Source of the DNA: Spirochaetia bacterium
Lineage (GTDB): Bacteria > Spirochaetota > Spirochaetia > DSM-2461
DNA length: 64,000 bases
Reading direction: 5' to 3'
NCBI GenBank assembly: GCA_963668315.1
Contig: OY764216.1
Location: forward strand, 3,200,001-3,264,000
Shown: in pieces, positions 1 through 64,000 of the stretch
Numbering within the stretch: position 1 is the stretch's first letter
Layout of the letters: each line of letters opens with the position of its first letter
Notes under the pieces: generated by a model
What the model was told of the DNA's origin: nothing
Databases searched by the model: none
What the model saw: only the letters and a program-made list of their open reading frames with translations
Made by a program: the position numbers and the translations under genes

Positions 1-1671
1 CGCCAGTCCGGCAGGTCCGGCTCCGATAACGGCTGATTTCGGTCCAGCCGGCGGCTTGCGGGAAGATAGGCCCTGCCTGTACAATTCAAATCCCTTTTCC
101 AGGGCGATTTTCTTCATTTCCCGAATTTCCACCGGCCCTTCATAATCCCGCCGGGTGCAACGGTACTGGCACTGGTGGGCGCAGATATGGCCGGTGATGA
201 AGGGCAGGGGGTTTTTCTCGTATATCAAAGAAGCCGCCTCGCCGTATTTTCCCGCCGCCGTCAGGGCTATATACTCCGGTATGTCCTGGCCGATGGGACA
301 GGCAACCTGACAGGGGGCCAGAAAGCAGTCGTAAAGCGGAAGGGATCCGCCGGTCTTAACCGGGGTATATCCCCTCGTCCTTTTAGGGAGCCAGCGATTG
401 TCATCTGAGAGGCTTCGCCGGGCCAGCTCTTCCAGGGCATTCACATCGATGGCCTCTCCGTCATAGGGCTCCAGGGTTTCCATGAAGCGGGCCAGTTCGG
501 CCATTCTGCGGTATCCTCCGGGCTTGAGAAAATCCGTGGCCGCCGTTACCGGGGCAATGCCGGTTTTCAGCACCTCTTCCATGGTGAGGCGGTTCAGGCC
601 GCCCGAAAAGGAGATGGGGATCGCACCGGAAAATTCCCGGCTGATCCGGGCGGCCACATTCAGGGACAGTGGATAGAGCAGCCGGCCGGACATATACATC
701 TCATCCCCGGGAAGTATATCCAGTTCGTTAATTGTACCCAGTGTGTTTGTCAGTTTCACTCCGAAAAAGCGGTGATGTTCTTCCGCCAGAGATTTCAGCC
801 GTCTGAGCATGGGAACCGCCTCGTCCCAGGAAAGGTCGCGGGCGAAGGCCTCCGGTGAGAGGCGAATGTATTCATAACCGGATTTCATGATGAGATCCCT
901 GACAAAATCATAGCCCAGCAGGGTCGGATTCAGTTTGACAAAAGTATTGAGTTTCTTCTCGGTGAGCATATAGGAGACAATCTGCTCGATTTCGGCGGGG
1001 GGGCAGCCGTGCATGGTGGAGAGGGTCAGCTGGGAACAGATTTTCGGCGGGATGCGCTCTTCCAGCCCTTCGAGAGAGGAGAACTCCTCATGGCTCTCGA
1101 TGATCCGCTTCAGCTCACCCTTATACTTCAGGAAAAGAGGATGCATGGAAGCGTCTTTCAGAGACTCTATGAAATAATCGATTTTGGGACTTTTTATTCC
1201 TTCCAGGTCGTAACCGACGCTCATATTGAATATGAAGGGGGAGGAATATTCTTTTTTACGGAAAAAGAACGCTTCGAGAAGATGCAGGGTAAACCAGGCC
1301 TTCAGATATTCATCGTAAGCCTTGGGCACGGTAAATTCGCTGGACCACTCCGTATTGAAGCACTCGTCCCGGCAGTCAATGCAGGGTTTGGCAATATCCA
1401 GCGTATCAAGAATCTGCACGGTTTTAAGCTCTATGAAACGGGCGCCGCAAAGGTAGGCTGTTACGATATTCTGGGCCAGCTGAGTATGGGGGCCGGCGGC
1501 CGGTCCGAGAATGGTGACGCAGCTTTCTCCGAAAACCTTATAATGGCTCCCGCTGGTTTTACGGAAAAACTGTTCCTCCTCGACAGCGAAAATCGAATGA
1601 AAACTGCGGTATTCCGTAAAAATCCGGTGGATCAGTTCCGAAAAAGAAAGAGGCCTCATCAGGTCAGACAT
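1..1671 (-). CDS. ygfK: YgfK-family Fe-S flavoprotein oxidoreductase (purine catabolism); 3' end runs off the window
   Basis: Not in the ORF track. Manual translation from ATG at 1671 begins MSDLMRPLSFSELIHRIFTEY and includes DCFLAPCQVACPIGQDIPEY, NPLPFITGHICAHQCQYRCTRRDY and Rossmann VIGAGPAGLA at the window edge; GGGGA SD upstream. Confidence 0.9.
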   Translation of the reverse strand, partial: MSDLMRPLSFSELIHRIFTEYRSFHSIFAVEEEQFFRKTSGSHYKVFGESCVTILGPAAGPHTQLAQNIVTAYLCGARFIELKTVQILDTLDIAKPCIDCRDECFNTEWSSEFTVPKAYDEYLKAWFTLHLLEAFFFRKKEYSSPFIFNMSVGYDLEGIKSPKIDYFIESLKDASMHPLFLKYKGELKRIIESHEEFSSLEGLEERIPPKICSQLTLSTMHGCPPAEIEQIVSYMLTEKKLNTFVKLNPTLLGYDFVRDLIMKSGYEYIRLSPEAFARDLSWDEAVPMLRRLKSLAEEHHRFFGVKLTNTLGTINELDILPGDEMYMSGRLLYPLSLNVAARISREFSGAIPISFSGGLNRLTMEEVLKTGIAPVTAATDFLKPGGYRRMAELARFMETLEPYDGEAIDVNALEELARRSLSDDNRWLPKRTRGYTPVKTGGSLPLYDCFLAPCQVACPIGQDIPEYIALTAAGKYGEAASLIYEKNPLPFITGHICAHQCQYRCTRRDYEGPVEIREMKKIALEKGFELYRQGLSSRKPPAGPKSAVIGAGPAGLA

Positions 1672-1740
1672 AATTCGTTCCCCCTGTTATCCTGTACCCT
1701 TTAATCATAGTATGGAATTGGACAAAATTGGGAAAATTAT

Positions 1741-1769
1741 TTTACAAAACGGATAAACAAGCGTAAGAT
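1741..1769 (+). promoter_or_regulatory. sigma70-like promoter of the ygeY operon
   Basis: TTTACA-17bp-TAAGAT, with GGGAGG SD before ATG 1803. Confidence 0.55.
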
Positions 1770-1802
1770 ATTGATGAGTTATCCGAAAAGGGGGAGGGAA
1801 TT

Positions 1803-2999
1803 ATGGAAGAGAAAATATGGGAAATGGCGCAGAAATACAGAGATTATACGGCGGATCTGCTTTCCCAGCTGGTCAGGATTCCTTCCTATAGCGGACAGGA
1901 GAAAAATGTTTGCGAAAGAATTACCGCCCTCTGCGAGGAAGCCGGTTTCGATGAGGTCCGGACGGACAAACTGGGCAATGTCATAGCACGTATCGGATCG
2001 GGGAAAAAAATCCTCGCCTTCGATGCCCATATCGATACGGTGGAAACGGGGGATAAGGGTGCCTGGGAGAAGGATCCCTTCTCGGGGGATGTGGACGATG
2101 TCTATGTCTGGGGGCGGGGGAGCTCCGATCAGAAAGGCGGAGCCGCTTCCATGATTACCGCCGGACGTATTTTAAAGGAACTGGGATACGATAGGAATTT
2201 CACCCTTCTCTTTACCTTTACCGTCATGGAAGAGGATTGCGACGGCCTTTGCTGGAAGTACCTTATTGAGGAAGAGAAGATTCTGCCCAGTTACGCCGTA
2301 TCCACCGAACCGACGAGCTGCCGTCTTTACCGGGGCCACAGAGGACGGATGGAGATGGAAGTGAAGATCAAGGGCGTTTCCAGTCACGGCTCCGCCCCGG
2401 AGCGGGGTGTCAGCGCTGCCTATAAAGCGTCCCGCGCAGCCCTGGCCCTGGAGAAACTGAATGAAAACCTCAAACCCGATGAGGGGAATTTTCTCGGTAA
2501 GGGAACCATTGTCGTTTCCCAGATGGCCGTATCCGGGCCCAGCCAGTGTGCCGTGCCCGATCAGGCCATGCTCTATCTCGACAGACGCCTGACCTGGGGG
2601 GAAGATGCCGATCTGGCTATTTCCCAGGTCAGGGAAGCCATCTTTGAGGCCCTGGGGGAATATCCCGAATCGGTCACCATGCCCCGCTACGAGGAGAGGG
2701 GGTACCGAAATCTGGACTATTTTCAGGAACTTTATTTCCCTACCTGGAAAATCGAAGAGTCCCATCCCCTTGTTCAGGGGGGGGTAAAAGCCTATGAGGC
2801 TCTGTTCCAGAAAAAGCCGGAGGTGGACAAATGGACCTTTTCCACCAATTGCGTAGCCATCTGCGGCCGCCACAAAATACCCTGCATAGGTTTCGGACCG
2901 GGCGACGAGAAGGAAGCCCATGCCCCCAATGAGAAGAACCGGGTAGACGATCTGGTCATCTGCTCCGCCTTTTATGCCTCCCTGGCCTTTTCCCTATAG
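1803..2999 (+). CDS. ygeY: YgeY-family M20 metallohydrolase
   Basis: FDAHIDTV, GRGSSDQKGG, MEEDCDG, YRGHRGRME, WTFSTN, GFGPG..AHAPNE; cluster context. Confidence 0.92.
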   Translation: MEEKIWEMAQKYRDYTADLLSQLVRIPSYSGQEKNVCERITALCEEAGFDEVRTDKLGNVIARIGSGKKILAFDAHIDTVETGDKGAWEKDPFSGDVDDVYVWGRGSSDQKGGAASMITAGRILKELGYDRNFTLLFTFTVMEEDCDGLCWKYLIEEEKILPSYAVSTEPTSCRLYRGHRGRMEMEVKIKGVSSHGSAPERGVSAAYKASRAALALEKLNENLKPDEGNFLGKGTIVVSQMAVSGPSQCAVPDQAMLYLDRRLTWGEDADLAISQVREAIFEALGEYPESVTMPRYEERGYRNLDYFQELYFPTWKIEESHPLVQGGVKAYEALFQKKPEVDKWTFSTNCVAICGRHKIPCIGFGPGDEKEAHAPNEKNRVDDLVICSAFYASLAFSL

Positions 3000-3008
3000 G
3001 AAAATGTT

Positions 3009-3950
3009 ATGGGAAGGCGCATCGTTATTGCCATAGGGGGAAATTCCCTTATCAAGGACGGTCACCATCTGGCCGTGGAAGATCAGTATGAGGCCATTTG
3101 CCGGACGGCCCGTTCCATAGCCCGGATCTGCCGTGAAAATCAGGTCCTGGTAACCCATGGCAACGGTCCCCAGGTCGGGTTTATTCTGCGCCGGTCCGAT
3201 ATCGCCCACGAAAGAGACCATATGCACCGTGTCCCCCTGGTAAGCTGCGACGCCGATACACAGGGGGCTATCGGGTATCAGATTCAGCAGGCCCTGGACA
3301 ATGAATTCCGCACAGAAAATATTCAGAAAAAAGCGGTCACTCTGGTTACCCAGGTGCTGGTGGACCGGGATGATCCGGCCTTTTCCTCGCCGGCCAAGCC
3401 TATCGGCTCATTCTACACGAAGGAGCAGGCCGATATTCTCAGGGCGACAAACACGGACTGGATGATGAAGGAGGATGCCGGCAGGGGGTTCCGGCGGGTG
3501 GTCCCCTCACCCCTTCCCGTGGATATCGTGGAGTTTGACGCGATTAAAACCCTCTATGACCGGGGCTTCATCCTGGTGGCCGCCGGAGGCGGGGGTATCC
3601 CCGTTATCAAAGAAGGTGACCTTCTCCGTGGGGTAGATGCGGTTATCGATAAGGACAGGGCTTCCGCCCTTCTGGCACGTATGCTTGAATCGGATACTCT
3701 GGTAATATCCACCGCGGTGAGACAGGTATCCCTCAACTACGGAACGGAGGAAGAAAAGGCTCTGGGACGGATTGACCGGCTTACCATGAAGGGCTACCTT
3801 AAGGAGGGGCATTTCGCCGAAGGCAGCATGAAGCCGAAAGTCGAGGCCGCCCTGGATTTTCTGGATGGGGGAGGGCGGGAAGTCATCATAACCGATCCTG
3901 AACATCTTGAAGCGGCACTGGAAGACCGTGACGGAACGCGCATAAATTAG
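3009..3950 (+). CDS. arcC: carbamate kinase (YqeA/ArcC)
   Basis: IAIGGNSL, THGNGPQVG, KPIGSFY, RRVVPSP, GGGGIPV, AVIDKD, GSMKPK. Confidence 0.95.
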   Translation: MGRRIVIAIGGNSLIKDGHHLAVEDQYEAICRTARSIARICRENQVLVTHGNGPQVGFILRRSDIAHERDHMHRVPLVSCDADTQGAIGYQIQQALDNEFRTENIQKKAVTLVTQVLVDRDDPAFSSPAKPIGSFYTKEQADILRATNTDWMMKEDAGRGFRRVVPSPLPVDIVEFDAIKTLYDRGFILVAAGGGGIPVIKEGDLLRGVDAVIDKDRASALLARMLESDTLVISTAVRQVSLNYGTEEEKALGRIDRLTMKGYLKEGHFAEGSMKPKVEAALDFLDGGGREVIITDPEHLEAALEDRDGTRIN

Positions 3951-3961
3951 GAGGCAATGGC

Positions 3962-5152
3962 ATGGACAACAAAATGACAAACATGGTGAAAGCTCTGGAG
4001 GGATTGAATACTTCAGCCCTGTTCGGGGATGATTTTTTCCTTACCTGGGACAAGAGCCGGGAAGAGCTGGAAGGGCTTCTGATGACGGCGGAAATACTCA
4101 GGGCCATGCGGGCGGACAATCTTTCTGCCCGGCTTTTCGAAAGCGGTCTGGCTATCTCCCTTTTTCGGGACAACTCCACCAGAACGCGGTTCAGCTTCGC
4201 CAGTGCGGCGAACCTTCTCGGACTGGAAGTGCAGGATCTGGAAGAGGGAAAATCACAGATCGCCCATGGCGAGACTGTCCGTGAAACGGCCAATATGATC
4301 AGTTTTATGGCCGACGTGATCGGTATCAGGGATGACATGTACATCGGCAAGGGGCATACCTATATGGAAGAGGTCTCCCGCGCCGTGAAAAAAGGCTACG
4401 AGGAGGGCGTCCTCCAGCAGAGGCCGACGGTGGTCAACCTGCAGTGCGATATCGACCATCCCACCCAGTCCCTGGCCGATTTTCTCCATCTGGTGAATCA
4501 TTTCGGCGGCATTGAAAACCTCAAAGGAAAGAAAATCGCCATGTCCTGGGCTTACTCTCCCTCCTACGGCAAGCCCCTTTCCGTTCCCCAGGGCGTGGTG
4601 GGGCTGATGACGCGTTTCGGAATGGATGTAACCCTGGCCCATCCCGAAGGTTATGAGATTATGAAGGACGTGGAGGATCTGGCGGCAGGAAACGCCGCCG
4701 CGTCGGGGGGGAGTTTTAAAAAGACCAATTCCATGGAAGAGGCTTTCAGAGGGGCCGATATCGTTTATCCGAAAAGCTGGGCTCCCTACAGGGCCATGGA
4801 AACAAGGACGGATCTTTACGGAAAGGGTGATTTTGACGGCATAAAGGCTCTGGAAAAGGAGCTTCTGGCTCAGAATGCCCGCCATAAGGATTGGACCTGC
4901 TCGGAGAAACTGATGAAAGAGACCAATGATGCCCTCTATCTCCACTGCCTGCCGGCAGACATTACAGGTGTCAGCTGCGAACAGGGAGAAGTGGATGGTT
5001 CCGTTTTCGACAGATTCAGGGAACCGCTCTACAGGGAGGCCGGCTATAAACCCTATATCATCGCCGCCATGATATTTTTGAGTAAAGTCAAGGATCCCGC
5101 CAAAGGGCTCCGTACGCTTATCGACCGGGGAATCTCCCGGATTACACTATAA
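3962..5152 (+). CDS. ygeW: knotted carbamoyltransferase YgeW
   Basis: FRDNSTRTRFS, NLQCDIDHPTQ, WAYSPSYGKPLSVPQG, YLHCLPADI. Confidence 0.95.
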   Translation: MDNKMTNMVKALEGLNTSALFGDDFFLTWDKSREELEGLLMTAEILRAMRADNLSARLFESGLAISLFRDNSTRTRFSFASAANLLGLEVQDLEEGKSQIAHGETVRETANMISFMADVIGIRDDMYIGKGHTYMEEVSRAVKKGYEEGVLQQRPTVVNLQCDIDHPTQSLADFLHLVNHFGGIENLKGKKIAMSWAYSPSYGKPLSVPQGVVGLMTRFGMDVTLAHPEGYEIMKDVEDLAAGNAAASGGSFKKTNSMEEAFRGADIVYPKSWAPYRAMETRTDLYGKGDFDGIKALEKELLAQNARHKDWTCSEKLMKETNDALYLHCLPADITGVSCEQGEVDGSVFDRFREPLYREAGYKPYIIAAMIFLSKVKDPAKGLRTLIDRGISRITL

Positions 5153-5166
5153 ATTAAGGAGTTTTT

Positions 5167-6624
5167 GTGATTGATCTTACGTTAAAAGAGGATGTTAGAA
5201 AGAAAAATATAGAGAGATGCCGGGAGAAGGGCATTCTTCTTCCCACCTTTGCCCAGATGAAAAATCCCGAGACGATTCCCTCTTCCGTGAAGGATAAACT
5301 GCGTCAGACCGGATTATGGGATCTGGACCCGGTCAACCTCTTCCGCATTACCTGGCGGAATGAACCGGTCCCTTCGGGGGGAACCTTCGGCGGGGTGAAT
5401 TATATGGAAATCCCCAAAGAGCTGACCGGAGTAAACGCCCGCATTATCGCTCTGGTGGGAAAATGGTTTCCCACGGGCGCCCATAAGGTGGGGGCTACCT
5501 ACGGCTGTCTCGCCCCGGCTCTGGTTTCGGGCAACTTCGATTCCACCAGCCAGAAGGCCGTCTGGCCCTCCACGGGGAACTACTGCCGGGGAGGAGCCTA
5601 CAACAGCGCCCTCCTGGGCTGCGATTCCATCGCCATCCTTCCCGAGGAAATGAGTCGTGAACGGTTTGAGTGGCTCTCCAAAATCGCCGGCGAGGTTATC
5701 GCGACTCCGGGATGCGAAAGCAATGTCAAGGAAATTTTCGACAAATGCCATGAACTGAATGCGGAACGGGGCGATGACATTGTCATTTTCAATCAATTCG
5801 ATCAGTTCGGCAATTATCTCTGGCATTATGAGATCACCGGATCTGCCATAGAAGCAGCCTGCGCCGAGCTGGGTGTGAAATCCCTGGCCGGTTATGTCTC
5901 CTCCACCGGATCGGGGGGCACCATCGCCGCGGGTGATTACCTGAAAACCCTCTATCCCCGGATGAAAATCGGGGCGGCCGAAGCCCTGCAGTGTCCCACC
6001 CTTCTCAGAAACGGATTCGGCGGACATCGTATTGAAGGAATCGGCGACAAGCATGTGCCCTGGATTCATAATGTGCGGAATACCGATATGGTCGTCGCCG
6101 TGGATGACGAGGACTGCATCTCCCTCATGAGACTCTACAACGAGGAGGAGGGAATCCGTTTTCTGGAAGCGGCGGGAATGGACAAATCTTTCAGAGAAAA
6201 ACTGCCCTTCCTGGGGATTTCCGGAATCGGCAACCTCATCGCCTCCATAAAAATGGCCAGGTATTACGAAATGGACAGTGACGATGTGATCTTTACCGTC
6301 TGCACCGACTCCATGGATATGTACGATTCCCGTATGAAGGAGTATCATGAAAAATACGGCGCCTTCACCGACAAGGAGGCCCAGAGGGTTTATGCCCGGG
6401 CCGTGGAGGGGCAGAAAATCGACGGGACTCTGGAGCTTAATTATTACGACAGACTCCGTGTGCATAACCTCAAGTACTACACCTGGATAGAACAGCAGGG
6501 TAAGGTTACCGAAGAGCTCAACAGGCAGTGGTATGACAAATCCTACTGGAATGCCGTTCCTCCGAAGGCCGAAGAGATCGACCGGATGATCAGGAAGTTC
6601 AATGAAGAGGTCCAGGCCGGTTAG
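5167..6624 (+). CDS. PLP-dependent fold-type II enzyme (cysteine-synthase-like, extended), function unknown
   Basis: PTGAHKVGA (PLP Lys), PSTGNY, STGSGGT, HRIEGIG. Confidence 0.8.
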   Translation: MIDLTLKEDVRKKNIERCREKGILLPTFAQMKNPETIPSSVKDKLRQTGLWDLDPVNLFRITWRNEPVPSGGTFGGVNYMEIPKELTGVNARIIALVGKWFPTGAHKVGATYGCLAPALVSGNFDSTSQKAVWPSTGNYCRGGAYNSALLGCDSIAILPEEMSRERFEWLSKIAGEVIATPGCESNVKEIFDKCHELNAERGDDIVIFNQFDQFGNYLWHYEITGSAIEAACAELGVKSLAGYVSSTGSGGTIAAGDYLKTLYPRMKIGAAEALQCPTLLRNGFGGHRIEGIGDKHVPWIHNVRNTDMVVAVDDEDCISLMRLYNEEEGIRFLEAAGMDKSFREKLPFLGISGIGNLIASIKMARYYEMDSDDVIFTVCTDSMDMYDSRMKEYHEKYGAFTDKEAQRVYARAVEGQKIDGTLELNYYDRLRVHNLKYYTWIEQQGKVTEELNRQWYDKSYWNAVPPKAEEIDRMIRKFNEEVQAG

Positions 6625-6625
6625 T

Positions 6626-7831
6626 ATGATATTGTATCGCTGCACAACCTGCGGGAAAAGTTATGAAACGGATGATTTGATCTACCGCTGTCCCGAATGC
6701 TCCTCGAAAGGGGTTAAGGACGGTTTTCAGAGGGGAAATCTGCTGGTGGAGTTTGATCCGTCGATTATTGAGGGAAGGACGCTCCCCCTTGATCCCCTCT
6801 CTCTTTTTCCCTATGAGATTGATTTTCACGACTCCTTTCCCGCAGGCGGCACGCCTCTGGTCAGGCCCGGAAGACTAAGGCAGGAGGAGGGTTTTCCCCG
6901 GCTTCTCTGCAAGTGCGAGATGGCCAATCCCTCCGGTTCCTACAAGGACCGGGCCTCCCTTCTGGTGGCGGCCCAGGCGAAGGCGCTCGGCGTTGATAAG
7001 ATCGTTCTGGCCTCCACGGGTAATGCCGGTTCGGCCATGAGCTGCGCCGGCGCCGCCCTGGGGCTGGACGTGGTTCTCTTTGTCCCCGCCACGGCGCCCC
7101 TGGAAAAACTGGCCCAGTCGGTTTTCTACGGCGCCCGGGTCATTCCCGTAAAGGGAACCTATGACAACGCCTTTGCCCTTTCCCTGGAATATTCGGCCCG
7201 TTTCGGAGGGATAAACCGGAACACCGCCTACAATCCCATGACCATAGAGGGCAAGAAAAGCGCCGCCGTTGAGATTATCAATCAGATGGGCGGGGAAGTT
7301 CCCGATCTGGTCTATATTCCCGCGGGCGACGGCGTTATCTACACGGGAATGGTTAAGGGCTTTTCCGATCTGAAAAAGGCGGGGTTCATCGACCGCTTTC
7401 CCCGCTGCGTGGCTGTCCAGCCCCGGGGCAGCAACGCCCTCTACCTGTCGTGGAAGGAGGGCCGGGAAGTCCTCCTGGACAAAACGGATACAAAGGCCGA
7501 TTCCCTGGCTGTCTGTTCTCCCGCCTGCGGTGAACCGGCCCTTCAGTTCATGGAGGCGTCCGAGGGATGGGCCGTGGAAGTGTCCGACGGCGAGATTGGC
7601 GATGCTCAGGAAAAGCTGGCCGCCGGGGCGGGGCTTTTTGTCGAGCCCTCCTCCGCCGCGGCTCTGGCCGGTATGAGAAAGGACAGAAAGGAAGGAAGGA
7701 TTTCCGGTAAGGAAACAGCGGTGCTGCTGCTCACCGGAACGGGTCATAAGGATATGAAGGCCGTTATCGACCGGATCTCTCTGCCCGAGCCGGTGGAATG
7801 TACTCTCGATGAGGTGATGAAGCATGTATGA
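6626..7831 (+). CDS. threonine-synthase-like PLP enzyme with N-terminal Zn ribbon
   Basis: CTTCG/CPEC, NPSGSYKDR, ASTGNAG, EGKKS, EPSSAA, LTGTGHKD; ATG 6626 directly after the upstream stop preferred over the track start 6602. Confidence 0.8.
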   Translation: MILYRCTTCGKSYETDDLIYRCPECSSKGVKDGFQRGNLLVEFDPSIIEGRTLPLDPLSLFPYEIDFHDSFPAGGTPLVRPGRLRQEEGFPRLLCKCEMANPSGSYKDRASLLVAAQAKALGVDKIVLASTGNAGSAMSCAGAALGLDVVLFVPATAPLEKLAQSVFYGARVIPVKGTYDNAFALSLEYSARFGGINRNTAYNPMTIEGKKSAAVEIINQMGGEVPDLVYIPAGDGVIYTGMVKGFSDLKKAGFIDRFPRCVAVQPRGSNALYLSWKEGREVLLDKTDTKADSLAVCSPACGEPALQFMEASEGWAVEVSDGEIGDAQEKLAAGAGLFVEPSSAAALAGMRKDRKEGRISGKETAVLLLTGTGHKDMKAVIDRISLPEPVECTLDEVMKHV

Positions 7832-9143
7832 TTTAGCTGTCAAAAACGGTCTTGTTTACCGGAACGGCCGGTTGGAAGAGGCCCACGTCTATATTAAGGA
7901 CGGTATCATTGAGGAAATTTCCTCCCGGGAGTTTGGGGCAAAGGAGACACTTGAAGGGGAGGGGAAAAAAATATTTCCCGGTCTTATCGATCCCCATGTC
8001 CATTTCGCCCTCTCCGTGGGGAACTTCCGTTCCGCCGATGATTTCGCCAGCGGTTCCGCCGCGGGTCTTTTCGGTGGGGTGACAACCTATATTGACTTTC
8101 TCGATCCGGTAAATAGGGGCTCCCTCGTGGAGGAGGCTTTCGAGCGGAGAAAAGCCCTGGCCGCGAAAAGCTGTTCCGATTACTCCTTTCATACCTGTGC
8201 GGCAAACCCCGAGGGGCAGACCGAAGGAATTACCGAAGAATCCCTGCGCCTGAAAATGCCTTCCATAAAGGTTTTTACGGCCTATTCCGAAACGGACAGA
8301 CGAACCTATGAGAAGGAGCTGGCCGAATTTCTGGCCCTGTCCGAGAAAAGGGGAACCGTGCTCCTGGTTCATGGAGAGGATGAGGATCATATCGTCAGCG
8401 ATCCGCGGTTCGGACCGGAGGATCTGACTTTCAGCCGACCCCGAAAATCGGAACGGTCCATGGTGGAGAAACTGTGCTCCCTTGTCGAAGAGAAAAGGGG
8501 CCGCCTCTATCTTGTTCATACCACCTGCGGAAGCTCCGTGGAATATGCCAGGGAAAGGCTGGGGGATCTTTTCGGGAAAAATCTTTTCATGGAGAGCTGC
8601 CCCCAGTATTTCTTCCTCACCGAGGAGGATCTCAAGGGGGACGAGGGGTATAAGTACGTCCTGGCTCCCCCTCTCCGTTCTCTCAAGGAGACAAAGAAGA
8701 TCACCGAAGAGGCTTCCCGTCTCTTTTCCATAGGGACCGACCACTGCCCCTTTATGCTGGCGGAAAAGAAACGGTCCCTCCTGAGCCGGATTCCCTTCGG
8801 AATCGGGGGCATAGAGTACTCTTTTCCCCTTATGTACGGTCTTTTCAAAGAGAGCATTGTCGATAAAATGACCGTCAATCCGGCCCGTTTATTCGGTTTA
8901 TACCCCCGCAAAGGGGTTCTGGAACCCGGTTCCGACGGAGATTTGTTTCTTTTTCACGAAGAAGGGAGTACAATAGTAGGAACGGGACATTCCCGGTGCG
9001 ACTACAATGTTTATGAGAATTTTCCCGTGGGCGGCCGTGTGGAGAAGACCGTTCTGAGAGGAAAAGTCGTCATGGACGGGAGAAACGTGATCCCGGAGGA
9101 AGGACGTTTTCTGGAAAGGGAGGCAGGCATTGAAAGCCATTAG
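7824..9143 (+). CDS. cyclic amidohydrolase (dihydropyrimidinase/HyuA-like)
   Basis: PGLIDPHVH, GGVTT, ESCPQY, APPLR, GTDHCPF, NPARLFGLYPRKG. Confidence 0.85.
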   Translation: MYDLAVKNGLVYRNGRLEEAHVYIKDGIIEEISSREFGAKETLEGEGKKIFPGLIDPHVHFALSVGNFRSADDFASGSAAGLFGGVTTYIDFLDPVNRGSLVEEAFERRKALAAKSCSDYSFHTCAANPEGQTEGITEESLRLKMPSIKVFTAYSETDRRTYEKELAEFLALSEKRGTVLLVHGEDEDHIVSDPRFGPEDLTFSRPRKSERSMVEKLCSLVEEKRGRLYLVHTTCGSSVEYARERLGDLFGKNLFMESCPQYFFLTEEDLKGDEGYKYVLAPPLRSLKETKKITEEASRLFSIGTDHCPFMLAEKKRSLLSRIPFGIGGIEYSFPLMYGLFKESIVDKMTVNPARLFGLYPRKGVLEPGSDGDLFLFHEEGSTIVGTGHSRCDYNVYENFPVGGRVEKTVLRGKVVMDGRNVIPEEGRFLEREAGIESH

Positions 9144-10449
9144 CAATGTTCGAATTTATGATTTTATCCATTATCAGGCCCGGGGCTATGTCGTTTTCGA
9201 TGAAACCATAGCCGAGACGGGACCGATGGAGGGATTCGATGAGGCGCGACGTAAATACGGCCTTTCCGACGGGGATATCACCGACGGCAGGAACAGGCTG
9301 CTCATTCCCGGACTGGTGCTGGGGCATACCCATATCTATTCCACCTTTGCCCGCGGGATGGCCCTGCCTTTCAATCCGCAGAACTTTCAGGAGATACTGG
9401 AACAGCAGTGGTGGAAGATGGATGCCGCCCTGGACAGGGAAGAGATTTATTACAGCGGTCTTGTCAGCGGCCTCGGCTATATCAAGCACGGAGTGACCAC
9501 CATTATCGATCACCATGCCAGCGGGCGGGATATAAGGGGCACTCTCAACGAGCTGAAGAGAAGCGTGGTGGACGAGATGGGGCTTCGCGGCATGTTCTGC
9601 TTTGAAACATCCGACCGTTTCGACCGGGAGGCCTGCATCGAGGAAAATGTGGATTTCCGCGACCAGGAGGAGGAGGGATTATGCGCCTCCCACTTCGGTA
9701 TGCATGCTTCCATGACCCTATCCGACGATACTCTGGTGAAAATCTCCCGCCGTCTGGAAGGACGTCCTGTTCATATTCATGTGGCCGAAAGCCGGATGGA
9801 TCAGGAGGACTGCATGAGCCGTTACGCCATGGGACTGGTAGAGCGGCTCGATAAATTCGGCCTTCTCAACAAGGACAGCATCCTGGTACACGGTATTTAC
9901 CTGAGTGAAAAAGAGATGGATCTCATCGCCGAGCGGGAGTGCTATGTCGCCCTGAATCCCCTTTCCAATATGAATAACGGAGTGGGGCTGCCCGATTACC
10001 CCCTTCTGAAAAAGCACGGAATCCCCTGTATCATCGGCAATGACGGCCTGGGAACTTCGGTGGCCAACGAATGGCAGGCCCTGCTCTTTTCCACCCATTA
10101 CAAGTACAGGGATCCCATGGCGTTCGATCTGGGGGATCTGCACCGGATGATTCTCAACAGTTACGAATACGCCTCCCGGATGCTCAAAACCGATCTGGGT
10201 AGGATTAAAAAAGGCTATGAAGCGGATATGATCCTCATTGACGAGGATAATCCCACCCCCATGGGAGACGGCAACGCCCTGGGACATCTGCTCTACGGCA
10301 GCGCCGCCGCCTTGAGGCCTTCCCATACCTGGTGCCGGGGAAAGCTGAAGATGGCCGATTACCTCTATACAGAAGATGTTTCCTCTATTTATGAGAAAAG
10401 CCGTGAACAGGCCGCCCGCCTCTGGAATGACCTGGGAGCTCCCCTGTGA
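9130..10449 (+). CDS. ssnA: SsnA-family amidohydrolase
   Basis: HTHIYSTFARG, GVTTIIDHHAS, GMHASMTLS, HIHVAE, NPLSNMNNGVG. Confidence 0.85.
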   Translation: MKAISNVRIYDFIHYQARGYVVFDETIAETGPMEGFDEARRKYGLSDGDITDGRNRLLIPGLVLGHTHIYSTFARGMALPFNPQNFQEILEQQWWKMDAALDREEIYYSGLVSGLGYIKHGVTTIIDHHASGRDIRGTLNELKRSVVDEMGLRGMFCFETSDRFDREACIEENVDFRDQEEEGLCASHFGMHASMTLSDDTLVKISRRLEGRPVHIHVAESRMDQEDCMSRYAMGLVERLDKFGLLNKDSILVHGIYLSEKEMDLIAERECYVALNPLSNMNNGVGLPDYPLLKKHGIPCIIGNDGLGTSVANEWQALLFSTHYKYRDPMAFDLGDLHRMILNSYEYASRMLKTDLGRIKKGYEADMILIDEDNPTPMGDGNALGHLLYGSAAALRPSHTWCRGKLKMADYLYTEDVSSIYEKSREQAARLWNDLGAPL

Positions 10450-12548
10450 GACGGGATATCAGTGAAAGCATCAACAAAGTTGATAACGGGGAAAAAATAG
10501 GCGGATCCGGCCTCTATCTCAACGATATCGATTTTAAGGATTTCTATTACGCCCTGACTTTGCGGTCCGCTGTCTGCAGGGGACGGATTAAGAACATCCG
10601 ATTTCCCGAGGAAAGGGAAGATGTTTTCATTGTCGATCACCGGGATATCCCCGGGAACAATTATGTACAGATCCTTGAGAAGGACTGGCCCGTTTTTACC
10701 GACGGCCCGGTCAGTTATCTCGGTGAACCGATACTTCTTGTCACAGGCCCGGACAAAGCCGTACTGGAAGATTATCTTGGCCGTATAGAAGTGGAATATG
10801 AAGAGGAGGAGCCCATTCTGACTCTGGAGGATTCCGTCGCAAAGACCGACCCCGTGGTTAGCTATAAAATCGACCGGTGGGACGGGGAAAAACTCGCCGG
10901 GCCCGATATCCGTTTCTACGGCGAGACCTTTTCCACGGGCCGCCAGGAGCAGGTGTACATTGAGCCCCAGGGCGTAGCGGCGGAGTTCACCGGCGGCGGA
11001 GTGAAGCTTACCGGCTCCTATCAGTGCCCCTATTATGTGAAGAACGCCGTTATGAATACCCTGGGCTGGGGACCGGAAAAAGTCCGCGTCGTTCAGGCCG
11101 TGACCGGCGGCGCCTTCGGGGGAAAAGAGGAGTTTCCTTCCCTCATAAGCTGCCAGGTTGCTGTGGCCTGTGTGAAGCTGAAGAAAACGATCAAGCTGGT
11201 TTACGACCGGTCAGAGGACATGGCGGTGACAACCAAACGCCATCCGGCCCTCATCGAATATCAGGCTGCCCTGGATAAAAACAACAGCATCGTCGGCATC
11301 AAGATGGACGTGAAACTGGACGGGGGAGCCACGTCAGGGCTTTCATCGGTCGTTCTTCAGAGATCCATGATCGCCTCCTGCGGGGTCTATACCTTTGAGA
11401 GCGTTCTTGTCACGGGCGGGGTCTATCTGACCAACACGGTTCCCAACGGGGCTTTCCGGGGATTTGGAGCGCCTCAGACATTCTTCGCCCTGGAAACGTT
11501 TATGACCCATCTGGCCGGACATCTGGGAATAGACCCTCTGGATTTCCGTCTGAAATATCTGGCACGCCAGGGGGACCCCACTTCTACGGGGGGACTCTAC
11601 CGCGATCCCATTCTTATGGAAGATATGCTCCGGAATGTGCTGGAACGTTCAGGCTACCGGGAGAAAGCGAAGCTCTATGGCGATCCTTCCGATTCCCGGG
11701 GTATCGGAATCTCCTTCTTCCTCCATGGCTGCGGTTTTACCGGCAGCGGCGAAGCGGACCATATCAAGGCCAAGGTCTTCCTGAAAAGGGATGATCAGGG
11801 CCGCGTGTATATCCTTGTTTCCAATGTGGATATGGGCCAGGGGTTCAAGACGACCATGATCAAGGTCGTGGCCCATACGCTGGGACTGCCCCTGGACCAG
11901 GTCGTTTTTGAGAATCCCGATACGGAATACGTTCCCGATTCCGGGCCGACCGTGGCTTCCCGCTCCACTATGATCGTGGGAAGGCTGCTTGTGGAGGCCT
12001 GCGGAAAACTGGAATCCCGCACGGGGGCCTGTACCGTCGAGGCAAACTACTCCCAGCCGGATTATATCAAGTGGAATCTGGACCGGATGGAAGGAGATGC
12101 CTACCCGGCCTACTCATGGGGAATCAATGTCATCGAGGTGGATACGGACCGGGATACTCTGGAAACGAGGGTGACCGGAGCCTGGACGGTGCATGATGTG
12201 GGAAAGGCGATCGACGACAGGATCCTCAAGGGGCAGGTGGACGGCGGACTTCTCCAGGGCGTGGGATACGGCCTGTGGGAGAAAATGGAAGTGAAGGACG
12301 GGAAGGTGCAGCAGAGCACGGTGACCGATTACATCATTGGCACGGCCTCCGATTTTGTTCCGGTGGATAATGTACTCTTTGACAATCCCTACGCTCTGGG
12401 CCCCTTCGGTGCCAAGGGGGCGGGCGAACTGACCCTGATAGGCGGGGCGCCCGCCGCTGCCATGGCGGTGGAACAGGCGGCGGATGTGAAGATCAACCGG
12501 ATACCCGTGGTGCCCGAATATCTGATGGAGCTCAAGAGACATGGATAA
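10446..12548 (+). CDS. xanthine dehydrogenase family molybdopterin-binding subunit
   Basis: GGAFGGKEE, AFRGFGAPQ, DMGQG, DSGPTVASRST, AKGAGE. Confidence 0.92.
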   Translation: MRRDISESINKVDNGEKIGGSGLYLNDIDFKDFYYALTLRSAVCRGRIKNIRFPEEREDVFIVDHRDIPGNNYVQILEKDWPVFTDGPVSYLGEPILLVTGPDKAVLEDYLGRIEVEYEEEEPILTLEDSVAKTDPVVSYKIDRWDGEKLAGPDIRFYGETFSTGRQEQVYIEPQGVAAEFTGGGVKLTGSYQCPYYVKNAVMNTLGWGPEKVRVVQAVTGGAFGGKEEFPSLISCQVAVACVKLKKTIKLVYDRSEDMAVTTKRHPALIEYQAALDKNNSIVGIKMDVKLDGGATSGLSSVVLQRSMIASCGVYTFESVLVTGGVYLTNTVPNGAFRGFGAPQTFFALETFMTHLAGHLGIDPLDFRLKYLARQGDPTSTGGLYRDPILMEDMLRNVLERSGYREKAKLYGDPSDSRGIGISFFLHGCGFTGSGEADHIKAKVFLKRDDQGRVYILVSNVDMGQGFKTTMIKVVAHTLGLPLDQVVFENPDTEYVPDSGPTVASRSTMIVGRLLVEACGKLESRTGACTVEANYSQPDYIKWNLDRMEGDAYPAYSWGINVIEVDTDRDTLETRVTGAWTVHDVGKAIDDRILKGQVDGGLLQGVGYGLWEKMEVKDGKVQQSTVTDYIIGTASDFVPVDNVLFDNPYALGPFGAKGAGELTLIGGAPAAAMAVEQAADVKINRIPVVPEYLMELKRHG

Positions 12549-13014
12549 GATAATCTTCAACCTTAACGGCAAATCGGTCAGCATAGAAAAGGACGGGTCC
12601 GCCCGGCTGCTTGATACGCTGAGAGATGACTTTTCCCTGACCGGTCCCAAGGAGGGATGCGGGGAAGGGGAGTGCGGAGCCTGCGCCGTCCTCATAGACG
12701 GGGTCATCGCCAATTCCTGTATCGTTCCCCTGGGAAATGTGGCGGGCAGGAATGTGGTCACCATTGAAGGTTTCTCCCGGACGGAACGATTCAAAGTCCT
12801 TGAAGCCAGTTTTGCCGAGTGCGGTGCCGTGCAGTGCGGTTTCTGCACGCCGGGAATGATGATCGCCGCCGAATCCCTCCTGAACGGCAACCCCTATCCC
12901 AACGATGAGGAGATCCGGGAGGGCATTTCCGGCAATCTCTGCCGCTGCACCGGCTACAATATGATCGTCGATGCGGTCAGGCTGGCCTCGGAAAAGGGGA
13001 AGGGCTTATGGTAA
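12541..13014 (+). CDS. xanthine dehydrogenase 2x[2Fe-2S] subunit
   Basis: GCGEGECGAC, QCGFCTPG, GNLCRCTGY. Confidence 0.95.
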   Translation: MDKIIFNLNGKSVSIEKDGSARLLDTLRDDFSLTGPKEGCGEGECGACAVLIDGVIANSCIVPLGNVAGRNVVTIEGFSRTERFKVLEASFAECGAVQCGFCTPGMMIAAESLLNGNPYPNDEEIREGISGNLCRCTGYNMIVDAVRLASEKGKGLW

Positions 13015-13844
13015 ACGCGTATCCCCGCAGTCTGAAGGAAGCCTTGGAGATGCGTTCCGAAGGGTTTCGCCCCATGGGAGGCGGTACGGACCTGATGGTG
13101 CGTTACCGAAACCGATCGGGTCTTCTGCCCCGGTTTGACCAGCCTCTGCTTTTTTTAAGGAATCTGGAGGAGCTTAAAACCCTGGAAGAGAGGGATGGTT
13201 TTCTTCGTATCGGAGCCGCCGTTACCCTGAGGGAACTGCTGGCCTCGCCCCTGACTCCCGGGCCACTCAAGGATATCTTCCTGAAAATGGCATCCTACGC
13301 TATACGGAGTGAAGCCACTCTGGCGGGAAACATAGGCAATGCGTCCCCCGCCGCGGACAGCCTTCCCTTCCTCTATTGCCGGGACAGTTCCCTGACTCTG
13401 GCCAGCCGCCGGGCAGAACGAACCGTATCTCTGGCGGATTTTATCACCGGACCGGGGAAAACTCTTCTGGGCGGGGACGAAATCATCAGGGATATTGTTA
13501 TTCCCCTGAAAACGAGCGATATCTCCTTTCATAAAAAAGTGGGGGGACGCCGTTCGGACGCTATTTCCAAGCTCTCCTTTTATGGGGAGGTCTACCGGGG
13601 AAGCGGGGGCGTGGAAGATGTGCGCCTGGCCTTCGGTTCCGTCGCCCCCCGGGTTGTCCGTCTTCCCGAAGGGGAAGACATGATTCTGAAAGCTCTTGCC
13701 GGAAAAAAAGAATGGGGCCCTGTTGTCGAATTTTACGGTAAGGCCGTCACCCCTATTGACGATCAGCGCTCCACCGCCCATTATCGTAAAGAAGTTTCCC
13801 TGAATCTCTTAAATCGTTTTTTGGAGCTGCTCACTCAATTATGA
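13008..13844 (+). CDS. xanthine dehydrogenase FAD-binding subunit
   Basis: GGGTDLM, ATLAGNIGNASPAADS, PIDDQRSTAHYR. Confidence 0.92.
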   Translation: MVNAYPRSLKEALEMRSEGFRPMGGGTDLMVRYRNRSGLLPRFDQPLLFLRNLEELKTLEERDGFLRIGAAVTLRELLASPLTPGPLKDIFLKMASYAIRSEATLAGNIGNASPAADSLPFLYCRDSSLTLASRRAERTVSLADFITGPGKTLLGGDEIIRDIVIPLKTSDISFHKKVGGRRSDAISKLSFYGEVYRGSGGVEDVRLAFGSVAPRVVRLPEGEDMILKALAGKKEWGPVVEFYGKAVTPIDDQRSTAHYRKEVSLNLLNRFLELLTQL

Positions 13845-15094
13845 CAATTGTAATAAAAGGAAATTTTATCGATACCCCCTCGCCGGAGAAATTCCGGGTC
13901 AGAGAAGAGGGTTATCTTGTTATCGAAAAGGGAAAAGTCCGCGGATACCGCGACACACCGCCCCGGGATACGGGGGAGGGGCAATTTTTCGATTACGGTG
14001 ATAAACTGATTATACCCTCTTTCTGTGATATGCACCTTCACGGACCCCAGTTTCTGCAGAGGGGCCTGGGGATGGATCGGGAGCTTATCGGCTGGCTGAA
14101 TGACTATACCTTTCCCCGGGAAGCCCGTTACGGCGATCCTGCCTACGCCCGGGATGCCTATGAGGTCTTCGCCGATTCTCTCTATCAGGCCGGATCTCTC
14201 CGTTCCTGCGTGTTCGGGACGGTCCATCGGAAGGGGACGGTTATTCTAGCCGAGGAGATGGAAAAGAGGGGGCTGGCCGCCTGCGTGGGCAAGGTGAACA
14301 TGGACAGCAATGCCCCCGATTATATCCGGGAGACGGGGGAGGAATCCCTGAGGGAAACGGTAAAATTTCTTGATGATATGGCCGGATTTTCCCGCATAAT
14401 GCCCATTATCACACCGCGCTTCGTCCCCAGCTGCAGCGGGGAGCTTCTCGGAAAGCTGGGTGATCTGGCAAAGGAAAGAGATCTGCCCGTTCAGTCCCAT
14501 CTGTGCGAAACCGTCCAGGAAGTGGCCTGGGTTAAGGAACTTTTTCCCGAGGGTGAAAGCTACAGCCATGTTTATGATAAAGCCGGCCTTTTAAGAGAGG
14601 GAAAGACTCTTATGGCCCACGGTATCTATATGAGCGAGGACGATCTGGATAGGATTAAAAGGACAGGCACGGCTCTGGTTCACTGTCCCGATTCCAATCT
14701 GAATCTGGCCAGCGGCATTATGGATACCTCCGGCCTTATGGACGGCGGGATAAACCTGGCCCTGGGTTCCGATGTGGGGGGGGGCCATGAGCTCCCCATG
14801 AACCGGGTGATTATCAGCGCCGTTCAGTCCTCCAAAACCCGCAGGCATTTTCTCGGACGCGGCAGAGAACTCTCCCATGAGGAAGCCTTCTACCTGGCCA
14901 CGAGGGGAGGTCTCAGCATCTGGGACAATACGGGCTGCTTTGACGAGGGCTGTCTCTTTGACGCCCTTGTTATTGACGACAGGATGCCCCATCGCGAGGA
15001 GCTGACCCTGACCGACCGTCTTTACCGTTATCTTTACACCTCTTCTGGAGGAGATCAGATAACAGCCCGGTTTCTTGAGGGACGGCGGATCTAA
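13841..15094 (+). CDS. guaD: guanine deaminase
   Basis: DMHLHGPQ, WLNDYTFPRE, ITPRFVPSC, QSHLCE, HCPDSN, LGSDVGGG. Confidence 0.92.
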   Translation: MTIVIKGNFIDTPSPEKFRVREEGYLVIEKGKVRGYRDTPPRDTGEGQFFDYGDKLIIPSFCDMHLHGPQFLQRGLGMDRELIGWLNDYTFPREARYGDPAYARDAYEVFADSLYQAGSLRSCVFGTVHRKGTVILAEEMEKRGLAACVGKVNMDSNAPDYIRETGEESLRETVKFLDDMAGFSRIMPIITPRFVPSCSGELLGKLGDLAKERDLPVQSHLCETVQEVAWVKELFPEGESYSHVYDKAGLLREGKTLMAHGIYMSEDDLDRIKRTGTALVHCPDSNLNLASGIMDTSGLMDGGINLALGSDVGGGHELPMNRVIISAVQSSKTRRHFLGRGRELSHEEAFYLATRGGLSIWDNTGCFDEGCLFDALVIDDRMPHREELTLTDRLYRYLYTSSGGDQITARFLEGRRI

Positions 15095-15101
15095 AGGATT
15101 A

Positions 15102-16214
15102 TCAGCTCTCTTCGTTTTCACCGGAGGGCAGCGTCAGCTGCCTCTGGTTGAGGATCTCTTCCATTTTATCCGGATTGCTCAGTGCCTTCAGGAGTTCCTT
15201 CTGCGATTCCTGAAGAACACGCCAGTCCTCTTCTGTCAGTTCTATGGGCTCGAAATCGGGTGAGTTCATAAAATTGTTCAGCTGTGACTGGAGGCCCGTA
15301 AAAAACTTGCTCTCCACCAGGGTATCCAGCCAGGGGAAATCCTCCTGGGGTTTCTTGTTCCCCTGCCGCTGCCCCAGGGAATCGAGTTCCATGGCCAGTT
15401 CTTTGCGGACTTCCTTGTCGGAAACCAGCTCTTCAATCCGGGATTTCAGATTCTCTATGGTCCGGTTTTTCTCCTCCAGTTCCCTGAGATGCTCCCTTTC
15501 CATCATCTCCGAATGGGTTTTGGCATAACGCATATAGGACGCCAGCTCATCCGCATTGCCCGAGAGCCGGTTCAGTATGGAGGAGAGGCGCAGCATGCGT
15601 TCATTCGCCATGGTATAGGGATAGCGGACCCTATGGTCGATCTCTCCCCAGGCTTCCTCGTAAAGGGTTCTGACCTGAACTTCCACTTCATAGGTTTCGG
15701 CGCCCGGCGAGGTCAGTAGCTGATAGTGAACCGAACGGTAGCCGAACTGATGCTCCTGGATGGCACAGTCCTTGTCCTTATAGTACTGGAGGATTCTTTC
15801 CGAATCGCCGTATCTCACATAGGCCGTCGGTTTCTCTGCCTGTTTCCATCCGGAAATGATAAAGTCATGGATCTCGGCCCAGTCCTCCTTGAAAATATGG
15901 AGCGCCCGTATTCCTATGAGATCGGTAATCTTATCCCTGTAGTTATTACGGGTTATCTGTTCCTGGGGACTGATTTTCATCTTGCGGAGTATCTTTTCCA
16001 GAAGATGCTCTTCATTTTTTATCCGATAATTGATGGAATGGATGGAGGAGCAGGTAAGGAGGGCGTTAACAATGGTCTGACCAGTGATTTCCAGAGCCGG
16101 TTTCAATTTCCGGTAATCTGCCAATATCGCTTCCAGTTCAGCCCAGTGTCGGTCGGCCAGTATGCAGTCTTCCTGATTCTTCAGGTATTCATTGTAGAAC
16201 TTTTCCCTGGTCAT
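15102..16214 (-). CDS. RelA/SpoT synthetase-only protein (small alarmone synthetase) with coiled-coil C-terminus
   Basis: RIK, DLIGIR, GYRSVHY, EVQVRTLYEEAWGEIDH; no HD hydrolase domain. Confidence 0.85.
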   Translation of the reverse strand: MTREKFYNEYLKNQEDCILADRHWAELEAILADYRKLKPALEITGQTIVNALLTCSSIHSINYRIKNEEHLLEKILRKMKISPQEQITRNNYRDKITDLIGIRALHIFKEDWAEIHDFIISGWKQAEKPTAYVRYGDSERILQYYKDKDCAIQEHQFGYRSVHYQLLTSPGAETYEVEVQVRTLYEEAWGEIDHRVRYPYTMANERMLRLSSILNRLSGNADELASYMRYAKTHSEMMEREHLRELEEKNRTIENLKSRIEELVSDKEVRKELAMELDSLGQRQGNKKPQEDFPWLDTLVESKFFTGLQSQLNNFMNSPDFEPIELTEEDWRVLQESQKELLKALSNPDKMEEILNQRQLTLPSGENEES

Positions 16215-16349
16215 ACGTTTAATATACTCCCAAACGGGTAAATTGTTACAAAAAAATTGGGGCTTTTTTGCCCGTTTTATCGGAAAGGCCGATTCTGTTT
16301 TCTTTGTGAAGCCCTTGTTGGTCCGCTCTCATCGGGGTAGAATAGGGTG

Positions 16350-17477
16350 ATGATTGTTAAAATTGAAAAAATCGTTCCCGGCGGTGATGGAATGGGACGG
16401 GTTGACGGAAAAATCGTTTTCGTCCCCCTGGCCCTTCCCGGAGAGACGCACCGCGTAACAACGATTAGCGATAAAAAGGGCTTTGTCCGGGCCGAATCGG
16501 AAGAAATACTGGAAACCGCCCCCTCTTCCGTAGAGAGAGCCGAACCTTTCTGCCCCCTTTTTGGAAAATGCGGCGGCTGCAATATGCAGCATTTGTCCTA
16601 CGAGGCACAGTTGAAGGCTAAGGTCGACATGGCTCTGGATACCCTTTCACGCCAGGGCGGGGAAAATCTCGCCGGAGTTTTCTCGGAAAATCCGATCATA
16701 CATCCCTCTCCTGACAGGGGGTATAGAAACAGGGCTCAGTTTCACAGAAGAGGCGATCTGGCGGGATTCAGAGCCCGGAACAGCCATGAACTGGTACCCC
16801 TTTCCCATTGTCCCCTTCTGACGGAGGGCATTAATCACTATATCGGCCGCGGCCGAAGCGGATCATTTCCATCGCGGGAGAGGTTCACCCTCCTCGGAGA
16901 CGGGGAGAACTGCTGGGTGGAGGGGATACACCGGCGGGCTCAGATTGATCTGATGGGTAAGAAGATCCTCCTGAATCCGGGACTGTTTTTTCAAAGTAAC
17001 CTGTCCCTTTTTCCGAAGCTCGTCGAAAAGGTTCTGGCCTTCGCCGGCGACGGGGAAACTTTTATAGACCTTTACAGCGGTGTGGGGGTCTTTGCCATGT
17101 TTCTCGAGGACCGGTTTGAGAAGGGAGTCGCGGTGGAATCATCCCGGGGAGCCCTCGAATATGCCCGCATGAACCTGACTAAGACGGATTTCTACGAGGA
17201 GCCCGTTGAGAAGTGGGTTGAGAAGGAAGCCCGCTTAACTCCTGACTTTCTTGTGGTTGATCCGCCGAGAACCGGTCTTTCCCGCACGGCCCGGGAGGCC
17301 GTCCTGGCCCTGGCGCCGCATAGAATCTCCTATGTCTCCTGCGATCCTGTGACGCAGGCCAGGGATCTCAAGGAACTCACCGCCGGAAAGTACCGCCTTG
17401 CCGGTTACGAGCTTTTTGATTTTTATCCCCATACGTCCCACATGGAAGGGCTGGCCCATCTGGAGCGCTGCCGGTGA
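16350..17477 (+). CDS. RlmD/TrmA-family RNA (uracil-5)-methyltransferase with TRAM domain
   Basis: CPLFGKCGGC, YRNR, FFQSN, DLYSGVG, VDPPRTG, YVSCDP, FYPHTSHME. Confidence 0.9.
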   Translation: MIVKIEKIVPGGDGMGRVDGKIVFVPLALPGETHRVTTISDKKGFVRAESEEILETAPSSVERAEPFCPLFGKCGGCNMQHLSYEAQLKAKVDMALDTLSRQGGENLAGVFSENPIIHPSPDRGYRNRAQFHRRGDLAGFRARNSHELVPLSHCPLLTEGINHYIGRGRSGSFPSRERFTLLGDGENCWVEGIHRRAQIDLMGKKILLNPGLFFQSNLSLFPKLVEKVLAFAGDGETFIDLYSGVGVFAMFLEDRFEKGVAVESSRGALEYARMNLTKTDFYEEPVEKWVEKEARLTPDFLVVDPPRTGLSRTAREAVLALAPHRISYVSCDPVTQARDLKELTAGKYRLAGYELFDFYPHTSHMEGLAHLERCR

Positions 17478-19180
17478 GGAAGCCCCCTTTTTTACTCCTT
17501 CTCCTGGCCGTTATGGTCATAGCTTCCTTTCAGACAGGAGCGCAGGAGGGGGGACAGTCACAAAGGGAAGCCCTCTGGAAGCGTGCGGTGGGAGGGGAAA
17601 TCTCCTCCTGGCAGGCTGTCGGGCCGGACGGGATCATCTATCTTATCGGTGATGACCGGGCCCTTCATGCCCTTTCCCCCCGGAACGGTGAGGATATATG
17701 GCTGTACCGACCGGGGGGAAGACTCTCCAGTTTTCTGGCGGTCAGCCCCGACGGCACCGTTTATATTCAGAACCGGGACAATGAAATTTTTGCGGTCAAT
17801 CCCGGCGGGGAAGCCCGATGGAAATGCGTCGTGGAGAGCCCTGTCAGGCAGATGCCCGCCCTCACTCCCGAGGGAACACTGATCTTCCTTATGGACCGGG
17901 GCCTTATGGCGGCCCTATCCCGCAAGGGGGATATTCTCTGGACAGAAGAGCTCCATTCGACTCCGACCGCCTCACCCATTATCGATTACAGAGGCCAGAT
18001 CTATGTGGCCGTTGAAGAGGGGATCCTCTGCTATAATCTGGACGGGGACAGAAAATGGGCCCTGGGACTGGAGGGAATCACACGGCTGGCAGTGGATAGG
18101 AAAGGGCGTATCTACGGGTTTACGGCCCGGGGACGCATCCGGTCATTCAGCCATTCGGGCGAACAGCTCTGGGATTCCGGCACGGAACCGGGGGAGGTCG
18201 TCTCCCTGGCTCTGCGCGAGGATGACGTTCTCATTCAGACCGCCGACGGGGTGATTTTCCGGGCCGATTCCATCGGATCGGAGAGCTTCTACCAGGGCCC
18301 GATGCCCCTTGCACCGGGCTATCTTACCGAGAGCGGCCGGCTCTGTTTCTTCGACCGGGACAACCGTTTCGTCTCTCTGGATTTCGAATCGGGAGAAGAG
18401 GAAGTCCTCTTTACCGTTCCCGATGTCCCGTCACCCCCTCTGGTCACCGAAGCGGGGCTGATCCTTTTCGGGGCGGCGGACTGGCGCTTCTACGCCTACC
18501 GGGGAGAAAAGCCCGATGACGGGTGGAGCCAGTTCCGCGCCAATCCCCGGAGGGACGGATCGCTTTATGCCGTTCTCACTCCCGAAGCCAAGGAGAAACT
18601 CTACCGGGACGATACCCGCTGGATCTACTACAACTATTTCACCGCCACAGAGGATCCGGAAGACCAGATGGACCTGGTGGATGAGGTCCGTTCCTACGGG
18701 GAGGACCGTTCCCTCCTGGAAGAGTCCATTCCCTTCTGGGATCTTCTGATGATGAAACTGACCCAGACCCATGACGACCGTACCTATATGGTGGGGGACA
18801 GGGGCTATCGGGATAATCCGGTCGTCCGGGCCGAAGCCTACCGCCTACTGGGAGACTGGGCCGTTTATCCTGCGCGTAATTCCCTTCTGGCCCATGTGAA
18901 TCAGGAAAGGGACCCTCTTGTCCTGGCCGCCGCCTGCTATGCCCTGGGGCAGATCGCTTCGGACTGGGACGGCCGTTCGGCCGACGCCATTGGGAAAATC
19001 GTCAGAAATCCGGCCAATCTCCGTTCGCCCCGTCTGGCCGAGGAAGCGGGTATAGCCCTTGAGCAGATTATGGTCTACAACGGCGGAAAGGTCGCCGAAA
19101 CCTGCTGGGAGTACTACTCCCTCATCCTGGAAAGTCCGGCCGTCTCTCAGGATGTGAAAAACATATTGATGGAAAGGTAG
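17474..19180 (+). CDS. secreted PQQ-like beta-propeller protein with HEAT-like C-terminus
   Basis: Signal peptide; repeated DGxIY..G...W blades; helical C-terminal repeats. Confidence 0.7.
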   Translation: MRKPPFLLLLLAVMVIASFQTGAQEGGQSQREALWKRAVGGEISSWQAVGPDGIIYLIGDDRALHALSPRNGEDIWLYRPGGRLSSFLAVSPDGTVYIQNRDNEIFAVNPGGEARWKCVVESPVRQMPALTPEGTLIFLMDRGLMAALSRKGDILWTEELHSTPTASPIIDYRGQIYVAVEEGILCYNLDGDRKWALGLEGITRLAVDRKGRIYGFTARGRIRSFSHSGEQLWDSGTEPGEVVSLALREDDVLIQTADGVIFRADSIGSESFYQGPMPLAPGYLTESGRLCFFDRDNRFVSLDFESGEEEVLFTVPDVPSPPLVTEAGLILFGAADWRFYAYRGEKPDDGWSQFRANPRRDGSLYAVLTPEAKEKLYRDDTRWIYYNYFTATEDPEDQMDLVDEVRSYGEDRSLLEESIPFWDLLMMKLTQTHDDRTYMVGDRGYRDNPVVRAEAYRLLGDWAVYPARNSLLAHVNQERDPLVLAAACYALGQIASDWDGRSADAIGKIVRNPANLRSPRLAEEAGIALEQIMVYNGGKVAETCWEYYSLILESPAVSQDVKNILMER

Positions 19181-19233
19181 ATTTCTTCGTTTCAGACTAT
19201 CTTCGGTTTATCCTTTTTGATATAATCGCGTTT

Positions 19234-21069
19234 ATGAAAAAGGATAACGAAAATTCCAACCTAAGAAATATAGCCATCATAGCCCACGTTGACCACGGTA
19301 AAACAACCCTTGTTGACGCTCTTTTCAAGCAGTCCGGTCTTTTCCGGGAAAACCAGGAGACCGAAGAACGTCTCATGGACAGCATGGATCTGGAAAGAGA
19401 GAGGGGCATCACCATAGCCGCGAAAAACTGTTCCATCAAATGGAAAGGTGTCAAGGTCAATATTCTTGATACTCCGGGCCATGCCGACTTCGGAGGCGAA
19501 GTGGAAAGGGCCCTCTCCATGGTGGACGGCGCCATTCTTCTGGTCGACTCTTCCGAAGGCCCTCTTCCCCAGACCCGTTTCGTTCTGGGAAAAGCGCTGA
19601 ACGCGGGACTGAAGATCATCGTCGTCATCAACAAAATAGACCGACCCGATGCACGCTGTCAGGAAGTTCTGAATGAGGTTTATGATCTCCTTATCGATCT
19701 TGATGCCGATGAGGAACAGCTGGAATTCCCCCTGTTCTACGCCAACGGGCGGGACGGCATTGCGGGGAAATCCCTCGATGAGCCGATGGAGAACCTTCAC
19801 GGTCTTCTGGATGCCATCGTGGAAGAGATTCCCGGACCCAGCTATGTGGAGAACGAGCCCTTTCAGATGATGGTTTCCGACCTCTCCTATTCTGATTATC
19901 TGGGCCGCCTGGCCGTAGGTAAGGTAGTGAACGGCAGCGTCAAAGCCCGGGACGGGCTGATCTGTCTGGGAGACGGGGGCAAACAGACTCCCCTTAACGT
20001 AACGAAAATCCAGGTTTACCAGGGTCCGAATCTGGTGGAGACCGAATCGGTGGAACCCGGTGAAATCGTCGTTCTCGCCGGTATCGATGATGTTTTTATC
20101 GGCGATACCATCTGTCACCGTTCCGATCCCAAGGCCCTGAAGAGACTCACTGTCGACGAGCCTACGGTCAGTATGCGCTTCACGCCCAATACCTCTCCCT
20201 TCCAGGGACAGGAGGGAAAACTGGTGCAGTCCAGCAAGATCCGTGAGAGACTCCAGAAAGAAACCATGCTCAACGTTTCCATTAAAGTGGAGGAAGATAC
20301 GAACGGGGAAGGTTTCATCGTCAAGGGCCGGGGCGAATTCCAGATGGTTATCCTGATCGAGACCATGAGACGGGAGGGCTTCGAACTCTGCGTGGGCCGT
20401 CCGGAAGTCATCTTCCATAAAAAGGACGGGAAAACCCTGGAGCCCATCGAGCATCTCTATGTGGATTGTGAAGAGGTCTACACCGGTATCGTCACGGAAA
20501 AGCTTTCCCAGAGAAAGGGCCGTATGCTCGCCTTCGTCAGCCATGAAAACGGTCGGGCGCGTCTGGAATTCTCCGTTCCTTCCCGGGCCCTTATCGGCTA
20601 CCGCGATGAATTTCTTACCGATACGAGGGGAACGGGTATCCTGAACTCCCTTATCAGCGGTTACGAAGAGTACCGGGGCGATTTCGCCGAGAGGCACACG
20701 GGCTCTCTTATCGGCGACCGTATCGGTGAAGCCGTTCCCTACGCGCTCTTTAACCTGGAGCCGAGGGGGGTACTTTTCATTACTCCCGGGGCGAGGGTTT
20801 ATGAGGGAATGATCGTAGGCGAGCACAACAGGGAGAATGACCTGAATGTTAACCCCTGCAAGACGAAAAAACTTACCAACATGCGGGCTTCCGGCAAGGA
20901 TGACGCGGTTGTTCTGACCCCCGTCATGCCCATGACGCTGGAAAGGGCCATCCAGTTTATCCGGGAGGATGAAATGGTTGAAGTAACGCCCCAGAATATC
21001 CGGCTCAGGAAAAGAACGCTCAGCGCAGCCGACCGGAAAGTGGAAAATAAGAAGGTCGGTGGAAAATAA
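19234..21069 (+). CDS. typA: translational GTPase TypA/BipA
   Basis: AHVDHGKTT, ERGITI, DTPGHADF, NKID, KKLTNMRASG, EVTPQNIRLRK. Confidence 0.97.
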   Translation: MKKDNENSNLRNIAIIAHVDHGKTTLVDALFKQSGLFRENQETEERLMDSMDLERERGITIAAKNCSIKWKGVKVNILDTPGHADFGGEVERALSMVDGAILLVDSSEGPLPQTRFVLGKALNAGLKIIVVINKIDRPDARCQEVLNEVYDLLIDLDADEEQLEFPLFYANGRDGIAGKSLDEPMENLHGLLDAIVEEIPGPSYVENEPFQMMVSDLSYSDYLGRLAVGKVVNGSVKARDGLICLGDGGKQTPLNVTKIQVYQGPNLVETESVEPGEIVVLAGIDDVFIGDTICHRSDPKALKRLTVDEPTVSMRFTPNTSPFQGQEGKLVQSSKIRERLQKETMLNVSIKVEEDTNGEGFIVKGRGEFQMVILIETMRREGFELCVGRPEVIFHKKDGKTLEPIEHLYVDCEEVYTGIVTEKLSQRKGRMLAFVSHENGRARLEFSVPSRALIGYRDEFLTDTRGTGILNSLISGYEEYRGDFAERHTGSLIGDRIGEAVPYALFNLEPRGVLFITPGARVYEGMIVGEHNRENDLNVNPCKTKKLTNMRASGKDDAVVLTPVMPMTLERAIQFIREDEMVEVTPQNIRLRKRTLSAADRKVENKKVGGK

Positions 21070-21094
21070 AAGGGTCTGGTGATAGAATAGTTCC

Positions 21095-21790
21095 ATGAAA
21101 AGAAGAATTATTATTTCCTTACTGACTCTCCTGATGGCCGCCTCCTGTGTTACAACGGGCGGTCAGGGAAAAATCTCCCTGACCGGAACGGGAACCGTGG
21201 CGGCCGTCCCGGACAGGGCGGGCTTTGACCTGAACTTCAGGGAATCGGGAGACACGACCGCTGAAGCCAGGGACAGGGTGAATGTTCTCGTCGATCGATC
21301 TCTCGCTGTGATCAGCGGGGAGGGAATCGCTCCGGAAAACATCAGAACCACCGGTATCAGCTATTATCAGAAAACACGCTGGGACGATGGGAAGGAAGTT
21401 TTTCTGGGGCAGGAAGCCGTCCAGACTCTGAGCATCACCGTGGATCTTGAGGAAAAAGCGGCGAATCTCAACCGGCTCATCGACAGCCTGGCCGAAATAG
21501 ACGGCATCGGTGTCGGGGGATTGACCTTTGAGGTCTCCCGTTCCAGCTCCTTCAGGGAGGAAGCCCGCCGTCTGGCCTTTGAGAATGCCCGAATGAGGGC
21601 GGAGCAGTACGCGGCTCTTGCCGGCAGGAAACTGGGAAAAGTCCTAACCCTGACGGAACAGCGCAGTTCGGCGGCTCCCATACGCTACTCCCTTATGGAA
21701 AAGGCCGCGGCCGACGGTCCGGCTACCCAGGTTCAGACCGGCTTGAATGAAATTACCGTTGTCATAGAAGTGGAATTCGAGTTAGAATAG
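21095..21790 (+). CDS. SIMPL (DUF541) domain lipoprotein
   Basis: Lipobox AASC; GTGTVAAVPD, AFENARMRAEQYA. Confidence 0.85.
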   Translation: MKRRIIISLLTLLMAASCVTTGGQGKISLTGTGTVAAVPDRAGFDLNFRESGDTTAEARDRVNVLVDRSLAVISGEGIAPENIRTTGISYYQKTRWDDGKEVFLGQEAVQTLSITVDLEEKAANLNRLIDSLAEIDGIGVGGLTFEVSRSSSFREEARRLAFENARMRAEQYAALAGRKLGKVLTLTEQRSSAAPIRYSLMEKAAADGPATQVQTGLNEITVVIEVEFELE

Positions 21791-21793
21791 CCC

Positions 21794-22816
21794 ATGGAAT
21801 CGGTTCAGACAATACAATTCGGTACGGCACAATCACTCATTTCCCTGGCTTCTCCCGCTGAAATACGGGATAGGATCGCTGATCTTTATGTGGCCGATGG
21901 CAACACGGCGGAATTCCTTTCGGATAAGCAAAGGGAATGCGCCGTGATTCTGCCTCCGGGGGAGTCGGAGAAAACCTTTACGTCCATAGAAAAGATTATT
22001 GCCCGGGCGGTTGAACTGAAGCTGGACAGAAGTTCTCTCATTCTGGGGCTGGGGGGGGGAGTCATCTGCGATATGACCGCCTTCGCCGCGTCCCTCTATA
22101 TGCGCGGATGCCGGGTAGAACTTGTCCCCACCTCTCTGCTGGCTATGGTTGATGCCTCCGTAGGCGGTAAAACCGGAGTGGATTACGGGGCCTTCAAGAA
22201 TATGATAGGAACCTTCTATCCGGCGGAGCAGGTGATCCTCTGTCCCGAATATGTAGCCACGCTGCCGCAGAAAGAGTTTTTATGCGGTCTGGCAGAAGCC
22301 ATAAAAACGGCTCTTCTCGGAGATCTTGAGATGCTGGAGCTTCTGGAGAGTGAAAAGAAGACCGTTTTGGAGAGAGACCCTTCTCTCGTTAAGGAGCTTA
22401 TCGTCCGCTGCGTCCGTTTTAAGGGACGGATCGTGGAGGAGGACCTGAAGGAGAACGGCGTGCGTGCCTGCCTCAACCTGGGGCACACGTTCGGCCATGC
22501 CCTCGAATCGGTAACGGGATTTTCTCGGGTGAGCCACGGGGAAGGCGTTGCCTGGGGTATCGCCAAAGCCGCCAAGGCAGCCTACAGCCGGGGGGATATC
22601 GGATCGGATTATCATGACAGGATTATTCGTCTTCTTGAAGGTTATGGTTATAATCTTTCCTACGATATCTCATCTGATGACCTGATGGAAGCCATGGGGC
22701 ATGATAAAAAGATCCGGGGTGGACAGAAACGATTCATTCTGCCATCCGGTCCGGGAAAGTTTACCATAACGCCCCTCGATGAGGAATTTGTCAGAGACAT
22801 TGTATCCCGGCCGTAA
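21794..22816 (+). CDS. aroB: 3-dehydroquinate synthase
   Basis: GGGVICD, YMRG, PTSLLAMVDASVGGKTG, LNLGHTFGHA, HGEGV, DKK. Confidence 0.93.
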   Translation: MESVQTIQFGTAQSLISLASPAEIRDRIADLYVADGNTAEFLSDKQRECAVILPPGESEKTFTSIEKIIARAVELKLDRSSLILGLGGGVICDMTAFAASLYMRGCRVELVPTSLLAMVDASVGGKTGVDYGAFKNMIGTFYPAEQVILCPEYVATLPQKEFLCGLAEAIKTALLGDLEMLELLESEKKTVLERDPSLVKELIVRCVRFKGRIVEEDLKENGVRACLNLGHTFGHALESVTGFSRVSHGEGVAWGIAKAAKAAYSRGDIGSDYHDRIIRLLEGYGYNLSYDISSDDLMEAMGHDKKIRGGQKRFILPSGPGKFTITPLDEEFVRDIVSRP

Positions 22817-22837
22817 CGGGAGATCAGGAGACAATCC

Positions 22838-23362
22838 ATGAAAGCTTATTTTCTATTTGCTCTGGTTCTGGTAATCGGTGCCGGCTGTACAACCTATCAG
22901 CCGGAGGAATCTTCCCCTTCGGAGGAATCGGCGGGGGTGGTGAACGGAATAGGGGAAAACGTACCTCAAGGGGAAGTCTCCGAATCCTCTTCCCTCCTGA
23001 AGGAAAGGGGGTTTGAGGAGGCCGGAATAGGGTTTACCGGTCCGGCGGATAAAGAGTACCGCTCTTTTTTCAGCTGGGACGAGATGGCTGCCTATATCCC
23101 TCCCGAGGATATGTTCACCCCGATCGATTTTTCCACAGATATGGTACTGGCCTGTTTCATGGGGGAGAAGCCAACCGGCGGTTATATGAATTTGATTACC
23201 CGCCTTGAGGAGAGTTCCGATTCTCTGACCGTCTATGTTCAGATTGAGAAACCCCGGGAGGGGGATCTGGTCGCCCAGATGGTCACCTATCCCTGGTATG
23301 CCGTTGTCACGGAAATCACCGATAAGAAAATTGTCTGGGATGAGATCAGGGCAAACCGCTGA
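22838..23362 (+). CDS. lipoprotein with PrcB C-terminal-like domain
   Basis: Lipobox GAGC; GEKPTGGY and AQMVTYPW motifs. Confidence 0.75.
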   Translation: MKAYFLFALVLVIGAGCTTYQPEESSPSEESAGVVNGIGENVPQGEVSESSSLLKERGFEEAGIGFTGPADKEYRSFFSWDEMAAYIPPEDMFTPIDFSTDMVLACFMGEKPTGGYMNLITRLEESSDSLTVYVQIEKPREGDLVAQMVTYPWYAVVTEITDKKIVWDEIRANR

Positions 23363-24650
23363 TCAGGGCGGCCTGTTCCGTATACCATTCGACAAGACCG
23401 GGAAAATCCCCGGGAGGACTGAGAATCGGCGACATCCCGATAATCTGCATGTGGTCCATGGGATACAGCTCTCCCCGGTAATTCCACACTCCTTTGGGAG
23501 GCGTCCCCAGGCCGTTCCAGTTTTTAATCACATCCCGGCTGTTGAGAGTAGGCCCTTTCATCGATCGTGTGTTGGCCGCTCCGTCATTGGGAAGCCATGT
23601 TTCGTCGATCTGTATCAGGGAAGAGCGGTAGCCTGTATAATGGCTTAGTATATCGCTGAGGGGGATAAGGGGGAGGCTTATGAGAGGATTGGGACGGTTC
23701 TCTCCCCGTCCGTTCTCATAGGTAATACGCGTTCCCCAGGAGAAGTAATATATGCCGGGCCGGGCTTCGACCCATCCGTTTGTCTCCCAGGCCCCTTCCG
23801 GCGCCAGATCAAAATCGGCGAAATCCTTGTTTGTCCATTCCCAGTCCCTTCGGGAGAGGAACTCCTTGATTCTCATCTCATATTGGAGGGAATCCTCCCC
23901 ATCCCTTTTCTGCGTCCATTCCCACTGATCGAGATTCATATCATTATGAATCAGAAAGTCATCGTCCCACTTAATGAGAAAGTCCACCGCCAGACTTGAA
24001 ATGAGATCGCGCTGACGGTAGCTGGTCATCTCGTATGTCAGGGTAGAGCCGTCATGGGGGGTCGATAAGGTCGTTATCGACTTGATCCACTCCTTTTTCC
24101 CATTGAACAGGGGACTGACCTCTTCTCCCGAAGCGTTTCTCTCCTCCTCACTGCCTTCTGAAAGCAGCTGGGCAACCATGCGGGCGGTTGTCCCTCCCAT
24201 GCTGTGGGCAATGATGTGAATTCTGCGGATCTCTCCGGTCGCCGGATCGATGGTCCCCCATTCGGGATAGATCCCCTCATAGGTTCTTCCGTAGCGGCTG
24301 TGTTCTGCTTTAAGGCTGTGCTCTTCCCCGTAATCAACCGTACCCCCCTTAAGGTAGGCGAAAAACTCGCAGCTCCTGTCCCAGTTGCTGCTCAGGGGAC
24401 CCACGCTGGCTGTACGGACATCATATCCGGCGTAACGTAGTTCCGCTTCAAGATTCGTACGGCCGCCCCAATACCAGAAATTGTCATAATTATCCTTGGC
24501 GAAACCGTTAAGGCCGTGCAGGAGGATAATCGGTTCACTGTTTTTCCATTCAAAAGAGGCGGGATGGGGATTTTCCGGTTCAGTTGTGGAACAGGATATG
24601 ACAGTTGCTGTTATCAAAGCGAGGTAGAAGGTCTTGAGAGTATTCTGCAT
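23346..24650 (-). CDS. lipoprotein lipase (family I.5/I.6-like)
   Basis: MQNTLK..VISC lipobox; LHGLNG, SSNWDRSCE, GGTVDYG, AHSMGG, NDG, DH. ATG 24650 preferred over the track start 24689. Confidence 0.88.
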   Translation of the reverse strand: MQNTLKTFYLALITATVISCSTTEPENPHPASFEWKNSEPIILLHGLNGFAKDNYDNFWYWGGRTNLEAELRYAGYDVRTASVGPLSSNWDRSCEFFAYLKGGTVDYGEEHSLKAEHSRYGRTYEGIYPEWGTIDPATGEIRRIHIIAHSMGGTTARMVAQLLSEGSEEERNASGEEVSPLFNGKKEWIKSITTLSTPHDGSTLTYEMTSYRQRDLISSLAVDFLIKWDDDFLIHNDMNLDQWEWTQKRDGEDSLQYEMRIKEFLSRRDWEWTNKDFADFDLAPEGAWETNGWVEARPGIYYFSWGTRITYENGRGENRPNPLISLPLIPLSDILSHYTGYRSSLIQIDETWLPNDGAANTRSMKGPTLNSRDVIKNWNGLGTPPKGVWNYRGELYPMDHMQIIGMSPILSPPGDFPGLVEWYTEQAALISGLP

Positions 24651-24751
24651 GGCCCTATGATATCCGTATCGCCGGTATTTTTCCAGCAAACGATTGATAA
24701 AATCCTCAAATAGCTCTATTTTAAAGGGAACTGTGATCTAAGGAGCCCCAT

Positions 24752-26692
24752 GTGAATCGTATTTTCCAGAGAAAAAATCTTTCCCTTGCCTTACCTGTTT
24801 TCGGGGAGATTCTGTTTCTCATCCTCTCTTTGGTTTTCATGCCCCCCTACGCCTGGAAGACCGGAGCGGGCATTATTTCTGTTGTCGCCCGGCTGCTCAT
24901 CATTGCGGCGCTCCTGGGGGGGATTCTGAGGTTTACCAATGAAAAAAAACGTCCCGATTCACGATTTTATGATAACTGGCGTCTCTTCACAGGTTATGTC
25001 ATCATTCTTACCTACGTATTTACCATCCTTCCCCAGGTCGTTGTGGAATTCCATCATGTGGAAGGCCTCGGCGGCTTCTATACGGTATGGACGGTACTGA
25101 CCTCCCTGTGGCCGGCTCTCCTCTGGATTCTCATGGGACGGGACGCCTATTGCCTTGCCTGGGGATATTCCGAGAAAGAACTCAGGGAAAGAAAGGAGAT
25201 TCATAAGGATAAGCAGAAGAAAAAGGCGTGGCAGAAGGAGAAGAAAGCTCAGAGGAACATCTGGGGGAATCTATGGGCCGAGTGGGTGGAACCTCTGGTC
25301 GGCGCCGTCTGCTGGGTACTGGTTATCAATCATTTCATTTTTCAGCTCTACCAGATCCCTTCTGAGTCCCTCTTTCCCACTTTCCAGGTGGGAGACCGTG
25401 TTCTGGTGGAAAAGCTGCGCTATGCCCCTAATGTCCCTTTGACGAAGTATAAACTCCCCCGGGTCGCTAAACCGAAAATCGGGGAAATTATCATTTTCAC
25501 GAACCCCAAGATGGAAGATCCCGAATCGGATTATTACTATAATTCCGTATTTTCCCGGGTGTTCAAAACCTTTGTCTATATGATTACCCTGACTAATGTG
25601 GATATCGACCGAATGCCCGACGGCTCCCAGAAGGAGAGTATGCTGGTCAAGCGTTATATCGCGGGGGAGGGGGAGAAGGTCTGCCTTCTGAACGACCGGG
25701 TCTATAAGAAAACGGCCGACTCCGGCTGGGTGGCCATGGAGGATATGGAAGGATTGAGGGAATTCGGCAAAGTGGGGCTGTTCCTTACCGATGAACCGAA
25801 ACTGCAGAGACAGTTCGAGACCAAGGACACAAGAGAGCTTTATCTTGCCGCGGCCGACAGGGTTGAGACCTGGTCTCTCGATAGCCTTCAGAGGTTATAC
25901 CACAAGGAGAGGGCAGATTTCCTGAACAATTATGAAGGGGGCAACGGCACGGATTTTCTCGGGAAGACCGGTAATTATCTGGCCAACAGGGATCCCCTGT
26001 CGGTGAAGCAGAACTTATACAACTTTTCCACCTTTCTTTATAACCGTTCAAGGCTGATGAATCTTTCCGCCCAGGATAGAGACTATCTTTATACCAATTG
26101 GCGGATTCTCATTCAGAACTACGGGTCCACGGTTCTTTACGACGAGATTTCCGATCTGTCCGCGTTTCTTGAGAAGGAGGGGGAGCATCCCGGCTACCTG
26201 GAAGAGCAGCTGGATTATGAAGGATCTCTTTCATCCGATCCCTCTCCCTATGAAGACTTTATGGTCCGCCTGAATCTGCTCTACAAGTGTCTGCGCCTCT
26301 CGCTCTATAACGAGCTTGCCGAGGGGACTCTGAATCTGGATAATCCCGACCTCGCTTCCGATACCCTCAAGGGTCTGACGGAGATTGCCGTGTATACCAA
26401 GGGAATTGGAATTTTCACACCCTTTGACGAGGCCAATTTTCCCGAATATCCCGCCGAAGCGGGGAACTACATCCCCGAGGACGAGTTTTTTGTCCTCGGA
26501 GACAACCGCTATGACTCTCTCGATTCCCGTCTGGGAGGGGATTATGTCTTTTTCTCCGTCGATCCTCTGGACCAGGGAGATTTTGCCTGTACCGCCGGTG
26601 AAAGCTGGGAGCCCCATACCATTCCCCTGAATCTTGTACACGGACGCTTGAGGATTCTCCTCTTTCCCTTCGGAAGGATGAAGATCTTCTAG
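24752..26692 (+). CDS. lepB: signal peptidase I, large multi-TM form
   Basis: YQIPSESLFPT (Ser), GDRVLV, LVKR (Lys), LGDNRYDSLDSR. Confidence 0.85.
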   Translation: MNRIFQRKNLSLALPVFGEILFLILSLVFMPPYAWKTGAGIISVVARLLIIAALLGGILRFTNEKKRPDSRFYDNWRLFTGYVIILTYVFTILPQVVVEFHHVEGLGGFYTVWTVLTSLWPALLWILMGRDAYCLAWGYSEKELRERKEIHKDKQKKKAWQKEKKAQRNIWGNLWAEWVEPLVGAVCWVLVINHFIFQLYQIPSESLFPTFQVGDRVLVEKLRYAPNVPLTKYKLPRVAKPKIGEIIIFTNPKMEDPESDYYYNSVFSRVFKTFVYMITLTNVDIDRMPDGSQKESMLVKRYIAGEGEKVCLLNDRVYKKTADSGWVAMEDMEGLREFGKVGLFLTDEPKLQRQFETKDTRELYLAAADRVETWSLDSLQRLYHKERADFLNNYEGGNGTDFLGKTGNYLANRDPLSVKQNLYNFSTFLYNRSRLMNLSAQDRDYLYTNWRILIQNYGSTVLYDEISDLSAFLEKEGEHPGYLEEQLDYEGSLSSDPSPYEDFMVRLNLLYKCLRLSLYNELAEGTLNLDNPDLASDTLKGLTEIAVYTKGIGIFTPFDEANFPEYPAEAGNYIPEDEFFVLGDNRYDSLDSRLGGDYVFFSVDPLDQGDFACTAGESWEPHTIPLNLVHGRLRILLFPFGRMKIF

Positions 26693-26701
26693 CAAAAGCA
26701 T

Positions 26702-26730
26702 CAACCGGGAACGTGAAATGCTCCCGGTTG
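26702..26730. terminator. hairpin terminator between convergent genes
   Basis: Perfect 9-bp stem CAACCGGGA/TCCCGGTTG; T-run follows on the minus strand. Confidence 0.6.
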
Positions 26731-26741
26731 GCAAAATCCCT

Positions 26742-27875
26742 TTAGAGGGGGGTCAGATCAAATCCGGTCAGTTTTCCCGAAAGCCATGCAGGGATTTCGG
26801 GAAGAAGGGAGTTGTAGTACTCTATGACGGAGGAAAAGCTTCCTGTAAAATGACAGGCCGTTCCCGCCGCCAGCGTAGCGGTTCCGGCGGTGATCAGTTT
26901 TTTTCCCGTATCGTTGTGTTCCAGACAGAAATTTATCATATCGAGAACCGCGCCATAGAGATCGGCGGTCGAGGCGGAATATTTTTCTTCGATCATGCTT
27001 TTCAGTTGAAGGTAAACCGGGGAATGGGCGTCATCCTTTAGAGACAGTTCCTCAAGAAGAGTCAGAAGGGCTGGGAAAAGTTCCGCCGGATTGTTCCTGT
27101 CCTTGAAAAGGCTGTAGAACTCGGCCGCAGAGGAGCAGACATTCCTGAGAATCTGGAATTCGGAGGAATCTTTCCATAGTTTCAACTGCTTTTCCATGGC
27201 CTTCGATCCCGCCAGGAAGAGGACTTTTCCCGGAATGGTTATCCAGGGACGGGTTCCGAATCGTGCCGCTGTGGCTCCCGCCGCTGTGGCCGCACTGAAT
27301 CCGACGTACCATCGGACGGAACTCCATGTAAAGTCCTTTTCAAAGGCTCCCTTCGTAAGGGCCGTTTCCCCGGGGATAAGGCTCAGGGTAATGTTCTCCA
27401 CGCCGCCTATGGAATCGATGTAGCCTCTGACATCCGCCGATGAGCTCCCGATAAAGGCACTTATCTCTTCCCGGTATTCACGGGAAAGATCCGGTGATAG
27501 GGCCTCCATCCTTTCAATTACCCTTCCCACCGTCGCCCCGGTGTACATCGCTTCTATCAGGGCCATCTGCTCCTCTCCCTGCTCCTCTTCTTCGGAGACA
27601 AGCTTCAGGTAGGATTCGGGGGCTTCCAGAAAAGACTGTACTTGAGAGGCCGATTCTCCGCTGCCCATAAGTTCATCCTCTGCCGGTAACCCTTCCAGTC
27701 CCTCTAGCAGACCTGCCTCTTGCAGGTTTCTCACCGAGAGACTGATTTCCTCAAGGGGAGTCGATGGGAGAGAGGAATCATTTCCCCCCTGCATCGAGCA
27801 TGAGCTGATGAGAACAATCATCAGTAGCGCCAACGTGTTTGCCGGGAACGTTAAACCCGATTTTTTCTTGAACAT
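26742..27875 (-). CDS. hypothetical lipoprotein
   Basis: Lipobox ISSC; AAGGAG SD; 377-aa ORF. Confidence 0.75.
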   Translation of the reverse strand: MFKKKSGLTFPANTLALLMIVLISSCSMQGGNDSSLPSTPLEEISLSVRNLQEAGLLEGLEGLPAEDELMGSGESASQVQSFLEAPESYLKLVSEEEEQGEEQMALIEAMYTGATVGRVIERMEALSPDLSREYREEISAFIGSSSADVRGYIDSIGGVENITLSLIPGETALTKGAFEKDFTWSSVRWYVGFSAATAAGATAARFGTRPWITIPGKVLFLAGSKAMEKQLKLWKDSSEFQILRNVCSSAAEFYSLFKDRNNPAELFPALLTLLEELSLKDDAHSPVYLQLKSMIEEKYSASTADLYGAVLDMINFCLEHNDTGKKLITAGTATLAAGTACHFTGSFSSVIEYYNSLLPEIPAWLSGKLTGFDLTPL

Positions 27876-28032
27876 ATATTACTCCTTGCCGGAAGGGAGG
27901 GGGATTTTTTCCCCTTTTCTCAGAAAGAAGAGGATCGGTGGAAAATCGCTGCCCGAATCACGCTGTGTTGACATCCCGGAGGAATCATTCCAATATAGAA
28001 GGGATTAAGAAAAAGGACAGGGGAGGAATACT

Positions 28033-29019
28033 ATGAGAAAAATTCGCTGGGGACTTATCGGCTGCGGAGACATCTCCCGTAAACGGGTCGCCCCTGCTCT
28101 GCGAGATCTGGACTGCTGTGATTTTCAGGCTGTGGCCAGAGCGGACAGTGACAGGGCCGCGTCCTTCGCCCGGGAATTCGGGGCGGCGAAATGGTTCGGT
28201 TCCTGGAGGGAGCTCATCGGAGACAGGGATATTGATGCGGTCTATATTGCCACCCCCGTATCACTTCATAGCGAGCAGACAATCGCCTCCGCCATGGCAG
28301 GAAAGCATGTCCTCTGCGAAAAGCCGATGGGCCTGAACGTCAAAGAGTGCGACTCCATGATTCAAGCCTGCGACAACCATCATGTTTCTCTGGGACTGGC
28401 CTATTACCGCCATTTTTATCCTTTGGTTAAACGGGTGAAGGAGATCATGGCGGCAAAGGAGATAGGGGAGCCTTGTATGGCTGATATACAGGCCTTTGAA
28501 TGGTTTGACAGAAAACCGGGTGATCCCAGGGCCTGGCTGCTGGAGAAGGAGAAATCCGGGGGAGGTCCCATGATGGATTTCGGATGCCACAGGATTGAAG
28601 TTCTGCAAAATCTGTTCGGTCCCGTCCGTGATATACAGGCGGGTTTATTCAATCTTGCCCTAAAAGAACGGGATGTGGAAGATACGGCGGTTGTTTCCCT
28701 TCTTTTTGAATCTTCCGTTCAGGCCAGCCTCCGGGTCACCCATGCGTCTTTTGAATCCAGGGATACCCTGGATATATTCGGCACAAAGGGAAGTCTGCAT
28801 ATCCCCGTTTTGAATGGAGATACTTTGATCATAAAAACGAATGGGGGAGAAAGGATTGAGAAAATTCCGCCCCATGAAAATGTTCATCTTCCTCTGATTG
28901 AAGATTTTACCCATGCCCTGCTGGAGAAAAGAAAGCCCCTTGTGGACGGTTTGATCGGAAGAGAAGTCAGCCTTGTTCTGGACAGGATATACGGGAGGCC
29001 GGAAATTGATAAAACCTGA
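28033..29019 (+). CDS. Gfo/Idh/MocA oxidoreductase
   Basis: GLIGCGDI, YIATP, HVLCEKP, GGGPMMDFGCH; TTGACA-17-CAATAT upstream. Confidence 0.92.
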   Translation: MRKIRWGLIGCGDISRKRVAPALRDLDCCDFQAVARADSDRAASFAREFGAAKWFGSWRELIGDRDIDAVYIATPVSLHSEQTIASAMAGKHVLCEKPMGLNVKECDSMIQACDNHHVSLGLAYYRHFYPLVKRVKEIMAAKEIGEPCMADIQAFEWFDRKPGDPRAWLLEKEKSGGGPMMDFGCHRIEVLQNLFGPVRDIQAGLFNLALKERDVEDTAVVSLLFESSVQASLRVTHASFESRDTLDIFGTKGSLHIPVLNGDTLIIKTNGGERIEKIPPHENVHLPLIEDFTHALLEKRKPLVDGLIGREVSLVLDRIYGRPEIDKT

Positions 29020-30037
29020 AACTCTGAAGCCCGGTGACCCTGTTGCCGTGCTGTCCCCTTCCTGGGGAGGACCTTCCGTGGCGCCCCATATCTATGAATC
29101 GGGGCTGAACACCCTGCGGGAGCTGGGGTTGAAGCCGGTCGAATTTCCCACTGCCCGTATGGATGCGGATGAATTATATAGGCATCCGGAATTAAGGGCC
29201 GAAGATATTAATAATGCCTTTGCCGATGAAAAAGTAAAGGGAATCATCTCTACGATTGGAGGGAGTGATTCCGTCCGAATCCTGAAATATCTTGATAGGG
29301 ACATAATCAGGAATAATCCGAAATTTCTCATGGGATACTCCGATTTCACCACGATTACCACCTTCGTCAATCAGTTGGGACTGGTAGCATTCAACGGTCC
29401 GTCGGTCATGGCGGGATTTTCCCAGTGGGAAAGTTTCACACCCGCCTATCGGAACTATCTGAAGACTTTTCTGTTCAATCCCCCGGAAGAGGGAACTCTT
29501 CCCGTCTTCTCCGCCTATTCCGACGGATACCCCGAATGGTCCGACCGGGCCAATACGGGGAAGCTTAATCCCCTGCGCGATTCGGACGGCCTCCATTTTC
29601 TACAGGGAAAGCATTCGGTCCGCGGCAGCCTGTTCGGCGGCTGCATCGAGGTGATGGATATGCTCAAGGGCACGGATTTCTGGCCGGAGAGTAAGTTCTG
29701 GGACGGGCGGATTCTCTTCCTGGAAACCTCCGAGGATAAGCCATCGGTGGATTACGTGACCTACTCCCTGCGGAATTACGGGGTGATGGGGGTGTTCGAC
29801 CGGATCGAAGGGCTTCTCATCGGAAGAGCCAGGGACTACAGCGATAAGGAAAAAATCAGCCTGGAAAGAGCCGTCTGTGAGGTGGTGGGAGAGGAGTTCG
29901 GCCGGAGTGATCTTCCCATTGTCGCCAATGTCGATTTCGGCCATACGGACCCCCAGGTTATCCTCCCTCTGGGGATCGATTTCGAGATCGATGTGATGGG
30001 GGAGAAAATTCTTCAGAAAGAGAGGGCCTTTTCCTGA
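29006..30037 (+). CDS. S66 peptidase (LD-carboxypeptidase/MccF family)
   Basis: IGGSDS, GYSDFT, LFLETSE, DFGHTDP; TTG 29006 follows GGGAGG. Confidence 0.88.
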   Translation: MIKPETLKPGDPVAVLSPSWGGPSVAPHIYESGLNTLRELGLKPVEFPTARMDADELYRHPELRAEDINNAFADEKVKGIISTIGGSDSVRILKYLDRDIIRNNPKFLMGYSDFTTITTFVNQLGLVAFNGPSVMAGFSQWESFTPAYRNYLKTFLFNPPEEGTLPVFSAYSDGYPEWSDRANTGKLNPLRDSDGLHFLQGKHSVRGSLFGGCIEVMDMLKGTDFWPESKFWDGRILFLETSEDKPSVDYVTYSLRNYGVMGVFDRIEGLLIGRARDYSDKEKISLERAVCEVVGEEFGRSDLPIVANVDFGHTDPQVILPLGIDFEIDVMGEKILQKERAFS

Positions 30038-30080
30038 GGGGACCTAGGCAACGCATATCGGTCTGGATATAATAGCTGCC

Positions 30081-30692
30081 ATGTTGAAGCTTTTAATGCC
30101 CATCCTTCTGGTTATCGCCAATATTCTTGGATGGGTTATGATTATTCCCCAGCTCCGCAAACTCTACAAAAGCGGCAGCACCGAGGGGCTTTCCGCCCAG
30201 TGGATGGGAGTCGCTCTGGCCATGAACCTGGGATGGATAAGCTACGGAGCCGCCCTGGGGCTCTGGGGTATCGTTCCCGTTTCTGTCATCGCCCTGTTTC
30301 TTTACGGACTGATGGCGGTGCATTTCTGCCGGATAGATCGGGGCTCCTCCCTTTTTCTTCTGGCCGCGGGTTTTTTCGTTCCCTTTCTTCTGGTCCTGGC
30401 TGCTCTGACCTTTACCGACTGGAAAGGGGTGGGACTTTTTCTGGGCTTCGGTTACGCCGTCCAGTTCGCCCCCGCCACCTGGTCCGCCGTCAGTTCACCC
30501 CGGCCCGAGGGAGTGTCCATGCTCACATGGTGTTTCGCCCTGGCGGAGGGAATAATCTGGTTCCTCTACGGAATGAGCCAGAACGATACGGCCCTTGTCA
30601 TCGGCGGGGGAGGGGGCATGCTCATGTCGGCGGTCATAGTTCTGAGGATGCTGTTCTTCTTCAGCGGAAAAAGAAAAGTCCGGACGGTTTAA
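30081..30692 (+). CDS. 7-TM PQ-loop/SWEET-like membrane protein
   Basis: Two repeats, IIPQ..STEGLS..W..YG and FAPA..PEGVS..W..YG, joined by a linker helix. Confidence 0.7.
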   Translation: MLKLLMPILLVIANILGWVMIIPQLRKLYKSGSTEGLSAQWMGVALAMNLGWISYGAALGLWGIVPVSVIALFLYGLMAVHFCRIDRGSSLFLLAAGFFVPFLLVLAALTFTDWKGVGLFLGFGYAVQFAPATWSAVSSPRPEGVSMLTWCFALAEGIIWFLYGMSQNDTALVIGGGGGMLMSAVIVLRMLFFFSGKRKVRTV

Positions 30693-32563
30693 TCCTGATC
30701 CTTTCCCGCCAGAAAATCTTCATAGCTGATAAGGGGGATTCCGTTTTTCCGGGCCTTCTGCAGCTTGCTGCTGGTGCCTTCCGGATCGTCGCAGACCAGG
30801 AGTACGGTGGATTTGGTTACGGCCGATCCCACCGTATAGCCCCGGGATTCGGCGAGGGAGGTCAGCTCTTTCCGGCCCAGGGGACCTTTGCCCGTCATAC
30901 AGACCTCTCCCTTCTCTCCTCCTTCCGCTTCTTCTATCTCAATAACCTGCAGAAGTTCCTCAAGAAACTCTTCGTTTTCCCTGTCATCCCGCCAGGCGAT
31001 GATATTCTGGCCGATGATATAGGTATCGTCTGAAAAGTTCCGGAAATCCTCCAGGGACTCTATTCCCAGCTTTTTCAGCGCCTTCTGCTGGACCAGGGGG
31101 ATGCCCAGTTTTCCGATCAGCTCCTGGGCGGTCATATGCTTTTTCGCCGCCGCCTGGGCGAGAAAATTGGAGATCTTTTTCTCTCCGAAACCCTCGAGAT
31201 CGGTGAAATCCCCTTCCGCCATCGTATAGAGATCCCTGATGGAGGTTACCTTCTGCTCCTTGAAAAGCTGCCTGATCGTTCCCTCGGCTATCTGTTCCAT
31301 GTCGCTCTGCCTTACCCAGTAAAGAATGGACTGAATCCTCCTTTCCGGGCAGGAGCGGTTGGTGCAGTGCAGATGGACGCCCCGGTCTTCCAGGGGAGAA
31401 TCGCAGACGGGACAGCGCCGGGGAACAAGAATGTCGATAAAGGAATCCCTTCTCCTGTCTTTGTTGGAGAGATTGGCCCGCACATAGGGAATCACGTCAT
31501 TGGCTCTCTCTATGATAAGCCGATCCCCTCCGACCAGCATCAGATCCCTGACGAACTGGGCGTTATGGAGTGTGGCCCTTTCCAGAGTGGCCCCGCCCAG
31601 TTCAATCGGCTCAAAACAGGCCACGGGAATCAGGTTTCCCTGGCGGCTTATCTGCCACTCTATGCTCTTAAGGGTGGTCTCTTTCCCTGCGGCGGGGGGC
31701 TTGAGGGCGATGGCGTAATGGTGATGGTGGTCCACTACCCAGCGGCTGTCTATCCCGTCGTGGAGGGAATTGTCATCTATGGTCAGAATCAGGCCGTCCG
31801 TCTCGTAAAGCCAGCGATCCCTGTCTTTCTCCAGATAGTCCCTGTAGGCCTGTTCCACATCGCCGTAGGTCACCCGGTGAAATTCAACGGCATGGAATCC
31901 CTCCCTCGCGAGAAGGGCGATTTTATCCGACTCCCTGCCGGGAAGGACCGAAGGGTCGTCGGAAACAATCTGGTAGCAGACAAAACGGACGTAGCGCAGA
32001 TCATCCCGGGCTTCCTTGCGGTTGATCAGGCCGACGCAATTGTTCCTCAGCGGTTTACCCTTCGTATCGTAGGGAGTGTCCTTGGGCAGATACAGTTCGC
32101 CTCTGATCTCGATATCGGCCTGGGTAAAACCGATGGAGGAGGGGATATCCTTCATAAAGGCGGACACATGGCTGATGTCCTGTCCCGTCGTGCCGTCTCC
32201 CCGGGTCGCCGTATAGAGGAGCCTGCCGCCCCGGTACCGGCATGTGGCGCCCAGACCGTCAATCTTCGGCTGAAGACAGTACACCGTATCTTCTCCCAGG
32301 GCCAGACGGTCCATCCATTTCTGCACTTCCGCCGCCGTTTTGGCTTTTCCCATGGAGAGCATGGGATGGTTATGGACGATCTTGCCGTTACCCGTCTCGC
32401 TTTCGGCCGTACCGACCGACTGGAAATAATCATTATCCCCGTCCATGGACCTGAGGAGGTCTTCCAATTCATCAAAGGCGGCGTCGCTCATAAGGGGTGT
32501 CCCCTCGTTGTAATAGGCCTGCCGGGCTTCTTCCAGCTGCCGGACTATCTCTTCTGCGGTCAT
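30689..32563 (-). CDS. ligA: NAD-dependent DNA ligase
   Basis: AYYN..MSDAAFD, HPMLS, KIDG, TRGDG, EIRGE, RATLHN, CPVC..C..C Zn finger, BRCT; ATG 32563 preferred over the track start 32656. Confidence 0.88.
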   Translation of the reverse strand: MTAEEIVRQLEEARQAYYNEGTPLMSDAAFDELEDLLRSMDGDNDYFQSVGTAESETGNGKIVHNHPMLSMGKAKTAAEVQKWMDRLALGEDTVYCLQPKIDGLGATCRYRGGRLLYTATRGDGTTGQDISHVSAFMKDIPSSIGFTQADIEIRGELYLPKDTPYDTKGKPLRNNCVGLINRKEARDDLRYVRFVCYQIVSDDPSVLPGRESDKIALLAREGFHAVEFHRVTYGDVEQAYRDYLEKDRDRWLYETDGLILTIDDNSLHDGIDSRWVVDHHHHYAIALKPPAAGKETTLKSIEWQISRQGNLIPVACFEPIELGGATLERATLHNAQFVRDLMLVGGDRLIIERANDVIPYVRANLSNKDRRRDSFIDILVPRRCPVCDSPLEDRGVHLHCTNRSCPERRIQSILYWVRQSDMEQIAEGTIRQLFKEQKVTSIRDLYTMAEGDFTDLEGFGEKKISNFLAQAAAKKHMTAQELIGKLGIPLVQQKALKKLGIESLEDFRNFSDDTYIIGQNIIAWRDDRENEEFLEELLQVIEIEEAEGGEKGEVCMTGKGPLGRKELTSLAESRGYTVGSAVTKSTVLLVCDDPEGTSSKLQKARKNGIPLISYEDFLAGKDQD

Positions 32564-32696
32564 GGGCCCACTATAGACTATTTCCCCGCCTTCGTCCACG
32601 GAACCGCCGTTGAATAAAAGGGCGATTTGGGCTAGTCTATAGCGCTGAAGAATCACCGGTCGACCGAACCGGTACTGCCTGGGAGTTTAACGCGTT

Positions 32697-34370
32697 TTGA
32701 ATCGAATAGTGTACCTGGTTTTTCTCATGATCCCCTGCCTCGTTTACGGACTGCCCCATTTCACCGATGATGAGGATCCGGAGATCCTGGCCCGGGAACT
32801 GGTGGAGGCTATGACGGCCGAGGAGAGGCTGGGCCAGACCCTGATGTTCAGCTGGACCGGGGTCAGTCCCAGCAGTGAAATCAGCGACTGGATCAAAGAG
32901 AGCAATCTGGGGGGCATCAAAGTTTTCGGCTGGAACGGCTATGACATCGAAACCCTGGCTTCCACTATCGGTGAGTATCAGCGGGATGCGGTGGGGAACC
33001 GGTTCGGGATTCCCCTCCTCGTGGCAACCGACCAGGAAGGCGGCATTGTCAGGCATATTACCGATAAAACATCCCTGACCCCGGGAAACATGTCCATAGG
33101 GGCTTCCGGTCTTCCCCTGGACGCGTACAATTCGGGATACTACATCGGAAAGGAACTGGCCGCCATCGGGGTGAATATGAATTTCGCTCCCGATGTGGAC
33201 CTTTACCTGAAACCCCATACGGCGGTTGTGGGTACCAGGGCCTTTTCCGCCGATCCGGAGGATACGGCTTTCCTCTCGACCGTCTGGTACAGGGGACATG
33301 CCGATGCGGGTATCGTGGCCACGGCGAAGCACTATCCCGGCCACGGCAGGGCCGATAAGGATTCCCACGGGATACTTCCTCTGATAGACGTTTCCCTGGA
33401 GGATCTGAAAAAGGACGATCTTCTTCCCTACAGAATGCTTATGAATGAGGGGATCCCGGCCGTTATGGTGGGCCATCTGGCCTATACTCAGATAACCGGG
33501 GATACGCTTCCCGCATCCCGTTCATCCTTTTTCCTTCAGGATCTGCTCCGCGATGAGATGGGGTTTCAGGGAATGACCATCTCCGATGATATGATCATGA
33601 ACGGCGCCATCATGGGGACCATGTCGGTGGAATACGCCTGCGAAGAGTCCCTCAGGGCCGGAATGGATATGCTTCTCGTATCCCGGGGTCCCGAGACACA
33701 CAGGGCCGTATGGAACCGGCTGAGCTCGCAGATGGCCGAAGACCCCGAGCTGGCCGAAAGGGTAAGTGAGGCGGCTTACCGGGTGGTCAAAACCAAACTT
33801 CTCTGGCTGAAGGGGGATAGGGCCGTTCCCTATTTTCCCGATCCTTCCCGGGTTTACGACCTGGTTCCCGACCCCGAAATGGCCGCTCATACCCTGAATC
33901 TGGCATCCCGCTCCATCACCGTCTTCAAGGACAGGGACAATAAGCTTCCTCTCGATCCGGAGAACCCCGGAAAAGTTCTACTCGTCTCCCAGGACCGTTA
34001 CGTGAAGGAAGCCCTGAGAAAACGAATCCCCGGCGTCCATCTATTTGATATCCCCTCCGATCCGGGCAGCGGGGAGCTTTCTTCCCGGCTGAACAGTCTG
34101 ACCGGTATCATCGACCGGTACGACCGGGTTATCCTGACTTTGAGGAATGGATACGACCAGTACATAGCCGAAGGGCTTGAACGGTGGAACGATAAGCTCA
34201 TCATACTCATAACCAGCAATCCCTCCTATTCCGAAGCCGTGCTCTGGGCCGATACGGTTGTTTTCGCTTACCTCTATAACTGGGACACCACCGATGCGGC
34301 CCTGGGCGTTATCCTGGGGGATTATGAAGCGGTGGGAGAACTGCCCGCCACGCTGAAGGGGCGGGAATGA
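32697..34370 (+). CDS. nagZ: GH3 beta-N-acetylhexosaminidase
   Basis: DQEGG, NFAPDVD, KHYPGHGRADKDSH, SDDM; signal peptide. Confidence 0.85.
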   Translation: MNRIVYLVFLMIPCLVYGLPHFTDDEDPEILARELVEAMTAEERLGQTLMFSWTGVSPSSEISDWIKESNLGGIKVFGWNGYDIETLASTIGEYQRDAVGNRFGIPLLVATDQEGGIVRHITDKTSLTPGNMSIGASGLPLDAYNSGYYIGKELAAIGVNMNFAPDVDLYLKPHTAVVGTRAFSADPEDTAFLSTVWYRGHADAGIVATAKHYPGHGRADKDSHGILPLIDVSLEDLKKDDLLPYRMLMNEGIPAVMVGHLAYTQITGDTLPASRSSFFLQDLLRDEMGFQGMTISDDMIMNGAIMGTMSVEYACEESLRAGMDMLLVSRGPETHRAVWNRLSSQMAEDPELAERVSEAAYRVVKTKLLWLKGDRAVPYFPDPSRVYDLVPDPEMAAHTLNLASRSITVFKDRDNKLPLDPENPGKVLLVSQDRYVKEALRKRIPGVHLFDIPSDPGSGELSSRLNSLTGIIDRYDRVILTLRNGYDQYIAEGLERWNDKLIILITSNPSYSEAVLWADTVVFAYLYNWDTTDAALGVILGDYEAVGELPATLKGRE

Positions 34371-35212
34371 CCGGCTGGGAGAAAGCCCTTCCCCTGGACA
34401 GGGAAGCCCTGGTGAGGCTTGTCAGGCGGGAGGAGTGGAATCAGCTTCACTTCTCCTCGGTGCTCAGGGAGAAGAAAGGATTCCGCCTGGTGCACGACGG
34501 CATGGTTTACCTTCTGAGAGACCGAGGGAGGAAGCCCTTGCGGGGAGGGGTCTATATAAGCCGGGGCGGAGCTTTTCACTGCTGTTTTGAGCCGGCCGAT
34601 CTGAGGCAGGAGGACCTGGACAGACTGGAGCGGATCATGACCGAGCGATCCCTTTTTTCCCTTATCGGACGGAAGGACCGGATAGAACTGGCAGAAAAAC
34701 TCTACGGTGCCAGGGAAAGTTATGTGATTGACTACGATATGATGATAAGGGATGAACTATCCGAAAGGGAGCCTCTTCCGACGGGGCTGACTATCAGGCG
34801 GGCGGGACGGGACGATCTGGAAGCCCTTTATCCCTTGGAAGAAGCCTACCAGCTTGAAGAGGTGCTCCGGGACCCGGACAGTCTTAACAGACGCTATCTG
34901 AAAAAAAGATTCCACCGCCAGCTGGGGGAACTCCACATATGGGCCGTATACCGGGGCGACACGCCTATCGCCAAGGGCGGTACCAACGCCGAGGGATTCG
35001 CCTACTGCCAGATCGGCGGTATATATACCATCCCCCGTGAGCGGGGAAAGGGCGTCGGCCGTCATCTGATGAATCATATCGGCAGGGAATTGAAGAAAGA
35101 GAACCGGGGGACATCCCTTTTCGTCAGAAAGGACAACTTTGCCGCCAGGAAGCTCTATGAGAACTGCGGGTATCTGGAAAAAGGGGATTTTAGAATCGTC
35201 TATCCCGATTAG
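34367..35212 (+). CDS. GNAT N-acetyltransferase
   Basis: IGGIYT..RGKGVG, NFAARKLYENCGY. Confidence 0.85.
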   Translation: MTGWEKALPLDREALVRLVRREEWNQLHFSSVLREKKGFRLVHDGMVYLLRDRGRKPLRGGVYISRGGAFHCCFEPADLRQEDLDRLERIMTERSLFSLIGRKDRIELAEKLYGARESYVIDYDMMIRDELSEREPLPTGLTIRRAGRDDLEALYPLEEAYQLEEVLRDPDSLNRRYLKKRFHRQLGELHIWAVYRGDTPIAKGGTNAEGFAYCQIGGIYTIPRERGKGVGRHLMNHIGRELKKENRGTSLFVRKDNFAARKLYENCGYLEKGDFRIVYPD

Positions 35213-35244
35213 GACTGCGAAAAGGGAACTTAATAATGGGTACT

Positions 35245-36474
35245 TAATGTTCTTATTCTTTGACATCAATTCGTTCCTAGACCGCTTTTTTATTTAAAGG
35301 ATTCAGAAGAGTTCTCTTCCAGTGAGCTTTCTGAAAATCCGTAAGATACTCCATAAAATCCTCTTCTCTTTTTCTACATCCATGGAACACCTCGTTAATT
35401 ATCGCCCTGTTTTTTTCCGGTGTAAAACCGGCAGCATGACTATGTGTAAGGTATTTTCTGTTCCTTTTATTTATTCGAAAAGGTTTAAGGAAATTATGCC
35501 AGAAGCAGTAGCAGGAAAATCTGTCCATACTGTTATTCATATTTCTTCCAAACTGAACCGTCTCCCGTATATATTCGGCTAAATCCTTTCTTATCTGTCT
35601 GTCTATATAGTTGCAGGGGAATAATTTGTTTTGATAATTTCGTTCTATTCGGGAGTTCGTCCTTCTGTGGCGTATTTTGTGTGAAAGAAATTCGTATTGT
35701 TCAAACTGATAACGATAGATAGGATGTTCATCCGTATCAAGAATAACAGAGGGCAAGGAAGATTTTTCTGATTTTTCCGAAAGAAAGCGAAGTATCTCCC
35801 TGAAACTCCGGGAGGCAGCTCCCTTCTCAAACAAGGCTGACTCATAGAGTTCTGATTTCCTTTTTTTCTGTTCTTCTGTGCAGGCTCCCTTACGCTTAAA
35901 GTGGTAGGCATTGAAGGTGTAGATAAATTGGGATCGTTGACCAGCCAGGATATTTACATTGGTCGGGAAATACTGGGAGAGGATGAAATTTTCCAACCCG
36001 TCGGCGGCCACCGATTCACTGAGCTCCAAATCATGGATTTCCTTAGGACATACAGAAATTATTCTTTTCGACAGACGTTGAATGCGGTTCGTGATGATAC
36101 TGGGTGAGGAATGCATGGCCCGTGCCATATCTCTGATGCCTGAACCGCTGACAAGATGGTTCAGAAGGGTGAGGTAAGAAAGCTTCTTGTGAACATAATG
36201 GTCTATTGTGAAATAAGATAGAGAGAATGTGGATAAACAGTCCTTGCATTGATAACGTTGAACCATGCCATCCCTCTTTGTTTTTACAAAGCCCTTCTTC
36301 CGTATCCAGGAATTGCTTTCAGATGTATGAGGATGATTAACGCACTTCGGATTAGGGCAGTATATCTGATTGGACAATGTGAACCTCCTTCTTTCAAGTC
36401 ACTAATAGAAGGGAGGATTTTTTGCGGGGAAAACCCTATCTTTCAGAAAATTATGTCAAATCTTTGTGACATTA
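35245..36474 (-). mobile_element. putative IS1-like insertion sequence
   Basis: AT-rich segment bounded by imperfect inverted repeats TAATGT-N8-TTTGACAT (35245-35266) and ATGTCAAA-N8-ACATTA (36453-36474); no clear target-site duplication. Confidence 0.6.
35277..36377 (-). CDS. IS1-like transposase (Zn ribbon + HTH + RNase H-like domain)
   Basis: CPNPKC..QRYQCKDC, GSGIRDMARA HTH, AADG, LDTDE, IRKDLAEYIRETVQFGR, HNFLKP; TTG start with GGAGG SD. Confidence 0.75.
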   Translation of the reverse strand: MSNQIYCPNPKCVNHPHTSESNSWIRKKGFVKTKRDGMVQRYQCKDCLSTFSLSYFTIDHYVHKKLSYLTLLNHLVSGSGIRDMARAMHSSPSIITNRIQRLSKRIISVCPKEIHDLELSESVAADGLENFILSQYFPTNVNILAGQRSQFIYTFNAYHFKRKGACTEEQKKRKSELYESALFEKGAASRSFREILRFLSEKSEKSSLPSVILDTDEHPIYRYQFEQYEFLSHKIRHRRTNSRIERNYQNKLFPCNYIDRQIRKDLAEYIRETVQFGRNMNNSMDRFSCYCFWHNFLKPFRINKRNRKYLTHSHAAGFTPEKNRAIINEVFHGCRKREEDFMEYLTDFQKAHWKRTLLNPLNKKAV

Positions 36475-36475
36475 T

Positions 36476-38152
36476 CTAATTATTAAACCTCTTCTCCGCC
36501 AGCACTTTAATCGTCTCAATCTTCCCAGCAATCTTCCCGTATTCATCCGGGTAAGAATCAGCCAGACCTTCGATTTTTTCCAGCCAGTGGTAATAGGCTT
36601 TCCGGTTTTTCTTATGGGCCAGTTTTTTCAGCGTATCCGGCAGGAGCTTGAAGTAGGTGGATTTCTCCCGGGGAAAACGCTCCGCCAGCTGGATAAGCTC
36701 ATCAAGCTCATCCTCCTTCGTATGGCAGAGACAGCGGCTGAGAAGGCTGTGGAGCAGATCGGATTCCTCCATGGTTAATGCGGTCAGATCCGCGGGAGGG
36801 GAAAGGGAGAAGCCGTCCCTGCCGGGAATGAGAACGTCCCTATTCCCCAGGGAAAAGAGGAAATATCCCTCTTCCGGACTCTTTCCATAGGTTATCAGTT
36901 TCCCGTAGGCGAATTTCTGTTTAAAGAGGAGAAGCAGCTTTTTCCTATTGATAAGTTCGTCCACCCCTCGGATAGAACTCTTTCTGATTCTCCTGTCCGT
37001 ATGGACCATCAGGATGAACTCGATATTGCTGATCCGGCGGCTGTTGCTCTGTCGGCCGCCCCGATAGGTGGTGTATTCGTTGGTTACCAGGGAGATGTCT
37101 CCCCGTCTGGCGCAGAGGTCCTTCATGACTTCAAAGGGAATGATCCCGTCGGTGCTGTAACTTATCAAAATATGGCGGGCATCCAGGTTTTCAAGCAGGT
37201 CGCGGAAGGTGGAGACGGCCGGCTCGTGATAACAGTAATCGGAACGGGTCTTAATCCAGTCCTTCCTTATGGCCGCCTTCTCCTTGAGAACCCCCTTGTC
37301 GTTCAGTTCCAGGGGTGCGGGAATTCTGTCCCACAGGGCGATACTGTTGAGCATATGGTAATTGCTTCCGTACTGATGCTGATTGTAGGGCGGATCGAGA
37401 TAGGCCAGATCCATGGGACCCAGTCCGTTCTGTCTGACGAGGCGGTTCGCGTCTTCCTGAAAGATACGGATATCCTTCGGACTGTCTATCAGGGGGGGGG
37501 GGGAAAGGGCTATGGGGGTAAGTATCCTCTTCATGGCGTCCCGTCCGTGGCCGCCGAAACCCTTATGGAATGCCTTGAAAACCCCCGACGTATTGGTATG
37601 GGTCGCCGCTTCGTAGAGAAGTAGGGCCGTCAGGAGGTCCTTCTGCTCCTTCTTTTCGGGAAGGGAAAATTCATCCTCGATAAATTGACGTATCCTGTCT
37701 ATGGCCAGCCCGTTCTCCCGGGTATAGAAAAGCCTCTCCCTGCGGAAATCGGCTTCATTAATATCTCCCTTTCCGGGAGAGTAGTAGCGGGAGATATAGC
37801 GGTATTCCTCGGAAGGCGGGGGAAGAGTGTTTATATGATCAAGCAGGGCCAGAAATTTTTCCCGGCTCCCGAAGAGGCGGGGGATGTCAGAATCGTTCAC
37901 CCCCAGGTAACCGCGGTTGAGGATATAGGAGTAGTACTCCCAGTCGTTGGCGTATACTTCAAATCCCAGGTGCTTGGCTAAACGGGAGACAATGCCGCTT
38001 CCCGAGAAAACGTCAAAGAACCGGATGCCCCTGGCTGGAGGATTTGCCCCTACGCACTGTTCTATACCCCGTGATATGAGATTGAGGAGGCGGCGCTTAT
38101 TGCCGATATAGGCGATAATCTGCTGAGTCAGATAGGGAGTGTTGAGATCCAA
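36476..38152 (-). CDS. N6-adenine DNA methyltransferase (D12 class), no adjacent restriction enzyme
   Basis: YIGNKRRL, DVFSGSGIVS, YLDPPYN; C-terminal extension. Confidence 0.9.
   Translation of the reverse strand: MDLNTPYLTQQIIAYIGNKRRLLNLISRGIEQCVGANPPARGIRFFDVFSGSGIVSRLAKHLGFEVYANDWEYYSYILNRGYLGVNDSDIPRLFGSREKFLALLDHINTLPPPSEEYRYISRYYSPGKGDINEADFRRERLFYTRENGLAIDRIRQFIEDEFSLPEKKEQKDLLTALLLYEAATHTNTSGVFKAFHKGFGGHGRDAMKRILTPIALSPPPLIDSPKDIRIFQEDANRLVRQNGLGPMDLAYLDPPYNQHQYGSNYHMLNSIALWDRIPAPLELNDKGVLKEKAAIRKDWIKTRSDYCYHEPAVSTFRDLLENLDARHILISYSTDGIIPFEVMKDLCARRGDISLVTNEYTTYRGGRQSNSRRISNIEFILMVHTDRRIRKSSIRGVDELINRKKLLLLFKQKFAYGKLITYGKSPEEGYFLFSLGNRDVLIPGRDGFSLSPPADLTALTMEESDLLHSLLSRCLCHTKEDELDELIQLAERFPREKSTYFKLLPDTLKKLAHKKNRKAYYHWLEKIEGLADSYPDEYGKIAGKIETIKVLAEKRFNN
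37492..37503 (-). repeat. C12 homopolymer in the methyltransferase coding strand
   Basis: 12 consecutive G on the + strand; reads TCC CCC CCC CCC CTG (SPPPL). Confidence 0.95.
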
Positions 38153-38154
38153 TA

Positions 38155-38646
38155 TCAGGCCTTCTGCCCGGAATACTCCAGAACCTCATCAACTTTGTAT
38201 TCAACGGGAATACCCGCCTGGCGGAACATCTCTTCCGATTCGGCCCCCGCATGGTAGCGTCTCTCGCAGACCACCCGGGAAATACCGCAGGAAATGATGA
38301 GCATACAGCAGACACGGCAGGGTGTCATGCGGCAGTAAAGGGTCGCCCCGTCCAGGGATATGCCCCTTTTGGCGGCCTGGCATATGGCATTCTGCTCGGC
38401 ATGAATGGTGCGGACGCAGTGCTGGGTTACCGAGCCGTCCTCGTGTATTGTCTTTTTAAACTGATGGCCCGCTTCGTCGCAGTGGGGCAGCCCCGGGGGA
38501 GATCCTACATAACCGGTAACGAGAAGCTGGTTGTCCCTGGCAATGACACAGCCCGAACGGCCGCGGTCGCATGTGGCCCTTTTGGCAATGGCGTCGCAGA
38601 CTTCCATGAAATAGTCGTCCCAGGTGGGTCTGATATATTCGGACAA
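38155..38646 (-). CDS. dCMP deaminase (ComEB-like, Zn-binding)
   Basis: RPTWDDYF, RATCDR, HAEQNA, PCRVC. Confidence 0.92.
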   Translation of the reverse strand: MSEYIRPTWDDYFMEVCDAIAKRATCDRGRSGCVIARDNQLLVTGYVGSPPGLPHCDEAGHQFKKTIHEDGSVTQHCVRTIHAEQNAICQAAKRGISLDGATLYCRMTPCRVCCMLIISCGISRVVCERRYHAGAESEEMFRQAGIPVEYKVDEVLEYSGQKA

Positions 38647-38706
38647 AGGGGTTCCTCCGTATTCTCCAAAGGGAGATTTCCTGTTATCATAGCATGGGTG
38701 ACAAAT

Positions 38707-39063
38707 ATGAACAATGAATTCTTAAGACAATACAAAAGAATAGGAAAGGCCTGCGGCTGGGATTTCTCCGGGAAAGAGGGAGAACTGAAGGAAGTGCTGG
38801 TCCATCTGACCGGAAAATTTCCCGAGGATATGTCGTGGGAAATCGCAGAAAATATCCTGGCCGGAGAGAATCTGGAATTGGAAGTCCAGAAGGGCGTTGA
38901 TATTCAGGATCTCCATAACGGGGAACTGAATGAATCGCAGTCCGTTCTGACTGAGAAGGACTGGCAGTTTCTCAAGGAAATCGTCAATGTCTATGCGGCG
39001 GAACTGGATATGGAATGGGTCACATACTTCATGCAGATCCTTCTGGACAGGGAGATCATATAA
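38707..39063 (+). CDS. hypothetical protein (alternative GTG start at 38698)
   Basis: 3' part of track ORF 38251..39063 that does not overlap the deaminase; acidic helical protein; TGnTATCAT upstream. Confidence 0.65.
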   Translation: MNNEFLRQYKRIGKACGWDFSGKEGELKEVLVHLTGKFPEDMSWEIAENILAGENLELEVQKGVDIQDLHNGELNESQSVLTEKDWQFLKEIVNVYAAELDMEWVTYFMQILLDREII

Positions 39064-39085
39064 ATTAAAAAATAACAAAAATACT

Positions 39086-39114
39086 TTGACAATTTTACCA
39101 CGCCCTTCTAAACT
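39086..39114 (+). promoter_or_regulatory. sigma70 promoter of the glycogen operon
   Basis: TTGACA-17bp-TAAACT preceded by A-tracts. Confidence 0.7.
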
Positions 39115-39171
39115 GAAGTATAAGCCCGGGAGGGCGTGAACCATATTTATAATCCCTTCGGGAGGGAATGA

Positions 39172-40437
39172 ATGAACAAAGTGATGACTATTATTCTTGG
39201 TGGCGGAAAAGGGTCCCGTCTATATCCCCTTACTATGGAAAGGGCGAAGCCCGCCGTTCCTTTCGGAGCGAAATTCCGCTTGATCGATGTTCCCATTTCC
39301 AACAGTATCAATTCGGGGATGAATCAGATTTATATTCTGACCCAGTTTGAATCGGCTTCCCTGAATAAACACATCAGCCAGTCCTACCGTTTTGACTCAT
39401 TTTCCGGAGGATTCGTAGAGATCCTGGCTGCCTCCCAGAACTATAATAACAACGGCTGGTACGAGGGAACGGCCGATGCGGTTAGAAAAAACTTCAGCCG
39501 GTTCCATCCCCATAAGCCCGATACCTATCTTATCCTCTCCGGTGATCAGCTTTATAAAATGGATATCGTTGACTTCATGAGAAAGCATTTTGAAAGCGGG
39601 GCGGATATCAGCATCGCCGCGACGCCGGTCACACGGGGCGACGCGGAAGGACTGGGAATCCTGAAAATCGATGATAAGGGAAGAATCACCAATTTCGTGG
39701 AAAAGCCTTCCGCCGATCAGGATATATCCGATCTGCGGGTTCCCGGTAAGAATGAAGATCCCCGCAAGGAGTATCTGGCATCCATGGGTATCTATATCTT
39801 CAATGCCTCGGCGATGGAGAAGTGCCTGAATAACGACTTTACCGATTTCGGGCACCAGGTCATTCCCGAAGCGATCAATACCCACAAGGTTCAGTCCTAT
39901 GTCTACAACGGCTACTGGGAAGATATCGGTACCATACGGAACTTCTACGAAGCCAATCTGAATATGGCGTCCCCTCTGCCCAACTACAACCTGTACGATG
40001 AGGACAACCCCGTATACACCCATATGAGAAATCTCCCTCCCTCCAAAATGCTGGCCTGCAGTTTCAACAACGCCATGGCGGCCGAGGGATCCATTATCAG
40101 CAACTCTTCCATCAGCAACTCCCTCATAGGAATCAGAACCATTATCCGCCAGGGCGCTTCCCTCGACGGCGTCTACATTATGGGAGCCGATCAGTATGAA
40201 ACGGATCAGGACAAGGAAGAGAACAGGGAGAAGGGTATCCCCCATATCGGAATCGGTGCGGGGACGGTCATTAAAGGGGCCATCATAGATAAAAACGCCC
40301 GGATAGGAAGCAATTGCCGGTTGGGAATCGACTCCAACAGGGATAGAACCGATGGTGATTACGGGTACTACCACATAGTGGATAATATCATCATCATTCA
40401 TAAGGACGCGGTTATTCACGACGGCACGGTCATCTAG
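39172..40437 (+). CDS. glgC: glucose-1-phosphate adenylyltransferase
   Basis: GGGKGSRLYPLT..RAKPAVP, GTADAVR, LSGDQLY, ASMGIY, YWEDIGT. Confidence 0.96.
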   Translation: MNKVMTIILGGGKGSRLYPLTMERAKPAVPFGAKFRLIDVPISNSINSGMNQIYILTQFESASLNKHISQSYRFDSFSGGFVEILAASQNYNNNGWYEGTADAVRKNFSRFHPHKPDTYLILSGDQLYKMDIVDFMRKHFESGADISIAATPVTRGDAEGLGILKIDDKGRITNFVEKPSADQDISDLRVPGKNEDPRKEYLASMGIYIFNASAMEKCLNNDFTDFGHQVIPEAINTHKVQSYVYNGYWEDIGTIRNFYEANLNMASPLPNYNLYDEDNPVYTHMRNLPPSKMLACSFNNAMAAEGSIISNSSISNSLIGIRTIIRQGASLDGVYIMGADQYETDQDKEENREKGIPHIGIGAGTVIKGAIIDKNARIGSNCRLGIDSNRDRTDGDYGYYHIVDNIIIIHKDAVIHDGTVI

Positions 40438-40448
40438 GCGGGTGCGGC

Positions 40449-42434
40449 GTGAAGGGAACGATGATTCATGAAGATCCTTATCTGTCCCCTTACCGGCACC
40501 AGCTTAAGGAAAGGTTCCATAGGCATTTTCACAAAAAAAAGGAATTAGCCGGAAAAGGCACCCTGGAGGAGTTCGCCAGGGGGTATGAGTGGTACGGAAT
40601 ACAGCGTAAGGCGGGGGGATGGACCCTCCGTGAGTGGCTCCCCCGGGCAACGGAGGTCTTTCTTCTATTCAACGGCAGCGGCTGGTCTCCCCTGAATGAG
40701 TGGCGCTTTTCCCGGCGTGAGAATTCGGAGGACTGGGAGCTTTTTGTATCCGACGAATTTCTTGCCCCCGGAGATCATCTGAAGCTTCTCGTGCGATGGG
40801 AAGGGGGGGAGGGTGTCCGGCTTCCCGCCTATACATTCCTTTCCCACCAGGACAGCAGGACCTATGAGTTTACCGCCCGGGCCTATGAAGCGGGGCATTT
40901 CGACTGGAAAATCAGGGATTTTCGCCCCTCCGCTCCGCTGCTTATCTATGAGACTCACATCGGAATGGCCCCCGAGGAGGGAAAGGTCGGTTCCTTTGAG
41001 GAGTTTCGCACCGATACCCTTCCGAGAATAATGAAAGCCGGCTATAACGCTGTGCAGATCATGGCTCTCATGGAACACCCCTATTACGGTTCCTTCGGGT
41101 ACCAGGTCTCCAGCTTTTTCGCTCTCTCAAGCCGCTTCGGGTCTCCGGAGAGTTTCAAAAGGCTGGTGGATGAGTGTCACGAAAAGGGTCTCGCGGTGAT
41201 AATGGATCTTGTCCATAGCCACGGGGTGAAAAACCAGATTGAAGGTTTAAGCCATCAGGACGGAACGGAATACGCCTATTTCCATTCCGGCCCCCGGGGC
41301 AACCACCCCGCCTGGGATTCCCGCTGTTTTGACTACGGGAAAAATCAGGTTCTTCATTTCCTCCTGTCCAACTGCGCCTGGTGGCTGAAAGAGTATAATC
41401 TGGACGGATTTCGTTTCGACGGCGTGACCAGCATGCTCTACTATGACCACGGGCTGGGCAACTGCTTTGATCATTATGACAAGTATTTCGGGGGCAATGT
41501 GGACGGGGAGGCTATCACCTACCTCTCCCTGGCCAACGAGCTTATCCACGAAATTAAACCCGGGGCTCTGACCATCGCGGAAGATATGAGCGGAATGCCC
41601 GGCATGGCCCGACCCCTGGAGGTGGGAGGTATCGGCTTTGATTACCGCCTGACCATGGGAATTCCCGATTACTGGATAAAGCTGCTCAAGGAGAAGGATG
41701 ACAAGTTCTGGAATGTCGATGAGCTCTGGGGCACCCTGAACAACCGGAGGTTCACCGAGAAGCACATAGCCTATGCCGAAAGCCACGACCAGGCTCTGGT
41801 GGGGGATAAGACCATAGCCTTCCGGCTGATGGACGCCGAAATGTATACCCATATGTCAAAGGATACCCCTTCCCTTGTCATTGACAGGGGAATGGCCCTG
41901 CATAAGATGATCCGTCTCCTGACCTTCTCTCTGGGGGGAGACGGCTACATGAATTTCATGGGTAACGAATTCGGCCATCCCGAATGGATCGATTTCCCCC
42001 GGGAGGGGAACGGCTGGAGCTACCACTACGCCAGAAGGCAGTGGTCTCTTGCTGAAAATGACTTCCTCCGCTACTCCCAGCTGGGTGCTTTCGACCGGAA
42101 CATGGTCTCCCTCTGCGCCCCCTCCCTCACGGATAAATATGCGAAAAAAGTGTTGAGTCATGTATCCGATCAGGTCCTGGTCTACACAAGGGGACCGCTT
42201 TTGTATATATTTAACTTGAGTCCGGAACGATCCTATCCGGATTACGCCGTGTATCCCGAAGAGGGGCGTTATCGTCTGGTCCTATCAACCGACGACGAAC
42301 AGTACGGCGGCTGGAACAGGATTCCCGGGGATTTGCAATTTGAGATAAGGATAAGGTCGGAAGGAGCGGTTCTTTACCTTCCCGCTCGTACGGCTCAGGT
42401 TTTTATAAATGACAAGGGAACTGAAGACAGATAG
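40449..42434 (+). CDS. glgB: 1,4-alpha-glucan branching enzyme (eukaryote-like, GH13_8-type)
   Basis: EHPYYGSFGYQV, WDSRCFDY, FRFDGVTSMLY, AESHDQALVGDKT, NEFGHPEWIDFPR. Confidence 0.93.
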   Translation: MKGTMIHEDPYLSPYRHQLKERFHRHFHKKKELAGKGTLEEFARGYEWYGIQRKAGGWTLREWLPRATEVFLLFNGSGWSPLNEWRFSRRENSEDWELFVSDEFLAPGDHLKLLVRWEGGEGVRLPAYTFLSHQDSRTYEFTARAYEAGHFDWKIRDFRPSAPLLIYETHIGMAPEEGKVGSFEEFRTDTLPRIMKAGYNAVQIMALMEHPYYGSFGYQVSSFFALSSRFGSPESFKRLVDECHEKGLAVIMDLVHSHGVKNQIEGLSHQDGTEYAYFHSGPRGNHPAWDSRCFDYGKNQVLHFLLSNCAWWLKEYNLDGFRFDGVTSMLYYDHGLGNCFDHYDKYFGGNVDGEAITYLSLANELIHEIKPGALTIAEDMSGMPGMARPLEVGGIGFDYRLTMGIPDYWIKLLKEKDDKFWNVDELWGTLNNRRFTEKHIAYAESHDQALVGDKTIAFRLMDAEMYTHMSKDTPSLVIDRGMALHKMIRLLTFSLGGDGYMNFMGNEFGHPEWIDFPREGNGWSYHYARRQWSLAENDFLRYSQLGAFDRNMVSLCAPSLTDKYAKKVLSHVSDQVLVYTRGPLLYIFNLSPERSYPDYAVYPEEGRYRLVLSTDDEQYGGWNRIPGDLQFEIRIRSEGAVLYLPARTAQVFINDKGTEDR

Positions 42435-44361
42435 GGAATGGCTTGAAACGAACGGTATGGGCGGATTCGCTTCGTCCACCGAGGGGGACTGCCCCACAAG
42501 GAAGTATCACGGACTTCTGGTAACGCCCCTGGAAGGGCAGGAAGGGCGCTTCATGCTTCTGAATGAGGCGCAGATGATTCTTGATGAGGCCGACGGCCTG
42601 GCTCTGGGGAGCTTTCACTATCCCGGCGCTGTTCATCCCCGGGGGTATCTCTATCTGGAGTCATTCAGCCCCGACCCCTTTCCCACATGGATCTACGCCA
42701 AAGACGGGTACCGCATCAAAAAGGAGATCTTCATGCGCCAGGGAGATCCGGCGGTTTATGCGGCATGGACGCTTCTGGACCAGCCTGGTGGACCCGTTCT
42801 GCGCGGGGTAAAGGCGCGTATTCGCCTGCTCTGCACATTCAGGAACAGCCACCACCTGGCCAGTGAAAACGAAGATCTTTTCGATGAGGTGACGCCCGTA
42901 CCCCAGGGGTTTTCCATCAGTCCCTACTATGGTCTTCCCTTCCTGTGCTTTCAATTTTCCGAGGAGTTTAACCGGGAAGGGGAATTTTACTGGGACAGGA
43001 ATATCCAGTATCCTATGGAGAGGAGAAGGGGATTCGACTTTACCGAGGACCGCTTCGTTCCCGGTGACGTTACCTTGACCCTGAACCGTGATATCCCCTT
43101 TATTATGCAGGCCTCACTCAGCGCCCAGGACGATAAGGTTCAGGCTCTTCTTCTCAATAATTACAATGATGAGATTAAATCGCGGCGCAAGAGACTGCGC
43201 AGAGCCAAGACTCCCTGGAAGCGGCTGGAAGAGCAGTCCCGCCATTTTCTGGTGACCAACGGTGCGGGTCTGCTCTCCGTCGTGGCCGGTTATCCCTGGT
43301 TCGGCGAATGGGGCAGGGATACGATGATCGCCCTTCCCGGGCTCCTTTTCGCCACTCAGCCCGAGAAAGGGGCCCAGGTCCTCTGCGACTACGCCGCCCA
43401 TATAGAGAAAGGCCTGATCCCGAATACTCTGGGAGAGATGCAGGGGTTTACCTCCTATAACTCCCTGGACGGAAGCCTGCTCTATCTGCGGGCACTGGCC
43501 CTTCTCATGAAGGAAGGATTCGGGGAAAAGTCCGTGGAGAGGGACGTTCTGAAAAACGAGCTGTTCCCGGCGGTAAAAAAAATTGTCGACGCGTTTCTGG
43601 AGGGCAAGGTTCCCATGGCCCGTCTCACCGAAGAGGGGCTTCTCGAGGCCGGTTCGGAAAGGACGCAGTTAACCTGGATGGATGCCATGGTCGACGGTAA
43701 ACCGGTGACGCCGCGCCACGGGCTGGCCGTTGACCTCAACGCGCTCTGGTACGCCGGTCTCCGCCTCTACCAGGATATGTGCAGAACTTTCAGAAAGCCC
43801 TTTCCCCGCAAGGCCAGGCAGATACTGGAAAAGTTCCCCCTCCATTTCATGGATACCTTCTACCTGCCCGAATCGGGGTATCTGACCGATACGGTTTGCT
43901 ACGGCAGGCCCGACGGGAAACTCAGGCCCAATATGCTGTTCGCCACGGCCCTGGGACTTCTCCCCGAAAAGGAAGGGAAAGAGGTGGTGGCCATGGCCAG
44001 GAAATATCTGCTCACTCCCCTGGGAATGAGAACCCTGTCGCCCGGGGACCCCCAGTTCGCCCCTGTTTACGAAGGCGGCGGAGAGGAGAGGGACAGTGTA
44101 TACCACCAGGGAACGGTCTGGCCCTGGCCCCTCGGCATCATGATCGAATCCGCCCTGGCCTATAGTGAAGACAGGGACAAGGAAAAACTGTATTGGAAAG
44201 AGTATCTTGATAACTTTTTGGCTATTCATCTGGATCATCAGGGGATAGATTCCGTATCCGAAGTCTTCGATGGATTAAATCCCCTCGAAGGAAAAGGCTG
44301 TTTCGCCCAGGCATGGAGCGTGGGCGAACTATTGCGTTCATGGAGAATGATAAATGGATAA
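42409..44361 (+). CDS. amylo-alpha-1,6-glucosidase (GH133-type)
   Basis: EWLETNGMGGFAS, AGYPWFGEWGRDTMI, LTWMDA, YHQGTVWPW, QAWSVGE. Confidence 0.9.
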   Translation: MTRELKTDREWLETNGMGGFASSTEGDCPTRKYHGLLVTPLEGQEGRFMLLNEAQMILDEADGLALGSFHYPGAVHPRGYLYLESFSPDPFPTWIYAKDGYRIKKEIFMRQGDPAVYAAWTLLDQPGGPVLRGVKARIRLLCTFRNSHHLASENEDLFDEVTPVPQGFSISPYYGLPFLCFQFSEEFNREGEFYWDRNIQYPMERRRGFDFTEDRFVPGDVTLTLNRDIPFIMQASLSAQDDKVQALLLNNYNDEIKSRRKRLRRAKTPWKRLEEQSRHFLVTNGAGLLSVVAGYPWFGEWGRDTMIALPGLLFATQPEKGAQVLCDYAAHIEKGLIPNTLGEMQGFTSYNSLDGSLLYLRALALLMKEGFGEKSVERDVLKNELFPAVKKIVDAFLEGKVPMARLTEEGLLEAGSERTQLTWMDAMVDGKPVTPRHGLAVDLNALWYAGLRLYQDMCRTFRKPFPRKARQILEKFPLHFMDTFYLPESGYLTDTVCYGRPDGKLRPNMLFATALGLLPEKEGKEVVAMARKYLLTPLGMRTLSPGDPQFAPVYEGGGEERDSVYHQGTVWPWPLGIMIESALAYSEDRDKEKLYWKEYLDNFLAIHLDHQGIDSVSEVFDGLNPLEGKGCFAQAWSVGELLRSWRMING

Positions 44362-46810
44362 GAAGCAGGAAGGAATGAGCGGTAAGGACAGTATTATTAA
44401 GGCCTATTGCTCGCATATGAAGTATAACCTGTCCATGGGAGTGGAAGAGTGCGACGACATCGATAAATATATATCCCTGGCCTATGCTGTCAGAGACAGA
44501 ATTATAGACCGCTGGTTTGAGACGAGAACAAAAGACAAAGAGGAGAAGGGGAAATCGGTTAACTATTTTTCCTTCGAATTCCTCATGGGCCGTGCCCTGA
44601 CCAATAACATGATCAATCTGGGCATAGCCGATGATGTCTTTCAGGCCCTGCCCGAACTGGGGATCGACTGGCAGGAGCTCCAGGATGCCATAAAGGACAG
44701 CGGCCTGGGAAACGGCGGCCTGGGAAGGCTGGCCGCCTGTTTTCTCGACTCCCTTGCTACTCTGGGATATCCGGCTTACGGCTACGGTCTCCGGTATAAG
44801 TACGGTTTTTTCAAGCAGGATATTCAGAACGGCTACCAGGTGGAAGAGGCGGACGACTGGCTCAGAAACGGTAACCCCTGGGAGATCAAGCGCTACGATC
44901 TGGGCGTAACCGTGAAATTCGGCGGCCGGGTGGCGCGGAACAAAATGGGCCGGAGCTTTTGGGTGGAGACGGAGAAGGTGGCGGGCGTGCCCTATGATAC
45001 CCCCGTCGTCGGCTACGGCGGAGACCGGGTTAATACTCTTCGCCTCTGGGATGCCCGCAGCGTGGAGGATTTCGATTTTCAGGATTTCAACAAGGGAAAT
45101 TACGACGCCTCCATTGATGACAGGGTGAAGGCGGAAACCCTGACCATGGTCCTCTATCCGAATGATGAGATCAGCGAAGGGGTGGAGCTGAGGTTCAAGC
45201 AGCAGTATTTCTTCGTCAGCTGTTCCCTGCAGGATATCTTCAGAAGGTTCAAAGCCATGGATCTTCCCCTGGACCAGTTCCCCGAAAAAATGGCTGTCCA
45301 GCTGAACGACACCCATCCGGCCATCGCCGTGGCCGAGCTCATGCGTCTTCTGATTGATATTGAGCAGCTTGAGTGGGAGGAAGCCTGGGACATCACGATA
45401 AGGACCATGGGGTACACCAACCATACCCTGATGCCCGAAGCTCTGGAGACCTGGTCGGTGGAGCTTTTCGAGAAATTCCTGCCCCGCCATCTGGAAATCA
45501 TCTATCAGATAAATCATTTCTTCATGCAGGATGTGGCGGGAAGTTTCCCCGGGGATTTCGATAAGATGGAAAGACTCAGCCTTATTTCGGAAAAGGGAGG
45601 AAAAAGGGTCAGGATGGCCCATCTGGCTATTCTCGGTTCCCACTCCGTAAACGGCGTGGCGGCCCTGCACTCCCGGCTGATCAAGGAGAATCTTGTCCCC
45701 GACTTCTACGGATATTTTCCCGAAAGGTTCAATAACAAGACGAACGGCATAACCCAGAGAAGATGGCTTTTGAAATCGAACAAACCCCTGGCCGATCTGA
45801 TTACCGGTGCCATCGGTGATAAATGGATTACCGATCTTTACGAGCTCCAGCGTTTGAAAGATTATAAGAATGACGAGGGCTTTCTCGAGGAACTGAGAAA
45901 GGTCAAGAGGGCGGGCAAGGAGACACTGGCCGTACACTGCAAGAGACAGTTCGATATTACTTTGGATCCGGACACCCTTTTCGATGTCCAGGTTAAACGA
46001 ATCCATGAGTACAAAAGGCAGCTTCTCAACCTGCTTCACGTGGTCGCCCTCTATAACCGGATACGCCAGGGTGAGGAGATCCAGCCCAGGACCGTTATTT
46101 TCAGCGGAAAAGCGGCTCCGGGATACTTCATGGCTAAACTGATAATCAAGCTGATCAATAATGTGGCCTCCGTGATTAACGGTGACAAAAAAGCCCGCCA
46201 GATGCTGCACATGCATTTTCTTCCCAATTATTCCGTCTCTCTGGCCGAGATGATTTTTCCTGCCGCCGATCTCTCCGAACAGATATCCACTGCGGGAACC
46301 GAGGCTTCCGGTACGGGAAATATGAAGTTCATACTCAACGGAGCGCTCACCATGGGAACTCTTGACGGAGCGAATATAGAGATTCTGGAGGAAGTCGGCC
46401 AGGAGAATATGTTCATATTCGGCCTGAAAGCCCATGAGGTGGAAGGATTGAAGGGCCATTATGATCCGATGGAGTATCTCCTTGAAAGCCATGAATTGAA
46501 AAGCGCCATGGAGCTCATAAACAGTAACTATTTCAATATCAGCGAGCGGGGGATATTCAAGCCCCTGACCGACAATCTGATGAATCATGACTACTATATG
46601 CACTTTGCCGATTTCGCTTCCTACGCCGAAGCCCAGAGAAAGGCCGAGGCCTATTACAGGGACAAGGACAGCTGGACCCGTTCCTCCCTTATGAATATCG
46701 CCGGATCGGGAAAATTTTCTTCCGACCGGACCATTCGGGAATACGCCGAGCAGATATGGAAAATCCAGTCCTGTCCCGTGGGGAAAGGTAAGGTGAATGG
46801 GAATTCCTGA
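44354..46810 (+). CDS. glgP: glycogen phosphorylase
   Basis: GLGNGGLGRLAAC, LNDTHP, KRIHEYKRQ, EASGTGNMKF, FSSDRTI. Confidence 0.97.
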   Translation: MDKKQEGMSGKDSIIKAYCSHMKYNLSMGVEECDDIDKYISLAYAVRDRIIDRWFETRTKDKEEKGKSVNYFSFEFLMGRALTNNMINLGIADDVFQALPELGIDWQELQDAIKDSGLGNGGLGRLAACFLDSLATLGYPAYGYGLRYKYGFFKQDIQNGYQVEEADDWLRNGNPWEIKRYDLGVTVKFGGRVARNKMGRSFWVETEKVAGVPYDTPVVGYGGDRVNTLRLWDARSVEDFDFQDFNKGNYDASIDDRVKAETLTMVLYPNDEISEGVELRFKQQYFFVSCSLQDIFRRFKAMDLPLDQFPEKMAVQLNDTHPAIAVAELMRLLIDIEQLEWEEAWDITIRTMGYTNHTLMPEALETWSVELFEKFLPRHLEIIYQINHFFMQDVAGSFPGDFDKMERLSLISEKGGKRVRMAHLAILGSHSVNGVAALHSRLIKENLVPDFYGYFPERFNNKTNGITQRRWLLKSNKPLADLITGAIGDKWITDLYELQRLKDYKNDEGFLEELRKVKRAGKETLAVHCKRQFDITLDPDTLFDVQVKRIHEYKRQLLNLLHVVALYNRIRQGEEIQPRTVIFSGKAAPGYFMAKLIIKLINNVASVINGDKKARQMLHMHFLPNYSVSLAEMIFPAADLSEQISTAGTEASGTGNMKFILNGALTMGTLDGANIEILEEVGQENMFIFGLKAHEVEGLKGHYDPMEYLLESHELKSAMELINSNYFNISERGIFKPLTDNLMNHDYYMHFADFASYAEAQRKAEAYYRDKDSWTRSSLMNIAGSGKFSSDRTIREYAEQIWKIQSCPVGKGKVNGNS

Positions 46811-48407
46811 CAGAAAAGCCTTACAGCCCTTTACCGCCGTCCTGTGGGGGGATGAGGAAGAGCAGAAGCGTCTTCCCACGGAAAAGCTGACCCGCCTGGA
46901 AGGAAATCGATCGTACCGAATCCGTGTCGACGTCAATCACTCTCTGTCCAGCCGCGTCTTTCTTTCGGGGAATTTGGAGGGAGAAGAGTTCAAAAGCTAC
47001 CCCATGACCCAGTGCCAGGACAATAGGAACTGCTGGGTCTATGAAGGTATGTTTCCCGTGGGAGGTTTTCTTTCCCTGACCTTTTTCATGGAAAATGACG
47101 AAGGACGGTTCTGGGACCCCTGCGGCTACAGGAATATTCTGGTTGATCCTCCCCTGATGAATAATCTGCGCATGTACTCCTTTATTCCGGGAGTCTCGGG
47201 ACGCTATACTCACTGGATTAAAGACCTGGATCATATCCGGGAGATGGGATTCAATGCGATTCATCTTCTGCCCCTGACCGAGATGGGTTACACCAGGAGT
47301 CCCTACGCGGCAAAGGACCTTTTTTCCATAGACGAATCCTACGGTACGGAAGAGGAGTTCGAGCGCTTTGTCAACGCCTGTATAGAGAAGGAAATCGCCC
47401 TCTGCTTTGACGTCGTTCTAAACCACGTCAGCTGTGATTCCAGGATGGCCCTGACGAAAGCCAACTGGATAAAGGGAGATCTCCGCCGCCGCGACGGAAT
47501 GAAGCGGGCAGGCTGCTGGCATGAAGGGCAGTGGATCTCATGGGAGGAGCTTGTCCTTATCGATTACCAGCATCCCGATCCCCGCACCAGGCGGGAGATT
47601 TGGGACTCCATGAGGGACTACCTTTTCCACTGGGCTTCTCTGGCCGAGAAAACCGGAGGATTCATCCGCCTGGATAATCTCCACTCCTCCCATCAGGGTT
47701 TTATCCATAAAGTCCTGAGGGAGTTGCGCTATGCATATCCCCGGGTGGGCATTTTTTCCGAGTTTTTCCACTCCCTGGAAGAGCTGCACCGGGGCGTTAG
47801 TGAATGGGGCCTCAACCTGCTCCTGGCAAACAGCTGGGAATACCCCTTTGTTCCCCAGCTCATAGGATATCTCAAGGAGATCCACTCCTCTGCGGAATTG
47901 CGCTTTCTGCTGATGCCCACCACCCACGACACGGAAAGTGTCACACGATTATTCGGCGATCCCCGTTCCCTCATTCCCCGCTATTTTGTCTGCGCTCTCA
48001 TGGGAACCGGTCAGGCGGGTCTTATGATGGGCACCGAGTGGGGCGAACCGGAAAAAATCGATTTTATCAACCGTTCCGGGAGAATGCAGTTCAACCGGGC
48101 CTGGGATTTTTCCGAGACCCTGGGAAAGATCAACAAGCTGCACAGGGAGGTCCCCCTATTCCATAAAACGGGAAATATCGAGTTTCTCCCCACCACGACG
48201 GACAGCCTTATCGTCTGCCGCAGGGAAGGAGACGGGAGCAGAAGAAAATTTCTGCTGGCGGCGAATTTTGATATTTATAATGAAAGGGAATTCCACTATA
48301 ATGAACGCGTTGAGGTAATCATGGAAGCCGGGGGCCGTCTCGAAGGAAAAGAGTGGGGCTCCCGTATCATCCTCTCCCCCTGCGGAGTGGTCGTACTTGA
48401 AATTTGA
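46797..48407 (+). CDS. GH13 protein resembling the 4-alpha-glucanotransferase half of the eukaryotic glycogen debranching enzyme
   Basis: GFNAIHLLPL..SPYA, DVVLNH, IRLDNLHS, SEFF, PTTHDTE. Confidence 0.75.
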   Translation: MGIPDRKALQPFTAVLWGDEEEQKRLPTEKLTRLEGNRSYRIRVDVNHSLSSRVFLSGNLEGEEFKSYPMTQCQDNRNCWVYEGMFPVGGFLSLTFFMENDEGRFWDPCGYRNILVDPPLMNNLRMYSFIPGVSGRYTHWIKDLDHIREMGFNAIHLLPLTEMGYTRSPYAAKDLFSIDESYGTEEEFERFVNACIEKEIALCFDVVLNHVSCDSRMALTKANWIKGDLRRRDGMKRAGCWHEGQWISWEELVLIDYQHPDPRTRREIWDSMRDYLFHWASLAEKTGGFIRLDNLHSSHQGFIHKVLRELRYAYPRVGIFSEFFHSLEELHRGVSEWGLNLLLANSWEYPFVPQLIGYLKEIHSSAELRFLLMPTTHDTESVTRLFGDPRSLIPRYFVCALMGTGQAGLMMGTEWGEPEKIDFINRSGRMQFNRAWDFSETLGKINKLHREVPLFHKTGNIEFLPTTTDSLIVCRREGDGSRRKFLLAANFDIYNEREFHYNERVEVIMEAGGRLEGKEWGSRIILSPCGVVVLEI

Positions 48408-48418
48408 AAGGAGATGGC

Positions 48419-49909
48419 ATGAATAAAAAGAAGATTCTCATGGTAACCAGTGAAACGGTTCCCTTCGCAAAAACCGGAGGATTGGCCGACGTGGTCAGCG
48501 CTCTGGCCCTCGAACTGTCACGGAGGGGACATGATGTGCGAATTCTTCTGCCCCGCTATTACCGGATAGACCGGAACAAGCTGAAGCTTCACCATGAGCC
48601 TCTGTCCATTTGGATAGACGGAAAGGAGGAGTGGACCGCTGTCTACGAGGGCACACTGAGCGATGAGGATACCTCCTGCCCCGTCTATTTCCTTGACCAT
48701 GAGATCTATTACGGAAGGGACGGTATTTACGGTCCCCGCCTGGACGAGGGCTTTGAAGATAATGCCGCCCGTTACGCTCTTCTCTGCCGGGGAGCCTTTC
48801 AGTTATGCCGTATGCTCCACTGGAACCCCGATGTTTTTCATTGCCATGACTGGGCCGCCGCCCCAGTCTGCTACCTTCTGCAGAGGGAAGAGGTCCACCG
48901 GGAATTTTCCCGGTCCGTTGGAGTTCTGACAATTCACAATCTGGGGTACCAGGGAATATTCGCCCTGGAGGACGCCCGCTATATTCAGAAGGAGATGGAC
49001 AGTTACCAGCTCTCCACTCTCGAATTTGAAGGGGATTTGAATTATCTGAAGGCGGGCATCATGAGCGCCCACAAGATAACGACCGTTTCTCCGACCTACG
49101 CGCAGGAGATCCAGGGGGATGAGCAGGGCTTTCGCCTGAACGGCCTTCTTCACTACCGCCGGGAGGATCTGACGGGTATCCTGAACGGGATTGATTACTC
49201 TGTGTGGAGCCCGAAAACCGATCCCTATATCGAAGGATATAATTTCACCGCCGACAATATCAAGCCTAAGGCGGCCCTGAAAAAGTCGCTTCAGAAGGAA
49301 ATGGGGCTGCCCGTTGACAGCAAAACGCCCCTCGTCGGTATCATAACGCGCCTCGTCGACCAGAAGGGTATACAGGAACTTTTTTCCCCGGTGAAGGGGG
49401 CTCTCTATAATATATGCCATGATATGGACGTGCAGTTCGTTATTCTGGGATCGGGAGATTACTGGTGCGAGGAGGAGCTCAACCGGCTGTCGGATAAACT
49501 ACCCAACCTCTCCGTCTATATAGGGTATAACAACGAGCTGGCCCATAGAATTGAAGGGGGAAGTGATTTCTTCCTCATGCCCAGCCGCTATGAACCCTGC
49601 GGCCTGAATCAGATCTATTCCCTGTCCTACGGTACTCTTCCCATTGTTCGTGCCACCGGAGGTCTTGCCGACACGGTGGAGAATTATGATCAGGAGACCG
49701 GTTCGGGAACGGGTTTTGTTTTCAACGATCTCTATCCCGAAGTCCTTTACAGCGTTATGCAGTGGGTCTGTGAAACCTGGTACGAGAGGCGTCCCCATAT
49801 CCGTAAAATGCGAAAGCAGGCCATGGAAAAGAGCTTTACCTGGAACAGGGCGGCTGAGGGTTATGAGGGGATCTATGAAAGCGCCTTGGAAAAAATGACG
49901 GGAAAATAG
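48419..49909 (+). CDS. glgA: glycogen synthase (GT5)
   Basis: KTGGLADV, HCHDW, TIHNLGYQG, PSRYEPCGL, TGGLADTV; ATG 48419 follows GGAG. Confidence 0.95.
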   Translation: MNKKKILMVTSETVPFAKTGGLADVVSALALELSRRGHDVRILLPRYYRIDRNKLKLHHEPLSIWIDGKEEWTAVYEGTLSDEDTSCPVYFLDHEIYYGRDGIYGPRLDEGFEDNAARYALLCRGAFQLCRMLHWNPDVFHCHDWAAAPVCYLLQREEVHREFSRSVGVLTIHNLGYQGIFALEDARYIQKEMDSYQLSTLEFEGDLNYLKAGIMSAHKITTVSPTYAQEIQGDEQGFRLNGLLHYRREDLTGILNGIDYSVWSPKTDPYIEGYNFTADNIKPKAALKKSLQKEMGLPVDSKTPLVGIITRLVDQKGIQELFSPVKGALYNICHDMDVQFVILGSGDYWCEEELNRLSDKLPNLSVYIGYNNELAHRIEGGSDFFLMPSRYEPCGLNQIYSLSYGTLPIVRATGGLADTVENYDQETGSGTGFVFNDLYPEVLYSVMQWVCETWYERRPHIRKMRKQAMEKSFTWNRAAEGYEGIYESALEKMTGK

Positions 49910-49941
49910 AAAATACGGAATAATGAGGCTATAATTTTTCC

Positions 49942-50430
49942 ATGAAAAAGAAAGAGACGAAGGAAAGCGGCCTCAGGAAGGAGATCACGGATCTCTTGGC
50001 TCAGATAGACGAAGAGGGACTCCTTTTTTTAAAGCAGCAGGCTTCCACTATCATCTATAATACTACCGTTATGGAAATGAACAGGAAAAACCAGGAAAGC
50101 CTTCTGGAGAATTATGAAGAGAAAGGGAAAAAAACGTCAAAGAGCGGCACGGGAGTAAAAAAGAAGAAAGAAGAATCCGTGTATGTCGATATGTCCGGTA
50201 AGGCCAAGGGGTACGGTAATGTCGTATGCGGCAACATAAGAGTCTTCTTTACCCTGGATGAAATCGGAGATATGGTGTACATAGCGGAAAAATCCGCTTC
50301 ATCCGGTGACGGAGGCCTGCTTCTTTACCGCTGGCTTAAGAAGGAGAGGGGAGATTTCCTCGTGGATAACGGTATTAAAAGTTATCCCTCTCCGGTCATT
50401 GACGCCCTGGCGGCTTATCTGGCCAAGTAG
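49942..50430 (+). CDS. hypothetical protein
   Basis: 162-aa ORF with TATAAT 6 nt upstream. Confidence 0.7.
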   Translation: MKKKETKESGLRKEITDLLAQIDEEGLLFLKQQASTIIYNTTVMEMNRKNQESLLENYEEKGKKTSKSGTGVKKKKEESVYVDMSGKAKGYGNVVCGNIRVFFTLDEIGDMVYIAEKSASSGDGGLLLYRWLKKERGDFLVDNGIKSYPSPVIDALAAYLAK

Positions 50431-50433
50431 GAA

Positions 50434-52623
50434 TCACTCCTCATAGGCGGGAAGGTAAACCTTAAAAACAGAACCTTTCCCCGCCGTGCTGTCTACTCTG
50501 ATAGATCCTTCCTCCTCTTCCACAATACTGTGTACCAGAGCCAGTCCGAGTCCCGTACCCGTTCCCATCTCCTTGGTCGTGTAATAGGGATCGAAAAGGA
50601 GTTGTATATTCTCTTTTGGTATGCCTATGCCCTGATCCTCCACTTCCAGAAGCCGGTATTTCCCCAGAGACAGCCCCTTGAACTCTTTGTAATTCTGGTA
50701 ATTGATATGGAAGGGGTTTATCCTGATCGTCAGGCATCCCCCCGAGCTTTCCATCGCCTGCAGCCCATTGGAAATCAGGTTTTGTATTATCTGAGACACT
50801 TCGGCGGAATTGGCCCATATCTTACCGCTGCAGCTGAACTCTTTCTTTATTTTGATATTGTCCGGTAGGATGGCCGCTTTCTCTTCCAGGCACTGCTGTA
50901 CGAGGTCCGCCATCAGGAGAACCTGGCGTTTTTTATCCCTGTTCCGTGAATAGGTGAGGATTTTGCCGGTTAGATCCTTTGCTTTTACGGCCGATTGGAA
51001 AATCATGTCAAGCGAGTGTTTGCGGGTTTCTTCATCCAGGTCATTCATCATTAAAAGATCATAATAACCGATAATTCCGGTGAGGAGATTATTGAAATCG
51101 TGAGCAATTCCCCCGGCCAGAAATCCCAGAGCATTCATTTTCTCCCGCTGAATAAGCTCCCGTCGGAGGCGGGACTTATCGGAAATATCGTGAATGGCGC
51201 TCAGAAGGTATCTTTTTCCGTTGAGCTTGATATTCCCGGAAAAAACTTCCACATCCCTGATGGAGCCGTCCTTGAGCTGGTGGCGGAACTGGAAATAGTT
51301 CCGTTTTTCCCGTGACGCCCGGCTCATTTCCCGGTTTATCTGACTTTGATTCAGCTGATTTATGTCAAATATGGTAAGGGACAGAATTTCCTCTTCCGTG
51401 TATCCGTAAAATGAAAGGGCGGCTTTATTGGCATCAATAATCTGTCCGTCCTCCGGGTATATCAGAAGCATGATCACCGGATTCTTTCTGAAAAGCTCTT
51501 CGAAACGGTTACGGCTCTCTTCGAGAGATTTATTCGCGGCCTTCAGTTTGATATTAAGTCTGTGATAGAGCAACAGCATAAAGAGAAGTATGATGATGGC
51601 TCCGGAAAGGAGGGCGAGGACTCTGATGAAACGGGTATTGACCGGAGAGTTGATCAGGGAAGAACCCTCGGGAAGACTTCCTTTTCTTATCTCCCATTTC
51701 TTGAGTTCCCGCCAGTCGAAAAGGTAATGGTTGGGGCTTTTATTTTCCACGGGAATATTTCCGGGAGATTCTCCTTTCAGGATGCGGCGGGCAAGTTTTC
51801 CCGCTTCCAGGCCCTGAACACGGTGATCCACAATATAGCCGCCCAGTACTCCTTCGCCGAATCCGTGGGCCCAGAGATGATAGACTGGACCCTGGGCATT
51901 ACGGTAAATCCTGTCAAAGCATTCAGAAAAACCCAGCCTGTTTCCGGAGCAGTCGAGAAAGGCCGAGAGGAGAAGAAGGGGGACTCCCCGGTCCTGACTG
52001 CTTAAGAATGCTTCCATCTCTTCAAAGGTATGGAGGGAGAGATCGAATTCCACAATATCGAAGAGGCGGTTTTTTTCCAGTGCTCGGGAAAAATTCAAGT
52101 AGTCCGCTTTGCTGCTGGGAGTGGCATCATAGATAACTATGATTTTATCCGAAGCGGGAAACTGGGAATGGATCAGTTCAATATTCTTATCAAAAGAAAC
52201 AAATTCCAGGATTCCGGTGGATAGGGGATTGCTGTTTTCGGCCAGACCGGCATCAATATCATTGACCCCGAGAAAGACCCAGGGCAGGGAAGGAAAAAGT
52301 TCCTCTCCGTAATCCTTCATGAAATGGAAAGCGTTGTCATCGGCGGTAATGACGAGATCATAGGGGGGAAGATGTTTCAGTTTTTCAGAAAGATAGGTAT
52401 GGAAAACCGTGATATTCTCACTCACGCCCAACCTTTTCGTATCCATGAATTCCTCATCGAGCTCCAGTTCGTCCTTTGGGAAGGCCGACTGAATCCCCTC
52501 CAGCTGACTGTGGTATGTGGAATACGCCGGATGATAGGAACTGAGAAAAAGGACATGGTAACTCTGGGGAAAAAGACATTGAGAAGTGAGAAGCAGGGCG
52601 ACGAATAGCTTTCTTCCGATCAT
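50434..52623 (-). CDS. sensor histidine kinase (periplasmic binding-like domain, TM, PAS, HisKA, HATPase)
   Basis: AGGIAHDFNNLL, NLISNG, DQGIGI, FDPYYTTK, GTGLGL. Confidence 0.92.
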   Translation of the reverse strand: MIGRKLFVALLLTSQCLFPQSYHVLFLSSYHPAYSTYHSQLEGIQSAFPKDELELDEEFMDTKRLGVSENITVFHTYLSEKLKHLPPYDLVITADDNAFHFMKDYGEELFPSLPWVFLGVNDIDAGLAENSNPLSTGILEFVSFDKNIELIHSQFPASDKIIVIYDATPSSKADYLNFSRALEKNRLFDIVEFDLSLHTFEEMEAFLSSQDRGVPLLLLSAFLDCSGNRLGFSECFDRIYRNAQGPVYHLWAHGFGEGVLGGYIVDHRVQGLEAGKLARRILKGESPGNIPVENKSPNHYLFDWRELKKWEIRKGSLPEGSSLINSPVNTRFIRVLALLSGAIIILLFMLLLYHRLNIKLKAANKSLEESRNRFEELFRKNPVIMLLIYPEDGQIIDANKAALSFYGYTEEEILSLTIFDINQLNQSQINREMSRASREKRNYFQFRHQLKDGSIRDVEVFSGNIKLNGKRYLLSAIHDISDKSRLRRELIQREKMNALGFLAGGIAHDFNNLLTGIIGYYDLLMMNDLDEETRKHSLDMIFQSAVKAKDLTGKILTYSRNRDKKRQVLLMADLVQQCLEEKAAILPDNIKIKKEFSCSGKIWANSAEVSQIIQNLISNGLQAMESSGGCLTIRINPFHINYQNYKEFKGLSLGKYRLLEVEDQGIGIPKENIQLLFDPYYTTKEMGTGTGLGLALVHSIVEEEEGSIRVDSTAGKGSVFKVYLPAYEE

Positions 52624-52758
52624 TGTTATAATTATGACATAGGTTCATTCATTTTTCAAAAGATATTTTGTCTCGAAGGGCATTTCGCTCTGTTCCGGGG
52701 GACCCAAAAGGATAAAGAAAAAATTGACCTTTAAAAAAACTTTCAGTATTTTATTCCT

Positions 52759-55329
52759 ATGTACGACAGATTAACGATTAAAGCGCAGGAATCCATTGAA
52801 GGAGCCAGCCAGGTCGCAAGAAAATACAACCATTCTCAGATCGAGCCGGAACATATTCTTTCGGCTCTGGTGAATCAGAAGGAAGGGGTCATTCCCCCTC
52901 TGCTCAATCGTTTAGGCGTTGAGCTTCCCCTTTTGCAGCAGGAGCTGGAGAAGGTTTTCAACGGAAAAAGCCGCGCCTATGGAGATACGATGCAGACCTC
53001 ACTGGCCCCGTCATCCTTTCAGGTTCTCCAGAGGGCGGAGAAGAAAGCGGATAAGCTCAAGGACGATTACGTATCAACGGAACATCTTCTTATGGCCATG
53101 CTGGAGGGCGGTGATAAGACGGCAGACCTTTTGAAAGCCCAGGGTGTAACGGAAGACGGTATCATGCAGGCCCTCAGGTCTATCCGGGGGACGGAAAGGG
53201 TTACCGACCAGAATCCCGAAGAAAAGTATCAGGCCCTGGAGAAATACTGCCGCGACCTGACCCAGCTGGCCCGTCAGGAAAAGCTGGATCCCGTTATCGG
53301 ACGGGATGAGGAGATCCGGCGCGTCATGCAGGTCCTTTCCAGACGTACGAAAAACAATCCCGTCCTCATCGGGGAACCGGGCGTGGGAAAAACCGCCATC
53401 GCCGAAGGACTGGCCCGCCGTGTGGTTTCCGGCGATGTTCCCGATTCTCTCAAGGGAAAAAAAGTCATGGCCCTTGACCTGGGCGCCCTTGTGGCGGGGG
53501 CAAAATTCCGCGGCGAATTCGAGGAGAGGCTTAAATCGGTTATTAAAGCCGTATCCGAATCGGACGGGCAGATCATTCTCTTTATTGACGAGCTTCATAC
53601 GTTGATGGGCGCCGGAGCCGCCGAAGGTTCCACCGACGCTTCCAATCTCCTGAAGCCGGCCCTGGCGCGGGGAGAGCTGAGGACCATTGGCGCCACCACC
53701 CTGGATGAATACCGGAAGCATATTGAATCGGACCCCGCCTTTGAACGCCGTTTCCAGCAGGTTTATACGGCAGAACCGTCGGTGGAAGATTCCATCACGA
53801 TTCTGCGGGGTATCAAAGACCGCTACGAGGTTCACCATGGTGTCCGTATCAGGGATGACGCCCTGATCTCAGCCGCCGTACTGTCCAACCGCTATATCAC
53901 GAACCGTTTTCTTCCCGATAAGGCTATCGATCTGGTCGATGAGGCGGCCAGCCGTCTTAAGATGGAGATCGAAAGCCAGCCCGTCGCCCTGGACAGGCTG
54001 GAAAGAAAGATCCTGCAGATACAGATTGAGAAGCAGTCCCTCTCCAGAGAGACCGACAAGGCCAGCCTGGATCGCCTGGAAAATATCAACAGGGAACTGG
54101 CTAACCTGACATCCGAAGCGGACTCCTTAAGGCTCCAGTGGCAGAACGAGAAGGGCGTTATTGAACAAATCCGTTCTCTAAAGCAGGAGATCGAGGATCT
54201 GAAAGGACAGGAAGCCATGTTTGAAAGGGAGGGAAATCTCCAGGGCGCCGCTGAGATCAAACATGGAAGGCTGCCGCAGGCGCAGATCAAACTGGAAGAG
54301 AAGTCCCGCGAGCTGGAAAGGATACAGGGAGAGCAGAGCCTGCTTCGGGAAGAAGTGGGTGAAGAGGATATCGCCCGCGTCGTATCCATGTGGACCGGTA
54401 TCCCCGTGGAAAAAATGATGGCCTCCGAAAGGGAGAAATATCTGAAGCTTGAGGATATACTGGAAAAACGTGTCATCGGGCAGAACCGGGCGGTAGAGGC
54501 CGTTTCCGACGCTATCCGCCGGAATAGGAGCGGGCTGGCCGATCCGGACAGACCCCTGGGCTCCTTCCTGTTCCTCGGCCCTACGGGTGTGGGAAAAACC
54601 GAGCTGGCCAAAACACTGGCGGAGTTCCTTTTTAACGAAGAAAAAGCCCTGACGCGGATCGACATGAGCGAATATATGGAGAAGCATGCCGTCAGCCGGC
54701 TTGTGGGAGCGCCTCCGGGATACGTGGGCTATGACCAGGGCGGTCAGCTTACCGAAGCCGTCAGGAGACGGCCCTATTCGGTCGTCCTTTTCGACGAAGT
54801 GGAGAAAGCCCATCCCGATGTTTTCAATATTCTCCTGCAGGTACTCGATGACGGCAGGTTGACGGACGGGCAGGGACGGGTTGTTGATTTCCGACAGGCC
54901 ATCATTATCATGACAAGCAATCTGGGAAGCGATCTGATTCTCACCATGGGAGACAGGCCCGATGAACTGGCTTCTGAACTGGATAAGATCATGAAAACCG
55001 CTTTTCGTCCCGAGTTTCTGAACCGTATTGACGAGAGGGTCATCTTCAACCAGCTCAAACAGGATAATCTCTTCGGTATCGTCGATATTCTCACGGGGCA
55101 GATAGCGGGACGACTCAAGGAGCAGAAAATGACACTGGTCATGACCGATGAGGCCCGTTCCTATCTGGTGAAAGTGGGTTATGATCCCCTTTTCGGAGCC
55201 AGGCCTCTGAGGAGGACCCTGCAGAATCTTGTCCAGAATCCCCTTTCCAAGGAGATCCTCTCGGGCCGGTACAGCGAAGGCGACCGTATAACCGTGGATG
55301 CCGATGACAGCGGTATAAAGTTCAGATAA
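52759..55329 (+). CDS. clpB: chaperone ClpB
   Basis: Two AAA modules ([16 protein letters not shown]), middle coiled coil, GAPPGYVG. Confidence 0.97.
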
Positions 55330-55339
55330 GTCTTGCGGT

Positions 55340-55366
55340 AAGGTGCTCCGGTGAGGGCGCCTTTTT
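55340..55366 (+). terminator. intrinsic terminator after clpB
   Basis: AAGGTGCTC/GGGCGCCTT stem followed by T-run. Confidence 0.7.
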
Positions 55367-55394
55367 CATGATGCTATCATATCAGGAGAAATGA

Positions 55395-55601
55395 ATGGAT
55401 AATAACTGGAAATGCCCCAAATGCGGCAATATGTCCTTTGAGACGGATCAGTTCGCTGCCACGGGCAGGGGATTCGCTAAGATTTTCGACGTGCAGAACA
55501 AGGCTTTTACCACCGTTTCCTGCACTCGCTGCCGTTTTACCGAGCTCTATAAGGCGGAAACCAGTGCTCTGGGAAATCTGTTCGATTTCTTCACTTCCTG
55601 A
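55395..55601 (+). CDS. small zinc-ribbon protein
   Basis: CPKC..FDVQN..CTRC..TELY; AGGAG SD. Confidence 0.85.
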   Translation: MDNNWKCPKCGNMSFETDQFAATGRGFAKIFDVQNKAFTTVSCTRCRFTELYKAETSALGNLFDFFTS

Positions 55602-55662
55602 GAAATTCCTCCTCTTTTCCCTGTAAAAATATCCTCAGGCCTTTTGGCTGTGCTTGAAATTT

Positions 55663-55671
55663 TGCTATAAT
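55663..55671 (+). promoter_or_regulatory. extended -10 promoter of ackA
   Basis: TGCTATAAT in an AT-rich intergenic region. Confidence 0.6.
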
Positions 55672-55723
55672 GTCTTTAAAATACTTTTATTTTCTGTAAA
55701 ATTGTTAAAGAGAGGATAGTGCA

Positions 55724-57058
55724 ATGGTTATTTTAACCCTGAACTGTGGCAGTTCATCTGCCAAATATCAGGTATACGATTGGGACAAACAGGAAGTTCT
55801 GGGAGTGGGACTGATCGAAAGAATCGGTCAGCCCATGTCCAATCTCGAGCATAAGACAAAAGGCAAGGATGAGTACGAAGCGGAAAAATCCTGCCCCACC
55901 CATAAAGAAGCCATTGAATGGGTGATCGATACTCTGGTGAATCCTGAATACGGATGTATTGCCGATCTGAGCGAAGTTAAAGCCGTTGGTCACCGGGTCC
56001 TTCACGGTGGTGAGAAATTCAAGAAGTCCGTTATTATAGACGACGACGTCCTGGAAACATTCAAGAGCCTCTATCATCTGGGGCCCCTCCACATGCCTCC
56101 CAATGTCATGGGTATCGAAGCGGCCCAGGCTGTCCTTCCCCAGGTTCCCCACTGTGCCGTCATGGACACCGCCTGGCACCAGACCATGCCCGCTTTCAGC
56201 TATATGTACGCCCTGCCTTACGAATGGTATGAAAAGTACGATGTCAGACGGTATGGTTTCCATGGTTCCAGCTATGTTTATACATCCAAGAGAGCCTCCG
56301 TTCTTCTCGGCAAGGAACCCAAAGATACCAATGTTGTGATCTGCCATATCGGAAACGGATCATCCATCTGTGCCGTAAAAGACGGATGCTGCTACGATAC
56401 GTCCATGGGTATGACCCCTCTGGAAGGACTTATCATGGGGACACGGTGCGGCGATATCGATCCCGCTATCATTCCCTACATCATGGAAGTTACCGGCATG
56501 GGCGCCAAAGAGATCGATTCGGTCATGAATAAGAAGTCCGGAGTACTGGGCATTACCGAAAAATTCATCGACAGAAGGGACGTGTACAGCGGTTACCTGG
56601 AAGGGGACGAACGCTCCGTGCTGGCCCTTGAAATGGAAGCCTACCGGGTGAAAAAATACATCGGCAGCTACATGGCCGCCCTGGGACGGACCGACGCTAT
56701 CGTATTCACCGCCGGTGTGGGAGAGATGAATCCCGTTTACCGCCAGGAGATCCTCAAGGGCCTGGAGAGCATGGGCGTCAAGCTTGATCACAAAAAGAAC
56801 CACGCCAGCATTACCAGAAACGCCGAAACCTGCATCAGCGCCGATGATTCACCCATCAAGGTTTTCGTCATCCCCACCGATGAGGAACTTGTCATGACCG
56901 AGGATACCTATGCCCTCGTTCAGGGAACCTATGATGTTCATACGAATTTCACCTACTCCTTCCAGAGCAGGGATTATGTGAACAAAGCCCGTGTAGAAGC
57001 TCTGCCCGGAAATATCAAGAAAAATCCCGCCTTGGCAGATGTTGTCGTCAAACTCTGA
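55724..57058 (+). CDS. ackA: acetate kinase
   Basis: [42 protein letters not shown]. Confidence 0.96.
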
Positions 57059-57921
57059 TGAACAGTAGAGGACGGTCCCGATTTGTTCTGTTTTTTTTAC
57101 TTGCCTTCGGGGCGGTTCACCTGCACAGCCAGACTTTCACCACCTGGAATGTCCGAATCCTCTCGAACAATTCCAGGGACGATTCCGAACTGGCCGAAAT
57201 AGCCCGGATCATTGAACGTTCCGATTTTATCGCCCTTCAGGAAGTCAGGGACAGCCGTGTTCTCGACAGGCTGATGGAAATGCTTCCGGGCTGGGATTAT
57301 GTTCTCAGTCTGCCCGTGGGGCGCGGAGTAAAGGAGTTTTACGCCTTTCTTTACCGCACCGGCGTATTTGAACTGCTGGGAGCCCCTTATACCCTGGCCG
57401 ATGGGGAGGATCTCTTCATCAGGGAGCCCTTCGTGGCTCATTTCCGTTCGGGTACCTTTGATTTTACGGTCATTACCATTCATTCCGTATACGGCGACGG
57501 TAAGGCGCCTAGACGGGCCGAAGCCGCCCTTCTCGACGATGTTATCGACTATGTCGACCGGGAAAATGGTCCGGAAGAGGATGTCATCCTTACCGGCGAT
57601 TTCAATCTTCCCTGTGACGACGAAGCATGGGAAATGGAGGGGGAACCCCTTGTCTCCCCCGATATGAAAACCACCATATCCGATGCCTCCAGCTATGATA
57701 ATATCTGGATAGGACCCGCCTCCATTGAAGTCATAAGAGAGGCTTCCGTTTATCATTTTGACGAGATTCTCTTCGGAAATGACGACAAGAGAGCCTCCCG
57801 GGAGGTTTCCGACCATCGCCCGGTCTCCGTGGAACTGAGGACGAATCTGCCCGATGACGATGAAGAGGGTAACTGGGATTATCCCCTTTCCCTCATCCCT
57901 TCCTGGTATCCCGAGCCGTGA
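57058..57921 (+). CDS. secreted DNase I-like endonuclease/exonuclease/phosphatase
   Basis: Signal peptide; TWNV, LQEVRD, FIREPF, TGDFN, YDNI, SDHRPV. Confidence 0.85.
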   Translation: MNSRGRSRFVLFFLLAFGAVHLHSQTFTTWNVRILSNNSRDDSELAEIARIIERSDFIALQEVRDSRVLDRLMEMLPGWDYVLSLPVGRGVKEFYAFLYRTGVFELLGAPYTLADGEDLFIREPFVAHFRSGTFDFTVITIHSVYGDGKAPRRAEAALLDDVIDYVDRENGPEEDVILTGDFNLPCDDEAWEMEGEPLVSPDMKTTISDASSYDNIWIGPASIEVIREASVYHFDEILFGNDDKRASREVSDHRPVSVELRTNLPDDDEEGNWDYPLSLIPSWYPEP

Positions 57922-58463
57922 AACCGGAAGATGTCATAGGCAGGTACAGGCAGTTTCTCGCCGATGTGGACAAAGAGTGCTTCCGGCTGTCACAGCTTTA
58001 TAGCCCTTTTCTGACATGCCGAAAAGGATGCGGGCACTGCTGCCTGTCTCTGACGCTTCTTCCTGTGGAATGGTACTCCCTATCCTGTGAAATTCCCGGC
58101 CTGAAGGATTGGACCCCGGAAAAGAACGGAGAAATATGTCCGTTCCTCCGGGAAAATCAATGCCTTCTATACGAGTTCCGGCCTCTCATATGCCGTACCC
58201 ACGGTCTCCCTCTGCTTTATCTGAATGAGGACGGTTCTGCATGGGAAATATCCTGGTGTGATCGGAACTTTCAGACTCTTGAGGAAGATCAAATGGAAGA
58301 TACATTCCAGACGGAAGATATTCTGAATATGGAAGACTGGAATGATCGATTATCCCGTCTGAATCGGGACTTTCTACACACTCCCCCAGGTCTTTCCTAT
58401 TCCCCGACCACAAGGCTGCCCATGGGCGCACTGACAGAAATGTATAAAGCAGGGGACCGGTAA
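57918..58463 (+). CDS. YkgJ-family cysteine-cluster protein
   Basis: CRKGCGHCC, CPFL..C..YEFRPLICRTHG. Confidence 0.85.
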   Translation: MKPEDVIGRYRQFLADVDKECFRLSQLYSPFLTCRKGCGHCCLSLTLLPVEWYSLSCEIPGLKDWTPEKNGEICPFLRENQCLLYEFRPLICRTHGLPLLYLNEDGSAWEISWCDRNFQTLEEDQMEDTFQTEDILNMEDWNDRLSRLNRDFLHTPPGLSYSPTTRLPMGALTEMYKAGDR

Positions 58464-59025
58464 TACTAATCCAGTCCGTGCCCATCAGCTGGGGAATTAT
58501 CATAATAAAGAGCCCCCAGATAAAGAGCAGTGTCCCTCCATGGAAAATATCGTTTAAACCTCTCCAGGCTCCGTCTTTCGTCAATCGGGGGCGTATCATC
58601 TCATAGACAAGAGACAAGGCGGCCAGAGCGAGTCCGGAAAGGGTAAAGGGAAGGGCACGGGAAACGGGGCGGGAGGTGAGATAGAGGGAGAAGGGGAGGA
58701 GAATGAGCCAGTTCAATGCGAAGAGCTTTGTCAGCCAGGGAACTAGGCTCATCTTTCGCGGTGGGTATATTTTTTTTCTGTAGATCTGAACCGCTTTTAG
58801 CAGGCTCCAGAAAGAGAGGGCGGTGCAGAGAACGATCTGTTCGCCGATAATGTAATATCCCGATGATTTAAGAAGGAGCGGTGCGGCGAGGGCGGTGGGA
58901 AGCAGAAATAAACCCAGGCTCCATTTGTCACGCTTAACGAATGAGAGTGATATTATAAGTACAGCCTGCAGGGCTCCCGGTAGAATTGTCGAATAAATCA
59001 GCGGTTTGTAAAGTAGGAAATTCAA
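58186..59025 (-). CDS. membrane protein, weakly DUF1295-like, possibly degenerate
   Basis: Several TM helices; GAGGAG SD with TTG start; 3' end overlaps the YkgJ gene by 278 bp. Confidence 0.5.
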   Translation of the reverse strand: MNFLLYKPLIYSTILPGALQAVLIISLSFVKRDKWSLGLFLLPTALAAPLLLKSSGYYIIGEQIVLCTALSFWSLLKAVQIYRKKIYPPRKMSLVPWLTKLFALNWLILLPFSLYLTSRPVSRALPFTLSGLALAALSLVYEMIRPRLTKDGAWRGLNDIFHGGTLLFIWGLFIMIIPQLMGTDWISITGPLLYTFLSVRPWAALWSGNRKDLGECVESPDSDGIIDHSSLPYSEYLPSGMYLPFDLPQESESSDHTRIFPMQNRPHSDKAEGDRGYGI

Positions 59026-59240
59026 AGCTTTCTCCTCTGTTTAATGTTAGGGATTCCCTGTTGCCAGGGTCTCTTTCCTAATTCTCGAAATAAAATACTC
59101 CTCTTCTGAGTCGAATCCCATGTGCGTTTCCTGTACTTTGCTTATGAAAAATGAAGAGGCGATGAAGGGTATGAAGAATCGGAATTTCCTCAATTATTTG
59201 CATTCCCTAAGAGCATAGAATAATATTTAGAGTAGGTTCT

Positions 59241-61427
59241 ATGGTTAATAAACGATCTGTTCTGTTACTATCTGTCTCTCTTCTGCTTTTGGTATCTGTA
59301 CTCCTCTTAAGCAAGGATCTGTACGAGGAGGCCGATTCTCCGGAAGGGGGAGATCTGATCCTATATCGGTACCGTCTTTCAGCATTGAAAGGGAATACGG
59401 AAGAGCTGCTTTACGCTATGAATTTATTCATGGCCCGTCCATCCGAGGCGGGGCGGGTTAGATTGAGCGAGATCCTCGAATCCGGGCTTATCCTCTCAGA
59501 GGAATTTCAGGCCCATACCGTGGATAGGGAGAAGGACTCAGATGAATGGCTCTATATCGGTACCAGGATCGATTTGTGGGGCAGAGTGACGTCCTGGGCG
59601 GAGAATTTCCAGGGAGGAGAATCTCCCGTCTTTGGTGAGCTGCTTGCTGAAGTGACAGAAATGGGTATGAGGGAGAATGGTCTGCTGGAAAAAACAGCAG
59701 GAGTCATGGAGAATATCCTGAGGGAGCGTAAATCCTCTCTGAAAAGGAAATATACAGCCCTGAAGCTCACCGTTATATTCACCCAGTTCTTTCTTGTCAT
59801 TCTGTTCCTTCTCGGTACTAAGAACAAATTAATCAATCGGAAACTCATGGTGAGTGAAAAACGATTCCGCATGATTTTTGATGAGTCCTATCATTTTATC
59901 GGTATTCTTGATGAAAGGGGCATTATCAGAGATGTCAATAAAACGGCTCTGGAACTCTTCGGACTGGAAAAGACGGCCATAATGGGAAAACCCCTGATTG
60001 ACACTTTTTGGTGGGATCATTTCGAGGAATCGAAAAAAACTATGGTCACAGCCCTCGAACTGGCCGGAAACGGCAAGACCTCCCTCTTTGAAGCAATCCA
60101 TACGGATAGTGCGGGAAACCCCATTTATGTAGACGTAGCGGTGAAACCCGTAATGACGGGGGGCGTGAATTCCGTTGAGCAGATAATCATAGAAGGGATG
60201 GATATCACCCGCCGGAAAATGACAGAGGAACGGTTGGCGCAACTGAGAAATTTTCTCAAGGATATATTCAATTCTATGCCCACCCGTCTTCTTGTTGTTG
60301 ATAAGAGTTTACGCCTGACGCTGGTGAACAGCAAAGCCCTGGATGATCTGGGATTGAGCCTGGAGGATGTTACGGAAAGGAGAGTCGGTGATGTGTATGA
60401 ATTCCTCAACGTCTATGAGGATGTTATCCTTGACTGTATAAGCTCCGGTGAATCCAGGAGTCTGAATAAACAGAAATGTAGGGAGAGGGGGAATATCAGG
60501 TATAATAATATTACGGTTTTCCCCCTGGACGGAGAGGAGTATGAGGGAGCCGCCATCAGTATTGAGGATATTACGGATAGCCGGAGAATCGAGGATCTCA
60601 TGATCCAGAGTGAGAAGATGATTTCCGTGGGAGGTCTGGCGGCAGGGATGGCCCATGAATTGAATAATCCACTGGCCGGCATGATTCAGACCGCCGAAGT
60701 GCTTCAGAATCGGCTCGGCGATCTTGACATCCCGGCGAATAAAAAAACGGCCGAAAAGAACGGAATAGATATCGCAAAGCTCAGGAAATATATGGAGGAC
60801 AGGCAGATTCTTCCTATGCTTGCTTCCATCAGGGAAGCGGGCAGCCGGGCATCGGATATCATTGAAAACATGTTGACCTTTGTGAAGCGGGAAGGAAGCG
60901 CCGTATCAACCCATAATCTTCCTGACCTTCTTGACCAGACTCTGGAGCTGGCCCGAACGGATTATGACCTGAAGAACCTTTTTGACTTTGACGACGTGAC
61001 GATTATCAGGCAGATTGAAGAAAGAATCCCATCCATTCCCTGTGAAGGGGTAAAAATCCAGCAGGTGATACTCAGCATCATTAAAAACGGAGTGGAAGCC
61101 ATGTCCGATGACAGGAAAGCAAGGGAAAGGCAGGGGCTTCCAATGGTAGGATCACGCATGATATTCCGCATAAAATATGATGACAGGGAAAAAATGGTTA
61201 TATTGGAGATAGAAGACAACGGTCCCGGGATGAAGGAAAGTGTAAGAAAAAGAGTGTTTGAACCCTTTTATACCACCAAGAGTATCGGCAAGGGAACGGG
61301 GCTTGGATTATCCGTTTCTTTTTTTATCATCCACGAGAATCACCGGGGTTCTTTAAGCGTCGAATCGGAAGAAGGGATGGGGGCGAAATTTATAATTAAA
61401 TTGCCCGCTGACCGGCAGGATACATAA
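59241..61427 (+). CDS. PAS-PAS sensor histidine kinase
   Basis: Two TM, AAGMAHELNNPL, DNGPGM, FEPFYTTK, GTGLGL. Confidence 0.92.
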   Translation: MVNKRSVLLLSVSLLLLVSVLLLSKDLYEEADSPEGGDLILYRYRLSALKGNTEELLYAMNLFMARPSEAGRVRLSEILESGLILSEEFQAHTVDREKDSDEWLYIGTRIDLWGRVTSWAENFQGGESPVFGELLAEVTEMGMRENGLLEKTAGVMENILRERKSSLKRKYTALKLTVIFTQFFLVILFLLGTKNKLINRKLMVSEKRFRMIFDESYHFIGILDERGIIRDVNKTALELFGLEKTAIMGKPLIDTFWWDHFEESKKTMVTALELAGNGKTSLFEAIHTDSAGNPIYVDVAVKPVMTGGVNSVEQIIIEGMDITRRKMTEERLAQLRNFLKDIFNSMPTRLLVVDKSLRLTLVNSKALDDLGLSLEDVTERRVGDVYEFLNVYEDVILDCISSGESRSLNKQKCRERGNIRYNNITVFPLDGEEYEGAAISIEDITDSRRIEDLMIQSEKMISVGGLAAGMAHELNNPLAGMIQTAEVLQNRLGDLDIPANKKTAEKNGIDIAKLRKYMEDRQILPMLASIREAGSRASDIIENMLTFVKREGSAVSTHNLPDLLDQTLELARTDYDLKNLFDFDDVTIIRQIEERIPSIPCEGVKIQQVILSIIKNGVEAMSDDRKARERQGLPMVGSRMIFRIKYDDREKMVILEIEDNGPGMKESVRKRVFEPFYTTKSIGKGTGLGLSVSFFIIHENHRGSLSVESEEGMGAKFIIKLPADRQDT

Positions 61428-61434
61428 GAGAGGC

Positions 61435-62577
61435 ATGAATATGACTGAGAACCATGAAAGTGACATTACCGTTCTTGTGATTGATGATGAATCCATAATC
61501 CGGCAGGTCTTCACCTATTATCTGGAAGACAGGGAGTACAATGTGCTCTGCGCCGTCAACGGCAGGGAGGGTATGGAAGTTTTTGACAGGGAAATGCCTG
61601 ATATCGTTCTGACCGATTTGATGATGCCCGAGGCCAGCGGTCTGGAAGTTCTGAATCATATCACCAGGAAAAATCCTGAAATCCCCGTCGTTATTATCTC
61701 CGGTGCCAACAGCCTTGATGATGCCGTGCAGGCTTTGAGACTGGGGGCCTGGGATTATCTGATCAAGCCGGTACAGGATCTGAATCTCCTCGGCTATACC
61801 GTTGAGCAATGCCTGAGTAAAGCCCGCCTAATCAGGGAAAACCGTCACTACAGGGAACATCTTGAGGATCTGGTCAATGAAAGGACGGCACAGCTGGAAA
61901 GGAGAAACCGGCAGCTTGATCTTTCAAGGCGGCAGATCATCGGGATTCTTTCCCAGGCCGCGGAATATAAGGATTTTGAGACGGGGAACCATTTTCTCCG
62001 CGTATCGGAAACGGCGGCCTGCATAGCAAGAAGAATGGGGTGGGACGATGAGCAGGTCCTCAATCTTCAGCTGGCATCACCGGTGCACGATATCGGAATA
62101 ATAGGCATTCCCGACAGTATCCTCCTGAAACCAGGCCGCCTTGATGAGGATGAGTGGCGTATTATGAAGGACCACTGCTATTTCGGGAAAAATATTCTCG
62201 GTTCTGAGCAGTTTATCCGCGATATGGAAAAGGAAGGAGGGCTGGATATCGCCGAAGCAAGTTTCCGCCTGATTGAAACGGCCGCCAATATCGCCTTAAG
62301 TCATCACGAATACTGGAACGGAGAGGGGTATCCCATGGGGCTGAAGGGAAAAAACATCCCCATCGAAGCCCGAATTACCTCCGTGGCCGATGTATTTGAT
62401 GCCCTCAGCAGCAAGAGGCCCTATAAGGAACCCTGGCCGGAAGAGAAAACACTGGCCTATATCCGGGAAATGTCGGGAAAGCAGTTTGATCCCCAGGTGG
62501 TGGACAAGTTTTTCGAAGGGCTGGAAGAGGTCAGGTCTATACAGAAGAAATACAGGGAAAACAGTGAGAATCCTTAG
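61435..62577 (+). CDS. response regulator with HD-GYP domain
   Basis: REC (IDDE, TDLMMP, KP); ETGNH, HDIGIIG, HHEYWNGEGYP. Confidence 0.92.
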   Translation: MNMTENHESDITVLVIDDESIIRQVFTYYLEDREYNVLCAVNGREGMEVFDREMPDIVLTDLMMPEASGLEVLNHITRKNPEIPVVIISGANSLDDAVQALRLGAWDYLIKPVQDLNLLGYTVEQCLSKARLIRENRHYREHLEDLVNERTAQLERRNRQLDLSRRQIIGILSQAAEYKDFETGNHFLRVSETAACIARRMGWDDEQVLNLQLASPVHDIGIIGIPDSILLKPGRLDEDEWRIMKDHCYFGKNILGSEQFIRDMEKEGGLDIAEASFRLIETAANIALSHHEYWNGEGYPMGLKGKNIPIEARITSVADVFDALSSKRPYKEPWPEEKTLAYIREMSGKQFDPQVVDKFFEGLEEVRSIQKKYRENSENP

Positions 62578-62803
62578 GATAGTTCCCAATATCCGGTTTT
62601 TTACGCCAGCTCCGTCAGGGGAAAAAGGTGTTTAAGGGGAAGAGGACGTTTATTATTGTTGGTATGATTATTGCTTATTCCCATGCATGACTTATGGGAA
62701 GAAAGTAGTGGGAATAATCTCGGCCGTTTTTATTCAGCAAGTACTGATTATTATGCTCTTCAGGCAGCTGGAGAAAATCCTCTGTTTTCCCTGGGCTTTA
62801 TAG

Positions 62804-63889
62804 TTACTGCATACTCATATTTATCGACTTGAACTTCTCGTTAATTTTCAGAAAGAGATCGACTATCTCCGGATCAAAGGCATGACCCCTCTCTGATTTT
62901 ATAATTTTGCATGCCGATTCATGATCCAGGGCTTTTTTGTAGGGGCGGTTGTTTGTTATGGCGTCATAGGTGTCGCAGAGAGCAACGATCCTCCCGGAAA
63001 GGGGAATCTCTTTTCCTGAAAGCTGATTCGGATAGCCCTTGCCGTTCCATTTCTCGTGGTGGGTCAGGGCTATTTCCCTGCCCATGGAGAGAAAATCCTT
63101 CTTGCCCTTATACTTTTCCAGGGCTTTACCGGCGATATAAGTATGCTGCTTCATCGCATCCATTTCAAGCTCGGTGAGGTGGTCGGGCTTAAGCAGAATG
63201 GAATCGGAAATGCCTACCTTCCCTATATCATGGAGAACGGCCGACACGGCCATATCTTCCACATAGTTATGGGTTATCCATGAATCCCGGTCCCCATAGG
63301 TCACCAGGTATTCCGTCGCCAGGGCCAGTGTAAAGGCTTCCACACGCTCCAGATGCTTGCCCGTGGCATTGTCACGCAATTCGACGAGGGAGGCCAGATG
63401 GTAGATGGTTTCCTTATTGTCCAGCTTGATGTCTTCAATAAGATCCAGCAGGGACGTGATAAAAAGTTCTCTGTTGTGGAGAGCCGTCAGAATATCCGTT
63501 TTATCTTTTACAATAACGATGAAGTCCTGTTTACCGGAAATAATGAAGGGAACCAGCTTTATCTCCAGAAAAAACATATCAGCGAGATCTTCCCGGCTGA
63601 ACATGAGATCCTTGATAAAGACTCTGTGCTCCTGATGCAAAAGGTCTAATTTATCTTTACCGAGCAGTACTTCCTCAGGAATATAGGAGAAGAGGGACTC
63701 TCCCTTGATCTCTCTAGCCGATATTTTGAGAATCTGCTTGAATGAAGGATTCCAGGAATGGAAATTCCCCTCCACGTCGATTTCGGCAATTCCGTTCGTG
63801 CTTGACTCAATAATAGCTTCAAGCTTTCCATTAAGAGCACAAAGATTTTCCAGTATGTCTAACAGGTTATTTTCCATAAATCTTCCCAT
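62804..63889 (-). CDS. PAS + HD-GYP phosphodiesterase (start may be ATG 63877)
   Basis: ATGKHLERV, HDIGKVG, HHEKWNGKGYP, RPYK. Confidence 0.9.
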   Translation of the reverse strand: MGRFMENNLLDILENLCALNGKLEAIIESSTNGIAEIDVEGNFHSWNPSFKQILKISAREIKGESLFSYIPEEVLLGKDKLDLLHQEHRVFIKDLMFSREDLADMFFLEIKLVPFIISGKQDFIVIVKDKTDILTALHNRELFITSLLDLIEDIKLDNKETIYHLASLVELRDNATGKHLERVEAFTLALATEYLVTYGDRDSWITHNYVEDMAVSAVLHDIGKVGISDSILLKPDHLTELEMDAMKQHTYIAGKALEKYKGKKDFLSMGREIALTHHEKWNGKGYPNQLSGKEIPLSGRIVALCDTYDAITNNRPYKKALDHESACKIIKSERGHAFDPEIVDLFLKINEKFKSINMSMQ

Positions 63890-63893
63890 TTAA

Positions 63894-63922
63894 ATTGTAA
63901 TCAATCCGGTAAAAATTGACAA
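63894..63922 (-). promoter_or_regulatory. sigma70-like promoter of the PAS/HD-GYP gene
   Basis: TTGTCA-17bp-TACAAT on the minus strand with a T11 tract upstream. Confidence 0.6.
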
Positions 63923-64000
63923 ACATAAAAAAAAAAATCCACCCAGGATCGCTTGGAAATAACAAATCATACATAAAATTGACATGGAGTAAAAGGTCTA

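What the first reader, a model, noticed from the sequence alone, without database searches (positions are those of the whole stretch)
5167..7831. Two uncharacterised PLP enzymes occupy the ygeX slot: candidate variant ending of the purine pathway
Seen: directly after ygeW there is a 485-aa cysteine-synthase-like enzyme and a threonine-synthase-like enzyme, both packed into the operon, and I see no ygeX (diaminopropionate ammonia-lyase) in the window. Established: fold-type II PLP enzymes catalyse beta/gamma elimination and replacement, and YgeX performs the final diaminopropionate-to-pyruvate step. Inference: one or both replace YgeX non-orthologously, for example as separate D- and L-specific lyases or by eliminating urea directly from albizziin. 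That would be undescribed chemistry.
Basis: partly seen in the sequence, partly recalled or inferred. Interest (0 to 1): 0.72.

Follow-up and report, generated by a model that had tools for sequence, protein, structure and literature searches.

The report
Two-enzyme ending of purine breakdown
In this bacterium, and in many other oxygen-avoiding bacteria, the gene cluster for purine (uric acid) breakdown carries two uncharacterised vitamin-B6 enzymes where gut bacteria have the single enzyme YgeX; they probably finish the pathway in two steps, possibly through serine, a reaction not yet shown by experiment.

Summary
Both genes are real: PLP-A (5167-6624, 485 aa, CysK fold) and PLP-B (6626-7831, 401 aa, ThrC fold). 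They lie in a ygeY-CK-ygeW-hyuA-ssnA-xdh-guaD run divergent from ygfK. Neither passes its CysK, ThrC or YgeX model. This genome has a canonical ygeX 321 kb away, in a second purine cluster, but that co-occurrence is rare. Profiling separates the two genes. PLP-B and YgeX largely exclude each other: both occur in 4 of 50 PLP-A genomes, 1 of 20 PLP-B genomes of this phylum and 0 of 6 Clostridia. PLP-A stays with either partner, in at least four lineages. PLP-A has the Asp of the serine-forming lyase Fn1055. One lineage lacking PLP-B carries an Fe-S serine dehydratase inside the cluster. Best model (0.4): PLP-A turns diaminopropionate into L-serine and PLP-B deaminates it to pyruvate. Rivals are racemase plus L-lyase, parallel lyases, or sulfide supply. 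That the pair ends the pathway is about 0.75. No activity was measured. This scan noted the same pair before on other DNA; ten paper searches found no description. New variant of a known pathway.

The parts
1..1671 (-). ygfK reductase, 5' part (1028 aa; the gene runs off the window's start); divergent from ygeY
   Evidence: TIGR03315 1328 bits, cut-off 835
1803..2999 (+). ygeY ureido hydrolase (M20 family)
   Evidence: TIGR03526 486 bits, cut-off 321.5
3009..3950 (+). carbamate kinase (yqeA-like)
   Evidence: PRK12352 416 bits, cut-off 266
3962..5152 (+). ygeW knotted carbamoyltransferase
   Evidence: TIGR03316 721 bits, cut-off 500
5167..6624 (+). PLP-A: 485-aa fold-type II enzyme, CysK/CBS-like core with N- and C-terminal helical extensions; K107, STGNY 135-139, Q210, HRIEGIGD294KH, S352
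   Evidence: PALP 65.5 bits; cysK model 109 vs cut-off 351; model pLDDT 94.8; Foldseek best hits OASS and beta-cyanoalanine synthase at 22-26% identity; loop aligns with Fn1055
6626..7831 (+). PLP-B: 401-aa ThrC-fold enzyme with an N-terminal CxxC..CxxC motif; lacks the Arg of ThrC's NPxRxEG; invariant R204, D241, D298 (numbered on the translation from 6608)
   Evidence: PRK08197 214 vs 303 and TIGR00260 148 vs 167; model pLDDT 92.2; Foldseek best hits threonine synthases
7824..9143 (+). hyuA-like cyclic amidohydrolase
   Evidence: TIGR02033 252 bits, below cut-off 393
9130..10449 (+). ssnA-like amidohydrolase
   Evidence: PRK07203 365 vs 444 and TIGR03314 350 vs 455.5; best families but below cut-off
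10446..13844 (+). three-subunit xanthine-dehydrogenase-family enzyme (Mo 10446-12548, FeS 12541-13014, FAD 13008-13844)
   Evidence: Pfam MoCoBD, Fer2_2, FAD_binding_5
13841..15094 (+). guanine deaminase-like
   Evidence: TIGR02967 339 vs 375

Best explanation
The two genes are a conserved module that performs the last, C3 step of the reductive (2,8-dioxopurine) purine pathway in place of YgeX. Shown by profiling: PLP-B occupies the exchangeable YgeX position, and PLP-A accompanies either PLP-B or YgeX. Inferred: PLP-A is a beta-replacement enzyme that removes the beta-amino group of 2,3-diaminopropionate (less likely the ureido group of albizziin) and adds water, giving L-serine. PLP-B is a dehydratase built on the threonine-synthase scaffold that takes serine to pyruvate and ammonia. 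Where YgeX has displaced PLP-B, PLP-A runs in parallel and its serine goes to biosynthesis or to an Fe-S serine dehydratase. I give about 0.75 to the module ending the pathway and 0.4 to this particular chemistry.
For: Context: 101 of 160 loci around PLP-A relatives hold at least one other purine-cluster gene (56 of 80 and 45 of 80); 89 hold PLP-B, 6 hold YgeX and none holds both. Genome level, 50 PLP-A genomes of many phyla: PLP-B only 38, both 4, YgeX only 6, neither 2 (Fisher p 0.0003, overstated by kinship). Own phylum, 301 genomes: all 33 ygeW genomes have YgeX (25) or PLP-B without YgeX (8); only this genome has both PLP-B and YgeX. Clostridia, 200 genomes: YgeX 24, PLP-B 6, overlap 0. 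'YgeX instead of PLP-B' appears in at least 4 separate parts of the PLP-A tree. Chemistry: PLP-A's HRIEGIGD aligns with Fn1055's HRIEGISD; the D232N mutant chain scores lower there, and its PDB title says it is bound to the aminoacrylate intermediate. Fn1055 converts cysteine to serine by beta-replacement (PMC12940168, passage). D294 is kept in 150 of 150 sequences not picked by that motif, where CysK has Ala. In one Bacillota lineage with PLP-A and YgeX and no PLP-B in the locus, sdaAB-sdaAA (above cut-off) lies inside the cluster in 7 of 8 genomes. It was found in 0 of 112 PLP-B loci and 0 of 20 Clostridia YgeX loci from genomes without PLP-A. PLP-B lacks the NPxRxEG Arg in 221 of 221 sequences; all 5 solved ThrC sequences shown have Arg there.
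Against: No activity was measured. This genome has an intact ygeX in a second cluster, so the pair is not needed here for lack of YgeX. The serine-dehydratase link is one lineage, one event; the other three YgeX-plus-PLP-A lineages have no Sda in the stretches fetched, and G161 has no PF03313 match at all. It is YgeX, a diaminopropionate lyase, that swaps with PLP-B, which fits PLP-B acting on diaminopropionate itself at least as well. The intermediates are proposed to be R/D (left open in PMC12990295), while CysK- and ThrC-type enzymes are L-specific (recalled). [quoted passage not shown] PLP-A is only distantly related to Fn1055 (E 9e-15) and has Lys-His after the Asp where Fn1055 has Glu-Phe. 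Some PLP-A genes lie away from purine genes, and two 43%-identical alphaproteobacterial relatives sit in non-purine contexts.
Confidence: 0.4

Rival explanations
1. PLP-A is a racemase for diaminopropionate or albizziin (D to L) and PLP-B is an L-diaminopropionate ammonia-lyase. YgeX, which takes both enantiomers, can replace PLP-B.
For: It explains the asymmetry: PLP-B nearly always has PLP-A (18 of 20 in this phylum and 5 of 6 in Clostridia; two of the three exceptions are at contig ends), while YgeX works with or without PLP-A. The intermediates are proposed to be R-configured. Neither enzyme has YgeX's Asp120 (STGN instead of TDGN). D294 could act as a second base.
Against: The YgeX genes beside PLP-A keep Asp120 (DGNHG) and the DTA motif in 8 of 8, so a racemase looks redundant there. 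It leaves the in-cluster serine dehydratase unexplained. I recall no racemase in the CysK branch.
Confidence: 0.2
2. One reading: two independent lyases. PLP-B (or YgeX) deaminates diaminopropionate; PLP-A handles the other enantiomer or eliminates urea from albizziin, each giving pyruvate.
For: It fits the PLP-B/YgeX swap directly and the retention of PLP-A beside YgeX. The two papers disagree on which ureido group goes first, so albizziin may be a branch product. PLP-A has many invariant polar residues (Y139, R141, E184, D294, K295, H296). A distant relative sits near a RidA gene.
Against: 5 of 5 genomes with PLP-A and YgeX that were tested keep ygeY. No urease was found in this genome beyond a 38-residue weak match. 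It gives no reason for PLP-B's dependence on PLP-A or for sdaAB.
Confidence: 0.22
3. PLP-A is a cysteine (hydroxyl) lyase like Fn1055 that supplies sulfide for the molybdenum enzyme, with serine as by-product; PLP-B alone replaces YgeX.
For: The shared Fn1055 Asp. PLP-A often directly follows xdh genes (L022, L025-L030, L049, L090). This genome has no selD match.
Against: 24 of 40 PLP-A genomes have selD. Canonical ygeX clusters have xdh genes without PLP-A (22 of 22 ygeW genomes of family f24). Cofactor-level flux would hardly call for a serine dehydratase (inference).
Confidence: 0.12
4. Ordinary cysteine synthase and threonine synthase genes that happen to sit in the cluster.
For: Database names 'cysteine synthase' and 'threonine synthase'; the folds match.
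Against: Both are below the family cut-offs (PLP-A far below); true cysK (two) and thrC are elsewhere; diagnostic motifs are changed; the link to purine clusters is kept across many phyla.
Confidence: 0.04

Closest known systems
Reductive 2,8-dioxopurine urate pathway of E. coli and Clostridium (xdhD, ygfK/uacX, ssnA, hyuA, ygeW/uacY, yqeA, ygeY, ygeX; bioRxiv 10.1101/2025.04.24.650524 and 10.1101/2025.05.19.654654)
   Same: All upstream gene families are present in this cluster, so the route to diaminopropionate is probably the same.
   Different: No ygeX in the cluster; two unrelated fold-type II enzymes instead. Li et al. scored YgeX by PF00291 in their network figure (legend), a family that both new genes match, so such clusters would have counted as having YgeX.
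YgeX/DpaL diaminopropionate ammonia-lyase
   Same: Fold-type II PLP enzyme in the same cluster position; exchangeable with PLP-B across lineages.
   Different: PLP-B scores 24 bits on TIGR03528 and PLP-A has no match; 24% identity between PLP-B and this genome's YgeX; Asp120 is replaced by Thr in both.
Fn1055 cysteine (hydroxyl) lyase of Fusobacterium nucleatum (PDB 5B53/5B55)
   Same: CysK fold; HRIEGIxD loop with the Asp232 equivalent.
   Different: PLP-A is 485 vs about 336 aa, only distantly related, has KH after the Asp and YCR after the carboxylate loop, and lies in purine clusters.
Threonine synthase ThrC (B. subtilis, A. aeolicus, T. thermophilus type)
   Same: Best sequence and fold match of PLP-B (29-33% identity, TM about 0.7-0.8); FKDR and ASTGN motifs kept.
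   Different: NPxRxEG Arg lost, GNAGN loop changed to GDG, TIATAI changed to TxADSI, extra invariant Arg before the NT motif.

Membership tests
YgeX / diaminopropionate ammonia-lyase (both genes) | Score on the family model TIGR03528 | tested here: not met
   PLP-B 23.8 bits, PLP-A no match at E 0.001; cut-off 532
YgeX / diaminopropionate ammonia-lyase (both genes) | Asp120 in the TDGN loop (catalytic with Lys77; PMC4000059 passage) | tested here: not met
   Thr at that column in 299 of 299 PLP-A and 221 of 221 PLP-B sequences (the 160 loci were picked partly by PLP-A's STGNY motif; 150 of 150 without them)
YgeX / diaminopropionate ammonia-lyase (both genes) | Converts diaminopropionate to pyruvate | not testable with these tools
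   needs an assay
Cysteine synthase CysK (PLP-A) | Family model cut-off | tested here: not met
   TIGR01139 109 bits vs 351; the genome's own CysKs score 468 and 438
Cysteine synthase CysK (PLP-A) | Fold, Schiff-base Lys, carboxylate loop, QF, Ser at the PLP ring | tested here: met
   Foldseek TM 0.85 on target length; K107, STGN, Q210, S352 kept
Cysteine synthase CysK (PLP-A) | GIGAG substrate-entry loop | tested here: not met
   GIGDK, with D294 and K295 in 150 of 150
Fn1055-type cysteine (hydroxyl) lyase (PLP-A) | Asp232 equivalent | tested here: met
   D294 aligns with chain residue 236 of 5B53; equating it with native 232 rests on a four-residue tag offset that I inferred and on the lower score of the D232N chain
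Fn1055-type cysteine (hydroxyl) lyase (PLP-A) | Orthology-level similarity | tested here: not met
   E 9e-15, ranked below ordinary cysteine synthases over the whole length
Fn1055-type cysteine (hydroxyl) lyase (PLP-A) | Serine formation by beta-replacement with water | not testable with these tools
   needs an assay
Threonine synthase ThrC (PLP-B) | Family model cut-off | tested here: not met
   TIGR00260 148 vs 167; PRK08197 214 vs 303; the genome's own ThrC scores 293
Threonine synthase ThrC (PLP-B) | ThrC fold | tested here: met
   the 15 best Foldseek rows shown are threonine synthases
Threonine synthase ThrC (PLP-B) | Arg of NPxRxEG (binds the substrate phosphate: role recalled; searches found no source) | tested here: not met
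   T 181, M 29, L 11 of 221; Arg at the next column in 5 of 221; Arg in 5 of 5 solved ThrC alignments
Reductive purine (2,8-dioxopurine) cluster | xdh, ygfK or uacX, ssnA, hyuA, ygeW or uacY, ygeY | tested here: met
   ygfK, ygeW, ygeY above cut-off; ssnA, hyuA, xdh best matches below cut-off
Reductive purine (2,8-dioxopurine) cluster | ygeX in the cluster | tested here: not met
   absent from this cluster; present 321 kb away in a second cluster

The most novel reading that the evidence does not exclude
PLP-A is the first enzyme that turns 2,3-diaminopropionate (possibly the D form, with inversion) into L-serine. Purine carbon would then enter serine and one-carbon metabolism in anaerobes of more than ten phyla, with a repurposed threonine synthase as the serine-to-pyruvate step.
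Probability: 0.35. Interest if true: 0.76.

Novelty: new variant of a known kind. Interest (0 to 1): 0.6.

Why it matters
The reductive urate pathway was solved only in 2025, in gut bacteria, and its stereochemistry and ureido order are still open (PMC12990295). This module appears to be the common ending in environmental anaerobes (named records from Chloroflexota, Spirochaetota, Thermodesulfobacteriota, Synergistota, Thermotogota, Bacillota and others). Databases name its genes cysteine and threonine synthase, and a survey that uses PF00291 would count them as YgeX. Two soluble PLP enzymes and commercial substrates make the question directly testable. A serine intermediate would be new chemistry linking purine catabolism to serine supply.

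Tried and rejected
Housekeeping CysK/ThrC: rejected. 'No ygeX in this organism': rejected. 'YgeX beside PLP-A is an L-only variant lacking Asp120': rejected, 8 of 8 keep DGNHG. 'PLP-A replaces ygeY': rejected, 5 of 5 genomes keep ygeY. Anti-correlation with selenium use: not seen, selD in 24 of 40 PLP-A genomes. Urease as a sink for released urea: only a 38-residue weak match. Promoter and terminator scans were at chance level (9 vs 8.4; 18 vs 18.1). The ESM Atlas gave only automatically named PALP clusters. The careful tree did not finish; the quick tree is used. Genome-wide presence of Fe-S serine dehydratase is uninformative (4 of 5 genomes, 9 of 14 controls). In one search the ygfK reference was the wrong strand; it was corrected, and the counts come. 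No RNA data were examined.
Full report
Observation. After ygeW (3962-5152) come a 485-aa ORF (5167-6624, here PLP-A) and a 401-aa ORF (6626-7831, PLP-B). Both are PALP (fold-type II PLP) proteins. The same-strand run is ygeY, carbamate kinase, ygeW, PLP-A, PLP-B, hyuA-like, ssnA-like, three xdh subunits, guaD-like, with short gaps or overlaps; ygfK reads the other way from 1671. The window is part of a single-contig 5.6-Mb genome; the named close homologues are mostly Spirochaetales, so it is probably a spirochaete. Promoter and terminator scans add nothing.

The rest of the genome. It has ten PALP genes: two CysK, TrpB, a cysteate synthase, a PRK06381 protein, ThrC and a threonine ammonia-lyase, all above their cut-offs, the two genes studied, and a diaminopropionate ammonia-lyase at C1:3526135-3527409. 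That protein passes NF006058 and TIGR01747 and falls short of TIGR03528 (484 vs 532), and it aligns with E. coli YgeX at E 2e-102 with the TDGN loop intact. It heads a second purine-type cluster of the C. difficile kind: ygeX, a YgeY-family hydrolase, an amidohydrolase that I read as UacY-like, a PreA-like gene that I read as UacX-like, xdh genes and a xanthine permease.

Profiling, own phylum (301 genomes, at least 90% complete). PLP-A: 20 genomes, plus G026 where it is split over two contig ends. PLP-B orthologues, taken as over 210 bits (next hit 179): 19, plus G023, which the single-protein search missed. YgeX: 30. ygeW: 33. Of the 33 ygeW genomes, 25 have YgeX and the other 8 all have PLP-B. 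Only this genome has both PLP-B and YgeX. The 3 PLP-A genomes without PLP-B (G012, G161, G026; rechecked with the profile) all have YgeX. 22 of the 25 are one family, so these are few independent cases.

Profiling, other phyla. PLP-B lies in 48 of 80 and 41 of 80, YgeX in 4 of 80 and 2 of 80, both in none; many loci are cut by contig ends. I searched the whole genomes behind 50 of the 80 genome loci, chosen by hand for spread of taxa and to include those without PLP-B in the locus: PLP-B only 38, both 4, YgeX only 6, neither 2 (orthologues score 470 bits or more, the next hit 318). Completeness was not given for these genomes. In 200 genomes of the class of G335 (a Clostridia record; one further genome not scored), YgeX is in 24, PLP-A in 7, PLP-B in 6, PLP-B with YgeX in 0; G418 has PLP-A and YgeX without PLP-B. 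On a quick tree of 77 PLP-A proteins, 'YgeX instead of PLP-B' needs 5 changes, at least 4 forced by well-supported branches. In L105, L108, L109 and L182, YgeX directly follows PLP-A. All 8 YgeX proteins from such loci keep DGNHG and DTA, and 5 of 5 such genomes keep ygeY. Conclusion shown by these data: PLP-B is the gene that exchanges with YgeX; PLP-A is an extra step that goes with either.

PLP-A. The model is confident (pLDDT 94.8) and has a CysK/CBS core plus about 75 N-terminal and 100 C-terminal extra residues. K107, STGN, Q210 and S352 are kept. The loop that reads GIGAG in CysK reads GIGDKH. For residues 236-322 the best solved match is Fn1055 (HRIEGISD), and its D232N chain scores 2 bits lower, which places D294 on Asp232. 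Fn1055 makes serine and H2S from cysteine by beta-replacement, and Asp232 is listed as a key residue (PMC12940168, one passage read); that it activates water is recalled. D294 is invariant in 150 of 150 sequences not selected by that motif, most of them close hits of the query. A few divergent relatives have lost the Lys, the carboxylate loop or the Asp.

PLP-B. The model is confident (pLDDT 92.2) and ThrC-like. The Arg of NPxRxEG, present in the 5 solved ThrC sequences shown, is absent in 221 of 221; R204, D241 and D298 (numbered from 6608) are invariant instead. That this Arg binds the substrate phosphate is recalled; two searches found no source. Loss of it fits a lyase for a small unphosphorylated amino acid.

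The serine clue. In G342 and relatives, PLP-A is followed by YgeX and, directly or across a mocA-like gene, by sdaAB-sdaAA, an Fe-S L-serine dehydratase (above cut-off), with xdh or guaD genes beyond. This holds in 7 of 8 genomes. PLP-B was shown missing genome-wide for 3 of the 8 and only locus-wide for the other 5. Sda was found in 0 of 112 loci with PLP-B and in 0 of 20 Clostridia YgeX loci (20 of the 24; 10 are purine clusters). This is one evolutionary event, and the other YgeX-plus-PLP-A lineages show no such gene in the stretches fetched.

Mechanism. Steps up to diaminopropionate follow from the two 2025 papers (passages read; sections 5 and 9 of Li et al.) and the gene families present. 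The final steps are inferred: PLP-A, diaminopropionate plus water to L-serine plus ammonia; PLP-B, serine to pyruvate plus ammonia (0.4). Rivals: parallel lyases (0.22), racemase plus L-lyase (0.2), sulfide supply (0.12), housekeeping (0.04). The main weakness is that a diaminopropionate lyase is what replaces PLP-B, and that the substrate may be the D form; Percudani's commentary lists the stereochemistry as open (PMC12990295, first of two parts read).

Print and earlier notes. Ten searches showed no paper describing this pair; those aimed at it were 12, 19, 57, 107, 108 and 121. The library lacks most subscription journals. The supplement of PMC12507026 could not be read, bioRxiv supplements are closed, and figures were not seen, so a mention there cannot be excluded. 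Li et al. coloured YgeX by PF00291 (legend). PMC11193023 (passages) gives a racemase-plus-lyase precedent, but with a PLP-independent racemase. PMC4000059 (one passage) names Lys77 and Asp120 of YgeX. Earlier notes of this scan describe the same pair in other genomes; they are unchecked and are not used as support.

Verdict. A real, widespread, uncharacterised variant ending of a known pathway; interest 0.6.

Noticed in passing
G000:C1:3526135-3539676 (L016, L017): A second, C. difficile-type purine cluster in the same genome: ygeX, YgeY-family hydrolase, UacY-like, UacX-like, two xdh sets, regulator, xanthine permease. It has no ssnA or hyuA in the stretch fetched, so it may share them with the window's cluster.
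   Followed up: partly
G000 whole genome: No selD match although ygfK/ssnA clusters are usually linked with selenium use; 16 of 40 PLP-A genomes searched gave no selD match.
   Followed up: partly
L018-L020, L028, L029, L057, L063, L124: Many PLP-A clusters carry two divergent carbamoyltransferases and a carbamate kinase, often without ygeY in the locus, which suggests that both ureido groups are phosphorolysed.
   Followed up: no
P0124, P0148, P0149, P0172: Full-length PLP-A relatives with degraded active-site motifs (lost Lys, carboxylate loop or Asp): possible pseudo-enzymes.
   Followed up: no
P0125, P0405: PLP-A homologues annotated in the anaerobic protist Aduncisulcus paluster; possibly acquired from bacteria (no tree test).
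   Followed up: no
L291, L292: 43%-identical PLP-A relatives on Rhizobium and Bosea plasmids in non-purine contexts (M20 peptidase, amino-acid ABC transporter, TauE exporter, RidA).
   Followed up: partly
L221, L223-L225: A second, shorter PLP-A clade (about 455 aa) in the Clostridia sample, paired with PLP-B between xdh and ygeY in three genomes.
   Followed up: partly
G000:C1:1026911-1028191: A cysteate synthase above cut-off (TIGR03844) in this genome.
   Followed up: no
L016 4827-9933: A polyamine-type run read by eye from the translations: arginine decarboxylase, saccharopine-dehydrogenase-like, carboxynorspermidine-decarboxylase-like, agmatinase-like genes (labels recalled, not tested).
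   Followed up: no
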